The notes under the pieces: generated by a model | The model's database searches: none | Seen by the model: only the letters and a program-made list of their open reading frames with translations | What the model was told of the DNA's origin: nothing | Virus record (IMG/VR): IMGVR_UViG_2740892235_000006 | Strand: one strand, 5' to 3' | DNA length: 8,446 nt | DNA from: a virus | Taxonomy: Duplodnaviria; Heunggongvirae; Uroviricota; Caudoviricetes | Shown here: positions 1 to 8,446 of the stretch, in pieces | How the letters are laid out: every line of letters begins with the position of its first letter | How positions within the stretch are numbered: position 1 is the stretch's first letter | Program-made: the position numbers and the translations under genes

Positions 1-1446
1 CCAATAAAGGTTTCTACTTTGCTGTCTTTGAATTTCTCAACAAGCAGATCACGAAATTCGTTAGCCATTTCTTCCTGCACCGCTTCCAGCTGAATAATGC
101 GCAGAACCAGTACAGGACGATCGCCAGTGATAATGCTGAGGCGTAATTTAAACGGACGTTCTTTCAGACCTTCAAACGGAACGCATTTAAATTCAAATGC
201 CACTGGCATAATGTCTTTGGTCTTCGCTTCGACAGACTCCATCAGGGAGCGTTTGCCGCTGAAGTCATTATCTTCAAAATCAGCGGTCTGGTTTGCTTCA
301 ATCGTGATTTTACGGACAGCCGCAGCCGCTTTTGTTGCCTGAATAGCGTCACCATTAGCATCAAAGCCCACAAGGTAGTCGGCCCAGTCTTCAATCCATT
401 CTGCCAGTGACTTCTGGGAGTTACGCTCGCCATTAACAGACAACAGAGCAGAGAACGGTGCTGTTTTTTTCAGTTTGAGAGTGGCGGTGTTATCTGCGTG
501 ACCTGGTTCATCAATAGTACCCAGGTTAAGCACACTGACTGCTCGCATATTATCGGCATCGATAAAGCAGCGGGTGCCTTCATCTGCAAGATCTTTAGAA
601 TAACGGGTAAAGTCATCGATGCTNNNNNNNNNNATTACGCTCGCCATTAACAGACAACAGAGCAGAGAACGGTGCTGTCTTTTTCAGTTTGAGAGTGGCG
701 GTGTTATCTGCGTGACCTGGCTCATCAATAGTACCCAGGTTAAGCACACTGACGGCACGCATATTATCGGCATCGATAAANNNNNNNNNNTGCCGCAGCC
801 GCTTTTGTTGCTTGAATGGCGTCACCATTAGCATCAAAGCCCACAAGGTAGTCGGCCCAGTCTTCGATCCATTCTGCCAGTGACTTCTGGGAGTTACGCT
901 CGCCGTTAACAGACAACAGAGCAGAGAACGGTGCTGTCTTTTTCAGTTTGAGAGTGGCAGTGTTATCTGCGTGACCTGGCTCATCAATAGTACCCAGGTT
1001 AAGCACACTGACGGCACGCATATTATCGGCATCGATAAAGCAGCGGGTGCCTTCATCTGCAAGATCTTTAGAATAACGGGTAAAATCATCGATGCTGGCA
1101 GTGGAAAGTGCACCACGGAAACGGAAGCGATTTAAATTAAATTTTTCCAGATCATGAATGCGGAAATTCTCAGGCAATGCCACAGCATCNNNNNNNNNNA
1201 CGATTTAAATTAAATTTTTCCAGATCATGAATGCGGAAATTCTCAGGCAATGCCACAGCATCGGCACCAATCTTACTGATNNNNNNNNNNGCGATTTAAA
1301 TTAAATTTTTCCAGATCATGAATGCGGAAATTCTCAGGCAATGCCACAGCATCGGCACCAATCTTACTGATAATTTCATTAACACCCTGAGCAGAAATAA
1401 GGGCATGGATTTGATTAATTGCGGTTGCGTCTAAGTTCTGAGACAT
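1..1446 (-). CDS. Phage leftward-operon protein of unknown function, at least 270 aa; 5' end at 1446, 3' end beyond the window start; present as overlapping tiles across four N10 gaps
   Basis: ATG is the reverse complement of 1444-1446, with an SD-like TGAGGA 6 nt upstream. One continuous minus-strand frame runs through tiles 1291-1446, 792-1189 and 1-623, reading [60 protein letters not shown]...[49 protein letters not shown]...KVETFIG. Tiles differ only by synonymous changes. Length and the adjacent 120-aa gene loosely recall a yfdP-yfdQ-type prophage pair, but this is unverified recollection. Confidence 0.7.
319..1095. repeat. Three overlapping near-identical tiles (319-623, 635-780, 792-1095) separated by N10 gaps at 624-633 and 781-790
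   Basis: Direct comparison of the flanks of each N run; the few differences are synonymous in the minus-strand reading frame. Confidence 0.9.
1127..1353. repeat. Three overlapping tiles (1127-1189, 1200-1262, 1291-1353) around N10 gaps at 1190-1199 and 1281-1290
   Basis: The string gcgatttaaattaaatttttccagatcatgaatgcggaaattctcaggcaatgccacagcatc recurs after each gap. Confidence 0.9.
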
Positions 1447-1498
1447 AATAAGTCCTCACTATATAAAGATATTCAGTGATGAGATAAATAATCGGTTA

Positions 1499-1709
1499 AT
1501 TAAGAACGATATTAATGACCTGCTGCGCGGAGTTTTCCGTCAGGTTCACCGGCAAGAGTCAGTAATTGTCCCTGGTCTTCCTGCAGAATAGTCAGGNNNN
1601 NNNNNNAGTTTATTAAGAACGATATTAACGACCTGCTGCGCGGAGTTTTCCGTCAGGTTCACCGGCAAGAGTCAGTAATTGTCCCTGGTCTTCCTGCAGA
1701 ATAGTCAGG
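1499..1709. repeat. Two overlapping tiles (1499-1596, 1612-1709) around the N10 gap at 1597-1606
   Basis: Near-identical sequence with one substitution that changes the terminal codon of the 120-aa gene (AAGH* versus AAGR*). Confidence 0.9.
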
Positions 1710-2180
1710 CGACCACCGCGATTGACATACATCGGCGTTTCGGTGGTGTCTTCTTCGGAAATTTTCCCGCGGTTAGTCGGGCGAACATATGAGAGTTTGT
1801 GTTTGATTTTCACACGGTTCTCATCAAATGGTTCGATTTCCAGGTTGAGTGAGACCTTACCTTTGGTTTTCGTGTTCATCACACCTGAAGCGACTTCACT
1901 GAGAACTGCGCCGATTTTGGTTTCAAATACGCCGCCGTCCAGCTCCCCGATAAATGCCTGCACATCNNNNNNNNNNGACATATGAGAGTTTGTGTTTGAT
2001 TTTCACACGGTTCTCATCAAACGGTTCGATTTCCAGATTGAGTGAGACCTTCCCTTTGGTTTTCGTGTTCATCACACCGGAAGCGACCTCACTGAGAACT
2101 GCGCCGATTTTGGTTTCAAATACGCCGCCGTCCAGCTCCCCGATAAATGCCTGCACATCAGTACTGCGTTCGCTAGCCAT
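1625..2180 (-). CDS. Phage hypothetical protein, about 120 aa once the duplicated tile is collapsed; interrupted by the N10 gap at 1967-1976
   Basis: ATG is the reverse complement of 2178-2180, with SD GAGGAG 7 nt upstream. Stop is the reverse complement of 1625-1627. Protein reads MASERSTDVQAFIGELDGGVFETKIGAVLSEVASGVMNTKTKGKVSLNLEIEPFDENRVKIKHKLSYVRPTNRGKISEEDTTETPMYVNRGGRLTILQEDQGQLLTLAGEPDGKLRAAGR. Segment 1978-2159 repeats 1785-1966, and a second allelic 3' end lies at 1512-1596. Confidence 0.75.
1785..2159. repeat. Two overlapping tiles (1785-1966, 1978-2159) around the N10 gap at 1967-1976
   Basis: Direct comparison; a handful of substitutions. Confidence 0.9.
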
Positions 2181-2228
2181 TTTGCTGCTCCTCATCATAT
2201 CGACCCTGCAAGGTCGGTTGGTTTCTCC

Positions 2229-2317
2229 ACAAAACAGAGAAGAACACCTGCGGTGGCAGCCGCCCGGATGGATTGGGTTATGAGCCCGTCGCCCGGTGAT
2301 GCTCTTCTCTGTTTTGT
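2229..2317. repeat. 16-bp inverted repeat (15 of 16 match), acaaaacagagaagaa at 2229-2244 and ctcttctctgttttgt at 2302-2317, with a 57-bp GC-rich spacer
   Basis: Seen directly; it abuts the terminator U-tract and lies in the 5' leader of the 120-aa gene. Confidence 0.6.
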
Positions 2318-2363
2318 AAAAAGAGCGGTACCAGCCGGAAGCAAGTGTACAAACTGGTACCGC
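2316..2363 (-). terminator. Candidate rho-independent terminator on the leftward transcript, upstream of the 120-aa gene
   Basis: Perfect 10-bp inverted repeat gcggtaccag (2325-2334) and ctggtaccgc (2354-2363) with a 19-nt loop. On the minus-strand RNA the 3' arm is followed directly by UCUUUUUAC (reverse complement of 2316-2324). Confidence 0.5.
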
Positions 2364-2786
2364 CAAAGCAGTGGCTGTTGTGGTGGGGTTGTCACTCAGG
2401 CGTATGGTCAACCTGACAATCCGGTGTCCTCAACGGGGAAAGAGTAACCCCGCCATACTTACCGCCGCGCCATTTCGCGGATTACCACAACGCTGAGAGC
2501 ACTTAGCCAGTTACGGCACCACACTTTGTCGTGGTTCCATAAATGCCCTCATCGTTGCACCCTGGTCTCTTCCCAGGTGTCAAACCGAACCGCCACGCTG
2601 GTTAGGCGTCTTATCAGCATCATCATTGACTTGCACATTCCGGCTACCTGGTTTGTTTGCCCGAGCAAGGAGTGGATTGTCCCCTTTAACGTCCCCAGAC
2701 CGCTAACGACGCATGTGCCATACGCCGTGTTACAACCAAATTTTGTTAGGACCTTGTTTGTTGGTCTGGAAAGAAAGATAAAATGA

Positions 2787-2834
2787 AATTGCGCATTATG
2801 CAAGTGTTTTGTTGCGAGATGCGCAATATGATGG
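2787..2834. promoter_or_regulatory. Candidate left operator region (OL-like)
   Basis: Shares motifs with the cI-cro intergenic region: TTGCGCA (2789-2795 versus 3616-3622) and the exact 9-mer CGCAATATG (2822-2830 versus 3653-3661). Contains the palindrome TTGCG-N5-CGCAA at 2812-2826. No clean -35/-10 pair could be resolved. Confidence 0.45.
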
Positions 2835-2840
2835 GTGATG

Positions 2841-2860
2841 AAAAGCCACCTTCTGGTGGC
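2841..2860 (-). terminator. Candidate intrinsic terminator just downstream of the repressor gene
   Basis: Stem gccacc (2845-2850) and ggtggc (2855-2860) with loop ttct. On the minus-strand RNA the stem is followed by UUUU (reverse complement of 2841-2844). It starts 22 nt past the repressor stop. Confidence 0.45.
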
Positions 2861-2881
2861 TAATTGATGAGGAGGTCGGGG

Positions 2882-3574
2882 TTAATTGTGTCGCTTAAGG
2901 GTTTGTGACTGACTGATTAAGACCTTCCCAAAGACCATAAACCGGTGTTCGTTTTCGCTGGTAATTCCCCATTCACGGTAAATCTGGTTATCAGAAATCA
3001 CCAGTAGTTTGTCAGGTATCATTTGCAGTCGTTTGACATAAATTTTATCATCAAAACCAAACACATAGATACCATCCCCATCAAACTGATTGATACTGAT
3101 ATCAACGAAGATGAGATCTCCTGGCTCAATGGTTGGACACATACTGTCCCCACGAACGTTGATAACTTTAATGTGATTGGCTGGTCGTCCTCCAAACATC
3201 GATACAGCATTATCAGTTATGTATTCAATGGCATGAATCACATCAATGACATCACCGCCCTGGATAAGGCCATTTCCCGCACTGGCACTGACATCCAGCA
3301 TTTCAATACGGAATACATCCTTCACCTGCGCAACATCCTCACCAGTACTGTTTTTACATACAGTATTACTTTTGAAGTCTGAGGTAAAGAGATCTGCAAT
3401 ATCAACACCTAAGCTCCTGGCAATATTACTCAGGGCTTGTTCAGTGAATTGTTTCTGCTTACCTGTTTCCAGGCGTGAGATATTCGCCGCATCCACTCCT
3501 ATTGCTTCAGCGAGATCGGCGATTTTCATGTTCTTCGCCTGGCGAAGTTGTCTGACTCGATTTCCTATGTTCAT
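2882..3574 (-). CDS. CI-type phage repressor, 230 aa: N-terminal XRE-family helix-turn-helix plus C-terminal S24 (LexA-like) autopeptidase
   Basis: N-terminus MNIGNRVRQLRQAKNMKIADLAEAIGVDAANISRLETGK is a typical HTH. C-terminal half carries the S24 signature GDSM (catalytic Ser) and a downstream YVKRL (Lys). It is divergent from the cro-like gene. No SD precedes the ATG. Confidence 0.9.
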   Translation of the reverse strand: MNIGNRVRQLRQAKNMKIADLAEAIGVDAANISRLETGKQKQFTEQALSNIARSLGVDIADLFTSDFKSNTVCKNSTGEDVAQVKDVFRIEMLDVSASAGNGLIQGGDVIDVIHAIEYITDNAVSMFGGRPANHIKVINVRGDSMCPTIEPGDLIFVDISINQFDGDGIYVFGFDDKIYVKRLQMIPDKLLVISDNQIYREWGITSENEHRFMVFGKVLISQSQTLKRHN

Positions 3575-3671
3575 GCGTTTATTACATTTCTTTATTGCGC
3601 GTTAAGCAAATCAACTTGCGCAAAATATTTGCGTGAAATAATATGCTTATCACGCAATATGTGGAGGTTAT
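3575..3671. promoter_or_regulatory. Divergent operator/promoter region (OR-like) with candidate pRM (leftward) and pR (rightward)
   Basis: Repeated TTGCG/CGCAA half-sites, including the palindrome TTGCGCAA at 3616-3623 and TTGCGTG-N15-CACGCAA at 3629-3657. Candidate pR: -35 TTGCGC 3616-3621, 17-bp spacer, -10 TAATAT 3639-3644, then SD GGAGG 3663-3667. Candidate pRM on the minus strand: -35 TTGCTT (rc of 3604-3609), 17-bp spacer, -10 TGTAAT (rc of 3581-3586), placing the start at the A of the repressor ATG. Confidence 0.55.
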
Positions 3672-3932
3672 ATGCAATCACCATTACGAAATGTGCGTAA
3701 GGCGCACGGATTTACTTTGCAGCATGTTGCTGCGGGTGTTCAGGTTAATCCAGCGACGCTGAGTCGTATTGAGAGACTGGAACAAATTCCATCTATCGAT
3801 CTGGCAGAGCGTCTGGCCAATTTTTTTAAGGGAGAAATCAGCGAAATGCAGATTCTCTATCCTGCTCGCTTTCAATCTAGTCAAAACCGGAATGAGTTAA
3901 AACCACAGGAAAAGGAGGTAAGCCGTGGGTAA
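3672..3932 (+). CDS. Cro-like XRE-family helix-turn-helix regulator, 86 aa
   Basis: First gene of the rightward operon, divergent from the repressor. HTH-like segment FTLQHVAAGVQVNPATLSRIERLE. SD GGAGG 4 nt upstream of the ATG. Its 3' end overlaps the next gene by 8 nt. Confidence 0.8.
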   Translation: MQSPLRNVRKAHGFTLQHVAAGVQVNPATLSRIERLEQIPSIDLAERLANFFKGEISEMQILYPARFQSSQNRNELKPQEKEVSRG

Positions 3933-4476
3933 GCATCACTGGAAAGTGGAAAAACAGCCTGAGTGGTACGTGAAAGCGGTCAGAAAAACTATCGCGGCGT
4001 TGCCGGGTGGTTACGCTGAAGCAGCTGAGTGGCTGGATGTAACAGAGAACGCTTTATTCAATCGCCTTCGTGCCGATGGCGATCAGATTTTCCCGCTGGG
4101 ATGGGCAATGATTTTACAGCGCGCGGCTGGCACTCACTACATTGCGGATGCTGTCGCACAGTCTGCTGATGGGGTGTTTGTATCGCTTCCTGACATTGAG
4201 GAAGTAGAGAACGCCGATATAAACCAGCGCCTGCTGGAAGTCATCGAACAGATCGGGAGTTACTCAAAGCAGATTCGTTCGGCAATCGAAGATGGGGTAG
4301 TGGAGCCACACGAGCAGACAGCAATGAATGATGAGTTGTATCTGTCAATTTCGAAGCTCCAGGAGCATGCGGCACTGGTCTACAAAATTTTCTGCGCTCC
4401 AGAAAAGAGTGACGCCCGCGAGTGTGCAGCTCCGGGCGTCGTGGCGTTTTGTGTCTGTGGAGAAACTAACGCATGA
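3925..4476 (+). CDS. CII-like phage regulatory protein (resembles the phage 186 CII / CP76 type), 183 aa, GTG start
   Basis: Strong SD AAGGAGG 6 nt upstream of GTG 3925. Position is immediately after cro. Segment ALFNRLRADGDQIFPLGWAMILQRAAGTHYIADAVAQ resembles the 186-CII-type family from memory. Confidence 0.65.
   Translation: MGKHHWKVEKQPEWYVKAVRKTIAALPGGYAEAAEWLDVTENALFNRLRADGDQIFPLGWAMILQRAAGTHYIADAVAQSADGVFVSLPDIEEVENADINQRLLEVIEQIGSYSKQIRSAIEDGVVEPHEQTAMNDELYLSISKLQEHAALVYKIFCAPEKSDARECAAPGVVAFCVCGETNA
4409..4457. terminator. GC-rich hairpin with pyrimidine/U-rich flanks on both strands inside the 3' end of the CII-like gene; candidate bidirectional terminator
   Basis: Stem gacgcccg (4411-4418) and cgggcgtc (4433-4440), extendable by 3 bp inside the loop. 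Minus-strand RNA continues ACUCUUUUCUG. Plus-strand RNA continues GGCGUUUUGUGUCU. Confidence 0.4.
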
Positions 4477-5636
4477 ACAGTTTAACGGCAAATAACCGTT
4501 TGTCGCAACAGCTGGTGGTCAGTGTCGCTGCACACCTGTTGTTACGGCATGAATGCAGATTACCAAATCACCTGGCTGTAAGTAACCACAGAGAACTTTA
4601 CCTGACTGTGGGGGGCGAGTTGTGCAGGAACTTAACCGCTGGTTTCGTGACGGAAGAGGACTTTATGTTCATGTTATTCGTTGGGAGCCAGAAACACAGC
4701 GCGTTATCTATCTTCGCAAAGACTACCCGCATGAGTGCTTTAGTCCTTTGTGGAAATTCAGGCGTGATTTTGTTGAGTGTGAAGGACCAGCAGCATATTG
4801 ATTCTGCAATTCCGGGACGTTACACTGTACCGGCACCTTATAAAGCGGGTGCCGGGATTGGCGTCCTGAAATTGATTACTGAGCATAACCGCGCTCATGC
4901 GGTTTTTTCGTGTCATGAGCATTGCTACGCCCAAATTATGGTGGGGCGTACAGGGCCGACTTCGGTCGGGCCGGGTTCGGTAGTCTCCGGTAACGCCAAC
5001 CCTGTACGTCTCACCACCTCTGTGATTGGCGTCCCATGTGGTGAGTTTTCTAAAAAACTGACTACCGGGGCTGTCACTATGACTACTCTCCCAACCCTCT
5101 CTCAACCTGAAATTGCCATCGTTGATGGTCAGGCTGTTACATCTTCTTTGGCTGTTGCTGACTTCTTCTCTAAACGTCATGACGATGTTCTGAAAAAGAT
5201 CCGCATTTTGGATTGTTCTCCAGAGTTTTGTGCCCGCAATTTTGCGGAGACATCAATTTTGGTACGCCAGCCCAACGGCGGTACTCGCAAACTTCCCTGC
5301 TATCAAATCACCCGCGACGGTTTTGCGTTTCTTGCCATGGGCTTCACTGGTAAACGTGCTGCCCGGTTCAAAGAGGCATACATCAACGCCTTTAACCTGA
5401 TGGAGAAACAGCTTTCAAAGCCCGCTGTACCGAGCGACGTTGCACATAACGCCAGCGTTCTCTGTTCCTACATTTCATCAATTCATCAGGTCTGGCTGCA
5501 GCAGCTTTATCCTATGTTGGCAAAAGCCGAATCTCCGCTGGCTGTTAGCTTATATGACTATATTAATGATGCTTCGGCGCTGGCCTGCCTCATAAATTTG
5601 TCGCTGAACCCTTCAGAGGCAAGGGGGCGCAAATGA
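4473..5636 (+). CDS. 387-aa ORF with a C-terminal Rha-family phage regulatory domain (residues about 203-387) and an N-terminal 200 aa of uncertain coding status
   Basis: ATG 4473 overlaps the CII-like stop (ATGA). The segment from M203 (ATG 5079), MTTLPTLSQPEIAIVDGQAVTSSLAVADFFSKRHDDVLKKIRIL...YQITRDGFAFLAMGFTGKRAARFKEAYINAFNLMEKQL, matches the Rha signature (FGKRHDNVLRDI-like, MGFTG). The upstream 600 nt is open in frame but rich in rare codons (tta, ggg, aga, agg). A G6 run at 4610-4615 connects to a second open frame. Confidence 0.6.
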   Translation: MNSLTANNRLSQQLVVSVAAHLLLRHECRLPNHLAVSNHRELYLTVGGELCRNLTAGFVTEEDFMFMLFVGSQKHSALSIFAKTTRMSALVLCGNSGVILLSVKDQQHIDSAIPGRYTVPAPYKAGAGIGVLKLITEHNRAHAVFSCHEHCYAQIMVGRTGPTSVGPGSVVSGNANPVRLTTSVIGVPCGEFSKKLTTGAVTMTTLPTLSQPEIAIVDGQAVTSSLAVADFFSKRHDDVLKKIRILDCSPEFCARNFAETSILVRQPNGGTRKLPCYQITRDGFAFLAMGFTGKRAARFKEAYINAFNLMEKQLSKPAVPSDVAHNASVLCSYISSIHQVWLQQLYPMLAKAESPLAVSLYDYINDASALACLINLSLNPSEARGRK

Positions 5637-5857
5637 TCCGGAATATTTTCAAACGTTTTACCAATCAGACTTTCCGTTGTCCTCGTCCGGGTCAGTGGTA
5701 CACCACGCCTGCAGGGCATGTTCTACGTGTTAGCCTGGTTGACCGTGAATGTCAGAAGGTGATTTGTGAACCGCTGGGCCGTAATTACCGCGTCAGTATG
5801 CCGCTTATAGCCTTTCGCTCCGGAAAAAACATGAAGCATCTCGGAGGTGCAGCATGA
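5633..5857 (+). CDS. Hypothetical small phage protein, 74 aa
   Basis: ATGA overlaps at both ends (with the Rha-domain ORF upstream and the replication gene downstream). G-rich SD-like stretch upstream. Protein MIRNIFKRFTNQTFRCPRPGQWYTTPAGHVLRVSLVDRECQKVICEPLGRNYRVSMPLIAFRSGKN; no family recognised. Confidence 0.5.
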   Translation: MIRNIFKRFTNQTFRCPRPGQWYTTPAGHVLRVSLVDRECQKVICEPLGRNYRVSMPLIAFRSGKNMKHLGGAA

Positions 5858-6672
5858 GTATGGAGCTGATGGTTAAAGCGATGAAAATTCGAGTGGGTAA
5901 TCCATTGCGAAAACTGGTTCTGATCAAGCTGGCTGATAATGCCAGCGATCAGGGTGAGTGCTGGCCCAGCTACCAGCATATTGCTGACCAGTGCGAGATT
6001 AGCAAACGTTCTGTGATGAATCATATTGCGGCCCTTTGTGAGTCCGGGCTGGTAAAAAAAGTCACCCGGAAAGGTGAAAAAGGTAACTCAAGTAATATCT
6101 ATCTCCTTCATCTTGATGGTGCAGGAGATTCACTAGGGGGTAGTGCAAATAATTCACTATCTGGTGCAGCAAATTCACCAGGTAGTGCAGGAGTTGCACC
6201 AGGGGGTAGTGCAGGAGATTCACCCAGAACCAGTCACTCTTTTGAACCAGTCAAAGAACCAGTCAATGAACCAATAGCTGTTGGTGCATCTGCTGATGAG
6301 TCTGTGCGAGTTCGTTCAAACCGACCGGAATACTCTCCGGAGTTTGAGCAGGCATGGCTGGCATATCCCAAACGTGCTGGTGGCAATTCAAAATCTGCAG
6401 CCTTCAAAGCCTGGAAAGCCCGTTTGAATGAGGGGGTAAACCCCGAAACCATGCTGGAAGGTGTGAAACGCTACGCGGGCTGGGTATCTGCGATGGGTAA
6501 CAGCGGCACACAATTTGTGAAACAGGCTGTCACGTTCTTTGGTCCGGATCGTCATTTCGAAGAATCCTGGGAAGTTCCTGCGGTATCTGTAGCCGGACGT
6601 GAGGACCCGTACTTCAAAGCCAGTTACGACAACGTGGACTACAGCCAGATCCCGGCAGGATTCAGGGGGTGA
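5854..6672 (+). CDS. Replication initiation protein (lambda O-like organiser): N-terminal winged-helix/HTH domain, central Gly/Ser/Ala-rich linker, C-terminal domain; 272 aa
   Basis: SD GGAGG 6 nt upstream. N-terminus MSMELMVKAMKIRVGNPLRKLVLIKLADNASDQGECWPSYQHIADQCEISKRSVMNHIAALCESGLVKK looks like the HTH of phage replication proteins. Position after cII and Rha is typical. The linker is encoded by direct repeats. Confidence 0.7.
   Translation: MSMELMVKAMKIRVGNPLRKLVLIKLADNASDQGECWPSYQHIADQCEISKRSVMNHIAALCESGLVKKVTRKGEKGNSSNIYLLHLDGAGDSLGGSANNSLSGAANSPGSAGVAPGGSAGDSPRTSHSFEPVKEPVNEPIAVGASADESVRVRSNRPEYSPEFEQAWLAYPKRAGGNSKSAAFKAWKARLNEGVNPETMLEGVKRYAGWVSAMGNSGTQFVKQAVTFFGPDRHFEESWEVPAVSVAGREDPYFKASYDNVDYSQIPAGFRG
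6118..6275. repeat. Iteron-like direct repeats inside the O-like gene, preceded by an AT-rich stretch (6081-6117); candidate replication origin
   Basis: Five imperfect 16-19-bp repeats with consensus GGT(AGT)GCAGGAGATTCAC starting at 6118, 6139, 6163, 6181 and 6205, then GAACCAGTCA three times (6228-6237, 6244-6253, 6257-6266) plus a partial fourth (gaaccaa, 6269-6275). Confidence 0.4.
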
Positions 6673-6674
6673 TC

Positions 6675-6767
6675 ATGAGTCTTTTGAATGAAGTTCAGAA
6701 ATTCATTGAAGCCCATCCGGGCTGTACTTCCGGAGACATTGCGGATGCTTTTTACGTGGGGGCTTAA
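6675..6767 (+). CDS. 30-aa ORF (MSLLNEVQKFIEAHPGCTSGDIADAFYVGA), possibly the remnant of a longer gene cut at a module junction
   Basis: Starts 2 nt after the O-like stop and its TAA overlaps the methyltransferase ATG. Its last 15 nt are shared with the different gene found upstream of the second methyltransferase copy. Confidence 0.3.
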   Translation: MSLLNEVQKFIEAHPGCTSGDIADAFYVGA

Positions 6768-8047
6768 TGAGTAATAAATATTGCCAGGCGCTGGTAGAAC
6801 TGCGGAACAAACCAGCCCATGAACTGAAGGAAGTGGGCGATCAGTGGCGCACGCCGGACAACATTTTCTGGGGAATTAACACCTTGTTTGGTCCGTTTGT
6901 TCTGGATCTGTTCACTGACGGTGATAACGCCAAATGTGCCGCGTATTACACGGCGGAAGACAACGCGCTGGCGCATGACTGGTCAGAACGTCTTGCGGAG
7001 CTTAAAGGTGCTGCCTTTGGTAATCCCCCATACAGCCGCGCCAGTCAGCATGAGGGGCAATACATCACCGGCATGCGTTACATCATGAAGCATGCCAGTG
7101 CCATGCGTGATAAAGGCGGGCGCTATGTTTTCCTGATTAAAGCTGCCACCAGCGAAGTGTGGTGGCCGGAAGATGCAGATCATATTGCTTTTATTCGCGG
7201 GCGTATTGGTTTTGAACTGCCTGTCTGGTTTATCCCGAAAGACGAGAAGCAGGTACCGACAGGCGCTTTCTTCGCTGGTGCTATTGCTGTTTTCGACAAG
7301 ACCTGGAAGGGACCGGCAATCAGCTACATCGGGCGCGATGAACTTGANNNNNNNNNNCAGAACGAAATAATTTTCTGGCGCGTCGTGAACGGTGTTTACG
7401 GAAAAGCAGCAAGCGGGCTGCATCAGGTGAAGAGTGGTATCTGTCAGGGAATTACGTGGGGGCTTAATGAGTAATAAATATTGCCAGGCGCTGGTGGAAC
7501 TACGGAACAAACCAGCCCATGAACTGAAGGAAGTGGGCGATCAGTGGCGCACGCCGGATAACATTTTCTGGGGAATTAACACCCTGTTTGGCCCGTTTGT
7601 TCTGGATCTGTTCACTGATGGTGATAACGCCAAATGTGCTGCGTATTACACGGCGGAAGACAACGCGCTGGCGCATGACTGGTCAGAACGTCTTGTGGAG
7701 CTTAAAGGTGCTGCCTTTGGTAATCCCCCATACAGCCGCGCCAGTCAGCATGAGGGGCAATACATCACTGGCATGCGTTACATCATGAAGCATGCCAGTG
7801 CCATGCGTGATAAGGGCGGGCGCTATGTTTTCCTGATCAAAGCTGCCACCAGCGAAGTGTGGTGGCCGGAAGATGCAGATCATATTGCTTTTATTCGCGG
7901 GCGTATTGGTTTTGAACTGCCTGCCTGGTTTATCCCGAAAGACGAGAAGCAGGTGCCGACAGGAGCGTTCTTCGCTGGTGCTATTGCTGTTTTCGACAAG
8001 ACCTGGAAGGGACCGGCAATCAGCTACATCGGGCGCGATGAACTTGA
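6752..8047. repeat. Two near-identical methyltransferase tiles (6752-7347 and 7452-8047) with different upstream contexts, separated by the N10 gap at 7348-7357
   Basis: Identity begins at the shared string ttacgtgggggcttaatgagtaataaata; sequence further upstream differs completely between the two copies. Confidence 0.85.
6767..7347 (+). CDS. Phage Dam-type N6-adenine DNA methyltransferase, copy 1, truncated at the N10 gap 7348-7357
   Basis: NPPY catalytic motif (GNPPYS) encoded at 7022-7033. Reads MSNKYCQALVELRNKPAHELKEVGDQWRTPDNIFWGINTLFGPFVLDLFTDGDNAKCAAYY. Typical nin-region position after the replication gene. Confidence 0.8.
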
Positions 8048-8120
8048 GGCATGTGGTGAGGCCTTTCTGGCGCAGGTTCGCCAGCAGGCGGAAAAACTGG
8101 TCAGGGAGATGGCGGCATGA
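7467..8120 (+). CDS. Phage Dam-type N6-adenine DNA methyltransferase, copy 2, complete at 217 aa
   Basis: Same protein as copy 1 with two amino-acid differences (A to V, V to A) and several synonymous changes. NPPY motif present. The track ORF 7434-8120 starts at an upstream in-frame ATG; the start at 7467 matches copy 1. Confidence 0.85.
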   Translation: MSNKYCQALVELRNKPAHELKEVGDQWRTPDNIFWGINTLFGPFVLDLFTDGDNAKCAAYYTAEDNALAHDWSERLVELKGAAFGNPPYSRASQHEGQYITGMRYIMKHASAMRDKGGRYVFLIKAATSEVWWPEDADHIAFIRGRIGFELPAWFIPKDEKQVPTGAFFAGAIAVFDKTWKGPAISYIGRDELEACGEAFLAQVRQQAEKLVREMAA

Positions 8121-8446
8121 CGACGTTAACTCAATGCCAGCAGCAGGTGCTGGATATGCTGATTTCTTACCAGCAAGAACGTGGCTTCCCGCCAACTAAT
8201 CAGGAGGTGGCAACCATGCTGGGATACCGTTCAGTGAATGCAGCGGTGGAGCATCTTCGCGCACTGGAGAAAAAAGGCGTCATCACGATAAANNNNNNNN
8301 NNTCAGAAAGAGCGTGGCTTTCCGCCAACCAATCAGGAGGTGGCAACCATGCTGGGATACCGTTCGGTGAATGCAGCGGTGGAGCATCTTCGCGCACTGG
8401 AGAAAAAAGGCGTCATCACGATAAAGCGTGGCGTGGCCCGGGGGAT
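8117..8446 (+). CDS. LexA N-terminal DNA-binding-domain-like (winged helix) protein, partial; runs off the window end and crosses the N10 gap at 8293-8302
   Basis: ATG 8117 overlaps the methyltransferase stop (ATGA). [59 protein letters not shown] aligns by eye to the LexA N-terminus ([58 protein letters not shown]). Segment 8303-8425 repeats 8170-8292 with substitutions and extends to ...KRGVARG. Confidence 0.65.

Follow-up and report, generated by a model that had tools for sequence, protein, structure and literature searches.

The 8,446-nt window, which denotes here the whole stretch of DNA that was analysed, is almost certainly a single scaffold that a de Bruijn-graph assembler for short reads, running at k = 81, built from an Escherichia coli genome with three related lambdoid prophages. 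The repeated stretches that lie beside its runs of N are an assembly artefact and not biology. Three observations carry this reading: the alleles of the window trace to three prophages, the segment boundaries follow the fork and merge positions of a k = 81 graph, and whole nodes of such a graph tile every segment exactly. The assembler and its k, read from the sequence alone, are probable attributions, the program being presumably Velvet or a derivative that made use of read pairs.

The initial annotation reported eight N10 gaps, and eight runs of exactly 10 nt are indeed present over the whole window (624-633, 781-790, 1190-1199, 1281-1290, 1597-1606, 1967-1976, 7348-7357 and 8293-8302), delimiting nine segments, S1 to S9. 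Every segment overlaps its predecessor or predecessors without alignment gaps, at 95.9-100% identity; S2 is entirely contained in S1 and also in S3, and S4 is entirely contained in S5. The proposal of overlapping, diverged copies at every gap is therefore correct as to the overlaps, but not always as to the divergence, since the overlaps among S3, S4 and S5 are 100% identical except for the first base of S4. At gaps 1 to 8 the sequence restarts 204, 249, 63, 81, 103, 183, 690 and 123 nt upstream. The restart range of 60-600 bp given previously describes most of these distances and has to be widened to 63-690 nt, the 690-nt value comprising 596 homologous nt and 94 nt specific to another prophage. 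Regarding the 43 pairwise differences between overlaps, 38 are synonymous, four are non-synonymous and one is non-coding, in agreement with the earlier description of mostly synonymous changes; this predominance indicates that the overlapping copies reflect genuine allelic variation and not errors of sequencing. The two examples cited for it were recovered as well: in yfdQ the motif GDAIQA is encoded in two ways, with different Q and A codons, and in the two methyltransferase copies ALVELR differs in its V and L codons.

In biological terms, the locus corresponds to the early/immunity region of an E. coli lambdoid prophage of the Stx2a type. Over 5.37 kb, S7 shares 99.9% identity with prophages in which stx2 lies about 5 kb downstream, and the gene order agrees with that of annotated Stx2 prophages. 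All the alleles find their counterparts in one complete genome, that of strain 10 (NZ_CP146507.1), which serves as a stand-in for the source strain and is not the source itself. Patterns spanning the gaps had no match in collections of viral and genome contigs, where literal Ns may escape a search of this type. It contains prophage A, the Stx2a phage, prophage B at the icd/e14 site and prophage C at the argU/DLP12 site; the extra copies in the window map to B and C. Among themselves, the copies of the three prophages share 96-99% identity in yfdQ-yfdP and in the methyltransferase and LexA-like genes. The expectation of two or three related prophages, or strain variants, as the origin of the copies is thus borne out with a copy number of three, as counted in the complete genome, and co-resident prophages are a better account than strain variants.

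An origin of the alternative alleles in several strains of a mixed sample or a metagenome, and not in paralogous prophages of one genome, would generate the same graph artefact, as paralogues and strain variants are indistinguishable to a de Bruijn graph. Such a mixture is nevertheless improbable. Nodes built from A, B and C, all of one complete genome, tile nine of nine segments exactly, and copies of the A, B and C types occur together in many complete STEC genomes, with up to five places in a complete genome matching these segments. Furthermore, S8 opens with 94 nt of perC, which is present only in the B/C prophage context; this start points to sequence from another locus and not to an allelic variant.

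The allele make-up of the individual segments supports co-resident prophages as the source and displays how their copies were interwoven. S1 (1-623) is the first run of nodes and retains an 80-nt prefix, its first variant base being position 81; it is a chimeric walk that follows prophage C to position 317 and prophage A from position 318. S2 (634-780) consists of a single 147-nt prophage B node, matched at 100% including its first base, which is B-specific, and it ends 80 nt past the last difference between B and C. S3 (791-1189) carries the prophage C allele of yfdQ with a 100% match and ends 80 nt past its last difference from A. S4 (1200-1280), also 100% B, is the arm of a single-SNP bubble whose 81 nt correspond to the SNP base plus 80 nt, i.e., to k. 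S5 (1291-1596), which covers the start of yfdQ and the end of yfdP, derives mainly from prophage A with one C-type SNP node at 1363-1371. S6 (1607-1966) is a chimeric walk within yfdP, first through prophage B and then through prophage A. In S7 (1977-7347), the first 112 nt pass from B to C alleles, and segment positions 113-5371 are 100% prophage A; the segment stops within the methyltransferase gene, 80 nt past the last A-versus-B difference. S8 (7358-8292) belongs to prophage B with one mismatch, and comprises the 3' end of perC (7358-7467), the full methyltransferase gene (7467-8120) and the start of the LexA-like gene, with an 81-nt SNP arm at 8063-8143 that corresponds to prophage A. Finally, S9 (8303-8446) is a single 144-nt prophage A node in the LexA-like gene, identical to A throughout. 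It too ends 80 nt past the last difference between A and B, which indicates that the end of the window is the end of a graph node.

Five of the nine segments are allele-switching chimeras, and mosaicism can consequently affect even ORFs that lie wholly within one segment. The methyltransferase gene of S8 is the sole complete ORF touched by such switching: its protein is that of the B allele, from which the DNA differs in nothing but a synonymous change. Neither S1 nor the head of S7 had a verbatim match among 5,426 complete E. coli genomes, the best matches reaching 99.5% and 99.1%, respectively, and this is what chimeric walks would be expected to show. Absence of a chimera from nature is accordingly a statement about these two stretches, S6 and S8 having been compared with strain 10 only. 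The allele combination of S5 is found verbatim in other natural genomes, which means that not every allele switch need be an assembly chimera.

The segment boundaries obey a strict rule. In all nine segments, exactly 80 nt separate the segment end from the last base that distinguishes it from another allele; no other distance accounts for more than one end, and the 80-nt rule is satisfied by chance at 0.6% of candidate positions. Likewise, each of the eight internal starts coincides with a fork base that is preceded by 80 or more identical bases, the k-1 prefix being retained by S1 alone. A forward simulation, in which a de Bruijn graph was built from A, B and C at k = 81 (135 nodes), tiled nine of nine segments exactly with whole nodes. 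The other values of k tested between 61 and 101 tiled zero to four segments; the four of nine reached at k = 79 indicate that partial fits can occur by chance.

These regularities are consistent with the following course of events. The copies being near-identical, graph paths would fork at each distinguishing SNP and rejoin after 80 identical bases. An assembler unable to resolve the resulting tangle would walk through it, at times swapping from one copy to another inside shared nodes, and the left-over allele-specific nodes would be placed at the same locus by read-pair distances. Where the graph offered no path between two nodes, they would be concatenated minus the first k-1 bases, with a minimum buffer of 10 N between them. 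Velvet has a minimum gap of 10 N. In the Pebble module of this program, read-pair neighbours without a path are merged as if a path existed, with Ns placed between them (Zerbino 2009, PLoS One 4:e8407, PMC2793427), and a node appended without its k-1 prefix fits the pattern seen here, in which segments start on a variant base. A difference is that Pebble buffers have a length equal to the distance estimate, many of them being very short (PMC2793427), whereas those of the window are fixed at 10 N; other graph assemblers are therefore possible.

Spacers with a fixed length of 10 N are likewise inserted by contig-ordering tools and in database submission, and in one paper all sized gaps were converted to 10 N for NCBI (PMC3530497). 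Together with a segment order that roughly follows position on prophage A, this gives some room to a layout in which separately assembled contigs were ordered later on a reference prophage and joined with such spacers. We consider this unlikely. Contigs exported as FASTA normally keep their k-1 prefix, but here only S1 does so, and the eight later segments begin on the variant base itself, which is the product of concatenation inside the graph. In addition, pieces of 81 and 144-147 nt usually fall under the length cut-offs of contig export. Since S1 alone keeps the prefix, the joins were most likely made inside the k = 81 assembler and not in a later reference layout. The earlier suggestion that contigs had been laid onto one locus accordingly stands in so far as several prophages are represented at one locus, and needs revision as to the step at which they were joined.

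The most literal interpretation is that yfdQ, yfdP and the methyltransferase gene underwent real tandem or segmental duplication on one molecule with small unsequenced gaps. Apart from the raw appearance of repeated sequence, nothing speaks for such duplications, which are exceedingly improbable. Every junction is an N10 run and none is sequenced. The closest complete genomes (99.9% over about 5.4 kb), strain 10 included, contain one colinear copy of the locus and lack the arrangement of the window, in line with the initial judgement that no true tandem duplication is involved. Each extra copy is near-identical to its counterpart in the window and matches another prophage at 99.9-100%, so that the extra versions are found elsewhere in a finished genome. 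Moreover, all boundaries follow the k-mer rule, which biology has no reason to do.

The consequences for the individual genes depend on their position. On the minus strand, yfdQ (1-1446) is represented by five overlapping fragments of three alleles and is not one gene with duplications, and yfdP (1512-2180), whose true length is 363 nt, is spread across S5, S6 and S7 with parts of it doubled. The CI-like (XRE/S24) repressor gene of prophage A (2882-3574, minus strand) is intact. So are all the early-right genes of prophage A on the plus strand (3672-6672), which lie within an A-only node and include a cro-like gene, ymfL, Rha/Ant with the C4 and isrK RNAs, a small ORF and an O-like replication gene. 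The prophage A copy of the N6-adenine methyltransferase gene (6767-7347, plus strand) is interrupted by gap 7, and the 235-aa ORF 6767-7474, which continues across the Ns, is artefactual. Among the 50 ORFs of 50 aa or more in the window, 13 extend across Ns in this way; gap-crossing ORFs had rightly been regarded as artefactual chimeras. Collectively, the artefact leaves yfdQ, yfdP, the LexA-like gene and one copy of the methyltransferase gene either disrupted or doubled, and the redundant copies amount to about 1.7 kb, or 20% of the determined bases of the window.

Separately from the tiling artefact, a conserved element of about 180 nt that resembles a pseudoknotted RNA was observed at approximately 2556-2741 on the minus strand, in the ORF-free leader of the leftward early transcript. 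It sits between the repressor gene with its operator-like repeats and a terminator-like hairpin, comprises five helices, including a loop-to-downstream pseudoknot of CACC with GGUG, with strong covariation, and is present in at least 120 viral contigs of lambdoid, P1-like and epsilon15-like phages. Searches of the window and four diverged copies with the covariance models of Rfam 15 returned no match at the element, and ARAGORN identified it as neither a tRNA nor a tmRNA. A literature search on its core sequence and the P1 literature yielded no identification, and a survey of the first downstream ORFs was noisy, so that no gene association could be assigned. The put antiterminator RNA of HK022 and HK639 was considered as a candidate and rejected, as searches with the element's profile had no hits in either phage. 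The architectures differ as well, put RNAs being about 70 nt long with two stem-loops (PMC9378689), as opposed to about 180 nt with a pseudoknot here. The position of the element is compatible with that of put RNAs, which lie just downstream of an early promoter and act in terminator read-through dependent on the RNA polymerase beta' zinc-binding domain. Whether the element represents a real, functional and previously undescribed RNA family is close to an even call, with the balance slightly against it. A cis-acting, promoter-proximal function in antitermination or RNA processing could be one possible role; a promoter-proximal cis-acting antitermination element in particular is conceivable but rather doubtful. 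Unrelated to the gaps, the element is the only potentially new biology in the flagged span.

The near-identical modules of co-resident lambdoid prophages collapse or tangle in short-read graphs of STEC genomes, usually with contig breaks as the outcome. The present record departs from this in that stray allele nodes were also scaffolded into the same record. A comparable class of artefact is that of false segmental duplications arising from mis-assembled divergent alleles (Kelley & Salzberg 2010, Genome Biol 11:R28, PMC2864568), where, as here, at least two slightly different versions are retained side by side, typically across a gap, and mimic a recent duplication. Those cases concerned diploid haplotypes (PMC2864568), whereas here three paralogous prophage copies of a haploid bacterium are involved, and, unlike them, the tiles of the window are 81-935 nt long with limits fixed by k = 81. 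As the duplications are absent from the genome, they carry no biological weight and matter as quality control: a gene count, a dN/dS estimate, an inference of recombination or a call of tandem duplication made from this record would be wrong, and the k-1 boundary rule provides a fast, read-free test for the same class of artefact in other records.

The window contains exactly eight N runs of 10 bases apiece, which divide it into nine segments: S1 (1–623), S2 (634–780), S3 (791–1189), S4 (1200–1280), S5 (1291–1596), S6 (1607–1966), S7 (1977–7347), S8 (7358–8292) and S9 (8303–8446). In an all-against-all comparison, each segment overlaps its predecessor or predecessors without gaps at 95.9–100% identity, which bears out the eight N10 gaps flanked by overlapping copies described in the initial annotation. 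S2 is nested wholly in both S1 and S3, and S4 wholly in S5. The sequence restarts after each gap as claimed, but the restarts lie 63–690 nt back in reference coordinates rather than 60–600 bp. Among the 43 pairwise differences within the overlaps, 38 are synonymous, four non-synonymous and one non-coding; the differences are indeed mostly synonymous, and both examples quoted earlier belong to that set. This lean towards synonymous changes marks the copies as genuine alleles under selection rather than sequencing noise. The tiled-copy observation is real and well past chance.

Several complete genomes of Shiga-toxin-producing E. coli carry a prophage that is 99.9% identical to S7 over 5.37 kb. 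The annotated order in these relatives is yfdR-yfdQ-yfdP, a CI-like repressor, a cro-like gene, ymfL, Rha/Ant, a small ORF, an O-like replication protein, an N6-adenine methyltransferase, a LexA-like regulator and RusA, with the Q antiterminator, tRNAs and stx2 annotated ~5 kb farther downstream. The window is therefore the early/immunity region of a Stx2a-converting lambdoid prophage, designated A. On prophage A of E. coli strain 10 (NZ_CP146507.1), a proxy for the source, S9 maps at 100% and S1, S5, S6 and S7 at 99.4–99.9%, while S2, S3 and S8 reach only ~97.3–97.5%, with no alignment at all for the initial 94 nt of S8. S8 finds a 99.9% match 3.2 Mb away in the same genome, in the lambdoid prophage B at the icd/e14 site, which has the gene order of A plus perC upstream of the methyltransferase. 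S2 and S4 are 100% identical to prophage B, first bases included. S3 fits neither the A nor the B allele and is 100% identical to yfdQ of prophage C at the argU/DLP12 site, a match obtained first from strain RM10466 and later also in strain 10. All three versions are therefore present in one complete genome, at separate loci and in single copy each, in agreement with the proposal that the copies come from related prophages.

The segment boundaries follow a strict rule. Each of the nine segments ends exactly 80 nt past the last position that distinguishes it from one of the two remaining alleles; alternative distances account for at most one end each, and the 80-nt rule is fitted by chance at 0.6% of candidate positions in these zones. 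Furthermore, each of the eight internal starts is a position at which another allele has a different base, preceded by at least 80 bases that agree with the genomic context of that allele, and the first variant of S1 is base 81. In a de Bruijn graph, paths split at the first k-mer with a differing last base and rejoin once a whole k-mer is common; the boundary pattern is the output expected of such a graph at k = 81. Starts on variant bases imply that nodes were printed minus their initial k-1 bases, and that only the record's opening node kept them. A k = 81 graph simulated from the three strain 10 prophage regions has 135 nodes, and each segment was compared with exact strings of whole nodes, each minus its first 80 nt, S1 keeping its prefix. 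All nine segments are tiled exactly at k = 81, versus zero to four at other values between 61 and 101 (the four at k = 79). S2, S4 and S9 are single nodes. Window positions 1 and 8446 are both node ends, the first variant being base 81 and the last base lying 80 nt past the last variant; the window of 8,446 nt is thus probably a complete scaffold record rather than part of a longer one.

The extra copies are therefore nodes of the two other prophages, with boundaries set by a k = 81 graph. Real tandem duplication on one molecule, which the initial annotation had already set aside, is excluded for practical purposes: no junction carries sequence, finished relatives have one copy, and the boundaries obey a k-mer rule that biology would not. 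A mixture of strains would yield an identical graph, but two findings speak against this source of the alleles: three paralogues from a single genome tile the segments exactly, and S8 opens with perC-specific sequence. Scaffolding within the assembler is more likely than reference-guided tiling of finished contigs, since exported contigs would retain their k-1 prefixes and pieces of 81–147 nt are seldom exported.

As to how scaffolding within the assembler would produce this arrangement, we infer that the assembler was Velvet or a derivative and that it used read pairs. B- and C-specific nodes would share read-pair neighbours with the common nodes of A, and with estimated distances that are negative or about zero they would be lined up with the shortest buffers. 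If nodes are merged "as if a path were found", their sequence would be appended minus the k-1 overlap, which fits segments that begin on a variant base. Gaps shorter than 10 bp are printed by Velvet as 10 N. Many scaffold buffers are very short according to the paper on Velvet's Pebble scaffolding, the behaviour that probably produced the false duplication here (PMC2793427). The window is a bacterial counterpart, driven by paralogues, of the false segmental duplications of diploid assemblies (PMC2864568). The tiled duplication is not a biological feature.

Assignment of the graph nodes to alleles reveals the walk taken by each segment. S2 and S4 are pure B, S3 pure C and S9 pure A; S1 passes from C to A, S6 from B to A, and S7 from B through C to a 5.2-kb A part. 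S8 follows B apart from one 81-nt SNP arm of A, and S5 follows A apart from one SNP node of C type. As predicted for assembly chimeras, neither S1 nor the head of S7 occurs verbatim among 5,426 complete E. coli genomes, where the closest matches are 99.5% and 99.1%, respectively. The allele combination of S5 is present in other genomes and may be genuine. Over the covered span, the scaffold includes 93.8% of the A path, only 25.7% of the B path and, for C, 78.6% of the initial 1.4 kb. It carries 1,696 bases more than a single-copy locus would.

Several further features were recorded in and around the immunity and replication genes. Repeated TTGCGCA/ATTGCGCA-type half-sites on both sides of the repressor gene (2790–2830 and 3590–3660) look like putative OL and OR operators, and a putative PL on the minus strand (~2800–2775, TTGCAT-16-TTATCT) was judged by eye only. 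On the plus strand, isrK (4833–4909) and C4 antisense RNA (4934–5021) match Rfam above the gathering score, both within the 4473–5636 ORF, for which relatives have the annotation "Rha family" protein of 387 aa. The 5' end of this ORF probably reaches too far, and the start of the true anti-repressor likely lies near 5079 (MTTLPTLS...), as in P1 immI-type or Gifsy isrK-type modules. Within the O-like gene (5854–6672), several imperfect direct repeats of ~18–20 nt (GGTAGTGCAGGAGATTCAC-like, ~6120–6240, plus strand) encode a G/S/A-rich linker and look like the iteron-type origin repeats inside lambdoid O genes.

The interval between the repressor gene and yfdP comprises ~700 nt without a credible ORF, and as minus-strand RNA it folds far below shuffled controls (z = -4.9, 20 shuffles). 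Within it, an element of ~180 nt (~2556–2741, minus strand) shares 78–89% identity with unannotated DNA in the unrelated phages phiV10, SPN1S, 66FD, EC.W1-9, P1, D6, mEp390 and mEp460. At least 120 viral contigs, from phages of the lambdoid, P1-like and epsilon15-like kinds, contain its invariant core GGUAGCCGGAAUGUGCAAG; the element was not found in HK022. A hand-drawn model was evaluated on 35 distinct copies. It comprises four stem-loop elements, one a two-part helix, and a pseudoknot in which a hairpin loop pairs with a segment downstream of it (CACC/GGUG, replaced by AACC/GGUU in four copies including the window). Pairing holds in 96.2% of cells, versus 88.1% in shuffles and 28–44% with partners slid; both partners change in 13 of the 30 pairs, and covariation is strong, scoring 0.259 versus 0.117, with none of 500 shuffles as high. 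Invariant G-U pairs fix the strand. Neither the window nor diverged copies match Rfam 15, and the core sequence has no occurrence in the literature searched. The element is conserved, pseudoknotted and RNA-like, a candidate for an undescribed structured element. Identity with the put RNAs of HK022 and HK639 was considered and rejected: the element shows no similarity to them and is unrelated to the putL-like RNA annotated in HK639.

In lambdoids the element comes right after the repressor gene or a PL-like promoter; in P1-like phages, 14 nt past tRNA-Met and upstream of ban; and in other copies, including epsilon15-like SPN1S, 67–130 nt upstream of tRNA-Arg. A tRNA adjoins it on the same strand in 46 of 128 copies, and on the opposite strand only in none. 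A putative promoter-proximal, cis-acting role in antitermination or processing is a reasonable guess. In SPN1S (JN391180.1), the strand that bears the element also has an unannotated tRNA gene ~125 nt past it (1317–1390, minus strand, Rfam 71 bits).

Downstream of the element in the window, a 10-bp hairpin, GCGGUACCAG...CUGGUACCGC, followed by UCUUUUU (~2363–2316, minus strand) looks like a candidate terminator; with a loop of 19 nt, it was overlooked by the scan tool. A near-perfect hairpin of ~22–25 bp (~2227–2317, minus strand) overlaps it right before the yfdP ribosome-binding site. A second part of the ORF-free leader, at 2385–2480, is 75% identical to P1 5574–5667, an unannotated stretch between dmt and tRNA-Asn, near which permuted-tmRNA matches are weak and sub-threshold only.

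The initial reading of the tiled copies is correct: they are an assembly artefact, explained to single-base resolution and of low biological interest. Likewise, its warning about gap-crossing ORFs holds: among the 50 ORFs that reach 50 aa or more, 13 read through Ns and are artefacts, including a 235-aa "methyltransferase-perC" fusion (6767–7474). In the window, yfdQ and yfdP are overlapping fragments from several alleles. The RNA-like element is unrelated to the gaps and merits its own entry, and the trustworthy intact part of the window is the A-only node at 2292–7218, with the repressor, cro-like, ymfL, Rha/Ant and O-like genes.

What the first reader, a model, noticed from the sequence alone, without database searches (positions are those of the whole stretch)
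2181..2881. About 700 bp between the repressor and the leftward genes has no convincing ORF and no N-like gene
In lambda-type phages this position holds rexAB-like exclusion genes and the N antiterminator. Here the only ORFs (2526-2786 plus, 2549-2803 minus) lack SD sequences and look non-protein-like. The region is full of stable hairpins, for example gtatgg/ccatac at 2402-2458 enclosing cgggg/ccccg, and ccgcg/cgcgg at 2465-2480. Together with the internal terminator this suggests a long structured leader or small RNA, possibly an RNA-based antitermination element of the HK022 put type, or regulated attenuation of the left operon.
Basis: partly seen in the sequence, partly recalled or inferred. 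Interest (0 to 1): 0.65.

Follow-up and report, generated by a model that had tools for sequence, protein, structure and literature searches.

The report
DicF-type structured RNA leader cassette
The "empty" 700 bp next to the prophage repressor is a chain of conserved folded RNAs ending in a DicF-like small RNA, and two of these folds are common in E. coli phages but appear in no RNA family catalogue.

Summary
Window 2181-2881 has no conserved ORF and is the untranslated leader of the leftward early operon (minus strand) of a lambdoid prophage with no N gene.

The leader is a string of conserved RNA modules:
- **Module A** (2733->2539): a ~195-nt pseudoknotted RNA, also found in P1 and phiV10-like phages.
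- **Stem S**: a ~20-bp processing-type duplex.
- **Domain B** (2491->2377): a four-helix cloverleaf with a pseudoknot. It is the same element as the 5' part of the known 190-nt DicF precursor of the K-12 Qin prophage. It occurs in 4261 of 5426 complete E. coli genomes and just after P1's Pban promoter.
- **Seed plus terminator** (2376->2318): a short variable seed and a DicF-type intrinsic terminator.
- **Hairpin D** (2318->2228): a 21-bp-stem hairpin before the yfdP ribosome-binding site.

Covariation supports A, B and D. In phiV10-like phages a real tRNA-Arg sits exactly where domain B sits here.

Most likely this is a processed non-coding precursor that yields a DicF-family sRNA, with the terminator attenuating the left operon. 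HK022 put membership fails every test I could run. RNA-only antitermination is not excluded as a function. Neither module A nor domain B matches any Rfam family.

The parts
2836..2861 (-). Intrinsic terminator of the cI-like repressor gene (AGCCACCAGAAGGUGGCU + UUUUC).
   Evidence: Read from the sequence. The terminator scan finds the same hairpin in the homologous phage PhiR47_1. It is annotated as a terminator in SfII.
2775..2832 (-). OL-like operator pair (TTGCGCATTATGCAA at 2789-2803, TTGCGAGATGCGCAA at 2812-2826) and an inferred PL promoter (-35 TTGCAT 2803->2798, -10 TATCTT 2780->2775, start about 2768).
   Evidence: The operator repeats are shared with the cI-cro intergenic region (families D3, D4, I3, I9, I10). 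The promoter hexamers were read by eye and did not reach the scan's threshold, so the promoter is inferred.
2539..2733 (-). Module A: a ~195-nt conserved structured RNA with an H-type pseudoknot and invariant loops (UAUGGCACAUG, GUAGCCGGAAUGUGCAAG, GAAGAGA).
   Evidence: 79% identical to P1 sequence between tRNA-Ile and ban. Present in Uetakeviruses, D6, mEp390 and Klebsiella/Enterobacter/Salmonella phages. Consensus fold and pair counts: 97.6% paired, 9 pairs changed on both sides. No Rfam match. Found in 1375 of 5426 E. coli genomes, never annotated.
2486..2559 (-). Stem S: a ~20-bp duplex between the module A tail (UGCAACGAUGAGGGCAUUU, 2559->2541) and the leader (AAGUGCUCUCAGCGUUGUG, 2504->2486), enclosing a small hairpin. 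It has the size and shape of an RNase III substrate and competes with helix P1 of domain B.
   Evidence: Predicted in the window, phiV10, SPN1S, BUCT711, Tyrion and Citrobacter. In a P1-like element (L157) the helix is kept with entirely different sequence. It also forms in the minimum-free-energy fold of the whole leader.
2377..2491 (-). Domain B: a four-helix junction (P1 GUUGUGG/CCACAAC, P2 CCGCG/CGCGG, P3 CGGU/ACCG enclosing P4 CGGGG/CCCCG, P5 GAUUGUCA/UGACAACC) with a pseudoknot between GUAUGG and CCAUAC.
   Evidence: Homologous to the segment directly 5' of dicF in K-12 Qin and to P1/P7 sequence just after Pban. 94.7% paired, 13 pairs changed on both sides. The covariance model scores 137 bits and finds a single copy in the window. 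Found in 4261 of 5426 E. coli genomes. It lies inside the sequence shown in the published figure that maps the 5' end of the 190-nt DicF species.
2365..2376 (-). Single-stranded variable 'seed' (AGCCACUGCUUU) between domain B and the terminator.
   Evidence: This position is hypervariable between cassettes while its flanks are conserved. In Qin it holds the DicF 5' region.
2318..2364 (-). DicF-type intrinsic terminator and sRNA body: GGCGGUACCAG - loop - CUGGUACCGC + UCUUUUU.
   Evidence: 12-bp stem, -22.5 kcal/mol. The frame UUGGCGG..GUUU..CCGCC-CUUUUUA is invariant across DicF, window-type and phiV10 cassettes, and the upper stem shows compensatory changes. Rfam's DicF model does not reach threshold here.
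2228..2318 (-). Hairpin D: a 21-bp stem with a conserved branched apex. It has the size and shape of an RNase III substrate and separates the sRNA from the yfdP mRNA.
   Evidence: -46.4 kcal/mol, z = -6.5. Conserved from E. coli to Erwinia, Izhakiella and Serratia with compensatory changes.
2178..2218 (-). Small hairpin (CGACCUUGCAGGGUCG), Shine-Dalgarno GAGGAG (2193->2188) and the yfdP start codon (2180->2178).
   Evidence: Read from the sequence. The hairpin is listed. The start agrees with the mEp460 annotation and with the Erwinia/Izhakiella homologues.

Best explanation
The gap is the ~590-nt untranslated leader of the repressor-controlled leftward early operon of an N-less lambdoid prophage (mEp460 / 2H10 / cdtI / Stx2a_WGPS2 type). 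It is transcribed on the minus strand. It is a polycistronic non-coding RNA precursor, not spacer.

From 5' to 3' it carries module A, stem S, domain B, a short variable seed with a DicF-type intrinsic terminator, and hairpin D. The yfdP ribosome-binding site follows.

**Proposed mechanism.**
1. Most transcripts from PL stop at the terminator (about 2318), giving a ~450-nt RNA.
2. That RNA is cut by RNase III (stem S) and RNase E (the AU-rich seed region). This would release module A RNA, a ~175-nt 'domain B + sRNA' species equivalent to the 190-nt DicF RNA, and a ~60-nt DicF-family sRNA with a new seed that acts in trans.
3. The fraction of polymerases that reads through the terminator expresses yfdP-yfdQ...xis-int. 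The terminator therefore also works as an attenuator. Hairpin D would separate the mRNA from the sRNA.
4. Domain B is a tRNA-shaped module. It occupies the slot that holds a genuine tRNA-Arg in sister cassettes. I infer that it serves as a folding, processing or stability handle or as a protein-binding domain for the attached sRNA.

**Shown here:** the anatomy, homology, covariation, absence of coding, and the slot equivalence with a tRNA.

**Taken from published Qin work:** the 190-nt and 53-nt species and their dependence on RNase III and RNase E.

**Inferred:** the promoter position, termination efficiency, cleavage sites in this phage, trans-acting targets, and what modules A and B bind.
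For: **Strand and promoter.**
- Operator repeats shared with the cI-cro region lie at 2783-2832.
- The same elements lie on the sense strand of the dicB operon in Qin.
- They also lie on the sense strand 45 nt after the annotated C1-controlled Pban promoter in P1.

**DicF homology.**
- Window 2491->2385 is ~93% identical to K-12 sequence lying 25 nt upstream of the Rfam DicF hit.
- The terminator frame UUUGGCGGUA.CAGUUU...CCGCC-CUUUUU is shared.
- Ragunathan et al. 2023 (PMC10448788) report 190-nt and 53-nt DicF species that depend on RNase III and RNase E. Their Fig. S1B sequence contains domain B.

**Structure.** Covariation supports domain B, module A and hairpin D.

**Stem S.** It is predicted in seven lineages, once with a whole-helix sequence replacement.

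**Cassette logic.** Module A plus leader is followed by domain B in 35 unique cassettes, by tRNA-Arg(UCU) in 27 and by other stem-closed domains in about 21. In most of these a GGCGG/CCGCC terminator is detected downstream.

**No coding.**

**No N gene.** None is annotated in the left or right operons of complete relatives.
Against: - There is no transcript data for this phage. The promoter, the 3' end and the cleavage sites are inferred.
- Rfam's DicF model does not hit the window sRNA. 'DicF family' therefore rests on position and on the shared terminator scaffold.
- A simple processing or stability role does not obviously need the near-invariant loops and pseudoknots of modules A and B. These suggest a specific, unidentified ligand.
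- Domain B is not recognised as a tRNA by ARAGORN or Rfam.
- If the terminator is efficient, something must still allow expression of xis/int from PL. This model leaves that to leakiness.
Confidence: 0.6

Rival explanations
1. Cis-acting RNA antiterminator, working like HK022 put or Bacillus EAR without being a family member. Module A (promoter-proximal in PL leaders and in the phiV10 cassette) and/or domain B (promoter-proximal in the P1 ban operon) would fold on the nascent transcript and bind RNA polymerase. The polymerase would then read through the sRNA terminator and Rho sites, replacing N in this N-less lineage.
For: - No N-like gene is annotated in the early operons of complete relatives.
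- A 2025 Genome Research paper (PMC12315714) notes the same gap for phage LLS, an N-less lambdoid whose Q protein is closest to that of 2H10. It suggests a put-like mechanism for LLS.
- Both modules sit upstream of an intrinsic terminator that must be passed to reach the genes.
- The modules combine freely with different terminators and cargo. This fits a terminator-independent action.
- The loops are invariant and the folds pseudoknotted, which suggests a macromolecular partner.
Against: - There is no sequence or structural similarity to putL.
- Only one copy is found in the window, and none in the 4.8 kb of the rightward operon that the window contains.
- In Qin, domain B lies after three genes, not at the operon start.
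- In P1, module A lies 2.3 kb into the operon.
- The simple hairpin-plus-T-run scan lists only one further candidate on the operon's strand inside the left-operon genes of PhiR47_1 (a 7-bp stem with a weak T tail), besides the cI terminator and the one at the operon's end. That scan also misses the sRNA terminator itself. A need for processive action is therefore not evident.
- A strong antiterminator immediately upstream would defeat production of the terminated sRNA. Terminated DicF is nevertheless observed in Qin.
Confidence: 0.15
2. tRNA mimic with a function of its own. Domain B, and the other cargo domains closed by GUUGUGG/CCACAAC, would be tRNA-shaped RNAs. They would be recognised by tRNA-handling enzymes (RNase P or E, modification enzymes) or by tRNA-targeting host defences, acting as a decoy or anti-defence RNA. 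The sRNA downstream would be the equivalent of a tRNA 3' trailer.
For: - Domain B has a four-helix junction closed by a 7-bp stem.
- It occupies exactly the slot of tRNA-Arg(UCU) in otherwise collinear cassettes. The upstream leader is identical and the downstream terminator is of the same type.
- Other cargo domains have the same closing stem, with a 5'-proximal and a 3'-proximal hairpin.
- The P5 loop (CAGGUUGA..CCUG) recalls a T arm.
- The same window carries a C4 RNA. From my own knowledge, its P1/P7 precursor is an RNase P substrate.
Against: - ARAGORN and Rfam's tRNA model do not detect domain B, even at E <= 10.
- There is no conserved CCA, no 7-nt anticodon-like loop and no D-loop or T-loop signature.
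- The published 5' end of the 190-nt DicF depends on RNase III, not RNase P.
- Slot sharing could reflect only recombination at conserved flanks.
Confidence: 0.25
3. Riboswitch-like attenuator. Domain B would be a ligand-sensing aptamer that controls formation of the terminator immediately downstream.
For: A ~115-nt pseudoknotted junction with very conserved unpaired nucleotides lies 12-40 nt upstream of an intrinsic terminator in every context examined. Stem S and P1 are mutually exclusive pairings.
Against: - I saw no conserved alternative pairing between the aptamer's 3' strand and the terminator.
- The GGCGG similarity between domain B and the terminator stem is absent in P1.
- Domain B is freely swapped with a tRNA or other domains in front of the same terminator, and is combined with unrelated terminators.
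- It matches no known riboswitch class.
Confidence: 0.06
4. One or more unrecognised small protein genes (for example an N-like peptide) lie in the gap.
For: - Mechanical ORFs exist, and some relatives annotate 'hypothetical proteins' here.
- In mEp460 the slot of domain B holds an ORF for an arginine-rich 36-aa peptide.
- In Erwinia-type cassettes an SD + ATG sits in the terminator loop.
Against: - No frame is open across homologues and frames diverge after a few codons.
- Indels are not multiples of three, and substitutions are compensatory for RNA helices.
- No Pfam hits.
- In phiV10 the same leader reads straight into a tRNA.
Confidence: 0.03

Closest known systems
dicF locus of the Qin prophage (DicF sRNA, Rfam RF00039; 190-nt and 53-nt species)
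   Same: - Domain B is the same element (~93% identical) as the sequence directly 5' of dicF, which forms the 5' two-thirds of the 190-nt species.
- The order is the same: domain B, single-stranded seed, terminator with a GGCGG/CCGCC base.
- Both sit in a repressor-controlled early operon, followed by a long stem before the next gene.
   Different: - The seed and the upper terminator stem differ, so Rfam's DicF model does not match.
- The downstream gene is yfdP, not dicB.
- Here the unit lies in the PL leader behind module A rather than after ydfABC.
- I found no description of domain B as a structured, covarying element in the papers I could search.
HK022 put RNAs (putL/putR)
   Same: A structured RNA in the early-operon leader of a lambdoid phage that lacks N, upstream of terminators.
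   Different: - No sequence similarity and no covariance-model hit in HK022.
- The architecture is different: put is two stem-loops of ~70 nt in total (PMC9378689).
- Only a single copy is present.
- Any effect on RNA polymerase is untested.
P1 'dicF-like region' at the start of the ban operon
   Same: The P1 and P7 records carry domain B 45 nt after the Pban -10, followed by an intrinsic terminator. The P1 record already flags part of it as 'dicF-like region'.
   Different: In P1 the terminator and seed are unrelated (GCCCAUCUUCGGGUGGGC-U6). Module A lies 2.3 kb downstream, between tRNA-Ile and ban, rather than upstream.
tRNA 3'-trailer sRNAs and tRNA-linked small RNAs (E. coli 3'ETS-leuZ; T4 stable RNAs species 1 and 2; herpesvirus MHV68 tRNA-miRNA units). 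These are recalled from my own knowledge and were not tested here.
   Same: A tRNA or tRNA-shaped module is co-transcribed with a small regulatory RNA that processing then releases. In phiV10-type cassettes a true tRNA-Arg precedes the same terminator-sRNA scaffold.
   Different: In the window the tRNA is replaced by a non-tRNA cloverleaf with a pseudoknot. Processing by the tRNA machinery is unproven.
Lambda N-leader RNase III site and rRNA-type processing stems (recalled from my own knowledge)
   Same: Long perfect stems (stem S ~20 bp, hairpin D 21 bp) lie between functional units of an early transcript, just upstream of the first gene's ribosome-binding site.
   Different: No N gene follows. 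The stems flank non-coding RNAs rather than a protein-gene leader.

Membership tests
HK022 put antiterminator RNA | Sequence or profile similarity to putL/putR | tested here: not met
   putL, located in HK022 with numbering that matches PMC9378689, shares only chance 9-mers with the window (E = 1.7). The domain B model finds nothing in the HK022 immunity region.
HK022 put antiterminator RNA | Two adjacent stem-loops, ~70 nt in total | tested here: not met
   Domain B is a four-helix junction with a pseudoknot. Module A is a ~195-nt multi-helix pseudoknotted RNA.
HK022 put antiterminator RNA | One copy in each early operon (putL and putR) | tested here: not met
   The window has a single domain B hit and none on the PR side within the 4.8 kb available.
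HK022 put antiterminator RNA | Promoter-proximal position in an early operon | tested here: inconclusive
   Module A starts about 35 nt after the inferred PL start, but that promoter is inferred (and by eye). In P1, domain B starts about 45 nt after the annotated Pban -10. In Qin it lies after three genes.
HK022 put antiterminator RNA | Suppresses termination in cis through the RNA polymerase beta' zinc-binding domain | not testable with these tools
   Needs transcription assays and rpoC mutants.
DicF sRNA (RF00039) | Match to the Rfam covariance model at the gathering score | tested here: not met
   No DicF hit in the window at the gathering score or at E <= 10. The K-12 control scores 76.7 bits.
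DicF sRNA (RF00039) | Locus architecture: 3' of domain B, single-stranded 5' region, terminator hairpin with a GGCGG/CCGCC base and a U run | tested here: met
   Alignments A1 and A7; classes of downstream modules.
DicF sRNA (RF00039) | Complementarity to ftsZ and other DicF targets | not tested
   The seed and loop sequences differ from DicF. No target search was run.
tRNA | Recognised by tRNA detectors | tested here: not met
   ARAGORN finds none in the window. There is no Rfam tRNA hit at E <= 10 in 2100-2960.
tRNA | Cloverleaf topology closed by a 7-bp stem | tested here: met
   P1 (7 bp), P2, P3/P4 and P5 around one junction, with covariation.
tRNA | Occupies a tRNA gene position in collinear relatives | tested here: met
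   phiV10, BUCT711 and SPN1S carry tRNA-Arg(UCU) between the same leader and the same terminator type.
Intrinsic (Rho-independent) terminator | GC-rich hairpin followed directly by a U tract on the transcribed strand | tested here: met
   12-bp stem, -22.5 kcal/mol, then UCUUUUU. The homologous phiV10 terminator is picked up by the scan. The window copy is missed by the scan only because its loop exceeds 8 nt.
Lambda N / nut antitermination | N-like gene downstream of PL, and a boxA-boxB nut site | tested here: not met
   There is no conserved ORF in the leader and no N annotated in relatives. The leader GUGCUCUCAGCG resembles boxA only weakly and is better explained as one strand of stem S.
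Riboswitch with terminator expression platform | Conserved mutually exclusive pairing that links the aptamer to the terminator | tested here: inconclusive
   I saw none between P1 and the terminator, and the modules are shuffled independently. Stem S versus P1 is an alternative pairing, but it lies on the 5' side.

The most novel reading that the evidence does not exclude
Module A and domain B are two new classes of structured phage RNA with a specific macromolecular partner. Domain B and its sister cargo domains would be tRNA-shaped RNAs that evolved in a tRNA slot. Together with module A they would provide either the missing protein-free early antitermination system of N-less lambdoid and P1-type phages, or a tRNA-mimic decoy against host tRNA-targeting defences. 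On this reading DicF-type sRNAs are merely their 3' trailers.
Probability: 0.22. Interest if true: 0.85.

Novelty: new variant of a known kind. Interest (0 to 1): 0.68.

Why it matters
- **DicF.** DicF is one of the oldest known bacterial sRNAs. Its 190-nt precursor has been treated as a processing intermediate. This work shows that its 5' two-thirds is an autonomous, covarying, pseudoknotted cloverleaf. The element occurs in about 79% of complete E. coli genomes, with up to eight copies, and also in P1/P7 and several other enterobacterial genera.
- **A family of small RNAs.** Domain B heads a family of sRNAs with interchangeable seeds.
- **A new cassette.** The cassette has the form structured RNA A, processing stem, tRNA or tRNA-like cargo, terminator-sRNA. 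It is shared by lambdoid, P1-like and phiV10-like phages.
- **Open questions made testable.** How do N-less lambdoid phages get past early terminators? Why do temperate phages carry lone tRNAs? What does the long DicF form do?
- **Annotation.** Annotation pipelines currently leave these regions blank, or fill them with spurious hypothetical proteins.

Tried and rejected
- **Rfam.** The whole window at gathering threshold, the region at E <= 10, and the P1 and phiV10 homologues gave nothing for module A, domain B or the sRNA. Only isrK and C4 were found elsewhere in the window, plus tRNAs in the relatives.
- **put hypothesis.** I located putL in HK022 and compared it by BLAST and by covariance model. 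There is no relation. King et al. 2011 on put-like RNAs is not in the held library.
- **Protein-coding readings.** Pfam, a six-frame stop census across homologues and frame comparison across genera all reject them. The conserved 'MFYR' start in Erwinia-type terminator loops does not continue in one frame.
- **boxA reading of the leader GUGCUCUCAGCG.** I considered it and set it aside in favour of stem S.
- **Classical riboswitch switching** between P1 and the terminator. I found no conserved complementarity.
- **Literature.** Searches for a described DicF-upstream structure, a tRNA-like DicF precursor, or the conserved sequence strings found nothing relevant.
- **Pseudoknot covariation.** This could be tested only weakly: one covarying pair, with wobble intermediates. 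My harvesting patterns fixed most of those bases, and sequences harvested independently were also invariant there.
- **Thermodynamic stability of domain B alone** is not above shuffled controls.
Full report
**1. What is at 2181-2881**

The window is the immunity region of an E. coli lambdoid prophage.
- A cI-like repressor (Peptidase_S24 + HTH) occupies 2882-3574 on the minus strand.
- cro-like and CII-like genes follow on the plus strand.
- To the left, the first gene is yfdP. Its start codon is at 2180-2178 (minus), behind a GAGGAG Shine-Dalgarno. This agrees with the mEp460 annotation and with the Erwinia/Izhakiella homologues.

The roughly 700 bp between the two genes contains only mechanical ORFs.
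- None has a Pfam match.
- For module A, no homologue has an open frame on every strand and P1 has stops in all six frames. For domain B, the window has stops in all six frames.
- Through the terminator and hairpin D, the frame changes between genera.

The hairpins it lists are real, and so is the terminator it placed near 2316: a 12-bp stem plus UCUUUUU ending at 2318.

**2. Strand and promoter**

Just left of the repressor's own terminator (2861->2836) lie two operator-like palindromes. They are repeated in the cI-cro intergenic region. This is the usual OL/OR arrangement.

A PL promoter reading leftward from about 2768 is inferred by eye (TTGCAT, 17 nt, TATCTT). It did not pass the consensus scan.

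The strand is independently fixed by homologues. The same elements lie on the sense strand of the dicB operon in K-12. They also lie 45 nt after the annotated, C1-controlled Pban promoter of P1.

**3. The core is the upstream part of the DicF precursor**

BLAST against complete E. coli genomes showed that window 2491->2385 is present in most strains. A dedicated search found it in 4261 of 5426 genomes, with up to 8 copies and never annotated.

In K-12 it lies between ydfC and dicB, ending 25 nt upstream of the Rfam DicF hit. Ragunathan et al. 2023 (PMC10448788) confirm that DicF exists in two forms.
- A 53-nt form has a 5' end that depends on RNase E.
- A 190-nt form has a 5' end that depends on RNase III.

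Counting 190 nt back from the terminator lands 1-3 nt before the first helix of the conserved element. Their Fig. S1B sequence contains that element.

In the window, the DicF position holds a related but distinct unit:
- a different single-stranded stretch, AGCCACUGCUUU;
- a terminator whose lower stem and flanks (UUUGGCGGUA.CAGUUU ... CCGC-UCUUUUUAC) match DicF, while the upper stem has changed in a compensatory way.

Rfam's DicF model does not reach threshold here.

**4. Domain B is a covarying cloverleaf with a pseudoknot**

I harvested copies from one-genome-per-species contigs and from viral contigs.
- The species contigs gave Escherichia, Shigella, Citrobacter, Trabulsiella, Serratia symbiotica, Erwinia tracheiphila and Izhakiella.
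- The viral contigs gave 77 distinct sequences.

Domain B has five helices and a pseudoknot:

| Element | Pairing |
|---|---|
| P1 | GUUGUGG / CCACAAC |
| P2 | CCGCG / CGCGG |
| P3 | CGGU / ACCG |
| P4 (inside P3) | CGGGG / CCCCG |
| P5 | GAUUGUCA / UGACAACC |
| Pseudoknot | GUAUGG (P3-P4 internal loop) with CCAUAC (P5 loop) |

On 41 distinct sequences, 94.7% of cells are paired and 13 of 35 pairs show changes on both sides. With the 3' partners slid by 1-3 columns, pairing falls to 32-57%.

The pseudoknot has one covarying pair (U-A to C-G in P1, with U-G intermediates). Its other bases are invariant, even in copies harvested independently of its sequence.

The thermodynamic stability of the single sequence is unremarkable (z = -0.98). 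The evidence is therefore comparative, not energetic.

**5. A second conserved RNA, module A**

The stretch 2741->2564 is 79% identical to P1 sequence lying between tRNA-Ile and ban. It recurs, unannotated, in several phage groups:
- phiV10 / epsilon15-like podoviruses (Uetakevirus), in the island between the terminase and portal genes;
- D6 and mEp390;
- Klebsiella, Enterobacter and Salmonella phages.

It is found in 1375 of 5426 E. coli genomes.

A consensus fold of ten diverse copies, with an H-type pseudoknot that I added, gives 34 pairs. Of these cells 97.6% are paired and 9 pairs changed on both sides, against 28-41% paired in the slid controls. Several loops are invariant. No Rfam family matches it in the window, P1 or phiV10.

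**6. The cassette and the tRNA slot**

In phiV10, module A is followed by the same 18-nt leader as in the window (CUAAGUGCUCUCAGCGUU). Where domain B begins in the window, phiV10 has a genuine tRNA-Arg(UCU). After that come a ~45-nt spacer and a terminator of the same GGCGG...CCGCC-CUUUUUAC type.

Across all the loci I held, module A plus leader is followed by:
- domain B in 35 unique cassettes;
- tRNA-Arg in 27;
- other domains in about 21. Those I read out (mEp460, Tyrion and L157 types) are closed by the same GUUGUGG/CCACAAC stem.

Each alternative domain I read out also begins and ends with a hairpin, so it too is cloverleaf-like. Domain B is therefore positionally equivalent to a tRNA and shares its topology. 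ARAGORN and Rfam do not recognise it as one.

**7. Processing stems**

The conserved 3' tail of module A (CAACGAUGAGAGCAUUU) is complementary to the leader (AAGUGCUCUCAGCGUUGUG). Together they form a ~20-bp duplex, stem S. It is predicted in all lineages examined. In a P1-like element it is preserved with completely different sequence.

Stem S uses six of the seven nucleotides of the 5' strand of P1, or the first three nucleotides of the tRNA. The cargo's closing stem can therefore form only after stem S is opened or cut.

In Qin, which lacks module A, the equivalent flank pairs with sequence downstream of the DicF terminator.

Downstream of the window's terminator, hairpin D has a 21-bp stem (z = -6.5). 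It is conserved as far as Erwinia and Serratia, with compensatory changes. It sits about 35 nt upstream of the yfdP Shine-Dalgarno. Both stems have the size and shape of RNase III substrates. This is an inference, supported for the DicF locus by the published RNase III dependence.

**8. Mechanism**

The best-supported reading is a non-coding precursor that doubles as an attenuator.
- PL transcripts would run through module A, stem S and domain B.
- Most would end at the terminator.
- RNase III and RNase E would process the product into stable RNAs, including a DicF-family sRNA with a new seed.
- Read-through transcripts would express yfdP-yfdQ...xis-int.

| Status | Items |
|---|---|
| Shown here | Anatomy, homology, covariation, non-coding nature, cassette logic |
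| Published for the Qin homologue | The two RNA species and their RNase dependence |
| Inferred | Promoter, termination efficiency, cut sites, targets, and what modules A and B bind |

The invariant loops and pseudoknots argue for a specific partner that remains unknown.

**9. Comparison with put, and the antitermination question**

putL was located in HK022 with numbering that matches the cryo-EM paper.
- It has no similarity to the leader beyond chance 9-mers.
- The domain B model does not hit HK022.
- The folds differ in kind.
- Only one copy is present in the window.

Membership in the put family is therefore rejected.

The function is not excluded. Complete relatives have no N gene in either early operon. 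A 2025 study notes the same gap for LLS, another N-less lambdoid, whose Q protein is closest to that of 2H10. Both modules precede a terminator that must be passed.

Three points argue against antitermination:
- the elements are not promoter-proximal in Qin or, for module A, in P1;
- terminated DicF accumulates in Qin;
- the simple hairpin-plus-T-run scan lists only one further weak candidate on the operon's strand inside the left-operon genes, and that scan also misses the sRNA terminator itself.

I give this rival about 0.15.

**10. Novelty**

Three things were already known:
- the DicF sRNA and its 190-nt form;
- a 'dicF-like region' annotation in the P1 record;
- the general idea of sRNAs processed from operon transcripts.

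I found no description of the following in Rfam or in the searchable literature:
- domain B as a conserved pseudoknotted cloverleaf;
- module A as a structured RNA family;
- stem S;
- the cassette in which a tRNA and tRNA-shaped domains are interchangeable in front of a DicF-type terminator.

I class this as a new variant of a known kind. It deserves experimental follow-up.

Noticed in passing
window 4833-4909 (+) and 4934-5021 (+): Rfam hits to isrK (59 bits) and C4 antisense RNA (82 bits) lie in the ~600-nt gap between the CII-like gene and the Rha/antirepressor ORF (ATG near 5079). This resembles the P1/P7 immI and Gifsy-1 IsrK type of antirepressor control. The mechanical ORF 4473-5636 runs through both RNAs and is probably not real upstream of about 5079.
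   Followed up: partly
window 624-633, 781-790, 1190-1199, 1281-1290, 1598-1607, 1967-1976, 7349-7358, 8294-8303: There are eight runs of ten N. Each is followed by a near-duplicate of sequence already seen (yfdQ, yfdP, the methyltransferase gene, the LexA-like gene). The window looks like stitched alternative contigs or assembly paths, not true tandem duplications.
   Followed up: no
L011 (Serratia symbiotica) 6440-6564 (-) versus window 2228-2318 (-): The apical part of hairpin D is inverted in Serratia relative to E. coli and Erwinia (GGGTTATGAGCCCATCGCC versus GGCGACGGGCTCATAACCC). This looks like an inversion between the 20-bp arms.
   Followed up: no
L022, L023, L020, L011 (Erwinia, Izhakiella, Trabulsiella, Serratia): the terminator hairpin downstream of domain B: The sRNA terminator hairpin is longer in these genera. 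Its loop carries a conserved GGAG...ATGTTCTACCG (Shine-Dalgarno plus ATG, 'MFYR'). The frames diverge after about four codons. The meaning is unknown.
   Followed up: partly
L003 (mEp460) about 2720-2860 (-); L250 (Tyrion) about 2600-2790 (+); L157 about 500-620 (+): Other 'cargo' domains of 110-190 nt are closed by the same GUUGUGG/CCACAAC stem and sit in the slot of domain B. Each has a GC hairpin at its 5' end and another hairpin just before CCACAAC. In mEp460 the slot also contains an ORF for an arginine-rich 36-aa peptide. I did not test it.
   Followed up: partly
window 2486-2504 (-): The leader AAGUGCUCUCAGCGUU resembles a boxA element (UGCUCUUUA). In Trabulsiella it reads AUGCUCUUUCCG. 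I explain it as one strand of stem S. A NusB/NusE-binding role was not excluded.
   Followed up: partly
L005 (P1) 3100-3610 (+): About 450 nt of unannotated sequence lies between the terminator that follows domain B and tRNA-Asn in the P1 ban operon. It gave weak sub-threshold Rfam hits to permuted and beta tmRNA models (E = 0.03-0.3).
   Followed up: no
L247 (phiV10) 2380-3010 (+): The module A / tRNA-Arg / terminator cassette lies antisense to the structural genes, between the terminase and portal genes. A second terminator (2982-2997) follows it, ahead of a Sf6 gp66-like gene. It behaves as an independent 'moron' transcription unit.
   Followed up: partly

Follow-up and report, generated by a model that had tools for sequence, protein, structure and literature searches.

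A terminator and an adjoining three-way-junction RNA in the early-left leader of an E. coli lambdoid prophage

Analysis of an 8,446-nt stretch of prophage DNA (the window) revealed two adjacent RNA elements in the leader of its PL operon, an intrinsic terminator and a structured RNA which we call H3. They are probably compatible elements of one minus-strand transcript, and not the attenuator that the first-pass annotation had offered as one reading of the region. Folding, comparison of homologues and published transcript data establish both structures, their conservation, their strand, their co-existence and, for a near-identical allele, an in vivo 3′ end.

Setting of the two elements in the leader

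Both the terminator and the inverted repeat next to it lie on the minus strand of an E. coli lambdoid prophage of the SfV/mEp460/ST64B type, in an untranslated leader of about 590 nt between PL/cI and yfdP. No N homologue is present between PL and yfdP in this leftward operon. The features of the leader are as follows, all on the minus strand and in the order of transcription.

2841..2860 (−): terminator of the repressor (cI-like) gene, GCCACCAGAAGGUGGC followed by UUUU, from the sequence
2826-2812 and 2803-2789 (−): OL operators TTGCGCAUCUCGCAA and TTGCAUAAUGCGCAA, from the sequence
2803-2798 and 2780-2775 (−): −35 (TTGCAT) and −10 (TATCTT) of the inferred PL, by-eye alignment with the ST64B and e14 PL regions
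2487..2557 (−): Unit A, a long upstream hairpin with H3-type P1 arms CAACGAUGAGGGCA / UGCUCUCAGCGUUG, apical module absent
2319..2492 (−): window allele of the leader small RNA (putatively sRNA-17 family), 5′ end set by homology to CGUUGUGG
2318..2364 (−): intrinsic terminator of the early-left leader, from sequence, fold and a 3′ end in the literature
2223..2326 (−): H3, a three-way junction of about 104 nt (P1, P2, P3) with the flanking U-tract and GGAGAA, from covariance model and covariation
2298..2317 (−): 5′ arm of P1, ACAAAACAGAGAAGAGCAUC, the right repeat arm of the first-pass annotation, from fold and covariation
2264..2296 (−): P2 hairpin, closing helix CCGGG/UCCGG around the apical module; the closing helix covaries
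2270..2290 (−): invariant module GAC-GGG-CUCAUAA-CCC-AAUCC, from motif scan and model R2
2250..2263 (−): P3, a short variable hairpin GCGG-CUGCCA-CCGC, from the fold; columns 66/101 and 67/100 covary
2229..2248 (−): 3′ arm of P1, GGUGUUCUUCUCUGUUUUGU, the left repeat arm of the first-pass annotation, from fold and covariation
2223..2228 (−): GGAGAA directly 3′ of P1, conserved, pairs with the U-tract in read-through RNA
2201..2216 (−): P4 hairpin CGACC-UUGCAG-GGUCG, between H3 and the yfdP ribosome-binding site
2193-2188 and 2180-2178 (−): Shine-Dalgarno sequence GAGGAG and ATG of yfdP

The OL motif TTGCGCnnnnnGCAA recurs at OR, and the site equivalent to the cI-like gene terminator was detected in mEp460 by our terminator scan. 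The arms of Unit A covary across six loci, where the matches to the H3 covariance model R1 are weak but collinear in 6/6; in Pantoea phage PA-1 this arm type bears the apical module. At the position of P4, homologues have a hairpin with a (U/G)GCAG-type loop. Kissing between the UGCA-type loops of P3 and P4 was considered by eye and rejected, as the complementarity is inconsistent among variants.

The minus-strand RNA from 2400 to 2181 folds at −88.6 kcal/mol (z = −5.15, 0/200 shuffles as good), while the plus strand of the same region gives a z of −2.74. In E. coli K-12, the prophage CPS-53 has lost the leader, its ori iterons abutting the ribosome-binding site of yfdP. Prophage e14 carries the sole H3 copy of K-12, in which P1 is retained and the apical module has decayed. 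Leader ORFs annotated as gp36 and gp37 in mEp460 and as ymfH in e14 are dubious.

The terminator and the small RNA upstream of it

Read on the minus strand, the terminator consists of GCGGUACCAG (2363-2354), 19 nt and CUGGUACCGC (2334-2325), followed by UCUUUUUAC. Its core is a perfect stem of 10 bp, which becomes 13 bp when G·U pairs are counted (2364-2352 / 2336-2324); the stem has a ΔG of −21.2 kcal/mol and is followed by UCUUUUU. The U-tract (2322-2318) lies 137 nt 5′ of the yfdP ATG (2180). All 10 core pairs had a probability of 1.0 in the fold ensemble. The loop is unusually long, about 15–19 nt, and the hairpin was missed by our terminator scan because loops of more than 8 nt are not detected by it. 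The hairpin 2364-2324 with its U-tract is a real intrinsic terminator. This agrees with the first-pass annotation, which had placed one in the leader of the leftward operon from its stem and U-tract, and an in vivo 3′ end is available from an allele with an identical terminator.

Among homologues, a T-run of at least four abuts P1 at the terminator position in 115 of 123 unique contexts, and 104 of the 123 have an abutting hairpin (ΔG ≤ −10) together with the T-run. These hairpins fall into at least six unrelated stem families. The terminator has been kept as a function while its sequence was replaced. A boxA/nut reading of CGCUCUUUUUAC was rejected, as homologues whose terminators differ have not conserved it. 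Without read-through by RNA polymerase, yfdP and the early-left genes beyond it would stay silent, with the terminator as their gate; the terminator would also end a leader-derived small RNA, putatively of the sRNA-17 family.

The published member of this family comes from E. coli K1 RS218, which has an mEp460-type prophage. sRNA-17 of that strain is 193 nt long, was seen on a Northern blot, and has a 3′-RACE end of ...GGUACCGCUCUUUU (PMC7719688). The published end corresponds to ...CCGCUCUUUU in the mEp460-type allele, at the terminator U-tract, and the RS218 terminator is identical to that of the window; the sRNA-17 primers span 194 nt in mEp460. The window and RS218 also share the CGUUGUGG motif at the 5′ end, the closing helix and the CCACAACAGCCACUGCUUUGG segment, whereas the central part of about 110 nt is a different module. 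In the fold of the window allele, the helix GUUGUGGU (2490-2483) / ACCACAAC (2385-2378) closes a three-hairpin body, and the terminator follows. The source genome of the window, CP027462.1, appears in the published alignment of 'degenerative sRNA-17s' (PMC7719688). The word 'terminator' has no occurrence in that paper, and we found no description in it of an element downstream of sRNA-17 (PMC7719688).

The same authors reported an ArcA-bound promoter inside the leader, and found yfdP to be up 95-fold upon deletion of sRNA-17, which they treat as a trans effect (PMC7719688). The deletion strain was built with pKD3 and removal of the cassette is not mentioned (PMC7719688), so the 95-fold rise of yfdP is ambiguous. 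The terminator supplies a mechanism for the 3′ end of the published sRNA-17, and makes an effect in cis the likely explanation for yfdP, the strongest "target" of that RNA.

The H3 RNA, its apical module and its distribution

Our analysis showed that the inverted repeat is P1, the basal helix of H3, a structured minus-strand RNA. The first-pass annotation had described a repeat of 16 bp. The positions of its arms hold, but the perfect repeat has 15 bp (2229-2243 with 2303-2317), and position 16 (A2244/C2302) is a mismatch in DNA and a G·U pair in the minus-strand RNA. Shuffling the window 100 times gave longest perfect inverted repeats (spacer up to 100 nt) of 8–13 bp, against the 15 observed, and a repeat search lengthens the arms to 25 nt with 84% complementarity (2229-2253 / 2293-2317). 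The perfect repeat only abuts the U-tract, which it had been said to overlap; in the folded RNA, wobble pairing of the U-tract with GGAGA lengthens P1 (probability 0.81–0.98). P1 has 20 pairs and 5 wobble pairs in total. All 16 P1 pairs had a probability of 1.0 in the fold ensemble, and GGAGAA was seen in all the H3 homologues inspected.

Conservation of the repeat arms with compensatory changes in homologues, on which the first-pass reading had been made to depend, was borne out by an alignment of 36 representative sequences (A1). At column 18/116 of P1, 18 sequences have G-C and 17 have C-G; at column 24/110, 24 have A-U and 10 have G-C. Over the whole of A1, 94.5% of the cells are paired and nine pairs have changes on both sides. 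Such changes were found in 58 cells versus 19.9 expected, and 0/500 shuffles reached the observed score. When the 3′ partners were slid as a control, pairing fell to 36–49%. Columns 28/106 and 12/122 contain U·G and G·U pairs. The closing helix of P2 also occurs as CCAGG/CCUGG, CCAUG/CAUGG and CCGAG/CUCGG, and P3 is replaced in homologues by hairpins of 14–45 nt. Model R1 scored 112.6 bits (E = 3.6e-34) on the minus strand of the window versus 41.5 bits on the plus strand.

The apex of P2 carries a module with the consensus GAC-GGG-CUCAUnn-CCC-AAUCC, to which model R2 gave 55.1 bits. Positions 2288-2275 (CGGGCUCAUAACCC) share all 14 nt with the anticodon arm of tRNAfMet (metZ) of E. coli; of 17 aligned positions 16 are equal, and 0/1000 shuffles were as good. 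Our motif scans were anchored on the module and its invariance is partly by construction, though one scan left 13 central bases free. The loops in that scan were CUCAUAA (83), CUCAUUC (19), CUCAUUA (15) and CCCAUAA (3). Loop positions 6-7 vary (AA, UC, UA, AC, CC, AU), with no AC or CC variant in viral contigs, and the U33-equivalent is C in some loop variants. The tRNA-like stem has three pairs only, and the GAC and AAUCC flanks are equally invariant, yet not tRNA-like. This comparison suggests that the module may mimic tRNAfMet, imperfectly. ARAGORN found no tRNA or tmRNA in the window and eight homologous loci, and the anticodon arm alone is common to H3 and the tRNA cloverleaf.

A search of the window against Rfam 15 at gathering threshold gave no match over H3, with isrK and C4 found elsewhere in the window, and 16 distant H3-type loci were also without a match. 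The only match that touched H3 at E up to 10 was the hairpin ribozyme (AAACAGAGAAG, CGUUGUGGUA; plus strand 2232-2255, in the left arm). It was rejected, with 14.5 bits against a gathering threshold of 65, and the place that loop A would take is fully paired in P1. Full-text literature searches, which covered ST64B sRNAs, ymfH and phage tRNAfMet mimics, gave no description of H3; a Pas sRNA preprint deals with other loci.

H3 was found in 2809 of 5426 complete E. coli genomes (52%). Full-length H3 of more than 100 bits also occurs in Citrobacter, Enterobacter, Klebsiella, Kosakonia, Buttiauxella, Mixta, Erwinia and others. As an RNA module, H3 is discrete and mobile, and there is one copy per phage. 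Both the window and the 44.5-kb mEp460 genome have a single copy, and models R1 and R2 found no second one in the PR operon or the late operon of that phage. H3-type elements are positioned directly 3′ of the first terminator of the early-left or late operon. In the late leaders of Klebsiella, Pantoea, Raoultella and related phages, they lie 3′ of the Q gene and a terminator and 5′ of the lysis genes.

A minimal hairpin of 41 nt was found in Planctomycetes, Acidobacteria, Alpha-, Gamma- and Deltaproteobacteria and Saccharibacteria, in phage or rolling-circle-Rep contexts. For the 596-Gb genome scan about nine matches are expected by chance by our own arithmetic, and several distant matches without flanking stems were dropped. 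In the multi-phylum alignment A2, eight of the nine closing pairs have changes on both sides (covariation score 0.436 vs 0.160). H3 and the minimal hairpin make up an RNA family new to Rfam, defined with solid covariation. Edwardsiella phage PEi21 has a promoter-like site, the module and a terminator in succession, an order that suggests a possible stand-alone module RNA.

Other readings and comparison with known systems

That the long-range repeat and the terminator are alternative structures deciding read-through is very improbable. The repeat does abut the U-tract and its extension pairs with it. The upstream leader also has competing pairings, CGUUG with a CAACG upstream of it or within GUUGUGGU/ACCACAAC, which leaves room for regulation of termination from upstream elements. 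However, mutually exclusive structures, as suggested in the first-pass annotation, were not what the fold of the minus-strand RNA 2400-2181 gave: the terminator and P1 coexist there, both at probability 1.0 in one ensemble. Nor is the geometry that of an attenuator, for P1 lies wholly 3′ of the terminator stem without a stem nucleotide in common, and the two overlap solely at the U-tract, via wobble pairs. The 3′ arm of P1 is transcribed about 90 nt past the release site and therefore cannot influence the termination decision. Among homologues the terminator hairpins are swapped for unrelated ones beside an unchanged H3, which rules out a conserved pairing with the terminator arms. When the nascent RNA was folded up to 2345, no stable sequestration of the terminator 5′ arm was found. 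An element acting at the DNA level, whether a protein-binding palindrome or cruciform or a protein-coding gene on either strand, can be given hardly any credence. The repeat is also a DNA palindrome, which the first-pass annotation had thought might be a paired protein-binding site, and ORFs are annotated over the element in mEp460, cdtI and e14. But the G·U pairs are confined to the minus strand and would be A·C mismatches as DNA or on the opposite strand, the strand asymmetry of the R1 scores is 71 bits, and the covariation preserves pairing, not sequence. Against coding by the ORFs considered (mEp460 gp36, e14 ymfH, and window 2253-2447(+) and 2195-2395(−)), the element lengths of 104, 107, 108, 112, 123, 127 and 131 nt differ by non-multiples of 3, mosaic breakpoints at 2365 and 2323 fall within the supposed ORFs, and the source genome has no RefSeq gene here.

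In the preferred arrangement, a terminator followed by H3, H3 would be confined to transcripts that pass the terminator, as part of the 5′ UTR of the first early-left gene, where P1 would insulate and present the apical hairpin. The long helix may also be an RNase III substrate. That P1 is a processing site of this enzyme, comparable to that of the lambda N-leader or to the T7 R sites, is possible though on the unlikely side, and would be compatible with a function for the apical module. The cut would free the module, detach the leader with the terminator hairpin, set the 5′ end of the yfdP mRNA and alter its stability or translation. P1 spans about two helical turns and so provides the double-stranded RNA of about 20 bp or more that RNase III uses, and it has a central mismatch (column 20/114) in 32/36 homologues; internal loops are frequent in phage RNase III sites. 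The helix below the module is about 18–21 bp in several distant examples, and phage processing sites typically have 5′ UTR or intergenic positions such as these. The 5′ end mapped for sRNA-17 falls within the 3′ strand of the paralogous Unit A, which suggests that such hairpins are processed. On the other hand, RNase III needs little sequence specificity and would leave 17 nt that are invariant across phyla unexplained, and the closing helices are just 7–10 bp in some minimal versions. We regard it as quite improbable that H3 is a cis-acting processive antiterminator or anti-Rho RNA, similar to HK022 put, in substitution for the missing N; it would bind the very polymerase that transcribed it and render the long early-left or late operon termination-resistant. 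Such an RNA has already been speculated for relatives such as phage LLS (PMC12315714). H3-type elements lie at the starts of long operons, in L080 and some metagenomic cases directly after the promoter, and a universal partner such as RNA polymerase would account for invariance across phyla. Yet H3 has no similarity to putL or putR: local alignments scored 16–20, a level reached by 28–195 of 200 shuffles, while putL against putR scored 35, and HK022 gave no match to models R1 and R2. There is one copy per phage and none in the PR operon of the window, while put copies follow both early promoters, upstream of the terminators they suppress, and act through the zinc-binding domain of the RNA polymerase β′ subunit. 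H3 also lies downstream of the only clear leader terminator, a simple scan found no further intrinsic terminators on the same strand of the mEp460 left operon, and some phages carry the element after a Q-dependent terminator, where the polymerase is already modified.

The likeness to initiator tRNA suggests that the apical module would bind a factor recognising the initiator anticodon arm, with the 30S P site, MetRS and a VapC-type tRNAfMet-cleaving nuclease as candidate partners. We put forward, as a speculative and rather unlikely reading, that the apical hairpin may be a decoy of this arm carried by mobile elements, made early by phages and small replicons of several phyla. Its source would be either the first transcript to pass the terminator or an RNA of its own, and it would titrate a host factor that inspects or attacks tRNAfMet, or else occupy the 30S P site and redirect initiation. 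The H3 carriers SfV, SfII, SfIV and ST64B infect Shigella or Salmonella, and VapC toxins of Shigella and Salmonella cleave tRNAfMet. The tip copies the most diagnostic part of the initiator tRNA, which may point to translation initiation or to a tRNA-targeting defence. If the decoy reading is true, half of all E. coli genomes carry an RNA-based device for anti-defence or translation hijack. The leader of a very common prophage family, annotated as empty or with dubious ORFs, can be re-read as a series of structured RNAs, and H3 offers a handle on the control of the early-left operon in N-less lambdoid phages.

The lambda PL leader, with its terminators and the N-leader RNase III hairpin, likewise has a long hairpin between PL-proximal signals and the first early-left gene. 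Unlike it, the leader of the window has no N gene and no nutL boxA/boxB, and H3 differs from the lambda N-leader in its invariant module, its three-way junction and its presence in late leaders and in other phyla. HK022 is likewise lambdoid and N-less, and its repressor is related to that of the ST64B type. Its putL and putR RNAs are also protein-independent structured RNAs in an early leader (PMC9378689). A put RNA is a V-shaped RNA of about 70 nt with two hairpins and is present in two copies (PMC9378689), whereas H3 has one copy, a three-way junction and a location after the first terminator rather than before it. sRNA-17 of RS218 has the same locus, strand and terminator as the window RNA, and its RACE 3′ end is the window U-tract, but the body of the window allele (2492-2369) is unlike the RS218 RNA in sequence. 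H3-type elements after the first late terminator occupy a place comparable to that in the lambda 6S RNA / tR' late leader; to our knowledge, lambda has no H3-type element and no function has been assigned to its sequence following tR'. The E. coli thrS operator, an mRNA leader mimic of a tRNA anticodon arm, is also a leader hairpin that reproduces a tRNA's anticodon stem-loop. H3 resembles such mimics in 14 nt of tRNAfMet, including three G-C pairs and the CAU. It differs from them in that it is carried by a mobile element and not by a synthetase gene, that positions 37-38 are variable, and that an asymmetric internal loop, itself conserved, stands in place of the lower stem.

Prophage setting and leader terminator

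The window region 2160-2900 is 100% identical to the E. coli chromosome NZ_CP027462, where it is flanked by a cI-like XRE/S24 repressor gene and yfdP-yfdQ-yfdR. The host element is a lambdoid prophage of the SfV/mEp460/cdtI/ST64B type. In the repressor-yfdP interval (~700 nt), no gene is annotated by RefSeq and no N-like ORF was found. The features of this locus are:

3672-3932, plus strand: cro-like gene
2882-3574, minus strand: repressor gene
Flanking on both sides: operators of the form TTGCGCnnnnnGCAA
2487-2557, minus strand: Unit A, a long hairpin with arms CAACGAUGAGGGCA / UGCUCUCAGCGUUG
2322-2318, minus strand: terminator U-tract
2290-2270, minus strand: apical module GAC-GGG-CUCAUAA-CCC-AAUCC, at the tip of hairpin P2
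2180, minus strand: ATG start of yfdP

Two near-exact tandem duplications were found in window 1500-2170 (1500-1596/1613-1709, 99%; 1785-1966/1978-2159, 97%), with an N-run at 1967-1976 amid them. Because yfdP and yfdQ are single-copy in the complete genome, which lacks these duplications, they are a scaffolding artefact; it breaks the yfdP and yfdQ reading frames in the window and leaves the terminator and repeat region untouched. On the plus strand, Rfam isrK (59.3 bits, 4833-4909) and C4 antisense RNA (82.3 bits, 4934-5021) both match within a 387-aa ORF (4473-5636), a Rha-family regulatory protein in RefSeq. By these matches, the lambdoid right operon seems to contain a c4/isrK immunity RNA module of the P1/P7 or Gifsy type, and either the ORF annotation or the overlapping RNA annotation needs re-examination.

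The minus-strand RNA runs ...UUUGGCGGUACCAG-UUUGUACACUUGCUUCCGG-CUGGUACCGC-UCUUUUU-ACAAAACAGAGAAGAGCAUC... The 10-bp terminator stem reported by the first-pass annotation pairs perfectly (2363-2354 / 2334-2325), and wobble pairs lengthen it to 13 bp (dG -21.2 kcal/mol). BLAST places mosaic breakpoints at precisely 2365 and 2323. A T-run was present at this position in 115 of 123 unique homologous contexts, 104 of the 115 having an abutting hairpin, with at least six unrelated stem families. Judged from these contexts, terminator function is conserved and its sequence is swapped between homologues.

The terminator is functional in vivo, its 3' end having been mapped in the RS218 allele. sRNA-17, a 193-nt RNA of the mEp460-type prophage of E. 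coli K1 RS218, was characterized by 5'/3' RACE and Northern blots, and its "full-length" primers put the 5' end at CGUUGUGGUGAAU and the 3' end at ...CUGGUACCGCUCUUUU; the source genome of the window is among the "degenerative" alleles in the paper's alignment (PMC7719688). This 3' end is the terminator of the present leader, identical in mEp460 and the window. The terminator itself is ordinary, and was effectively mapped already by the sRNA-17 work. Deletion of sRNA-17 raised yfdP 95-fold, and yfdR too; the deletion was built with pKD3, and cassette removal is not mentioned (PMC7719688). The yfdP rise is thus most simply read as a cis effect on read-through, but the datum is ambiguous.

Upstream of the terminator there are competing pairings, in which CGUUG either closes the Unit A hairpin or joins the GUUGUGGU/ACCACAAC helix. 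This helix (2490-2483 with 2385-2378) closes a three-hairpin domain, 2378-2490 on the minus strand, which forms the body of sRNA-17 in the window's allele. Regulated termination may arise from such upstream leader elements, the repeat not being involved. One stretch of it, 2373-2426, shares 94% identity with a portion of an Actinobacillus phage; in PPompW-type phages this stretch turns up again as a mosaic module of its own. Another conserved RNA-like module of ~65 nt, AACAGGCAGGACGCCCACGAAGUAGCC...GGAUGAUUCG, lies ~10 nt past the -10 of PL (the inferred early-left promoter) in ST64B, phiNP, F1055 and e14 (L291 1520-1600), in the position that putL has in HK022. It is absent from the window's allele.

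A three-way-junction RNA behind the terminator

The 16-bp inverted repeat (2229-2244/2302-2317) described in the first-pass annotation is real, but perfect over only 15 bp (2229-2243 / 2303-2317); the sixteenth position, A2244/C2302, is mismatched as DNA and forms G·U in the minus-strand RNA. The longest comparable repeat in 100 window shuffles was 8-13 bp. Relative to shuffles, the minus-strand RNA folds with z = -5.15, the plus strand more weakly (z = -2.74). The same element was found directly 3' of differing terminators in the mEp460, ST64B, Citrobacter phiNP, Salmonella F1055 and E. coli LLS leaders. About 200 more viral-contig loci were gathered, and 36 representatives were kept for alignment.

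Our analysis showed that this element, named H3 (window 2326-2223, minus strand), is a three-way junction consisting of P1 (20 bp, identical with the repeat), P2 (a hairpin with an invariant tip) and P3 (a variable hairpin of 14-45 nt). In the alignment 94.5% of cells are paired, a fraction that falls to 36-49% when pairing partners are slid. The arms do carry compensatory changes; across the alignment nine pairs are altered on both sides (e.g. G-C 18 / C-G 17; A-U 24 / G-C 10), and the observed covariation was reached by none of 500 shuffles. The covariance model scores 112.6 bits on the minus strand of the window vs 41.5 for the plus strand. Wobble pairs, both U·G and G·U, are frequent among homologues, and length differences are not multiples of three.

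These results bear on the two earlier proposals for the repeat. One was that terminator and repeat form mutually exclusive structures, as in an attenuator. In the ensemble of the 2400 to 2181 RNA, all terminator pairs and all P1 pairs instead have probability 1.0; the U-tract also pairs with a conserved GGAGA 3' of P1 (0.81-0.98). The whole of P1 is situated 3' of the terminator stem, and its 3' arm is transcribed ~90 nt past the release site. Because the pairs coexist, P1 is downstream and completed late, and H3 stands behind unrelated terminators, this is not attenuator geometry, and we consider attenuation by the repeat extremely improbable. The other proposal, a paired protein-binding site in DNA, is hardly tenable: the frequent wobble pairs, the minus-strand bias of the covariance score and the non-multiple-of-three lengths exclude a DNA palindrome as well as an ORF. 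Hypothetical ORFs are annotated over RNA structures of the leader, the terminator and H3 among them, namely ymfH (K-12 e14, L291 2324-2635) and mEp460 gp36 and gp37 (L002 3094-3647). Indel pattern and mosaic breakpoints make all three doubtful, and they are probably not genes.

Unit A has arms similar to P1 that covary likewise, but no tRNA-like module. Its 3' strand contains the 5' end mapped for sRNA-17, and in Pantoea phage PA-1 this arm type bears the module. Unit A is probably an H3 paralogue and processing site.

The apical module and its distribution

The invariant tip of P2 contains CGGGCUCAUAACCC, 14 nt that recur unchanged in the anticodon arm of the E. coli initiator tRNA (metZ), the three G-C pairs and the CAU anticodon included. 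Module and initiator tRNA match at 16/17 aligned positions, which none of 1000 shuffles equalled; the module is not a tRNA gene. When only the flanks were fixed and the 13 central bases left free, the scan returned GGGCUCAUAACCC (83), ...CAUUC... (19), ...CAUUA... (15) and GGGCCCAUAACCC (3). These variants place the constraint on C(U/C)CAU and the G-C pairs, and leave the final two positions of the loop free. At its 5' side the module reads GACGGGC (2284-2290, minus strand), complementary to universally conserved 16S rRNA 1401-1407 (GCCCGUC; 1392R/1406R primer site), which may be coincidental.

Full-length H3 occurs across Enterobacteriaceae and Erwiniaceae in the genome scan, and in 2809 of 5426 complete E. 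coli genomes. There is one copy per phage, including the 44.5-kb mEp460 genome; the window has no second copy, and HK022 has none at all. In K-12 CPS-53 H3 is lost: iteron-like repeats GATTTTGACGGGTCAGATTTTGATGCGTCAG... (L215 7400-7520) stand in for the yfdP leader, fused to the final ~30 nt ahead of the yfdP start, and this rearrangement took out PL, terminator and H3. K-12 e14 keeps a copy with intact P1 and a decayed module, upstream of xisE and beneath ymfH.

H3 follows a promoter directly, without a terminator, in a few loci (L080, L056). A second enterobacterial group (Klebsiella Chronis, Pantoea PA-1, Raoultella and other prophages) has an H3-type junction between the Q antiterminator and lysis genes, again just 3' of an intrinsic terminator, in one case after a tRNA-Asn gene. 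In Edwardsiella phage PEi21 (L294 2390-2586), a diverged module (2499-2523, 27.9 bits) has a promoter-like site (2390-2418) ahead of it and a strong terminator (2559-2586) behind it, all oriented opposite to the neighbouring structural genes, an arrangement that suggests a stand-alone RNA gene of ~160 nt.

Genome and metagenome scans also picked up the module by itself in Planctomycetes, Acidobacteria, Alpha-, Gamma- and Deltaproteobacteria and Saccharibacteria. By our own arithmetic ~9 chance matches are expected in 596 Gb, and coding-region matches without a flanking helix were counted as chance. The distant modules are directly flanked by a helix whose sequence differs each time; among 27 diverse sequences, 8/9 pairs of this closing helix are altered on both sides (covariation score 0.436 vs 0.160). 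Their contexts are all mobile elements, with a lambda-type portal downstream, a major capsid gene just 5', GP88 or HNH adjacent, or a rolling-circle Rep downstream. Metagenome contig Ga0157373_10178472 (1495 nt) has two modules 1372 nt apart at its ends, which suggests a circular element of ~1.37 kb; a rolling-circle Rep (REP_ORF2-G2P) is encoded a short way 3' of the module.

Possible roles of H3

A functional terminator ends a leader RNA here, and a conserved structured RNA module follows on read-through transcripts. The terminator would gate the early-left genes, and H3 would be an RNA device complete in itself, with a long helix that presents the apical hairpin and, perhaps once cut by RNase III, releases it. 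The hairpin would then act through its likeness to the initiator anticodon arm, with the 30S P site, MetRS or tRNAfMet-specific nucleases such as VapC as candidate partners. Such mimicry is a tentative proposal that we regard as unlikely. RNase III processing as the role of H3 is compatible with mimicry and is possible, if somewhat doubtful. A put-like antiterminator is quite improbable, since H3 has no homology to put, is single-copy and is placed after the terminator, and no downstream intrinsic terminators were found.

H3 and the minimal hairpin (module plus closing helix) match no Rfam family, and literature searches turned up no description of either. H3 is noteworthy for its unusually wide distribution and striking tip. 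As an RNA family it is new; its general kind, the structured leader RNA of a phage with (here only proposed) tRNA mimicry, is familiar.

Follow-up and report, generated by a model that had tools for sequence, protein, structure and literature searches.

The interval 4473–5636 of the window (the whole stretch of DNA that was analysed, 8,446 nt) is neither one ordinary protein gene nor the product of a frameshift. The interval as a whole is probably a module through which a lambdoid prophage of E. coli exerts immunity by antisense RNA, with a read-through frame running across it. The initial annotation had described a 387-aa ORF of composite appearance, with a G6 run at 4610–4615 read as G GGG GGC, a second frame open at 4586–4801, and a Rha domain confined to the C-terminal part. 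All of these observations hold, and the ORF is composite: a separate DUF4222 gene and two RNA genes lie inside it, followed by the Rha gene. The layout is already known from phages P4, P1, and Gifsy-1. The features of the interval are the following:

4473–5636, + strand: long frame-0 ORF of 387 codons (ORF listing), read here as an eta-like read-through frame
4610–4615, + strand: G6 run, read as the Shine-Dalgarno-like element of the DUF4222 gene (invariance, alignment with K-12 e14)
4622–4801, + strand: stand-alone gene for a DUF4222 protein of 59 aa, starting with GTG and lying in frame +2 with respect to the long ORF (Pfam, PHROG, tblastn, substitutions)
4798–4826, + strand: putative isrK promoter, TTGATT-17 nt-TACACT (8/12 consensus positions)
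4833–4909, + strand: IsrK/SeqA-like small RNA (Rfam RF01394, 59.3 bits; cut-off 50)
4858–4864, + strand: C4 target site b1, inside isrK (complementarity to C4)
4874–4884, + strand: C4 target site a1, inside isrK (complementarity to C4)
4887–4904 plus a T run, + strand: intrinsic terminator of isrK (terminator scan)
4934–5021, + strand: C4/CI-type antisense RNA (Rfam RF01695, 82.3 bits; cut-off 45; full-length over model positions 1–87)
4938–4940, + strand: ATG within the 5′ stem of C4, sharing the reading frame of the Rha gene; homologous to the initial AUG of Gifsy-1 orf45
4975–4986, + strand: C4 a′ loop
4993–4999, + strand: C4 b′ stretch
5026–5032, + strand: downstream C4 target b2 (complementarity to b′)
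5060–5069, + strand: downstream C4 target a2, overlapping the Shine-Dalgarno-like GGGG at 5067–5070, near ATG 5079
5079–5636, + strand: nested Rha-family antirepressor gene, 185 aa (Pfam Phage_pRha, PHROG, codon positions)

The locus lies within a continuous 5370-nt block of the window, with 99.87% identity to a complete E. coli genome, and the N10 joins elsewhere in the window leave this block untouched. The ATG at 4473 overlaps the TGA of ymfL (ATGA), with GGAG upstream at 4459–4462. From 5′ to 3′, the long ORF is composed of a YmfM-like stretch, an Ash stretch, and the Rha gene. Frame 0 matched Pfam Phage_ASH at residues 117–212 (profile search, 41.9 bits against a cut-off of 26) and Phage_pRha at residues 223–312, while the second frame matched DUF4222. 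PHROG 821/995 profiles also cover the Ash stretch, and the Ash match falls on the same DNA as the RNA families at nt 4820–5021, read in frame 0. Three units recombine separately: the segment 4473–4801, the RNA module, and the Rha gene.

RNA genes, their targets, and the Rha gene

The C4/CI-type RNA has a minimum free energy of −47.7 kcal/mol (z −6.0), and its fold, a long closing stem with two hairpins, is the structure of the model. In the set of RNA modules, 18 bases of C4 are invariant by design, as the pattern used to gather the set specifies them. Across this set, 99.7% of the cells in the C4 stems are paired, and two-sided changes occur in 14/27 pairs, versus at most five in slid controls; helix 3 carries no covariation information, because it is fixed by the search pattern. 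The observed stem covariation was reached in 0/500 shuffles. About 56 combinations of a′ and b′ loops were found, each with cognate a1, b1, a2, and b2 at fixed positions. The downstream targets lie at +88 and at +118 to +122, and in most alleles a2 runs into GGAGG. The longest complementary runs have cognate means of 9.4 and 10.8 nt, versus approximately 6.5 nt for non-cognate combinations. RNA loops and targets covary as base pairs. In the scanned loci, the search pattern itself dictates the ATG at 4938, which is independently present in P4 and Gifsy-1. A mir-875 match at 6141–6201 was far under its cut-off and was dismissed.

The fold of isrK alone is weak (z −1.7). The promoter-like hexamers end 6 nt 5′ of the first Rfam isrK position and are kept across alleles, which is consistent with a promoter for this RNA; with its 8/12 matches, the proposed promoter was not flagged in a scan for consensus promoters. 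When read in frame 0, the same stretch gives the conserved peptide IDSAIPGRYT.

A separate start, ATG 5079, serves the Rha domain; it is codon 203 of the long ORF. Phage_pRha (PF09669) matches residues 21–110 of the 185-aa product with 92.5 bits (cut-off 29.9), near the N-terminus, and in PHROG 518 the Rha domain occupies profile positions 17–125. PHROG matches of the product are to Rha-like and anti-repressor families. ATG 5079 is kept in 80/80 relatives, the gene has a codon-position signature of 29/23/69, and its stop shares the ATGA at 5633 with the start codon of the gene that follows. ATG 5079 is the start of a canonical 185-aa Rha gene, and its product is a putative antirepressor.

Openness of the long frame

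Frame 0 is stop-free in 109/117 distinct RNA modules; each of the remaining frames is open far less often, in 19 and 2 modules. In 40 variants of the a′ loop, the stop triplets by frame number 0/30/3, and upstream they number 6/75/159. All 39 linked DUF4222 genes have a +1 frame without stops, where only 6–8% would be expected, the stop-avoidance probabilities not being independent because the lineages used share ancestry; mid-gene stops are present in 3/5 stand-alone DUF4222 genes. A 6-nt indel relative to ST64B preserves frame 0. Where the module occurs in other contexts, a Shine-Dalgarno sequence and an ATG dedicated to this frame lie some 53 codons 5′ of the C4 ATG, and the ATG is often part of an ATGA overlap; the window type is without this Shine-Dalgarno sequence and ATG, found elsewhere just 5′ of 'HIDSAIPGRY'. 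The 321-aa Rha that PGAP calls in RM14516 suggested a naturally occurring variant in which frame 0 is broken. The sequence differs by just two substitutions, however, and neither creates a stop; the call is annotation noise.

Frame 0 has no codon-position signature 5′ of 5079: substitutions number 7/13/13 in 4476–4621 and 17/24/23 in 4802–5078. Selection appears to keep the openness of frame 0, and not the peptide that it encodes. In the eta/kil/cI region of P4, translation of the long frame overrides RNA immunity, and a comparable translation of frame 0 from 4473 may take place here. It is possible, though doubtful, that frame 0 is translated across DUF4222, with DUF4222 kept for its peptide and the overlapping frame kept only for its openness, letting ribosomes override immunity. 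If frame 0 is translated in this way, then the 180 nt would be read in two frames.

An alternative is that only DUF4222, IsrK, C4, and the 185-aa Rha protein are expressed, and that no ribosome reads the 202 upstream codons. In that case the long ORF would be an artefact of annotation, open by chance or through constraints on the RNAs and DUF4222. We consider this unlikely. The uniform substitution pattern 5′ of 5079 agrees with it, as does the lack of conservation of the frame-0 peptide when the window type is compared with the K-12 type. PGAP calls on near-identical DNA are inconsistent, and ATG 5079, with its own Shine-Dalgarno sequence, gives a canonical Rha architecture. However, stop avoidance is specific to frame 0, even in the hypervariable loops and targets, and the frame possesses a proper Shine-Dalgarno sequence and ATG elsewhere. 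Linked DUF4222 genes all have an open +1 frame, which is interrupted in stand-alone ones. Moreover, translation of the homologous frame has been shown in Gifsy-1 orf45 and reported for P4 eta.

A genuine multidomain protein of 387 aa, in which the YmfM-like and Ash parts are functional and the RNA matches are secondary, is an improbable reading. Phage_ASH and PHROG 821/995 do cover the N-terminal stretch, and a similar ORF length is kept in ST64B, mEp460, and many E. coli genomes. In addition, K-12 YmfM (SfiC), the homologue of the first frame-0 part, has been reported to inhibit cell division. Nevertheless, substitutions are even across codon positions, the peptide varies most where it is encoded by RNA loops and targets, and the conserved peptide motif coincides with the promoter-like hexamers. 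The first 110 codons are swapped for unrelated DNA in four loci (L010, L044, L058, and L059). Of the suggestion that the fusion is real, one part stands, as frame 0 is kept open in the manner of P4 eta, and the other fails, as the evolution of codons 1–202 is not that of a protein domain; they harbour a separate gene and two RNA genes that had escaped the initial annotation.

DUF4222 and the G6 run

The second frame is open from 4586, after the TAA at 4583–4585, to the TGA at 4799–4801, and reads ...RVVQELNRWFRDGRGLY... The initial annotation had found it more protein-like than frame 0, and it does contain a real DUF4222 gene. Pfam DUF4222 (PF13973) matches with an E-value of 1.6e-13 (50.4 bits against a cut-off of 27), and PHROG 1343 matches end to end, over positions 1–57 of its 59-position profile. 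A tblastn search gave DUF4222 matches in six other genera, with 38–73% identity, starting at residue 1–4. The distant homologues are separate stand-alone genes of 60–69 aa, in Serratia, Providencia, Morganella, Yersinia, and Fraca phages. Substitutions in DUF4222 concentrate on its own third codon positions (10/16; 3/3/14; 8/6/29). DUF4222 is a separate gene, and the G6 run is its predicted ribosome-binding site. The run lies 6 nt 5′ of the GTG at 4622, and it aligns with the AAGGAG Shine-Dalgarno sequence 5′ of the TTG start of the K-12 e14 DUF4222 ORF. Reading frame 0 across 180 nt of a gene selected for its protein, out of frame with it, would be unusual.

The initial annotation had offered two explanations that join the 5′ part of frame 0 to this gene at the G6 run. 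One was −1 slippage. A programmed −1 frameshift on G GGG GGC would join 47 frame-0 codons to DUF4222, giving a product of about 109 aa. The sequence at 4610–4616 is a formal match to the slippery heptamer X XXY YYZ in frame 0, the −1 frame is that of DUF4222, and the run is invariant. In homologous lineages, however, the slippery heptamer is absent at this place: the K-12 type has AAGGAGA, with AAGGAG serving a TTG start, while the Stx1 type has no such run, and a separate ATG is found. The DUF4222 homologues stand alone and match from residue 1–4. The 49 codons 5′ of DUF4222 are unconserved and carry no coding signature (6/8/4 and 7/13/13 substitutions by codon position). The pseudoknot-free fold predicted for nt 4617–4700, 3′ of the run, is not notable (−22.6 kcal/mol, z −1.3), and the A-site tRNA for GGC re-pairs badly on GGG. 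We rejected the frameshift as the main explanation on the basis of the lineages without the heptamer, the stand-alone homologues, and the codon positions, and regard it as very improbable.

The other explanation, a 1-nt sequencing or assembly error that split one gene of about 109 aa, has a next to negligible probability: some sequencing chemistries make errors at homopolymers, but G6 is unchanged in the contigs of 76/76 related viral loci, the 1301-nt interval that contains it is 100% identical in three complete genomes, and both frames are accounted for without an indel.

Related systems and significance

The immunity region of P4 comprises the nested genes eta and kil together with cI (the CI RNA gene), seqA, and seqC. 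In the eta/kil region of P4, as here, the long ORF contains an isrK/SeqA-type and a C4/CI-type RNA, is in frame with a nested gene, and has a start that abuts the upstream gene. Phage_ASH covers the RNA-bearing stretch of P4 eta with 82.2 bits (4.5e-23), compared with 41.9 bits here. Alleles of this module share the start of P4 kil, 'EAAIMAT', with the context ...GGAGGCTGCCATCATGGC... in sister alleles. The nested product of P4 is Kil (65 aa), while here it is a Rha-type antirepressor (185 aa). Because the nested product carries Phage_pRha, the locus shares the P4 architecture and is not an eta/kil orthologue. In addition, P4 is a satellite, whereas the host element here is a lambdoid prophage, and the long ORF here reaches about 110 codons further upstream, across DUF4222 in the other frame. 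The summary of the P4 mechanism in PMC10111431 describes translation of eta as overriding RNA immunity. For the present locus, an eta-type override of termination is proposed from stop avoidance and ATGA coupling.

In the immI region of P1 and P7 (c4 - icd - ant), the a′ and b′ stretches of C4 are complementary to a1 and b1 upstream and to a2 and b2 downstream, as here. The downstream site likewise covers the ribosome-binding site, and the output is an antirepressor. The alleles of the loops and targets set specificity in P1 and P7 (Citron and Schuster 1990, as cited in PMC7313666). Unlike in P1 and P7, C4 and the antirepressor gene are not separated by an icd-like gene here, the antirepressor is of the Rha type, and the RNAs lie inside an open reading frame.

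Gifsy-1 has the order isrK - orf45 (STnc1160) - anrP, with Rfam isrK and C4 in the same order and spacing as here. The first AUG of orf45, at +107 of isrK, is the same C4 5′-stem ATG as window position 4938, and translation of orf45 has been demonstrated. The antirepressor follows, with a2 at its Shine-Dalgarno sequence, as here. The a′ hairpin of Gifsy-1 is shorter, so orf45 ends at a TGA that overlaps the anrP ATG, forming two cistrons, whereas the frame here runs on into the Rha gene. The Gifsy-1 module is located after antQ, and not in the early-right operon.

The K-12 element e14 has the same ymfL, the same ATGA-coupled frame-0 start (MNSLT...), and, in the other frame, the same DUF4222 ORF, which has a Shine-Dalgarno sequence of its own. 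Published K-12 constructs kept this embedded ORF together with ymfM. In contrast to the window, frame 0 of e14 stops near the end of DUF4222 (YmfM, 112 aa), with no RNA module or Rha gene after YmfM; a replication gene comes next. The division inhibition assigned to K-12 ymfM (SfiC) might be wholly or partly due to the embedded DUF4222 ORF.

We propose the following mechanism. An internal promoter would drive the IsrK/SeqA-like RNA as far as its terminator, and read-through would also yield the C4/CI-like RNA. In the lysogen, the single-stranded stretches of C4 would pair with b2 and a2 (5026–5032 and 5060–5069) across the ribosome-binding site. By analogy with P1 and P4, this pairing would block translation of the antirepressor and favour termination, in which Rho may have a role. 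The C4 stretches could pair with b1 and a1 inside IsrK, too. Ribosomes on early-operon transcripts would translate through the terminator and the C4 fold, as P4 eta does over cI and kil, and this read-through would override RNA immunity, whereupon the Rha-domain protein and the downstream replication genes would be expressed.

PGAP and phage records name the long ORF a Rha or antirepressor protein of 383–387 aa. Public annotation, including RefSeq, gives a single 387-aa 'Rha family phage regulatory protein', omitting the two RNA genes and often DUF4222, and the Pfam family Phage_ASH is largely a conceptual translation of RNA genes and a putative promoter. Related sequence is present in more than 3000 of the 5426 complete E. 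coli genomes. The correct reading would identify the antirepressor switch in many Stx-converting and other lambdoid prophages, and the large repertoire of loop and target alleles probably decides which prophages silence each other's antirepressors. The principle known from P4, of an ORF that is open only so that ribosomes override an RNA switch, would also extend to lambdoid early operons.

Gene order and composition of the focal ORF

The window covers the immunity and early-right region of an E. coli prophage of the lambdoid type; three complete genomes, O91:H21 FWSEC0008 among them, match positions 4400-5700 at 100% identity. Its genes are ordered as follows.

2882-3574, minus strand: cI-like repressor
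3672-3932, plus strand: cro-like gene
3925-4476, plus strand: ymfL / CII (CP76)
4473-5636, plus strand: focal ORF
5633-5857, plus strand: small ORF
5854-6672, plus strand: replication gene
from 6767, plus strand: Dam methylase

Three of these, namely the focal ORF, the small one after it and the replication gene, start in an ATGA overlap with the preceding stop. Eight runs of exactly 10 N (624-633, 781-790, 1190-1199, 1281-1290, 1597-1606, 1967-1976, 7348-7357 and 8293-8302) divide blocks that overlap and nearly duplicate one another (96-100% identity), all from one prophage region, such as 6752-7347 and 7452-8047; the window looks like stitched overlapping fragments rather than one natural sequence. 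The focal region lies inside a single uninterrupted block of 5370 nt, and the joins and duplicated blocks are confined to outside it.

The initial annotation regarded this ORF as composite. Its coordinates and translations for the ORF, the G6 run (4610-4615) and the second frame were all correct on re-check, and the composite nature was borne out: a DUF4222 gene, isrK, C4 and a Rha gene all lie within 4473-5636. Rfam and Pfam added isrK and C4 RNA and, over the same stretch in frame 0 (the frame of the focal ORF), Phage_ASH.

DUF4222 and Rha genes inside the focal ORF

The second-frame translation (4622-4801) matched Pfam DUF4222 (E 1.6e-13). By tblastn, homologues with 38-73% identity were found in Klebsiella, Providencia, Hafnia, Serratia, Yersinia and Morganella phages, with alignments always starting at query residue 1-4; annotations of distant phages give DUF4222 a gene to itself, of 60-69 aa, adjoining the replication gene. 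The product matches the 59-position profile PHROG 1343 end to end. Close relatives vary at 16 sites in 4622-4801, and 10 of these are third codon positions for DUF4222 (binomial P 0.016); differences by codon position in its frame were 3/3/14 against ST64B and 8/6/29 against Stx1_499. Start-anchored homologues, stand-alone genes, the PHROG match and third-position bias therefore identify DUF4222 as an independent gene. The G6 run is invariant in 76/76 homologous viral loci, and GTG 4622 follows it by 6 nt; K-12 e14 has AAGGAGA in the aligned place, with the TTG start of the DUF4222 ORF 7 nt further on. The G run is best read as the Shine-Dalgarno element of the DUF4222 gene, and the second frame is explained without an indel or a frameshift. 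The DUF4222 TGA stop overlaps an in-frame ATT of frame 0 (ATTGA, 4797-4801), mimicking the ATGA couplings elsewhere in the operon.

Of the explanations first offered, a real fusion holds only in the form of P4-type nested genes, and not otherwise. The Pfam domain Phage_pRha occupies residues 223-312 of the long ORF, or 21-110 counted from ATG 5079, a position that matches ordinary Rha and Ant families. This ATG is kept in 80/80 close relatives, and the gene has a clear coding signature (29/23/69 by codon position against ST64B). ATG 5079 is thus the predicted start of a canonical Rha gene. A -1 slippage at G6 is not supported: although G GGG GGC is formally a slippery heptamer leading into the DUF4222 frame, the heptamer was not found in the other lineages compared, the 49 codons upstream show no periodicity (substitutions by position 6/8/4 and 7/13/13), and a fold check revealed no strong structure 3' of the run. 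A 1-nt indel at G6 is likewise unsupported, being unnecessary for an independent gene behind an unvarying run.

RefSeq treats near-identical DNA (L001 4074-5237 and L002 1723-2737; two substitutions, neither a stop) as a 387-aa Rha in one genome and as a 321-aa Rha plus a 'partial' DUF4222 pseudogene in the other. The RNA genes are unannotated in both; isrK and C4 are annotated only in phage F039 (L006).

RNA module and the open frame

Between the DUF4222 and Rha genes lie two RNA genes with mutually complementary stretches.

4833-4909: isrK (Rfam, 59.3 bits, cut-off 50)
4858-4864: b1, inside isrK, complementary to the C4 a'/b' stretches
4874-4884: a1, inside isrK, likewise complementary
4887-4904 plus T run: intrinsic terminator of isrK
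4934-5021: C4 antisense RNA (Rfam, 82.3 bits, cut-off 45)
4975-4986: a', 12-nt hairpin loop of C4
4993-4999: b', single-stranded stretch of C4
5026-5032: b2, complementary to the C4 a'/b' stretches
5060-5069: a2, likewise complementary

The C4 a1/b1 target model gave a sub-threshold Rfam match at 4820-4872. The C4 fold reproduces the Rfam structure (-47.7 kcal/mol, z -6.0). In an alignment of 34 distinct C4 sequences including P4 CI, 99.7% of cells were paired, with two-sided changes in 14 of 27 pairs; slid controls gave at most 5 pairs, and 0/500 shuffles attained the observed values. Helix 3 was set by the search pattern and is uninformative on covariation. The a2 target abuts GGGG 5067-5070, 8 nt before ATG 5079, and extends into GGAGG in most alleles. 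Across loci there are about 56 a'/b' combinations, in each of which the loop and both targets co-change at fixed positions. The RNA module is one of three units that recombine independently of each other, next to 4473-4801 and the Rha gene, and several loci carry unrelated DNA 5' of about 4800. The module is real, and it is predicted to be an immunity device of the P1/P4 type.

The whole isrK-to-start transcript folds at -103.6 kcal/mol (z -4.7). In that model b2 pairs locally with the a2/Shine-Dalgarno site as a hairpin (5022-5085), which may mask start 5079 even without C4. Tandem modules, two or three per contig, occur at 656-nt spacing (L103, L104, L116, L152, L166) or about 848-nt spacing (L010, L058); each unit has a different loop allele and its own downstream gene, and units are linked through ATGA overlaps.

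Frame 0 stays open through this region, apparently not by accident. Counted from the ATG at window 4938, which is conserved within the 5' stem of C4, the interval -105 to +141 lacks frame-0 stops in 109 of 117 distinct modules; for the two remaining frames the corresponding numbers are 19 and 2. Stop triplets by frame numbered 0/30/3 in 40 distinct a'-loop variants, 6/75/159 in the upstream flank and 7/51/81 in the downstream flank. Frame 0, which is the DUF4222 +1 frame, is open across the overlap in 39/39 distinct linked DUF4222 genes, against an expectation of about 6% by synonymous resampling and 7.8% from real genes in these loci over a window of equal length; in the stand-alone DUF4222 genes of Serratia, Fraca and Morganella phages this frame is interrupted by stops in mid-gene. 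A 6-nt indel in ST64B within 4476-4621 preserves the frame. No third-position bias was found in frame 0 5' of 5079 (7/13/13 and 17/24/23 by codon position), against 47/25/98 for ymfL and 29/23/69 for Rha as flanking coding controls. Since stops are avoided and third-position bias is absent, selection seems to keep the frame open rather than to preserve its peptide.

Most other genomic contexts provide the frame with a Shine-Dalgarno and ATG of its own, about 53 codons 5' of the ATG in C4 and often within an ATGA overlap, encoding M..HIDSAIPGRYTV... The window type is without this start, and its frame 0 is open back to ATG 4473, overlapping the ymfL stop. In L094, L165, L130, L167 and L187 the C4 frame runs on for 416 codons into what may be another downstream gene of much larger size; L094 also lacks the internal ATG that usually follows a2.

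Phage_ASH matches frame-0 residues 117-212, exactly the RNA-bearing stretch. The most conserved Ash peptide (PF10554), IDSAIPGRYTV (window 4797-4830), arises by translating promoter-like hexamers, TTGATT-17-TACACT, just 5' of isrK, and the remainder of the profile spans both RNA genes; for the most part, therefore, this family is non-protein signals translated conceptually.

Proposed operation and related systems

Homologous systems suggest how the observed parts would work. In a lysogen, a promoter near 4798-4826 would give IsrK, and read-through would give C4, which would mask the ribosome-binding site of ATG 5079; RNA left untranslated would terminate. On infection or induction, ribosomes on early transcripts would pass from ymfL into frame 0, across the terminator and the C4 fold, with read-through yielding a Rha-domain protein and reaching the replication genes. 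AUG 4938 may in addition be opened by IsrK acting in trans. In-frame products of three sizes would be possible, 387, 232 and 185 aa.

In P4, the eta ORF (8168-8812) holds isrK (8615-8692) and C4/CI (8420-8507), has a Phage_ASH match (4.5e-23) and has the 65-aa kil as its last part; the sequence around the kil start, 'EAAIMAT', also occurs in sister alleles of the window module. According to the P4 account in PMC10111431, a summary of Forti et al. 1999, eta contains the CI gene, and read-through leads to translation of Kil as a truncated form; full-length Eta is translated solely off an upstream promoter, coupled to the upstream gene, and its translation blocks termination. The window shares the eta/kil gene layout, with a putative Rha antirepressor in the nested position.

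Its RNA logic is shared with P1 immI and Gifsy-1; P1/P7 c4/ant is the original paradigm, as cited in PMC7313666. Gifsy-1 has isrK then C4, in the order of the window, and its orf45 begins with an AUG (+107) that corresponds exactly to the ATG at window 4938. Translation of orf45 has been demonstrated, and orf45 is required for antirepressor expression; its nucleotide sequence is conserved and its amino-acid sequence is not. A processed RNA, STnc1160, has been compared to P4 CI.

In K-12 e14 (L088 3323-3681; compare window 4473-4801), ymfM (SfiC), an annotated cell-division inhibitor, overlaps a conserved DUF4222 ORF in a different frame, which has an AAGGAG and a TTG start to itself. The ymfM ORF was cloned as annotated in the published work, both frames together, and filamentation may therefore stem from either the ymfM or the DUF4222 product. 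In conclusion, the locus fits a known design, and its least explored side is how frame 0 overlaps DUF4222 and what this means for ymfM/SfiC in K-12.

What the first reader, a model, noticed from the sequence alone, without database searches (positions are those of the whole stretch)
4400..4510. Possible OOP-like antisense RNA at the 3' end of the CII-like gene
A strong hairpin (4409-4442) is followed on the minus strand by CUCUUUUCU, and a weak minus-strand promoter candidate lies about 70-100 nt upstream in that orientation (-35 TTGCGA as rc of 4503-4508, -10 TTAAAC as rc of 4480-4485). That would give a roughly 73-nt antisense RNA over the cII 3' end, close to the 77-nt lambda OOP RNA. On the plus strand the hairpin plus GUUUUGUGU could also dampen read-through into downstream genes, like a tR1.
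Basis: inference. Interest (0 to 1): 0.45.

Follow-up and report, generated by a model that had tools for sequence, protein, structure and literature searches.

The report
Prophage antisense RNA at ymfL–ymfM junction
The hairpin is the terminator of a real, roughly 72-nt antisense RNA gene that has already been detected in related prophages of E. coli K-12 and probably Salmonella; it sits opposite the end of a CII-like gene and the ribosome-binding site of a cell-division-inhibitor-like gene, and its function has never been tested.

Summary
The hairpin at 4411-4440 is the most stable local hairpin in the window. A U-rich tail follows it on the minus strand, and a minus-strand promoter lies upstream, best read as TTGCGA-N18-TAAACT (4508-4479).

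The predicted RNA (about 4472 to 4401, minus strand) is the ortholog of ECS003. ECS003 is a ~70-nt cis-antisense RNA detected by Northern blot and deep sequencing in the e14 prophage of E. coli K-12. It also appears to match the 3' part of Salmonella ST64B STnc1300.

Every one of about 260 related loci examined carries the element, apart from a Pseudomonas phage and lambda (the OOP comparator). Both stem-loops covary. G-U wobbles fall on the minus sense (63 cells against 3). The key promoter bases are invariant although the spacer sequence is free. Conservation peaks on the RNA, not on the flanking proteins.

The RNA covers the last 72 nt of ymfL (a CP76-type CII-like gene). It also covers the Shine-Dalgarno sequence of the downstream ymfM-like ORF; YmfM is the SfiC division inhibitor of e14. 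By position it therefore resembles both lambda OOP and P22 sar, but it is homologous to neither.

Function remains inferred.

The parts
4503..4508 (-). -35 hexamer TTGCGA of the antisense promoter
   Evidence: TTGC is invariant and the following G nearly so in 38 diverse sequences, at a fixed 18-nt distance from the -10, while the spacer sequence is free. It is kept even where the downstream gene is a different mosaic variant. On the plus strand it uses the Gln codon CAA throughout.
4479..4484 (-). -10 hexamer TAAACT of the antisense promoter
   Evidence: T-12, A-11, A-9 and T-7 are invariant. Variants are TAAATT, TACACT, TAAAAT and TACAAT. It lies 7 nt upstream of the start inferred from the K-12 data. 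On the plus strand it uses the rare Leu codon TTA in nearly all relatives (GTA or ATA in a few variants).
4401..4472 (-). Predicted ~72-nt antisense RNA, ortholog of E. coli K-12 ECS003. The 5' end is G4472. The 3' end lies within the U-rich tract, about 4401-4404.
   Evidence: Covariance model R1 matches 4398-4472(-) at 88.4 bits, E 2e-20. The K-12 ECS003 sequence aligns end to end. The fold has z -3.83.
4444..4472 (-). 5' stem-loop SL1. The closing stem is GCGUU/AACGC. The apical region carries the anti-Shine-Dalgarno sequence UCUCC.
   Evidence: The closing pairs covary (pair 4: UA 31, AU 12, GC 5). G-U wobbles occur in the minus sense only. SL1 is predicted in nearly all of the 78 sequences folded.
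4411..4440 (-). Terminator stem-loop SL2: 8 bp, a bulge, then 3 bp, with loop CUGCACA
   Evidence: 98.7% of cells are paired and 6 of 11 pairs show changes on both sides. There are 34 G-U cells in the minus sense against 2 A-C cells. It is the most stable hairpin in the window.
4401..4408 (-). U-rich tail UCUUUUCU after SL2
   Evidence: A run of U is present at this place in groups A, B and C and in the Klebsiella phage. The 78-nt K-12 RNA ends at the equivalent tract. The mapped STnc1300 3' boundary falls at its first U. The tract is absent from the Hafnia and Yersinia copies.
3925..4476 (+). ymfL, a CII-like gene of the phage-186 CP76 family. Its last 72 nt are overlapped by the antisense RNA.
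   Evidence: Pfam PF06892, E 4e-14. The domain ends at residue 150, so the hairpin lies in the variable C-terminal tail. Annotated ymfL or 'regulatory protein CII' in public records.
4459..4475 (+). Shine-Dalgarno GGAG (4459-4462) and start codon ATG (4473-4475) of the downstream ymfM-like ORF. The Shine-Dalgarno sequence lies inside the region complementary to the RNA. The start codon abuts the RNA's 5' end.
   Evidence: Sequence. The ATGA stop/start overlap with ymfL and the Shine-Dalgarno sequence are conserved in all loci. The ORF is a diverged YmfM-core homolog (HMM 20 bits).
4550..4565 (-). Possible second, distal antisense promoter (extended -10 TGGTAATCT at 4565-4557; start near A4550). 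It would give a ~145-nt isoform ending at the same terminator.
   Evidence: By homology only. The 5' boundary of Salmonella ST64B STnc1300 maps to the equivalent A, behind an identical TTTGGTAATCT.

Best explanation
The region 4401-4508 (minus strand) is a small gene for a cis-antisense RNA. It is the ortholog of ECS003 of the E. coli K-12 e14 prophage.

A sigma-70 promoter (TTGCGA-N18-TAAACT) is written into codons 3-12 of the downstream ymfM-like ORF. It starts leftward transcription at about G4472, one base before that ORF's ATG. The RNA forms two stem-loops. SL1 presents the anti-Shine-Dalgarno sequence UCUCC in its apical part. SL2 plus a U-rich tail is an intrinsic terminator written into the variable C-terminal codons of ymfL. 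The product is about 72 nt long.

The following steps are inferred. The RNA is made constitutively in the lysogen. It pairs perfectly with any rightward early transcript across the ymfL-ymfM junction. It occludes the Shine-Dalgarno region of the ymfM-like gene (YmfM is the SfiC FtsZ-ring inhibitor of e14), as sar does for ant in P22. [quoted passage not shown] The net effect is a threshold: leaky early transcription gives no division inhibitor and little CII-like protein, while full induction out-titrates the RNA.

My estimates: about 0.9 that the RNA exists here; about 0.5 that RBS masking of the downstream gene is its main action.
For: Shown in relatives
- ECS003 is the most abundant cis-antisense candidate of K-12. 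It gives a ~70-nt Northern band and a 78-nt region of high coverage. It is listed with an experimentally determined start 3 nt inside the mapped 5' end. Its level was the same in all conditions tested, which included an hfq mutant.
- Its sequence carries the same SL2, base for base, and the same promoter.
- Salmonella ST64B STnc1300 is listed on the '+' strand. It maps so that its 3' boundary is the first U after the hairpin. It is expressed at roughly 150-4400 TPM, about 1000 or more in most of the 17 conditions. The coordinate mapping was validated because STnc1290 falls exactly on the isrK and C4 matches.

Shown here
- Model R1 finds exactly one significant copy, on the minus strand, in each of 78 sources, at 60-90 bits. 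It also finds copies next to CII-like genes only 29-32% identical, at 37-59 bits.
- Covariation: 0 of 500 shuffles reach the observed score, and the slid controls are 3-9 times lower.
- G-U wobbles number 63 in the minus sense, against 3 A-C cells that would be wobbles in the plus sense.
- In hairpin types A, B and C the stem and the TGCAG loop motif are read in different codon frames and encode different peptides. In the Klebsiella phage the hairpin is intergenic. So the constraint is on the nucleic acid, not the protein.
- Key promoter bases are invariant and the spacing is fixed.
- Conservation peaks at 4408-4437 (0.77) and 4453-4497 (0.70), against about 0.55 for the coding flanks.
- The downstream ORF is a YmfM-family member in every locus examined. 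YmfM causes SOS-inducible filamentation.
Against: - No transcript data exist for this exact prophage. Expression is inferred from homologs.
- No experiment anywhere has tested the function. The ECS003 authors only suggested RBS masking.
- The promoter matches consensus at only 8 of 12 positions, and the U tract is interrupted.
- The Hafnia and Yersinia copies keep SL2 but lack a U tract. The loop motif CUGCA is invariant, which neither a plain terminator nor a cis-antisense mechanism requires. SL2 may therefore do something more.
- In this window the ymfM-like ORF is diverged and shows no clear third-position bias. It runs in frame into a chimeric 387-aa ORF, so its product may not be a working division inhibitor.
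- The strand of STnc1300 relative to the phage is inferred from gene order in a different strain.
Confidence: 0.65

Rival explanations
1. A purely OOP-like regulator. The RNA's main target is the CII-like ymfL message. It triggers RNase III cleavage of that message's 3' end and shifts the lysis-lysogeny decision. The overlap with the next gene's ribosome-binding site is incidental.
For: - The RNA overlaps the last 72 nt of ymfL in the window and in most relatives.
- It travels with ymfL across mosaic boundaries that change the downstream gene.
- Its size and position match the 77-nt OOP (review).
Against: - In Klebsiella phage ST147-VIM1phi7.2 the CII-like gene stops at the first bases of the hairpin. 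Only about 15 nt of the gene are overlapped, yet the RNA, its promoter and the ymfM-like ribosome-binding site are all kept.
- The RNA's 5' end abuts the downstream start codon in every locus, and the anti-Shine-Dalgarno sequence sits in the SL1 apex.
- A YmfM-like ORF follows in every locus.
- There is no homology to OOP, and ymfL is not a lambda-type cII.
Confidence: 0.2
2. The conserved SL2 with its invariant CUGCA loop is a recognition element for a protein or for a second target in trans. Antisense pairing at the locus is secondary.
For: - The loop motif is invariant across hairpin types whose stems covary, and across different plus-strand reading frames.
- SL2 is retained in the Hafnia and Yersinia copies, which have no U tract.
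Against: - No candidate partner was found. The loop complement TGTGCAG occurs 5 times in the window against 1.6 expected (9 of 200 shuffles reach 5), and the other sites are not conserved in relatives.
- The Yersinia copy has CCGCA instead.
- ECS003 levels were the same in all tested conditions, including an hfq mutant.
Confidence: 0.1
3. The hairpin acts on the plus strand. It would be a tR1-like terminator or attenuator, or an mRNA structure that limits read-through or translation into the downstream genes.
For: - In the window the plus-sense hairpin is slightly more stable (-22.8 against -20.2 kcal/mol).
- It is followed, 5 nt later, by UUUUGUGU.
Against: - The plus-strand U run is absent from most relatives, for example GUGGCAGAUAAAUC, GGCGUCAAAAAC and UCGAUGCGACUAAAU.
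- Wobble pairs are almost all in the minus sense, 63 against 3.
- In groups B and C the minus-sense fold is 5-13 kcal/mol more stable than the plus-sense fold.
Confidence: 0.04
4. The inverted repeat is a DNA site, such as an operator or recombination site, rather than an RNA structure.
For: Perfect 8-bp arms GACGCCCG/CGGGCGTC. Compensatory changes also preserve a DNA palindrome.
Against: - Many variants break the DNA palindrome while keeping RNA pairing through G-U in one sense only.
- The bulge moves from one arm to the other between hairpin types.
- The repeat always sits at a fixed distance from a conserved promoter, and in most copies it is followed by a U tract.
- An RNA of the right size is observed in K-12.
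Confidence: 0.01

Closest known systems
ECS003, a candidate cis-antisense sRNA of the e14 cryptic prophage, E. coli K-12 (Shinhara et al. 2011, BMC Genomics 12:428, PMC3175480)
   Same: A true ortholog.
- SL2 is identical (30 of 30 bases).
- The -35 and -10 hexamers and their spacing are the same.
- The 5' end abuts the ATG of the downstream gene, and the position opposite the ymfL 3' end and ymfM RBS is the same.
- Both match model R1 strongly (88.4 and 81.4 bits).
   Different: - The 3' arm of SL1 is 6 nt shorter here.
- The U tract is better here (UCUUUUCU against UUACUUUCU).
- The downstream gene is a diverged ymfM-like ORF fused in frame into a long chimeric ORF, instead of the e14 ymfM.
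- ECS003 itself has no demonstrated function, and no Rfam family matches the element.
Lambda OOP RNA (77 nt; antisense to the 3' end of cII; RNase III-dependent)
   Same: A short leftward RNA with two stem-loops and its own constitutive promoter. It sits in the immunity/replication region, overlaps the 3' end of the gene at the cII position, and ends at an intrinsic terminator inside that gene.
   Different: - No sequence or structure homology (R1 gives 6.7 bits, E 1.3 at the OOP locus).
- The overlapped gene is a CP76-type (phage 186) CII-like protein, not lambda CII.
- Here the RNA also covers the Shine-Dalgarno sequence of the next gene, and its promoter lies inside that gene.
- RNase III dependence is untested.
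P22 sar RNA (68-69 nt; antisense to the ant ribosome-binding site)
   Same: It has a similar size. Its promoter lies in the 5' part of the regulated gene. The RNA runs back across that gene's ribosome-binding site into the 3' end of the upstream gene. (Properties of sar are from established knowledge and the review read.)
   Different: - No match to any Rfam family at E up to 10.
- The flanking genes differ (ymfL/ymfM-like instead of arc/ant).
- It lies in the immC-like early right operon, not in immI.
STnc1300, an annotated ncRNA of the Salmonella ST64B prophage
   Same: It maps onto the homologous locus (75% DNA identity to the window, same gene order). Its 3' boundary is at the first U after the same hairpin. 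It is listed on the strand that is antisense to the early operon.
   Different: It is annotated as 139 nt, starting 72 nt upstream of the conserved start, behind a candidate extended -10 that the window also has (4565-4557). No functional study was found.

Membership tests
ECS003-type antisense RNA (e14 prophage) | Sequence and secondary-structure homology to the published ECS003 sequence | tested here: met
   The window and K-12 copies align over their full length. SL2 is identical. Model R1 gives 88.4 bits (window) and 81.4 bits (K-12).
ECS003-type antisense RNA (e14 prophage) | Location opposite the 3' end of ymfL and the ribosome-binding site of the next (ymfM-family) gene, with the 5' end next to that gene's start codon | tested here: met
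   The RNA spans 4472 to about 4401. The ymfL stop is at 4474-4476, the Shine-Dalgarno sequence at 4459-4462 and the ATG at 4473.
ECS003-type antisense RNA (e14 prophage) | Own sigma-70 promoter placed to give the mapped start | tested here: met
   TTGCGA-N18-TAAACT is identical in K-12 and in the window. The start inferred from the K-12 table falls 7 nt after the -10.
ECS003-type antisense RNA (e14 prophage) | Detectable ~70-nt transcript in cells carrying the prophage | not testable with these tools
   Shown only for K-12 e14 (Northern blot). Probably also for ST64B (RNA-seq annotation).
Lambda OOP RNA | Short RNA antisense to the 3' end of the gene in the cII position, ending at a terminator inside it | tested here: met
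   Positional analogy only: there is a 72-nt overlap with ymfL.
Lambda OOP RNA | Homology to lambda OOP | tested here: not met
   R1 gives 6.7 bits, E 1.3 at the lambda OOP locus. No Rfam family matches 4398-4472 at E up to 10.
Lambda OOP RNA | The target gene is a lambda-type cII | tested here: not met
   The only Pfam family is PF06892 (Phage_CP76, phage 186 type).
Lambda OOP RNA | RNase III-dependent cleavage of the target message | not testable with these tools
   Needs Northern blots in rnc+ and rnc- backgrounds.
P22 sar RNA | Antisense RNA that covers the ribosome-binding site of the downstream gene, from a promoter inside that gene | tested here: met
   Positional analogy only. The Shine-Dalgarno sequence at 4459-4462 lies within the RNA. 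The promoter at 4479-4508 lies within codons 3-12 of the ORF.
P22 sar RNA | Homology to sar | tested here: inconclusive
   No Rfam family of any kind matches the element at E up to 10. I did not confirm that sar has an Rfam model, and I made no direct comparison with the P22 sequence.
Intrinsic (Rho-independent) terminator, minus strand | G+C-rich stem-loop followed directly by a U-rich tract, with RNA 3' ends there | tested here: met
   There are 11 bp (9 G-C) followed by AC-UCUUUUCU. The K-12 78-nt RNA and the STnc1300 boundary end at this tract. Two distant copies lack the U tract.
Intrinsic terminator, plus strand (tR1-like) | Conserved U tract 3' of the hairpin on the plus strand | tested here: not met
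   The U run is present only in the window-type sequences and lost in other groups.

The most novel reading that the evidence does not exclude
The RNA is the dedicated, antitoxin-like governor of the YmfM/SfiC family of prophage cell-division inhibitors. It belongs to a three-part module (CII-like gene, antisense RNA, YmfM core) conserved across enterobacterial lambdoid phages and not matched by any Rfam family in my scans. Its invariant SL2 loop CUGCA serves as a specific recognition element (for a protein or a second target), beyond termination and cis pairing.
Probability: 0.25. Interest if true: 0.6.

Novelty: new member of a known kind. Interest (0 to 1): 0.45.

Why it matters
The element is present in 2708 of 5426 complete E. 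coli genomes, in up to four copies per genome. These include Stx-converting phages. It also occurs in prophages of Salmonella, Shigella, Klebsiella, Citrobacter, Erwinia, Hafnia and Yersinia.

It is better conserved than either protein gene it overlaps. Yet no Rfam family matches it, a 2025 review of phage sRNAs does not mention e14, ymfL or ECS003, and I found no functional study of it.

It sits on the ribosome-binding site of the gene family that includes SfiC/YmfM, the SOS-inducible division inhibitor of e14. I found nothing on how that gene is regulated beyond the prophage repressor. It also sits on the 3' end of the phage's CII-like regulator.

A defined promoter, start, structure and covariance model now allow direct tests by synonymous promoter knock-outs. 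They would also allow the RNA to be annotated in thousands of genomes.

Tried and rejected
- The simple promoter/terminator scan reports nothing at the site. The promoter has 8 of 12 matches and the stem is bulged, so this absence is not informative.
- The repeat finder with max_distance 20 did not list the hairpin. I replaced it with an all-window RNAfold scan.
- Rfam at E up to 10 gave no family for the element. The only real hits are isrK and C4, downstream.
- I considered STnc1310 as the ST64B counterpart and rejected it. It maps to the far side of cI. STnc1300 is the one that fits.
- Homology to lambda OOP: the best R1 match does fall on the OOP locus, but at 6.7 bits, E 1.3, which is not significant.
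- Search for a trans target of the SL2 loop (TGTGCAG): 5 sites against 1.6 expected. One lies at the DUF4222 start codon (4621-4627), but it is not conserved in relatives. I treat it as chance.
- I looked by eye for a LexA box, for lambda-CII-type TTGC-N6-TTGC repeats, and for a resemblance to the cI-cro operator at the antisense promoter. Nothing was convincing.
- The plain MAFFT alignment misplaced the group-B hairpin. I therefore realigned with the covariance model. That realignment leans towards the structure, but the slid-partner and shuffle controls still separate clearly.
- One paper reading failed on a term that was too short. The Tree et al. 2014 EHEC sRNA list was therefore not checked.
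Full report
CONTEXT

The window is the immunity and early-right region of a lambdoid E. coli prophage. It is 100% identical over 3600-5200 to two E. coli chromosomes and 99.9% identical to phage 1720a-02.

Gene order:
- an S24/HTH CI-like repressor, 2882-3574 (-)
- a Cro-like HTH protein, 3672-3932 (+)
- ymfL, 3925-4476 (+). This matches Pfam PF06892, 'phage regulatory protein CII (CP76)', E 4e-14, and the domain ends at residue 150.
- an ORF that starts at 4473 in an ATGA stop/start overlap with ymfL

Downstream lie a DUF4222 ORF (4622-4801), then Rfam matches to isrK (4833-4909, 59 bits) and C4 (4934-5021, 82 bits), then a Rha-domain gene.

The window is stitched from pieces separated by runs of ten N. 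The finding lies inside the one long contiguous piece, 1978-7347.

THE OBSERVATION

The hairpin is GACGCCCG-C-GAG-TGTGCAG-CTC-CGGGCGTC at 4411-4440. It is the most stable local hairpin of the whole window on either strand (-22.8 and -20.2 kcal/mol; the next best is -18.3).

On the minus strand it is followed by AC-UCUUUUCU.

Upstream on that strand lie TTGCGA (4508-4503) and, 18 nt later, TAAACT (4484-4479). It is better because it keeps A-11 and T-7.

The 73-nt RNA running from G4472 folds into two stem-loops. Its z-score is -3.83, and the MFE structure takes half of the ensemble.

DIRECT EVIDENCE FROM RELATIVES

Shinhara et al. 2011 (PMC3175480) deep-sequenced small RNAs of E. coli K-12. They list ECS003 as the most abundant of their nine cis-antisense candidates with predicted sigma-70 promoters. 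It lies in the e14 prophage, opposite ymfL and ymfM.
- It gives a ~70-nt Northern band, plus a faint band at ~120 nt.
- A 78-nt region carries many reads.
- It has a predicted sigma-70 promoter.
- It is class A: an experimentally determined start (taken from earlier datasets) lies 3 nt inside the mapped 5' end.
- Its level was the same in all conditions tested, which included an hfq mutant.

The published sequence begins CAUGCGUUAGUUUCUCC and contains ...GACGCCCGGAGCUGCACACUCGCGGGCGUC.... That is the window's hairpin, base for base.

Counting 3 nt in from the CAUG puts the start on the G that corresponds to window 4472. This is 7 nt after TAAACT. A 78-nt RNA from there ends exactly at the end of the U-rich tract. 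I read the sign of the '3' in their table as downstream, because only that reading is compatible with any -10 element.

The authors only suggested that ECS003 might mask the ymfM ribosome-binding site. I found no later work on it. A 2025 review of phage sRNAs does not mention e14, ymfL or ECS003.

In Salmonella, the ST64B prophage has the same gene order as the window at 75% DNA identity. I mapped D23580 coordinates onto the ST64B record using the cI and cro genes. The mapping is validated because STnc1290 then falls exactly on the isrK and C4 matches (L002 2725-2913).

STnc1300 (139 nt) is expressed at roughly 150-4400 TPM, about 1000 or more in most of the 17 conditions. It maps to L002 2304-2442. 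It is listed on the '+' strand. Given the gene order, that is the strand antisense to the early operon, but this is an inference across strains. Its 3' boundary is the first U after the hairpin.

Its 5' boundary is 72 nt upstream of the conserved start. It lies behind TTTGGTAATCT, a candidate extended -10 that the window shares (4565-4557). A longer isoform from about 4550 is therefore possible here.

CONSERVATION AND STRUCTURE

I collected about 260 loci that encode YmfL relatives. All but the Pseudomonas phage locus carry the element.

The terminator hairpin comes in three sequence types, which I call A, B and C:
- Type A: GRCGCCCG-GAG-CUGCACA-CUC-G-CGGGCGYY
- Type B: GARCGCYGC-GGR-CUGCAA-UCC-N-GCGGCGUUC
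- Type C: GACGCCNN-N-GAS-CUGCACA-SUC-NNGGCGUC, with the bulge on the other arm

The plus strand reads these types in different frames and as different peptides (…DARECAAPGVV…, …NAAGLQSAAF…, …DARSVQLAGV…). In Klebsiella phage ST147-VIM1phi7.2 the CII-like gene stops at the first bases of the hairpin, so there the hairpin is intergenic. The constraint is therefore on the nucleic acid, not the protein.

A covariance model (R1) finds exactly one significant copy, on the minus strand, in each of 78 non-redundant sources, at 60-90 bits. It also finds copies next to CII-like proteins only 29-32% identical to YmfL (identities):
- Hafnia phage yong2, 59 bits
- the Klebsiella phage, 56 bits
- Yersinia phage YeP1, 37 bits

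A Pseudomonas phage gave no match.

On the model-based alignment:
- SL2 is 98.7% paired, and 6 of its 11 pairs show changes on both sides.
- The four closing pairs of SL1 are kept, and the fourth covaries (UA, AU or GC).
- No shuffle out of 500 reaches the observed covariation score.
- Sliding the 3' partners lowers pairing from 90% to 28-50%.

The alignment was fitted to the structure, so these numbers lean towards it. Even so, the three hairpin types are obvious by eye in the raw sequences.

WHICH STRAND

Non-Watson-Crick cells in the two helices are G-U in the minus sense 63 times. They are A-C (which would be G-U in the plus sense) only 3 times.

In groups B and C the minus-sense fold is 5-13 kcal/mol more stable than the plus-sense fold. 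In group A the two are similar.

A run of U follows the hairpin on the minus strand in groups A, B and C and in the Klebsiella copy. The plus-strand U run seen in the window is absent elsewhere.

The structure therefore belongs to the minus-strand RNA.

THE PROMOTER

In 38 diverse sequences, TTGC of the -35 and T-12, A-11, A-9 and T-7 of the -10 are invariant. The spacer is always 18 nt, but its sequence is free.

The distant copies have TTGCGG-N18-TAAAAT, TTGCGA-N18-TAAACT and TTGCGG-N18-TACAAT.

On the plus strand these bases are a Leu codon that is TTA in nearly all relatives (GTA or ATA in a few variants) and a Gln codon that is always CAA. Both are minority codons.

Where the downstream gene switches to a different mosaic variant (window type against e14 type), the sequence between the hexamers is unrelated. 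The hexamers and their spacing stay the same.

A sliding-window profile over 12 representatives shows the two highest conservation peaks of the whole ymfL-ymfM region at 4408-4437 (0.77) and 4453-4497 (about 0.70). Coding sequence scores about 0.55.

WHAT IT PAIRS WITH

The RNA is complementary to the rightward early transcript from the base before the downstream ATG back through the Shine-Dalgarno sequence (GGAG, 4459-4462) and the last 72 nt of ymfL. Its anti-Shine-Dalgarno sequence UCUCC lies in the apical part of SL1.

The downstream ORF is a YmfM-family member in every locus examined. The conserved core is only 53-65 aa. The window's version is a diverged homolog (20 bits against a core HMM).

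YmfM of e14 is SfiC, an SOS-inducible inhibitor of FtsZ-ring formation. The paper that identified it does not mention the antisense RNA.

MECHANISM

Shown, in relatives: a constitutive ~70-nt antisense RNA exists at this place.

Shown here: it has a conserved promoter, two covarying stem-loops and a minus-strand terminator, and it belongs to a widespread family.

Inferred: it masks the ribosome-binding site of the ymfM-like gene, as sar does for ant. Through a ~72-bp duplex it also exposes the ymfL 3' end to RNase III, as OOP does for cII. Together these set a threshold against leaky early transcription in the lysogen.

The Klebsiella arrangement has little overlap with the CII-like gene but a full overlap with the ribosome-binding site. 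This makes RBS masking the more general function. The two are not exclusive.

UNEXPLAINED

The SL2 loop motif CUGCA is invariant in all types except Yersinia (CCGCA). The Hafnia and Yersinia copies keep SL2 but have no U tract. SL2 may therefore do more than terminate.

COMPARISON WITH KNOWN SYSTEMS

The element is a member of the ECS003 family. That family is uncurated: no Rfam family matches the element at E up to 10 in the window, and none reached gathering score in four other loci.

It works like OOP and sar by position, but it is not homologous to OOP (R1 gives 6.7 bits, E 1.3 at the lambda OOP locus). Its 'cII' is of the phage-186 CP76 type, not the lambda type.

VERDICT

It is not new in the strict sense, because the RNA has already been seen in K-12 and probably in Salmonella.

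New here are the family-wide conservation and covariation, the defined promoter and structure, the strand assignment, the link to the YmfM/SfiC ribosome-binding site, and the element's prevalence in 2708 of 5426 complete E. coli genomes. Function remains to be tested.

Noticed in passing
window 624-633, 781-790, 1190-1199, 1281-1290, 1597-1606, 1967-1976, 7348-7357, 8293-8302: The window is a patchwork. Runs of ten N separate pieces that overlap one another on the reference chromosome, so variant copies of the same prophage segments (for example two copies of the adenine methyltransferase gene) lie side by side. Only 1978-7347 is one contiguous piece.
   Followed up: partly
window 4473-5636 (+): The 387-aa ORF annotated as 'Rha family phage regulatory protein' looks chimeric. 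Against ST64B and Citrobacter, substitutions fall on third positions of the DUF4222 frame in about 4608-4790. They show no codon bias across isrK and C4. They fall on third positions of the long-ORF frame only from about 5060 onward. The real Rha/antirepressor gene probably starts near 5060-5090.
   Followed up: partly
window 4821-5109 (+): The Pfam Phage_ASH (PF10554) match to the long ORF (residues 117-212) lies on the isrK and C4 RNA genes. That protein family may be built partly from translated RNA genes.
   Followed up: no
window 4833-4909 and 4934-5021 (+): Strong Rfam matches to isrK (59 bits) and C4 antisense RNA (82 bits) lie upstream of the Rha gene. There is also a weak match to the C4 target sites a1/b1 at 4820-4872. 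Together this is a P1-immI / Gifsy-1-IsrK-like module. In ST64B the annotated ncRNA STnc1290 covers exactly this pair.
   Followed up: partly
L095 (E. coli K-12 NC_000913.3) 4002-4181 = genome 1204001-1204180: The 3' half of K-12 ymfM (annotated as 112 aa) overlaps, in another frame, an unannotated 59-aa ORF. That ORF closely resembles the window's Pfam-verified DUF4222 ORF. In other phages the YmfM core is only 53-65 aa and the DUF4222 gene follows it. Plasmids that express 'ymfM' would also carry this ORF.
   Followed up: partly
window 4550-4565 (-): A candidate extended -10 (TGGTAATCT) is identical in ST64B, where the 5' boundary of STnc1300 maps 7 nt downstream of it. It suggests a longer (~145 nt) antisense isoform that ends at the same terminator.
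   Followed up: partly
window 3629-3657: A perfect inverted repeat TTGCGTGA-N13-TCACGCAA lies in the cI-cro intergenic region. It is likely an operator of the CI-like repressor.
   Followed up: no
window 4424-4428 (TGCAG on +; CUGCA in the RNA loop): The loop motif of the terminator hairpin is invariant across hairpin types whose stems covary. Two distant copies (Hafnia, Yersinia) keep the hairpin but have no U tract. Neither termination nor cis-antisense pairing explains this.
   Followed up: partly

Follow-up and report, generated by a model that had tools for sequence, protein, structure and literature searches.

A probable replication origin inside the initiator gene of a lambdoid prophage, built from phage-specific dyad iterons and a family-wide GAACC core

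The replication initiator gene of a lambdoid prophage carries a cluster of short repeats in its middle part, and the question was whether these repeats are the origin of replication or only the coding sequence of a low-complexity linker. The window, i.e. the whole stretch of DNA analysed (8,446 nt), covers the early-right region of a lambdoid prophage of the SfV/cdtI/Eru6 type. Behind the cI-, cro- and cII-like genes, it continues with Ash/Rha, a 74-aa ORF, a 272-aa ORF and a Dam methylase gene. The initiator, encoded by the 272-aa ORF, holds its place in the cI-cro-cII-Rha-rep-dam early-right operon, as in SfV, cdtI and Eru6-type phages. No helicase or helicase-loader gene adjoins it in the window or in SfV. 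Positions 2412–7347 are free of N runs, so scaffold joins elsewhere in the window leave the array region unaffected.

The assignment of the 272-aa product as a replication initiator, made in an earlier note from the sequence alone, was confirmed by profile searches. The protein matched Pfam HTH_36 (PF13730) over residues 17–67 (44.1 bits, cut-off 25, E = 1.8e-11) and PHROG 270 'replication initiation protein' (E = 3e-88). Separate PHROGs cover the N-terminal half alone or the C-terminal half alone; the latter include a 'DnaD-like helicase loader'. DnaD_N (PF21984) stayed below its gathering threshold (24.3 bits, cut-off 27), Phage_rep_O was absent from the Pfam matches at E up to 0.01, and there was no Pfam match to Rep_3. 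The gene is 98–99.6% identical in SfV (orf39), cdtI, mEp460, Stx2a_WGPS2 and many Stx2c phages. The 'Eru6' replication type of Shiga-toxin phages has Stx2a_WGPS2 as its reference, and the paper on the Eru types stated that nothing was known of the proteins acting in the replication of these phages.

An AlphaFold2 model of the initiator was built on an alignment of 24 sequences. The N-terminal domain was modelled with helices at residues 3–11, 17–28, 40–47 and 51–63 and a beta-hairpin at 67–85, meaning a winged helix. Residues 91–157 had a pLDDT below 50 and are predicted to be disordered. A Foldseek search returned generic winged-helix proteins only, all with E above 1e-3, among them the N-terminal domain of DnaD (2v79, E = 0.013) and the RepA_N N-terminal domain. 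No sequence relative with a solved structure (PDB) was found for the whole initiator or its C-terminal domain, and no Pfam family for the C-terminal domain. The C-terminal domain is an exchangeable module, unrelated in other members of the family, which have different partner genes. Its presumed role is the recruitment of the host replisome.

The five repeats that the earlier note had placed inside the initiator gene were recovered as five exact matches to GTGCANNNNNTKCAC, all within the ORF (Table 1). When one mismatch was allowed, the pattern had 11 matches on both strands against 1.5 expected, and 11 was reached in 0 of 200 shuffles. The five units are 15 bp long, follow the form GTGCA-N5-T(T/G)CAC and start 24, 21, 21 and 24 bp apart. 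The term 'direct repeats' holds for their repetition, but each unit is also an imperfect palindrome (5-N5-5). This dyad symmetry suggests dimer sites like the lambda iterons. The array corresponds to aa 89–124, between the winged-helix domain and the helical C-terminal domain; that the repeats encode the inter-domain linker agrees with the low pLDDT there.

Three to four further units had been noted downstream, and exact GAACCAGTCA was found at just three places of the window, 6227, 6244 and 6256, followed by a partial fourth copy, GAACCAATAG, at 6268. The first copy is read as RTSH and the second and third as EPVK and EPVN. As the frames differ, this is a DNA repeat and no peptide repeat. These units are present as described, but they are a nearly invariant element of the whole family and no second phage-specific set of iterons (see below). 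The A+T-rich 37 bp in front of the array also exist, but they encode the conserved wing and are one of two mildly A+T-rich flanks. No GATC site lies within the candidate origin.

Table 1. Features of the prophage early-right region and of the candidate origin (positions in the window).
Feature	Position	Strand	Remarks
cI-like repressor	2882–3574	minus	
cro-like gene	3672–3932		
cII/CP76-like gene	3925–4476		
Ash/Rha protein gene	4473–5636		
Replication initiator gene, 272 aa	5854–6672	+	type of SfV orf39, cdtI orf46, Stx-phage Eru6
N-terminal winged-helix DNA-binding domain (aa 1–88), coding region	5854–6117	+	AlphaFold2 pLDDT 77–90
Turn and predicted recognition helix (codons 49–63), ISKRSVMNHIAALCE	5998–6042	+	covariation peak at aa 49–56; AlphaFold2 helix 51–63
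A+T-rich stretch upstream of iterons	6081–6117	+	68% A+T (gene: 50%); encodes the wing, GNSSNIYLLHLD
Iteron 1, GTGCAGGAGATTCAC	6119–6133		
Iteron 2, GTGCAAATAATTCAC	6143–6157		
Iteron 3, GTGCAGCAAATTCAC	6164–6178		
Iteron 4, GTGCAGGAGTTGCAC	6185–6199		perfect 5-N5-5 palindrome
Iteron 5, GTGCAGGAGATTCAC	6209–6223		joined to the core by the invariant dinucleotide CC
Family-wide core, AGAACCAGTCACTCTTTTGAACCAGTCA	6226–6253	+	two GAACCAGTCA copies 17 bp apart, in two frames
Third GAACCAGTCA (6256–6265) and fourth, partial GAACC (6268–6272)	6256–6272	+	12-bp spacing
C-terminal domain (aa 158–272), coding region	6325–6669	+	helical part aa 160–215, with modelled helices at 162–214

The number of repeats differs between alleles, as the earlier note had thought possible. 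Nearly identical alleles had 1 (P0043), 2 (P0030), 5, 7, 8 (cdtI, +66 bp) or 9 units. The five-unit form of the window is also the commonest allele (a cluster of 2852 members). The alleles with one or two iterons may or may not be functional. The third GAACC copy is missing in Stx2c_EH0430, the GAACC copy number differs in P0016, P0018 and P0021, and the P0041 allele has lost the last iteron together with the whole core.

Relatives share a common plan: a conserved N-terminal domain starting with MSMxLMxKAM...LADNANDxGECWPS, followed by 15-bp dyad units. In the relatives from the nucleotide search described below, there were three to five such units at a spacing of 21–24 bp, and the half-sites varied by phage. 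Across 176 distinct family genes, most had 3–8 units (mode 5), and the spacing was 21–24 bp in 620 of 655 cases. Spacings of 22 and 23 bp come in pairs, so that within one gene an identical unit is read as SAGDS and as VQEIH. The linker peptides are unrelated between types (GAGDS, PMPPKS, PVGPES, PSEKSA, PSVKIT), while the architecture of the DNA is constant. Loss of the DNA repeats from homologues that keep the linker would have spoken against the earlier note; the opposite was seen, with the DNA repeats conserved and the linker peptide not. A profile of information content per unit was illustrative only and is partly circular because the units were chosen by their half-sites.

The half-sites fell into the classes GTGCA, GTGAA, TGCCA/G, TAGGC, GGGCA, GTGAC and GTGTA, and each class is listed with a helix sequence in Table 2. 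The recognition helix and the repeats are less than 250 nt apart and co-inherited. The excess mutual information between each amino-acid column and the half-site class was calculated for 63 thinned sequences. It was highest at aa 49–56, with z = 13, 10 and 8 for residues 52, 53 and 55, and near zero at almost all other positions of aa 1–66; beyond the peak, z exceeded 4 at columns 33 and 62 only. The very variable residues 59–66, which are nearer to the repeats, mostly showed much less excess than aa 49–56, and this weak excess despite their proximity argues against mere linkage. Covariation of the half-sites with the recognition helix is the behaviour expected of initiator-binding sites, for which the dyad units are candidates. 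As the covariation is uncorrected for phylogeny, it is strong circumstantial evidence, short of proof.

Table 2. Recognition-helix sequences and iteron half-sites in the initiator family.
Helix	Half-site
CEISKRSVMNHI	GTGCA
CECSKSAVRxHI	TGCC(A/G)
CEIDRSTVR(K/R)HI	TAGGC
CEIGRSTVKVHI	GGGCA
CEMTRRSAINHI	GTGAA
CEMSRKTAIGHI	GTGTA
AECDKRTAMRHI	GTGAC

An origin inside an initiator gene has precedents. In lambda, P22 and phage L, the origin is part of the initiator gene (O or 18); it lies mid-gene and, like here, between an HTH_36-type N-terminal domain and a recruiting C-terminal domain. The lambda/P22 family also has several dyad-symmetric, phage-specific sites about two helical turns apart, and the variable iterons are followed by a family-wide conserved tract, ACACAAAAGACA. 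In lambda, this tract lies within the A+T-rich region where the O protein destabilises the duplex. The differences are in the conserved element, which consists of GAACC(A)GTCA direct repeats here and of an A-rich tract in the lambda/P22 family, and in the absence of a P-type loader or helicase gene behind the initiator, unlike the lambda type. P22 gp18 did not match an HMM of the N-terminal domain of the family even at E = 10. Judged by sequence, the initiator is not a member of the lambda O/gp18, Rep_3 or RepA_N families; a distant clan-level relationship to lambda O/gp18 is reported in the literature. A 10-mer, GAATCAGTCA, next to the last P22 repeat was considered as a link to the P22 origin and rejected: it is not kept in the relatives of P22 gp18, which conserve ACACAAAAGACA, and CGAATCAGG is the iteron spacer in a Klebsiella relative.

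A second parallel is pSK41, a RepA_N plasmid of Firmicutes with four Rep boxes in the centre of rep. The N-terminal winged helix of its Rep binds the boxes, the C-terminal domain binds a host replisome protein, and the central linker, which is encoded by the origin, is dispensable as protein. In the comparison of pSK41 with pPR9, whose chimeric initiator carries a PF13730 N-terminal domain, N-terminal domain and origin swap as a single module of ~500 bp; exchange of the N-terminal domain together with its sites is also seen here. The pSK41 system belongs to another sequence family and to plasmids of Gram-positive hosts, and the structural match is only that of a generic winged helix. A conserved repeat block of the whole family beside Rep boxes of the pSK41 type is not known to us.

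Iteron plasmids (RK2, F, pPS10) resemble the present arrangement in having initiator sites beside direct repeats of about one helical turn, the 13-mers of the unwinding element. In RK2 and F, the initiator binds the repeats of the unwinding element in single-stranded form and with sequence specificity. Rep_3 initiators recognise direct-repeat iterons as monomers, and the plasmid origins lie outside the rep gene. In contrast, the units described here are palindromic and located within the initiator gene.

The base composition gives a less clear picture. A+T content was 37–46% in the iteron array, 58–64% in the core and 56–59% in the upstream wing-coding stretch; over 83 diverse genes, the upstream peak (56–59%) lay at −150 to −110 relative to the core. 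The 30-nt window of lowest stability was located in front of the iterons and in the core about equally often. The A+T content of the core is far below that of the A+T-rich region of lambda.

The repeats might be initiator-binding sites for regulation only (autorepression, titration or handcuffing), with the origin elsewhere in the phage. In iteron plasmids, dimers bind dyad-symmetric sites that act as operators; here, a strongly A+T-rich unwinding element is not evident, and no DnaA boxes were noticed. Against this, there is no promoter-like site in or near the array, so an obvious target of repression is lacking. In position, number and spacing, the units fit the origins of lambda, P22 and pSK41, whose sites are both bound and used, and the conserved core abutting the last unit would be left without a role. 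We consider a purely regulatory function unlikely.

The core is the most conserved part of the region. A sensitive nucleotide search with positions 6060–6300 as the query found ~37 nt (6224–6260) that are 97–100% identical in phages of Vibrio, Stenotrophomonas, Klebsiella and Salmonella whose initiator genes are otherwise diverged. In the family genes, the last dyad unit always runs into CC and then into the core, AGAACCAGTCACTCTTT(T/A)GAACCAGTCA, beyond which the C-terminal domains are unrelated; the partner gene among relatives is a DnaB-type helicase, a DnaC-like protein, a primase-helicase or none. A search of viral contigs with the core pattern gave at least 120 loci of 28 distinct N-terminal/linker types, all in the initiator family and all at the same position. 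As such a sample selects for the core, a second one was drawn via the N-terminal protein alone. It comprised 80 loci of 258 relatives, with one genome per species, from Pseudomonas, Shewanella, Aeromonas, Marinomonas, Xenorhabdus, Providencia, Erwinia and other hosts. The core was found in 78 of the 80 (≤6 differences from the consensus), always abutting the last dyad unit. Of 171 genes, 154 had a third GAACC at the offset of the window, and 59 had a fourth.

The conservation is stronger than the encoded peptide would explain. Across 70 distinct genes, third-codon diversity was 0.068 in the 28-nt core and 0.557 in the N-terminal domain (the latter computed at amino-acid columns with ≥90% conservation). 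First- and second-position diversity in the core (0.134 and 0.119) was above third-position diversity, and the changes were mostly nonsynonymous (ACC/ATC, CAC/AAC, TTT/TCT/CTT, CCA/TCA). Counting from the first core codon, synonymous variation was free again at the twelfth codon (CCT, CCA, CCG). Five genes of Shewanella and Parashewanella have a deletion of 2 nt in the core spacer, so that the last iteron and the first core copy are read in a different frame (...PLVNLLHPEPVTLEPVNES...), and the DNA of both is nevertheless kept. The low third-position diversity, the nonsynonymous changes and the frame-shifted genes indicate a constraint on the nucleic acid, not on the peptide.

GAACC(R)TCA-like repeats at a spacing of 11–12 bp were also found behind the iterons of distant relatives. 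In Pseudomonas phage MD8, seven GCAG-N5-TGCAC units are followed by four copies of GAACC; in a Psychrobacter phage, the units are GTGAC-N5-GTCAC and GAACCTATCAAT occurs three times; and in mEp554, GTGTC-N5-GACAC units go together with a degenerate core. In Arthrobacter phage Abidatro, GAACCGTCC is present four times, at 11, 11 and 14 bp and in three frames. GAACC repeats were absent from SfII. A search by DNA only, for tandem GAACCNTCA in the form GAACCNTCANNNGAACCNTCA, returned 86 non-trivial ORFs, of which 72 had the N-terminal domain of the family ~100–150 residues upstream. The copies were 11–12 bp apart and used two or more frames in 31 of 71 loci. The peptide motifs RTVxEPSxEPS, GNRQ and NHQ are the three reading frames of one DNA word.

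The core could also be kept as a module junction, i.e. as a homology patch that serves recombination between N- and C-terminal modules and plays no part in replication. Immediately past the core, both the C-terminal domain and the partner gene switch, and the PHROG matches split there. In the chimera P0072, a TGCC-type N-terminal domain and its iterons are fused to the C-terminal domain of the window exactly at the core, meaning that N-terminal domain and iterons travel as a single specificity module. The prospect of future recombination exerts only weak selection, however. Such selection is unlikely to keep the synonymous sites of ~30 nt nearly unchanged throughout the Gammaproteobacteria, or GAACC repeats in helical phase in phages of Actinobacteria, whereas conservation for a function would yield recombination joints as a by-product. 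A junction without a replication role is hence quite improbable.

Synonymous constraint alone cannot separate a function in DNA from one in RNA, and the conserved sequence might act in the initiator mRNA as a translational pause, a frameshift signal or a small-RNA target. Two loci (L141 and L174) read the core in another frame with a stop just after it and encode proteins consisting of the N-terminal domain only. On the other side, no Rfam match was above chance, and the helical spacing of 11–12 bp, the fixed 2-bp junction to the iteron array and the parallel to the lambda family point to duplex DNA, which makes an RNA signal very improbable. The least credible explanation is a linker-coding sequence generated by slippage without any cis function: allelic differences in copy number and the predicted disorder of the peptide would suit it, but it is already contradicted by the conservation of the DNA and not of the peptide, by palindromic units read in several frames and by the covariation with the recognition helix.

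Other functions were considered and rejected. For a promoter or terminator, positions 5600–6800 contained no promoter-like site and one terminator-like hairpin at chance level. The sole match to a known RNA family was a miRNA far below threshold, caused by the palindromes. Among host-factor sites (DnaA box, IHF and Fis, compared by eye), none fits the core, and the spread of the core across phyla argues against a host-specific factor.

We therefore return to the reading as an origin. Positions 6119–6272 are probably the replication origin of this lambdoid prophage, located inside the linker-coding part of its own initiator gene (probability roughly 0.78, from comparative sequence evidence). 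Judging from the covariation, dimers of the N-terminal winged-helix domain would bind the five 15-bp dyad iterons. With about two helical turns from one iteron to the next, the dimers would all be on the same side of the DNA, in a complex like the lambda O-some. The adjoining core, with its GAACCAGTCA repeats, is family-invariant and relatively A+T-rich, and its conservation is at the level of the DNA. From its position and by analogy, it may be the site where the duplex is destabilised or one strand is held and where the helicase enters. We rate such an unwinding and helicase-entry element, maybe bound by the invariant part of the initiator, at a little under even odds. The exchangeable C-terminal domain would bring the host helicase or primosome, as no helicase or loader is encoded next to the gene. 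The low-complexity peptide GAGDSLGGSANNS...RTSHSFEPVKEPVNEP would be a passenger of the DNA signals and serve as a flexible tether only.

The iteron part belongs to a known kind of origin inside an initiator gene, together with lambda O, P22 gene 18 and pSK41 Rep. New are the nearly invariant, frame-independent GAACC block and the readable correspondence between helix and half-site. No description of the origin or the conserved core of this family was found in the searchable literature (the main review of phage replication modules was outside the search), and the motif strings returned unrelated primer sequences only.

A wider and more tentative idea, to which we give somewhat less credence than to the unwinding role, is that the GAACC(A/R)GTCA or GAACC(R)TCA repeats act in cis as an origin element that is universal in a very large superfamily of HTH_36 initiators, ranging from phages of Proteobacteria to those of Actinobacteria. 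These repeats, which are spaced by about one helical turn at a fixed 2 bp from the last iteron, could be a strand-opening or helicase-entry site. They would perhaps be held by the invariant part of the initiator, and the dyad iterons and residues 49–56 would then perhaps form a readable specificity code. If this is true, the motifs RTSHSFEPV, RTVxEPSxEPS, GNRQ and NHQ are translation by-products of a DNA signal in all three frames. Such motifs occur in hundreds of annotated 'helix-turn-helix domain-containing proteins'.

Pathogenic E. coli and Shigella commonly carry the Eru6-type module, which is also that of SfV, cdtI and Stx2a/Stx2c phages. Knowing where the origin probably lies gives studies of prophage induction and toxin amplification a concrete target. 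With the table of helices and half-sites, it may be possible to predict the incompatibility or immunity group of a phage replicon and to build orthogonal origins. In the core, a DNA signal clearly takes precedence over protein coding. The core accounts for the odd conserved 'peptide motifs' of a large protein family and offers a simple DNA signature for finding the origins of temperate phages.

The two-part layout, iterons followed by a conserved element, is common to the lambda O / P22 gp18 family and the family of the window's initiator (the 272-aa HTH_36 protein), but the conserved element differs between the two. For the lambda O / P22 gp18 initiators, it is the tract ACACAAAAGACA(A/C)TAT(A/T)CAAAAGA, located directly 3' of phage-specific palindromic iterons (loci in the table). 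The initiator of Shigella phage SfII (L214) has an N-terminal domain distantly related to that of the window's protein and shares the C-terminal end of that protein (...REDPYFKASYDNVDYSQIPAGFRG). Its repeat array differs from the window's, and the GAACC core (the repeat block adjoining the last iteron in the window's family) was absent from the SfII initiator gene.

In the allele P0041, an in-frame deletion has removed the last iteron along with the entire core; this may be a cryptic prophage with a dead origin. The chimera P0072 combines the window's C-terminal domain with a different N-terminal domain and the TGCC-type iterons belonging to it (a half-site class other than the window's), the joint lying exactly at the core. 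In the rep genes of Pseudomonas bharatica (L141) and Erwinia tracheiphila (L174), the last iteron and the core are read in a shifted frame, with a stop just past the core (...HPEPVTLLNQ*). The products comprise the N-terminal domain only (118–133 aa) and could represent either pseudogenes or a shortened, DNA-binding version of the protein.

Coordinates of features in the window and in related loci
Feature	Position	Detail
Runs of exactly 10 N (n=8)	624-633, 781-790, 1190-1199, 1281-1290, 1597-1606, 1967-1976, 7348-7357, 8293-8302	
387-aa ORF upstream of the initiator	4473-5636	Ash, residues 117-212; Rha, residues 223-312
SfII (L214) repeat array	gene nt ~300-480	CGTCA-N5-TGACG units, 15-nt period, coding DPSKS/DASKS
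Lambda O / P22 gp18 tract	gene nt ~400-470	L336-L341: P22, Klebsiella phage 6, Erwinia Midgardsormr38, epsilon34, SPN9CC, Mannheimia 535AP2

Each 10-N run in the window is followed by a repeat of the preceding 100–700 bp with 96–99% identity. For example, 6752-7051 recurs as 7452-7751, which places the dam gene in two copies. These repeats appear to stem from scaffolding, where overlapping variant contigs were joined, and not from real duplication. The window is contiguous from 2412 to 7347.

No helicase, helicase-loader or primase gene adjoined the initiator in the window (5854-8120) or in SfV (L001, 4001-5963); in both, a short ORF and then a Dam methylase lie downstream. In other family members, the partner of the same N-terminal domain and probable origin is a DnaB-type helicase, a DnaC-like protein, a P-like loader or a primase-helicase. 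The C-terminal domain of the window's solo initiator had no Pfam or PDB relative. Upstream, the 116-residue N-terminal extension of the Ash/Rha ORF had no family match, and the SfV counterpart of this ORF is a shorter gene (837 nt).

The initiator family is also carried by ~40 circular records deposited as plasmids (28–54 kb), ten of them from Arsenophonus nasoniae (H166-H175); further such records are H152, H155 and H158. These plasmid-deposited records look like episomal phages or phage-plasmids.

Follow-up and report, generated by a model that had tools for sequence, protein, structure and literature searches.

The gene order initiator, yfdN, dam, with no gene of the P or DnaC type, is found in the isolated phages SfV, mEp460 and 1720a-02, in records of Stx2a and Stx2c phages, and in the CPS-53 prophage of Escherichia coli K-12, where the three genes are named yfdO, yfdN and yfdM. 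The yfdN gene of K-12 is the PerC homologue of that strain and was deleted there to assay the Pch activators of ler (PMC5931665). Another described relative is phage cdtI, which the title of its report calls “an inducible lambdoid prophage.” The early regions of non-lambda Stx-phages are classified as Eru modules, a typing that covers just the two genes adjoining cI; nothing is known of the replication proteins of these modules (PMC8951638), and PerC, methyltransferase and HTH proteins go unmentioned in the first Eru paper (PMC8044961).

This report focuses on a stretch of 8,446 nt from a virus record of the class Caudoviricetes (IMG/VR IMGVR_UViG_2740892235_000006), hereafter the window. A first-pass annotation of the sequence had described two methyltransferase gene copies in different upstream contexts, and had suggested that a helicase-loader gene was lost ahead of the first copy. 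We consider it very probable that the window is explained by a scaffolding artefact superimposed on an internal deletion of yfdN. The window would represent a draft assembly in which short contigs of two or three closely related lambdoid prophages, all from one E. coli genome, were strung together with 10-N spacers between them. Its features are collected in Table 1. Related loci are numbered L001 to L009 where they must be told apart; L001 and L002 are two prophages of E. coli strain 10, whose closed genome is CP146507.

Table 1. Coordinates of the features discussed in the text, in nt from the first base of the window.
Feature	Position	Strand	Remarks
Replication initiator gene, O-like, 272 aa	5854..6672	+	Predicted N-terminal winged helix, disordered linker, small helical C-terminal domain, conserved tail
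Iteron-like direct repeats, candidate origin	6119..6223	none	39-nt unit in three copies, at spacings of 24 and 42 nt
Mosaic boundary, conserved 3′ end of the initiator gene	6597..6672	+	Tail REDPYFKASYDNVDYSQIPAGFRG, common to otherwise different initiators
Deletion remnant of yfdN (pseudogene)	6669..6767	+	In-frame fusion of codons 1-28 with the stop and the four codons before it
Deletion junction, 6752/6753, one T ambiguous	6751..6754	none	...GATGCTTTT / TACGTGGGGGCTTAA; 396 bp of yfdN gone
Phage N6-adenine methyltransferase gene (Dam family), copy 1	6767..7347	+	First 581 of 654 nt, ends at contig end; Pfam Dam PF05869, E 7e-45
Scaffold spacer, 10 N	7348..7357	none	Between two contigs; one of eight identical runs
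3′ end of intact yfdN (last 35 codons and stop)	7358..7467	+	Second, paralogous prophage; cut by contig start; aligns over its full length to yfdN of L002
Dam-family methyltransferase gene, copy 2, complete, 217 aa	7467..8120	+	Second prophage; Pfam Dam, E 1e-45
LexA-family regulator gene, 5′ part, occurring twice	8117..8446	+	8117-8292 from the second prophage, 8303-8446 from the first; Pfam LexA_DNA_bind
Further 10-N spacer, also one of the eight	8293..8302		Splits the two occurrences of the LexA-family gene

The truncated yfdN gene and its distribution

As the first-pass annotation had noted, copy 1 of the methyltransferase gene follows a small ORF, of 30 codons from the ATG at 6675 or 32 from the GTG at 6669, whose product ends in ...DIADAFYVGA and whose stop codon (TAA, 6765-6767) overlaps the ATG of the methyltransferase gene (6767-6769). 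Ahead of copy 2, the frame read from 7360 translates to ERNNFLARRERCLRKSSKRAASGEEWYLSGNYVGA, ending in ...RRERCLRKSSKRAASGEEWYLSGNYVGA, and its stop codon (7465-7467) overlaps the methyltransferase ATG at 7467. The motif TACGTGGGGGCTTAA is common to both copies, and 5′ of it the two stretches of the window do not align with each other. Alignment of relatives across the junction and identification of the two upstream peptides, the checks that had been proposed, nevertheless revealed that both are parts of one gene, yfdN.

Intact yfdN measures 495 bp and codes for a 164-aa protein of the PerC family. In base-level alignments to three intact copies, from O157:H7 strain PV15-279, from L002 of strain 10 and from phage SfV (orf40), exactly 396 bp are absent from the copy-1 region between ...GATGCTTTT and TACGTGG.... 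Genomes with intact yfdN match the copy-1 query as two pieces spanning 1890 bp rather than 1494 bp, and their extra stretch is annotated as yfdN, “PerC family transcriptional regulator.” Descent of the small ORF from yfdN is borne out by the colinearity of both its ends with the intact gene, from which it differs by one amino acid in L002 and L003 (E8 for D8) and by none in SfV, and by its neighbors, the initiator gene on one side and dam on the other, as in CPS-53. In the intact YfdN of L003, the PerC domain (PF06069) occupies residues 100-151 (E 2.2e-9) and lies wholly inside the deleted 396 bp. The 30-aa remnant has no Pfam match, and RefSeq labels it a pseudogene (“incomplete; missing C-terminus”) in all four carrier genomes that were inspected. 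The view of the small ORF as a deletion remnant thus stands, whereas the gene that suffered the deletion was not a helicase-loader gene but yfdN, coding for a putative PerC-family regulator. Likewise, the frame and the stop/start overlap read ahead of copy 2 were correct, but the peptide described as unrelated is the normal C-terminus of intact YfdN.

Intact YfdN would have a winged-helix-like part at its N-terminus and the PerC domain at its C-terminus, and the Stx2a-type prophage that carries copy 1 has lost 396 bp of its gene in frame, the whole PerC domain included. To judge from the domain match, the deletion likely led to the loss of a putative regulator of the PerC type. The overlapping stop/start signals survive at both ends of the remnant (TGA/GTG-ATG at 6669-6675 and TAATG at 6765-6769), and since the deletion is in frame and both of these junctions are kept, translation of the downstream dam gene need not be disturbed. 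In SfV, a dam promoter is annotated within the 3′ end of orf40 on what appears to be a weak guess at its hexamers (TTGCGC / TACGGA), and the deletion would remove it; a promoter scan gave no signal above the shuffled expectation, which leaves the annotated SfV dam promoter unsupported.

The deletion allele is already present in public annotations. Of 5426 complete E. coli genomes, 116 contain an unbroken match to the 56-mer spanning the junction (6725-6780), at 122 places in all; among these carriers are avian, porcine, urinary and seawater isolates as well as O157:H7 and O111:H8. The deleted 396 bp, i.e., the intact interior of the gene, is present at 3227 places in 2583 genomes. In a phage collection, searched at E ≤ 1e-12 because under the default threshold an intact gene also scored as a match through two joined 28-nt pieces, the junction was found in phage cdtI only, with one SNP after it. 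Microhomology at the junction amounts to 1 nt, a single T, and replication slippage between repeats was accordingly rejected as a cause of recurrent deletion.

The same junction stands behind two types of initiator. In the window, in strain 10 and in O157 strain NE122 it follows an HTH_36-type initiator of 272-276 aa, of which cdtI has a 294-aa variant; in the avian pathogenic strain BEN5202 and the uropathogenic strain MS6198 it follows a 330-aa initiator preceded by a DUF4222 gene. These two backgrounds differ in their repressors and Q genes as well. Most likely, the deletion arose once and then spread by phage transfer and recombination, since a microhomology of 1 nt makes recurrent identical deletions unlikely, yet the junction is found behind both initiator types. 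The allele could serve as a natural knock-out to study the role of phage-borne PerC homologues in Stx and Cdt phages.

The replication module and the proposed consequences of the deletion

The gene upstream of the remnant is assigned by family membership as coding for a putative replication initiator. Its product matches Pfam HTH_36 over residues 17-67 (E 1.8e-11), DnaD_N weakly, and PHROG 270 “replication initiation protein” (E 3e-88). Residues 147-245 match PHROG 1701 “DnaD-like helicase loader” (E 4e-32), a name to be taken at annotation level only, and the C-terminal part also matches PHROG families named “replication protein” and “primosomal protein,” again annotation-level names. Phage_rep_O gave no match at E ≤ 0.01, the only O-like families matched being those of PHROG named “replication initiation protein / O-like,” and NCBIfam gave none; a Pfam search at E ≤ 10 with the C-terminal domains of two initiator types returned nothing meaningful. 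An AlphaFold2 model built from a 25-sequence alignment reached a mean pLDDT of 59; only residues 1-90, the winged helix, are modeled with confidence, the C-terminal half lying mostly below 70. Foldseek searches of the PDB with the initiator returned generic winged-helix proteins only, including DnaD-N and plasmid initiators, none with E ≤ 0.001, and when solved structures were searched by sequence, the sole match was a spurious one of low complexity. The protein does combine, in the manner of lambda O, an N-terminal DNA-binding domain with repeats inside its own gene, and by analogy with lambda, whose ori lies inside gene O, the repeats at 6119-6223 may constitute the origin of replication.

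It is at 6597, 76 nt ahead of the initiator stop codon, that the window becomes homologous at the DNA level to L002, L008 and L009. Sequence comparison places the homology break between module types at about this position, inside the initiator gene: initiators of 272, 313 and 330 aa have only their last ~24 residues, REDPYFK[A/S]SYDNVDYSQIPAGFRG, in common with the window protein. It is conceivable, though rather unlikely, that this tail is a docking peptide for the host DnaB-DnaC complex or for YfdN in a single-protein replication module. If that were so, the Stx2a and Cdt-I phages with the truncated yfdN would already supply a natural mutant from which it would follow that YfdN, in the position of lambda P, is not needed for replication. 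The tail may just as well be no more than a stretch of common sequence at which modules are joined by recombination.

The first-pass annotation was right that no P-like or DnaC-like ORF lies between the O-like gene and the methyltransferase gene. Neither the ORFs tested between 3925 and 8290 nor intact YfdN match lambda P or DnaC/IstB domains in Pfam, PHROG or NCBIfam, and no gene of the P or DnaC type is annotated in the related loci L001-L009. What does not hold is that a deletion brought this about: the gene is equally missing from SfV, mEp460 and the Stx2 phage records. Because intact relatives likewise have no P/DnaC gene, the comparison of loci indicates that the module as such lacks a loader gene and that the yfdN deletion is not the cause. 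A single initiator presumably recruits the DnaB/DnaC machinery of the host, and the reliance on host loading that had been proposed for this locus is a reasonable inference for the whole family.

The same annotation had proposed a replication-defective, possibly cryptic, prophage. The corresponding prophage in strain 10 carries stx2a together with lysis, terminase, portal, capsid and tail genes and has the appearance of a complete Stx2a phage; a small number of its genes are pseudogenes, and beside its truncated dusA the annotation shows no integrase gene. That the deletion took a helicase loader, or some other essential replication function, and left the prophage unable to replicate would fit with the place of yfdN directly after the initiator gene, which is the place of lambda P, and with the occurrence beside yfdN of different initiator types that have a common C-terminal tail, an arrangement recalling the interaction of O with P. 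The assignment of a function to phage YfdN is itself drawn from its sequence, and the pseudogenes and the absence of an annotated integrase next to dusA would fit with this explanation as well. This explanation is nonetheless very improbable. The matches of YfdN are to PerC, a transcriptional-activator domain, and to PHROG families named “transcriptional activator,” with none to lambda P or DnaC/IstB; the identical deletion is carried by cdtI, a phage that is inducible according to the title of its report; the rest of the carrier prophage looks complete; and the allele occurs in at least two initiator backgrounds and in 116 genomes of diverse lineages, a distribution hard to reconcile with an immobile element. 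A replication defect caused by the yfdN deletion is not supported, given the deletion in cdtI, the complete-looking strain-10 prophage and the movement of the allele between phage backgrounds.

Also very improbable, slightly more so than a lost loader, is that the ORF of 30 or 32 aa is a functional small protein kept by selection, e.g., a coupling peptide or a mini winged-helix fragment. In its favor, the reading frame is maintained across the deletion, the start, the stop and both overlapping junctions are preserved, and the allele is conserved in its 116 genomes. Against this, the product consists merely of the first 28 residues of a 164-aa protein followed by its four terminal residues and matches no family, RefSeq calls it a pseudogene where inspected, and an in-frame outcome has a one-in-three chance. 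Moreover, the deletion allele makes up only about 3.6% of loci (122 vs 3227 places). The ORF is no conserved full-length small protein, the finding that would have spoken for this alternative, but a remnant of the 164-aa yfdN product. An internal deletion that left a pseudogene remnant of yfdN remains the preferred reading.

Two prophages joined in one scaffold

The window contains eight runs of exactly 10 N each and thus nine pieces; every piece after the first opens, at its first or second base, with a repeat of part of the preceding piece (95.9-100% identity). On the one hand, the piece at 1977-7347, which contains copy 1, is 99.9% identical to CP146507 at 3.50 Mb (L001), and the piece at 8303-8446 is 100% identical to L001 and 96.5% to L002. 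On the other hand, the piece at 7358-8292, which contains copy 2, is 99.9% identical to CP146507 at 0.298 Mb (L002) and only 97.5% to L001. The two prophages lie 3.2 Mb apart in CP146507, and successive pieces of the window switch back and forth between them. The contig breaks fall in or adjoin stretches of 95 bp and 106 bp that are identical between the two prophages, which is where a short-read assembler loses its path. One base in the piece at 7358-8292 differs from L002 (position 8063), precisely at a site where the two prophages differ from each other, which indicates either that the source genome is not identical to strain 10 or that this contig is slightly chimeric. To judge from its structure, the scaffold appears to have been ordered along a reference.

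Both methyltransferase sequences belong to the Dam family. They score 153-156 bits against Pfam Dam PF05869 (cut-off 28.1), copy 2 scores 255.5 bits against NCBIfam TIGR01712, phage_N6A_met (cut-off 97.05), and the two copies are 97.5% identical over 596 nt. Their presence on one molecule, which the first-pass annotation had assumed while overlooking the 10-N run at 7348-7357, is what fails. Copy 1 belongs to the Stx2a-type prophage (L001-like), and copies 1 and 2 would represent one locus in two different prophages rather than a tandem pair. Indeed, at both loci of the closed genome an entire methyltransferase gene stands immediately ahead of the LexA-family gene, with no second copy.

A real tandem pair, with unrelated upstream modules joined at a 15-nt mosaic recombination boundary, might seem suggested by the failure of the two upstream stretches to align beyond about 16 nt, and lambdoid phages are mosaic, this very region being shuffled between phages. 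Such a pair can be given very little credence: the copies are separated by a 10-N spacer at which copy 1 is cut off, so they are not contiguous, and their pieces map, at 99.9% identity each, 3.2 Mb apart in the closed genome. The 15 nt shared at the ATG are real, but they are the retained 3′ end of yfdN and not a module boundary; unrelated sequence was found on neither side of them, as both upstream stretches align to one intact gene, and the true break in homology is the one near 6597. A fragmented assembly built from paralogous repeats invites the idea that the 396 bp are missing ahead of copy 1 through an error of the draft genome. This can be dismissed almost entirely, for 116 complete genomes have the identical junction, as does the record of phage cdtI, which was sequenced separately, and in the window the junction lies 595 nt from the nearest contig end. 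The combination of a scaffold artefact with a true yfdN deletion carries a general caution, namely that 10-N runs in draft assemblies juxtapose contigs of paralogous prophages and thereby mimic duplications and mosaic junctions.

Comparison with known systems

The likeness of this locus to the early regions of Stx-phages of the Eru6, Eru7 and Eru9 types consists of a gene for a Rha/Ash-domain protein near cI and of the presence of an Stx2a prophage without lambda O and P (PMC8951638). With the O/P module of lambda it has in common the position downstream of cro/cII and an initiator with a DNA-binding N-terminus and repeats within its own gene, like ori in O. Unlike that module, it yields no Phage_rep_O match and has no P homologue in any relative, the position of P being held by the gene of a putative PerC-family regulator.

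A closer counterpart is the Cdt-I-converting lambdoid prophage cdtI (AB285204 / NC_009514), which has the same deletion junction, initiator type and dam gene and is 98.4% identical to the window over 6119-7347. It differs from the window by the SNP after the junction (YVGD-stop, against YVGA-stop in the window), by its cargo, which is cdt and not stx2a, by its repressor, and by a block of 66 bp of additional repeat sequence within the initiator gene, which results in the 294-aa protein.

The gene itself is best compared with yfdN of CPS-53 (b2357) and orf40 of SfV, whose first 28 and last four codons are those of the remnant. Both occupy the same slot, between the initiator gene (yfdO or orf39) and the methyltransferase gene (yfdM or dam), with the same overlapping stop/start signals. 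Relative to these genes, the copy-1 allele of the window lacks 396 bp including the entire PerC domain and is a pseudogene, whereas the fragment ahead of copy 2 comes from a normal, intact allele truncated only by the end of its contig.

Variation within and around the initiator gene

The iteron-like repeats found within the initiator gene code for a Gly/Ser/Ala-rich linker that is disordered in the structure model (pLDDT 30-40), and their copy number is variable, phage cdtI carrying an extra 66 bp. Homologues of the initiator range from 242 to 302 aa in length. The last ~24 residues, REDPYFK[A/S]SYDNVDYSQIPAGFRG, are common to otherwise differing initiators of 272, 313, and 330 aa; this shared tail may represent either a recombination linker or a tail for protein docking. 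In some database homologues of window 5854-6669 (P0026, P0039, P0047-P0050), the HTH_36 domain of the initiator is fused to a PerC, Dam, or RusA domain; prophages therefore also harbour other deletions or frameshifts in the interval from the initiator gene to rusA.

Features of the window and of the compared prophage loci
Feature	Location	Strand	Description
Rha family ORF	4473-5636	+	387 aa; Ash and Rha domains
isrK	4833-4909	+	Rfam, 59 bits (gathering score 50)
C4 antisense RNA	4934-5021	+	Rfam, 82 bits (gathering score 45)
Iteron-like repeats	6119-6223		Within the initiator gene
Shared initiator tail	window 6597-6672		
Shared initiator tail	L002 3544-3619		Locus with another initiator type
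Shared initiator tail	L008 and L009 5873-5948		Loci with other initiator types
L006	CP146507 3484000-3533000		Stx2a-converting prophage with the yfdN deletion allele

Probable related prophages and their variants

Among the nine pieces delimited by runs of N, seven (1-1976 together with the beginning of piece 1977-7347) are overlapping versions, 96.7-100% identical, of one set of minus-strand genes on the yfdQ/yfdP side. One stretch is present in at least three versions (1-623, 634-780, and 791-1189), which is consistent with a source genome containing three related prophages; strain 10 has matches at three places. The 700 bp between yfdP and the cI-like repressor gene (2181-2881) matched no Rfam family, and the closed genome has no gene annotated there.

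Piece 7358-8292 differs from L002, the strain 10 prophage at 0.298 Mb, solely at 8063, a site at which L002 also differs from L001 (the prophage at 3.50 Mb) and which is flanked by two stretches identical in both prophages. This pattern suggests that the contig is slightly chimeric or that gene conversion has taken place between the two prophages. The strain 10 prophage carrying the deletion allele (L006) adjoins a truncated tRNA-dihydrouridine synthase (dusA-like) gene, with no annotated integrase at that end. This prophage further contains a DUF2190 gene that is duplicated or partial, and one gene of its lysis region is frameshifted.

An anti-repressor-like RNA region

The isrK and C4 antisense RNA matches, together with a weak Rfam match to the c4 a1/b1 target, are in the plus-strand region 4820-5021 and all lie inside the 5′ third of the Rha family ORF, the Ash and Rha domains of which do not begin before residue 117. 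The 5′ part of this ORF is probably an over-call. The 4820-5021 locus looks like a P1/P7-type c4-ant (IsrK-like) anti-repressor cassette.

Follow-up and report, generated by a model that had tools for sequence, protein, structure and literature searches.

The isolated N-terminal domain of LexA still recognises SOS operators, though weakly. The base-contact residues of LexA are Ser39, Asn41, Ala42, Glu44 and Glu45 (PMC3091678). A truncated LexA homologue encoded by a phage has been studied in the Bacillus thuringiensis tectivirus GIL01, in which gp6, 44% identical to the host LexA, binds the non-SOS palindrome GaCACAnnTGTGaC and serves as an activator of the late promoter P3 (PMC6182141). Prophages of the Gifsy type carry LexA-controlled antirepressor modules (Lemire et al. 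2011, PMC3121763); there, host-type LexA boxes within the prophage couple phage genes to SOS, and the regulator is host LexA only, the modules having no LexA homologue of their own.

Here we describe a LexA-like gene that begins near the end of a window of 8,446 nucleotides (the whole stretch of DNA that was analysed) from the IMG/VR virus record IMGVR_UViG_2740892235_000006, assigned to the Caudoviricetes. The gene belongs to the same family as the members of PHROG 362 (mEp460 gp46, SfV orf42, the SfII "LexA DNA binding domain protein" and Stx2a_1447_18), with 96-100% protein identity and the same synteny, PerC / (Dam) / LexA-like / rusA, and it differs from them only by a Q20/K20 allele and a scaffold gap.

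Compared with the N-terminal domain of E. coli LexA (1lea/3jso), the phage protein has the same predicted fold and shares the helix-3 residues S39, N41, A42, E45 and H46 as well as the wing residues R64, G65 and I66, and the similarity continues through the linker to the cleavage-site region. It differs from E. coli LexA in being without the S24 peptidase/dimerisation domain and without Ser119/Lys156, in having Val in place of Glu44, and in carrying a helical hairpin (75-103) where the C-terminal domain of E. coli LexA begins. Moreover, it is phage-encoded, lies in an early lytic operon and has no autoregulation from an SOS box of its own. When sequence relatedness is left aside, GIL01 gp6 appears to be the closest studied analogue, since it is also a phage-encoded LexA DNA-binding domain without the cleavage domain. 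The tail of gp6, however, consists of 14 residues forming the wing, whereas a hairpin of 40 residues is added in the present protein; its recognition helix is also much closer to that of host LexA than the one of gp6, and its carriers are lambdoid phages of Gram-negative hosts. With the Gifsy-type modules the lineage has host-type LexA boxes in common, but unlike in those modules, the Rha-type gene of the window prophage is preceded by C4/isrK-type RNAs, with no strong LexA box.

Results

Sequence similarity and predicted structure

By eye alone, the initial annotation had aligned the first 60 residues of the protein to the LexA N-terminal winged helix, and this was borne out by sequence profiles, a PDB sequence search and a fold search. 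The 58-codon part inside the window matched Pfam PF01726 (LexA_DNA_bind) with 65.2 bits (E 4.7e-18, cutoff 23.7), a score which, as a sequence match, lies far above chance. The PDB sequence search returned LexA proteins only, the best being the N-terminal domain of E. coli LexA (1lea, E 7e-16). At the nucleotide level, at least 50 phage records with an annotated 327-nt gene matched the 394 bases around the junction at 98% identity.

The complete gene is found in mEp460_4F5 and Stx2a_1447, where it has 327 nt and encodes 108 amino acids, and copies 98-100% identical, all of 108 residues, occur in mEp460, SfII, SfV, cdtI and the Stx2a, Stx2c and Stx2k phages. In the full protein, Pfam found LexA_DNA_bind only (residues 1-65, 69 bits), and the same search gave no match to Peptidase_S24 (PF00717) over its 108 amino acids. 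The NCBIfam LexA equivalog TIGR00498, which has a cutoff of 110.95, gave no more than 70.8 bits, and its alignment was limited to profile positions 1-91 of 203. PHROG 362 ("transcriptional repressor") matched end to end with 199.9 bits, residues 1-108 covering profile positions 1-106 of 106.

An AF2 model, built from an alignment of 17 family members (pLDDT 79), showed a winged helix-turn-helix followed by a hairpin. The winged helix-turn-helix comprised helices at residues 6-22, 28-35 and 40-52 and a two-stranded wing at 56-58 and 66-68; it was followed by a low-confidence linker at 71-74 and by the hairpin at 75-87 and 93-103. The top 12 PDB matches in Foldseek were all LexA, with 0.9-1.2 Å rmsd over 66-69 residues, and comparison of the model with E. 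coli LexA (1lea/3jso) gave about 1 Å rmsd at 51% identity. PF01726 and Foldseek thus both back the LexA fold that profile searches might have contradicted. According to the model, the protein almost certainly consists of three parts, namely a LexA-type winged helix-turn-helix (1-68), a short flexible linker (69-74) and a conserved two-helix hairpin (75-103).

We consider it nearly certain that the window holds the 5' part of a 108-codon gene from the nin region of lambdoid prophages, which encodes a small LexA-family DNA-binding protein without an S24 domain. The gene is already known and annotated; its name rests on similarity, and its function is putative.

Gene context and scaffold quality

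The features of the locus are collected in Table 1. As read from the sequence, the TGA of the upstream ORF occupies positions 8118-8120 and the ATG of the LexA-like ORF positions 8117-8119, which together form the ATGA overlap that the initial annotation had reported. Its other statements on the surroundings also held: the upstream gene is a methyltransferase of the Dam type, the LexA-like gene is a nin-region gene, and an S24 repressor is encoded elsewhere in the prophage, namely CI. The replication genes precede the LexA-like gene, and Q follows it. From its true start at ATG 7467, the upstream ORF encodes 217 aa, matches Pfam PF05869 (Dam) with 155.9 bits and PADLOC MTase_II with 522 bits, and is as long as its annotated counterparts in Stx2a_1447 and mEp460.

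The part of the LexA-like gene that can be read without interruption encodes the three helices and the first strand of the wing in the LexA-type winged helix-turn-helix. Beyond the N10 gap that follows, positions 8304-8425 repeat positions 8171-8292 at 96% identity with a shift of 133 nt, which puts the second copy out of frame. From 8304 to 8446 this copy translates as QKERGF...KRGVARG and gives 51 bits with PF01726, and the allelic difference between the two copies is Q20K. Codons 67-108 and rusA are off the window. Altogether the window has eight N10 runs, every one of them with duplicated flanks at 96-99% identity. The methyltransferase is also present twice in the scaffold, in near-identical copies (6767-7347 and 7467-8120), and the PerC-like gene that follows the replication gene and precedes the methyltransferase has been reduced to a stub, lacking about 396 bp that reference phages have. 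The duplicated flanks, the second allele and the PerC-like stub are scaffold or assembly artefacts without biological meaning, and their source is probably related prophages within one genome.

Table 1. Coordinates, strand and supporting evidence of the features in the window.
Feature	Position	Strand	Evidence
CI-type prophage repressor, HTH and S24 peptidase	2882..3574	-	PF00717 67 bits, HTH_3/HTH_26
Canonical LexA box TACTGTTTTTACATACAGTA in linker-coding part of cI	3346..3365	.	PSSM 25.8 bits
Dam-type DNA N6-adenine methyltransferase, 217 aa, second of two copies	7467..8120	+	PF05869, PADLOC
ATGA start/stop overlap, methyltransferase/LexA-like gene	8117..8120	+	Sequence; ATGA at gene start in 80/80 related loci, with either upstream gene
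LexA-like gene, codons 1-58 plus 2 nt, Q20 allele	8117..8292	+	PF01726, nucleotide identity, Foldseek
N10 scaffold gap inside LexA-like gene	8293..8302	.	Uninterrupted reading of 58 codons only
Second, out-of-frame copy, codons 19-66 of LexA-like gene, K20 allele	8304..8446	+	Direct repeat; exits window end

Recognition helix and LexA boxes

At the five LexA contact positions the phage protein has S39, N41, A42, V44 and E45, so that four are kept and Glu44 is replaced by Val. The recognition helix was identical in all of the 80 IMG/VR viral loci that encode a protein at least 99% identical, the sample on which the neighbour counts below are also based. Positions conserved within the family are mostly common to LexA as well, and synonymous codon changes outnumber non-synonymous ones among the alleles, for example by 7 to 3.

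The combination of winged helix-turn-helix and hairpin extends to relatives at 40-50% identity, which include mEp390 (gp43, just upstream of rusA), Klebsiella phages and about ten 50%-identity clusters, and at this level it is conserved across Escherichia, Citrobacter, Klebsiella and other hosts. Positions 44/45 read VA in 36 loci of the mEp390 group, AE in 27 and VE in 8, and the recognition helix of a Klebsiella relative is SSSKAVLLH, suggesting that the wider family is not uniformly held to LexA specificity. A relative of 71 aa from the Edwardsiella phage EPP-1 type, which consists of the DNA-binding domain only, has the helix RSPNAAE[ED]H, almost identical to that of LexA. Its gene lies directly behind a Rha-family gene. 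In front of the latter, about 800 bp ahead of the LexA-like gene, 7 of the 9 loci have a strong LexA box. Such a layout is expected of a feedback regulator that binds LexA boxes. In the window group, a LexA box and a gene with KilA-N-like sequence come right after rusA in 5 of the 80 loci. Relatives of the window gene are thus found in or near Gifsy-like modules.

LexA boxes were scored with a PSSM of 21 E. coli SOS boxes from the literature, a hand-compiled list not derived from a database. Within the window, TACTGTTTTTACATACAGTA in cI was the sole match of at least 9 bits; its sequence makes it a putative operator of host LexA and, possibly, of the LexA-like protein too. A putative internal promoter of cI reads TTTACC-17-TACTGT. 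This cI-internal box is kept in mEp460, Stx2a_1447, SfII and the cI of phage Eeyore, which is 73% identical; in Eeyore the linker codons on both flanks have diverged and the box itself is retained. In related phages, strong boxes were also found 8 nt into a late "DNA methylase" gene, and mEp460 has two further boxes before a dinI-like gene. The initial annotation had advised a search for LexA-box-like palindromes. Besides the one strong box in the cI of the window, the search showed an enrichment of CTGT-N8-ACAG in the carrier phage mEp460, with 5 observed against 0.6 expected; among CTGT/ACAG spacings from 0 to 20 in mEp460, none except N8 was enriched. This enrichment fits a phage lineage that is wired into the SOS system.

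A PSSM scan found no LexA box adjacent to the LexA-like gene in the window family. Furthermore, phage Eeyore has the boxes in cI and in the late methylase gene although it lacks the LexA-like gene, and we therefore rejected the idea that the phage boxes depend on this gene. Host LexA suffices to explain the boxes, so they cannot be counted as evidence of binding by the phage protein.

Proposed mode of action

The protein would be made only when transcription from pR extends across the nin region, in an infection or upon prophage induction. RecA* would be unable to inactivate it, and it would probably dimerise through the C-terminal hairpin and probably bind LexA-type operators (CTGT half-sites). 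Once host LexA is destroyed, host and phage SOS boxes would be re-occupied, the phage targets including the box within cI, the promoter of the dinI-like gene and the start of the late methylase. As an outcome, the SOS-controlled gene set would be damped or re-timed in lytic growth.

The identity of the gene taken together with this mechanism is our best explanation as a whole, and we hold it tentatively, somewhat below an even chance. The mechanism alone, an uncleavable, hairpin-dimerised binder of LexA-type operators during lytic growth, is possible and rather doubtful. We counted in its favour the four kept contacts out of five, the invariant helix, the N8 enrichment in mEp460 and the EPP-1-type layout; counted against it were the change of Glu44 to Val, the variation at positions 44/45, the Eeyore boxes without the gene and the lack of a box beside the gene. 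The suggestion of the initial annotation that the protein may be a decoy on LexA boxes would be compatible with these observations.

Two general considerations were also entered against the SOS-box mechanism. A new dimerisation module need not keep the half-site spacing of LexA, and the only truncated LexA of a phage that has been studied, GIL01 gp6, has acquired an operator of another kind and works as a transcriptional activator (PMC6182141).

The main rival, itself on the unlikely side and nearly as likely as the SOS-box mechanism, is that drift has given the domain derived from LexA a private non-SOS operator and that the protein switches a phage promoter on or off in the early-to-late programme. 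GIL01 gp6, with its own palindrome and its action on P3, provides the precedent (PMC6182141). The location of the gene just upstream of Q and the late region would suit such a dedicated regulator, and E44V together with the variable residues 44/45 in related subfamilies suggests shifts in specificity. However, a helix that keeps four of the five LexA contact residues and does not vary in 80 loci argues against a drifted operator, and no candidate private operator was found beside the gene. A private operator with another half-site spacing was also rejected, since nothing beyond N8 was enriched in mEp460, in a palindrome search that was confined to CTGT/ACAG.

Conserved tail and distribution

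Across subfamilies the tail of the protein follows the pattern R/KxLL...A...A..(W/F/Y)L. In the motif LLAGEE, the dipeptide A88-G89 was aligned by HMMER to the LexA cleavage site VAAGEP (A84-G85); it is located in the turn between two helices of the model and is variable among relatives. A conserved tail could mean that the protein acts as a decoy for other proteins, the hairpin with its LLAGEE turn docking into RecA* or into the S24 active site of LexA, CI or UmuD and modulating cleavage, with the winged helix-turn-helix being secondary. Phage modulators of LexA cleavage are known, GIL01 gp7 being a reported example (PMC4551915). DinI has been described as an inhibitor of RecA-mediated LexA cleavage (PMC7556043), and the present phages carry a dinI-like gene. 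Nevertheless, the Ala-Gly motif is unconserved and the strongest conservation falls on the DNA-binding surface common to LexA, and we regard the docking role as improbable. LLAGEE as a functional LexA-type cleavage site, whether as trans-substrate or as pseudo-substrate, was set aside because its Ala-Gly is unconserved and sits in a helical turn.

Among 5426 complete E. coli genomes, 2233 carried the gene, 2222 of them at a coverage of at least 80%, with up to four copies per genome, and the ORF was intact in 2222 of the 5426. The RefSeq/PGAP names are "LexA family transcriptional regulator", "LexA family protein" and, in one listed row, "LexA repressor". Protein clusters of 782 and 2527 member sequences bear the first of these names, and relatives occur in Salmonella, Citrobacter and Hafnia. 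Among phages, the carriers include SfV (orf42), SfII, SfIV, cdtI, mEp460 (gp46, "LexA DNA binding domain protein") and the Stx2a, Stx2c and Stx2k converting phages. Full-text literature searches, whose coverage of subscription journals is poor, returned no study characterising the protein.

Genes of the lambda nin region are generally dispensable. With no phenotype known, the LexA-like gene could in principle be what is left of a captured lexA gene, devoid of function and merely carried along with the nin region. An ORF that is intact in 2222 genomes, a recognition helix that is invariant in 80 loci, allele differences that are mostly synonymous and an architecture that relatives from Escherichia, Citrobacter, Klebsiella and other hosts still share at 40-50% identity all argue against decay, and make such a remnant quite improbable.

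Flanking genes and the SOS sensor

In the 80 loci, the gene directly upstream was a Dam-type methyltransferase in 54 and a PerC-family gene in 26, while rusA was directly downstream in every one. The ATGA start overlap was likewise present in 80 of 80 loci, as was a stop overlapping the rusA start; in mEp460_4F5 and Stx2a_1447 the complete gene ends with GTATGA, shared with the start of rusA. Where the PerC-like gene replaces the methyltransferase upstream, the ATGA start is retained. No promoter-like or terminator-like site was found flanking the gene on its own strand, which fits a position within the early operon driven by pR, downstream of the replication genes and upstream of Q.

Homologues of the methyltransferase were found in 262 phage records, about 220 of them less than 80% identical. 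Among the records listed, a LexA-like neighbour, where annotated, occurred only beside methyltransferases at least 95% identical (about 41 records), and none was seen beside the homologues less than 80% identical in the 37 rows listed for them. These counts bear on the proposal in the initial annotation that the methyltransferase and the LexA-like gene are paired as a module, whose co-occurrence across phage genomes it had recommended checking. In such a module the DNA binder would regulate or cooperate with the Dam-type methyltransferase, like the controller protein of a restriction-modification system, and the ATGA overlap between the two genes and their adjacency in 54 of the 80 loci would favour it. 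However, in 26 loci the methyltransferase is missing and a PerC-like gene abuts the same ATGA start, the large majority of homologue records fall below 80% identity with no LexA-like neighbour among those listed, and most genes of the operon are joined by ATGA, rusA being the constant neighbour. The co-occurrence counts thus reject the pair as a conserved module, and a control function linked to methylation is very improbable. The methyltransferase is optional, being inserted after the PerC-like gene and before the LexA-like gene in part of the loci, and is probably not a functional partner; the ATGA overlaps are a general style of the operon, linking most of its genes, and the invariant partner of the LexA-like gene is rusA. 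Membership in an anti-phage defence system was also rejected, as a PADLOC scan returned only a marginal, meaningless CARF match.

The initial annotation had further suggested a second SOS-type sensor, with the rest of the protein to be read from downstream sequence. When profile searches were run on complete copies, the protein ended at residue 108 without an S24 peptidase and scored under the TIGR00498 cutoff; an S24 domain off the window is rejected as very unlikely, the stop being at codon 108 in all complete copies and 2222 genomes having near-identical 327-nt genes, and without this domain the protein cannot self-cleave on RecA* and hence is not a second SOS sensor. A full LexA/CI-type repressor cleaved upon RecA* activation, for which only the N-terminal LexA similarity and the aligned A88-G89 dipeptide speak, is the least credible of all readings, since each full copy examined has 108 codons, the Ser/Lys dyad and any PF00717 match are absent, and the Ala-Gly lies in the turn between two model helices and is not kept (relatives have TG, AE, ER, TR, AC or AD). 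The actual SOS sensor of the prophage is CI.

Discussion

As a sequence feature the gene is ordinary: thousands of genomes have it in their annotation, under a name that derives from similarity. Overall, it is a real and widespread gene, and the finding is of low to moderate rank.

Binding of LexA-type operators by an uncleavable protein in lytic growth is the reading that we prefer for this gene. In its most far-reaching form, which we think unlikely, a mini-LexA, encoded in about 40% of E. coli strains and also by Stx2 prophages, would bind the canonical SOS boxes anew once pR has fired and host LexA is gone. The host SOS regulon and the LexA-controlled antirepressors of rival prophages would thereby be shut down or re-timed, and the protein would also act on the boxes of its own phage, notably the cI-internal one, helping to lock the lytic decision.

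The gene matters only if the function suggested by its sequence is true, that is, if induced prophages in about two fifths of E. coli strains, Shiga-toxin phages included, supply a LexA DNA-binding head that is insensitive to RecA. In that case it could reshape the SOS response, with mutagenesis, filamentation and the release of colicins and toxins, could alter the competition among co-resident prophages, and could change the timing of Stx phage induction.

LexA boxes in mEp460 and related phages

In the whole genome of phage mEp460, the motif CTGT-N8-ACAG was observed 5 times against 0.6 expected, while CTGT/ACAG pairs at spacings of 0-7 and 9-20 stayed at background with no enrichment. The five sites lie in the dinI-like promoter (two sites), inside the prophage repressor gene cI, downstream of cII, and at the start of a late-region gene annotated as DNA methylase. 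In mEp460, mEp460_4F5, Stx2a_1447 and Eeyore, this last gene carries a strong LexA box 8 nt inside its annotated start and is located immediately upstream of the lysis cassette.

As listed in the table, the cI-internal box was near-perfect when scored on a PSSM from 21 E. coli SOS boxes. It is contained in the codons of the inter-domain linker (NTVCKNS), and it is kept in the 73% identical cI of Eeyore, where the linker codons around it have diverged. A conserved TTTAC(C/A) was found on the cI strand 17 nt upstream of the TACTGT of the box, and we speculate that the two elements might form an internal promoter, controlled by LexA, from which a C-terminal fragment of CI would be expressed. The window also contains an exact CTGT-N8-ACAG palindrome near the cII-like gene, which scored poorly on the same PSSM (<9 bits).

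Coordinates of LexA boxes and other features (window positions unless a comparison locus, L-number, is given)
Feature	Position	Details
LexA box in cI, TACTGTTTTTACATACAGTA	3346-3365	25.8 bits
Equivalents of the cI-internal box	L003 (mEp460) 31970-31989; L002 (Stx2a_1447) 1763-1782; L007 794-813; L008 964-983	
LexA box in late DNA methylase gene	L003 41021-41040; L001 (mEp460_4F5) 11249-11268; L002 11289-11308; L009 (Eeyore) 11326-11345	22-24 bits
LexA box upstream of EPP-1-type LexA-like gene	L006 (EPP-1) 1731-1750; L170-L176	L170-L176: ~800 nt upstream
LexA box after rusA, TACTGTATTTATGAACAGTG	L057 974; L074 4765; L076 3755; L077 4765; L084 4765	
Exact palindrome, CTGTAAGTAACCACAG	4576-4591	between cII-like gene and isrK/C4 RNAs
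isrK Hfq-binding RNA	4833-4909 (+)	Rfam, 59 bits
C4 antisense RNA	4934-5021 (+)	Rfam, 82 bits
PerC-family stub	~6676-6767	~90 nt
PerC-family gene, Stx2a_1447	L002 5080-5568	
Methyltransferase copies	6767-7347; 7467-8120	
N10 gaps (eight)	624-633; 781-790; 1190-1199; 1281-1290; 1597-1606; 1967-1976; 7348-7357; 8293-8302	

Scaffold structure of the window

Each of the eight gaps is bordered by duplicated sequence of 96-99% identity, and the methyltransferase is present twice. The window looks like a scaffold of overlapping contigs from related prophage alleles, and gap-crossing ORFs are therefore artefacts. Of the PerC-family gene, which in reference phages lies between the replication gene and the methyltransferase, only a stub remains, and the region is shorter by ~396 bp than in Stx2a_1447, owing either to a deletion or to an assembly artefact.

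Antirepressor-like genes, small RNAs and LexA boxes

The isrK and C4 RNAs directly precede a Rha-domain gene. The Rha match of this gene starts at about residue 21 counted from 5079, and the layout of C4 RNA and Rha gene resembles P1 ImmI (c4 RNA plus antirepressor). Reference phages annotate the ORF at 4473-5636 (387 aa) as one 'antirepressor', a call that probably extends too far at the 5' end.

In 5 of the 80 loci encoding a protein at least 99% identical to the LexA-like protein of the window, rusA is followed directly by a LexA box and a gene for a 275-aa product, judged KilA-N-like by eye from its sequence. This gene order resembles the Gifsy-type LexA-controlled antirepressor. Edwardsiella phage EPP-1 and its relatives carry a Rha-family gene followed by a 71-aa LexA-DBD-only gene, with a strong LexA box ~800 nt upstream of the latter in 7 of 9 loci; the EPP-1 box overlaps TACAAT, a -10-like hexamer. 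The EPP-1-type arrangement has the look of an antirepressor operon under SOS control that includes a LexA mimic of its own.
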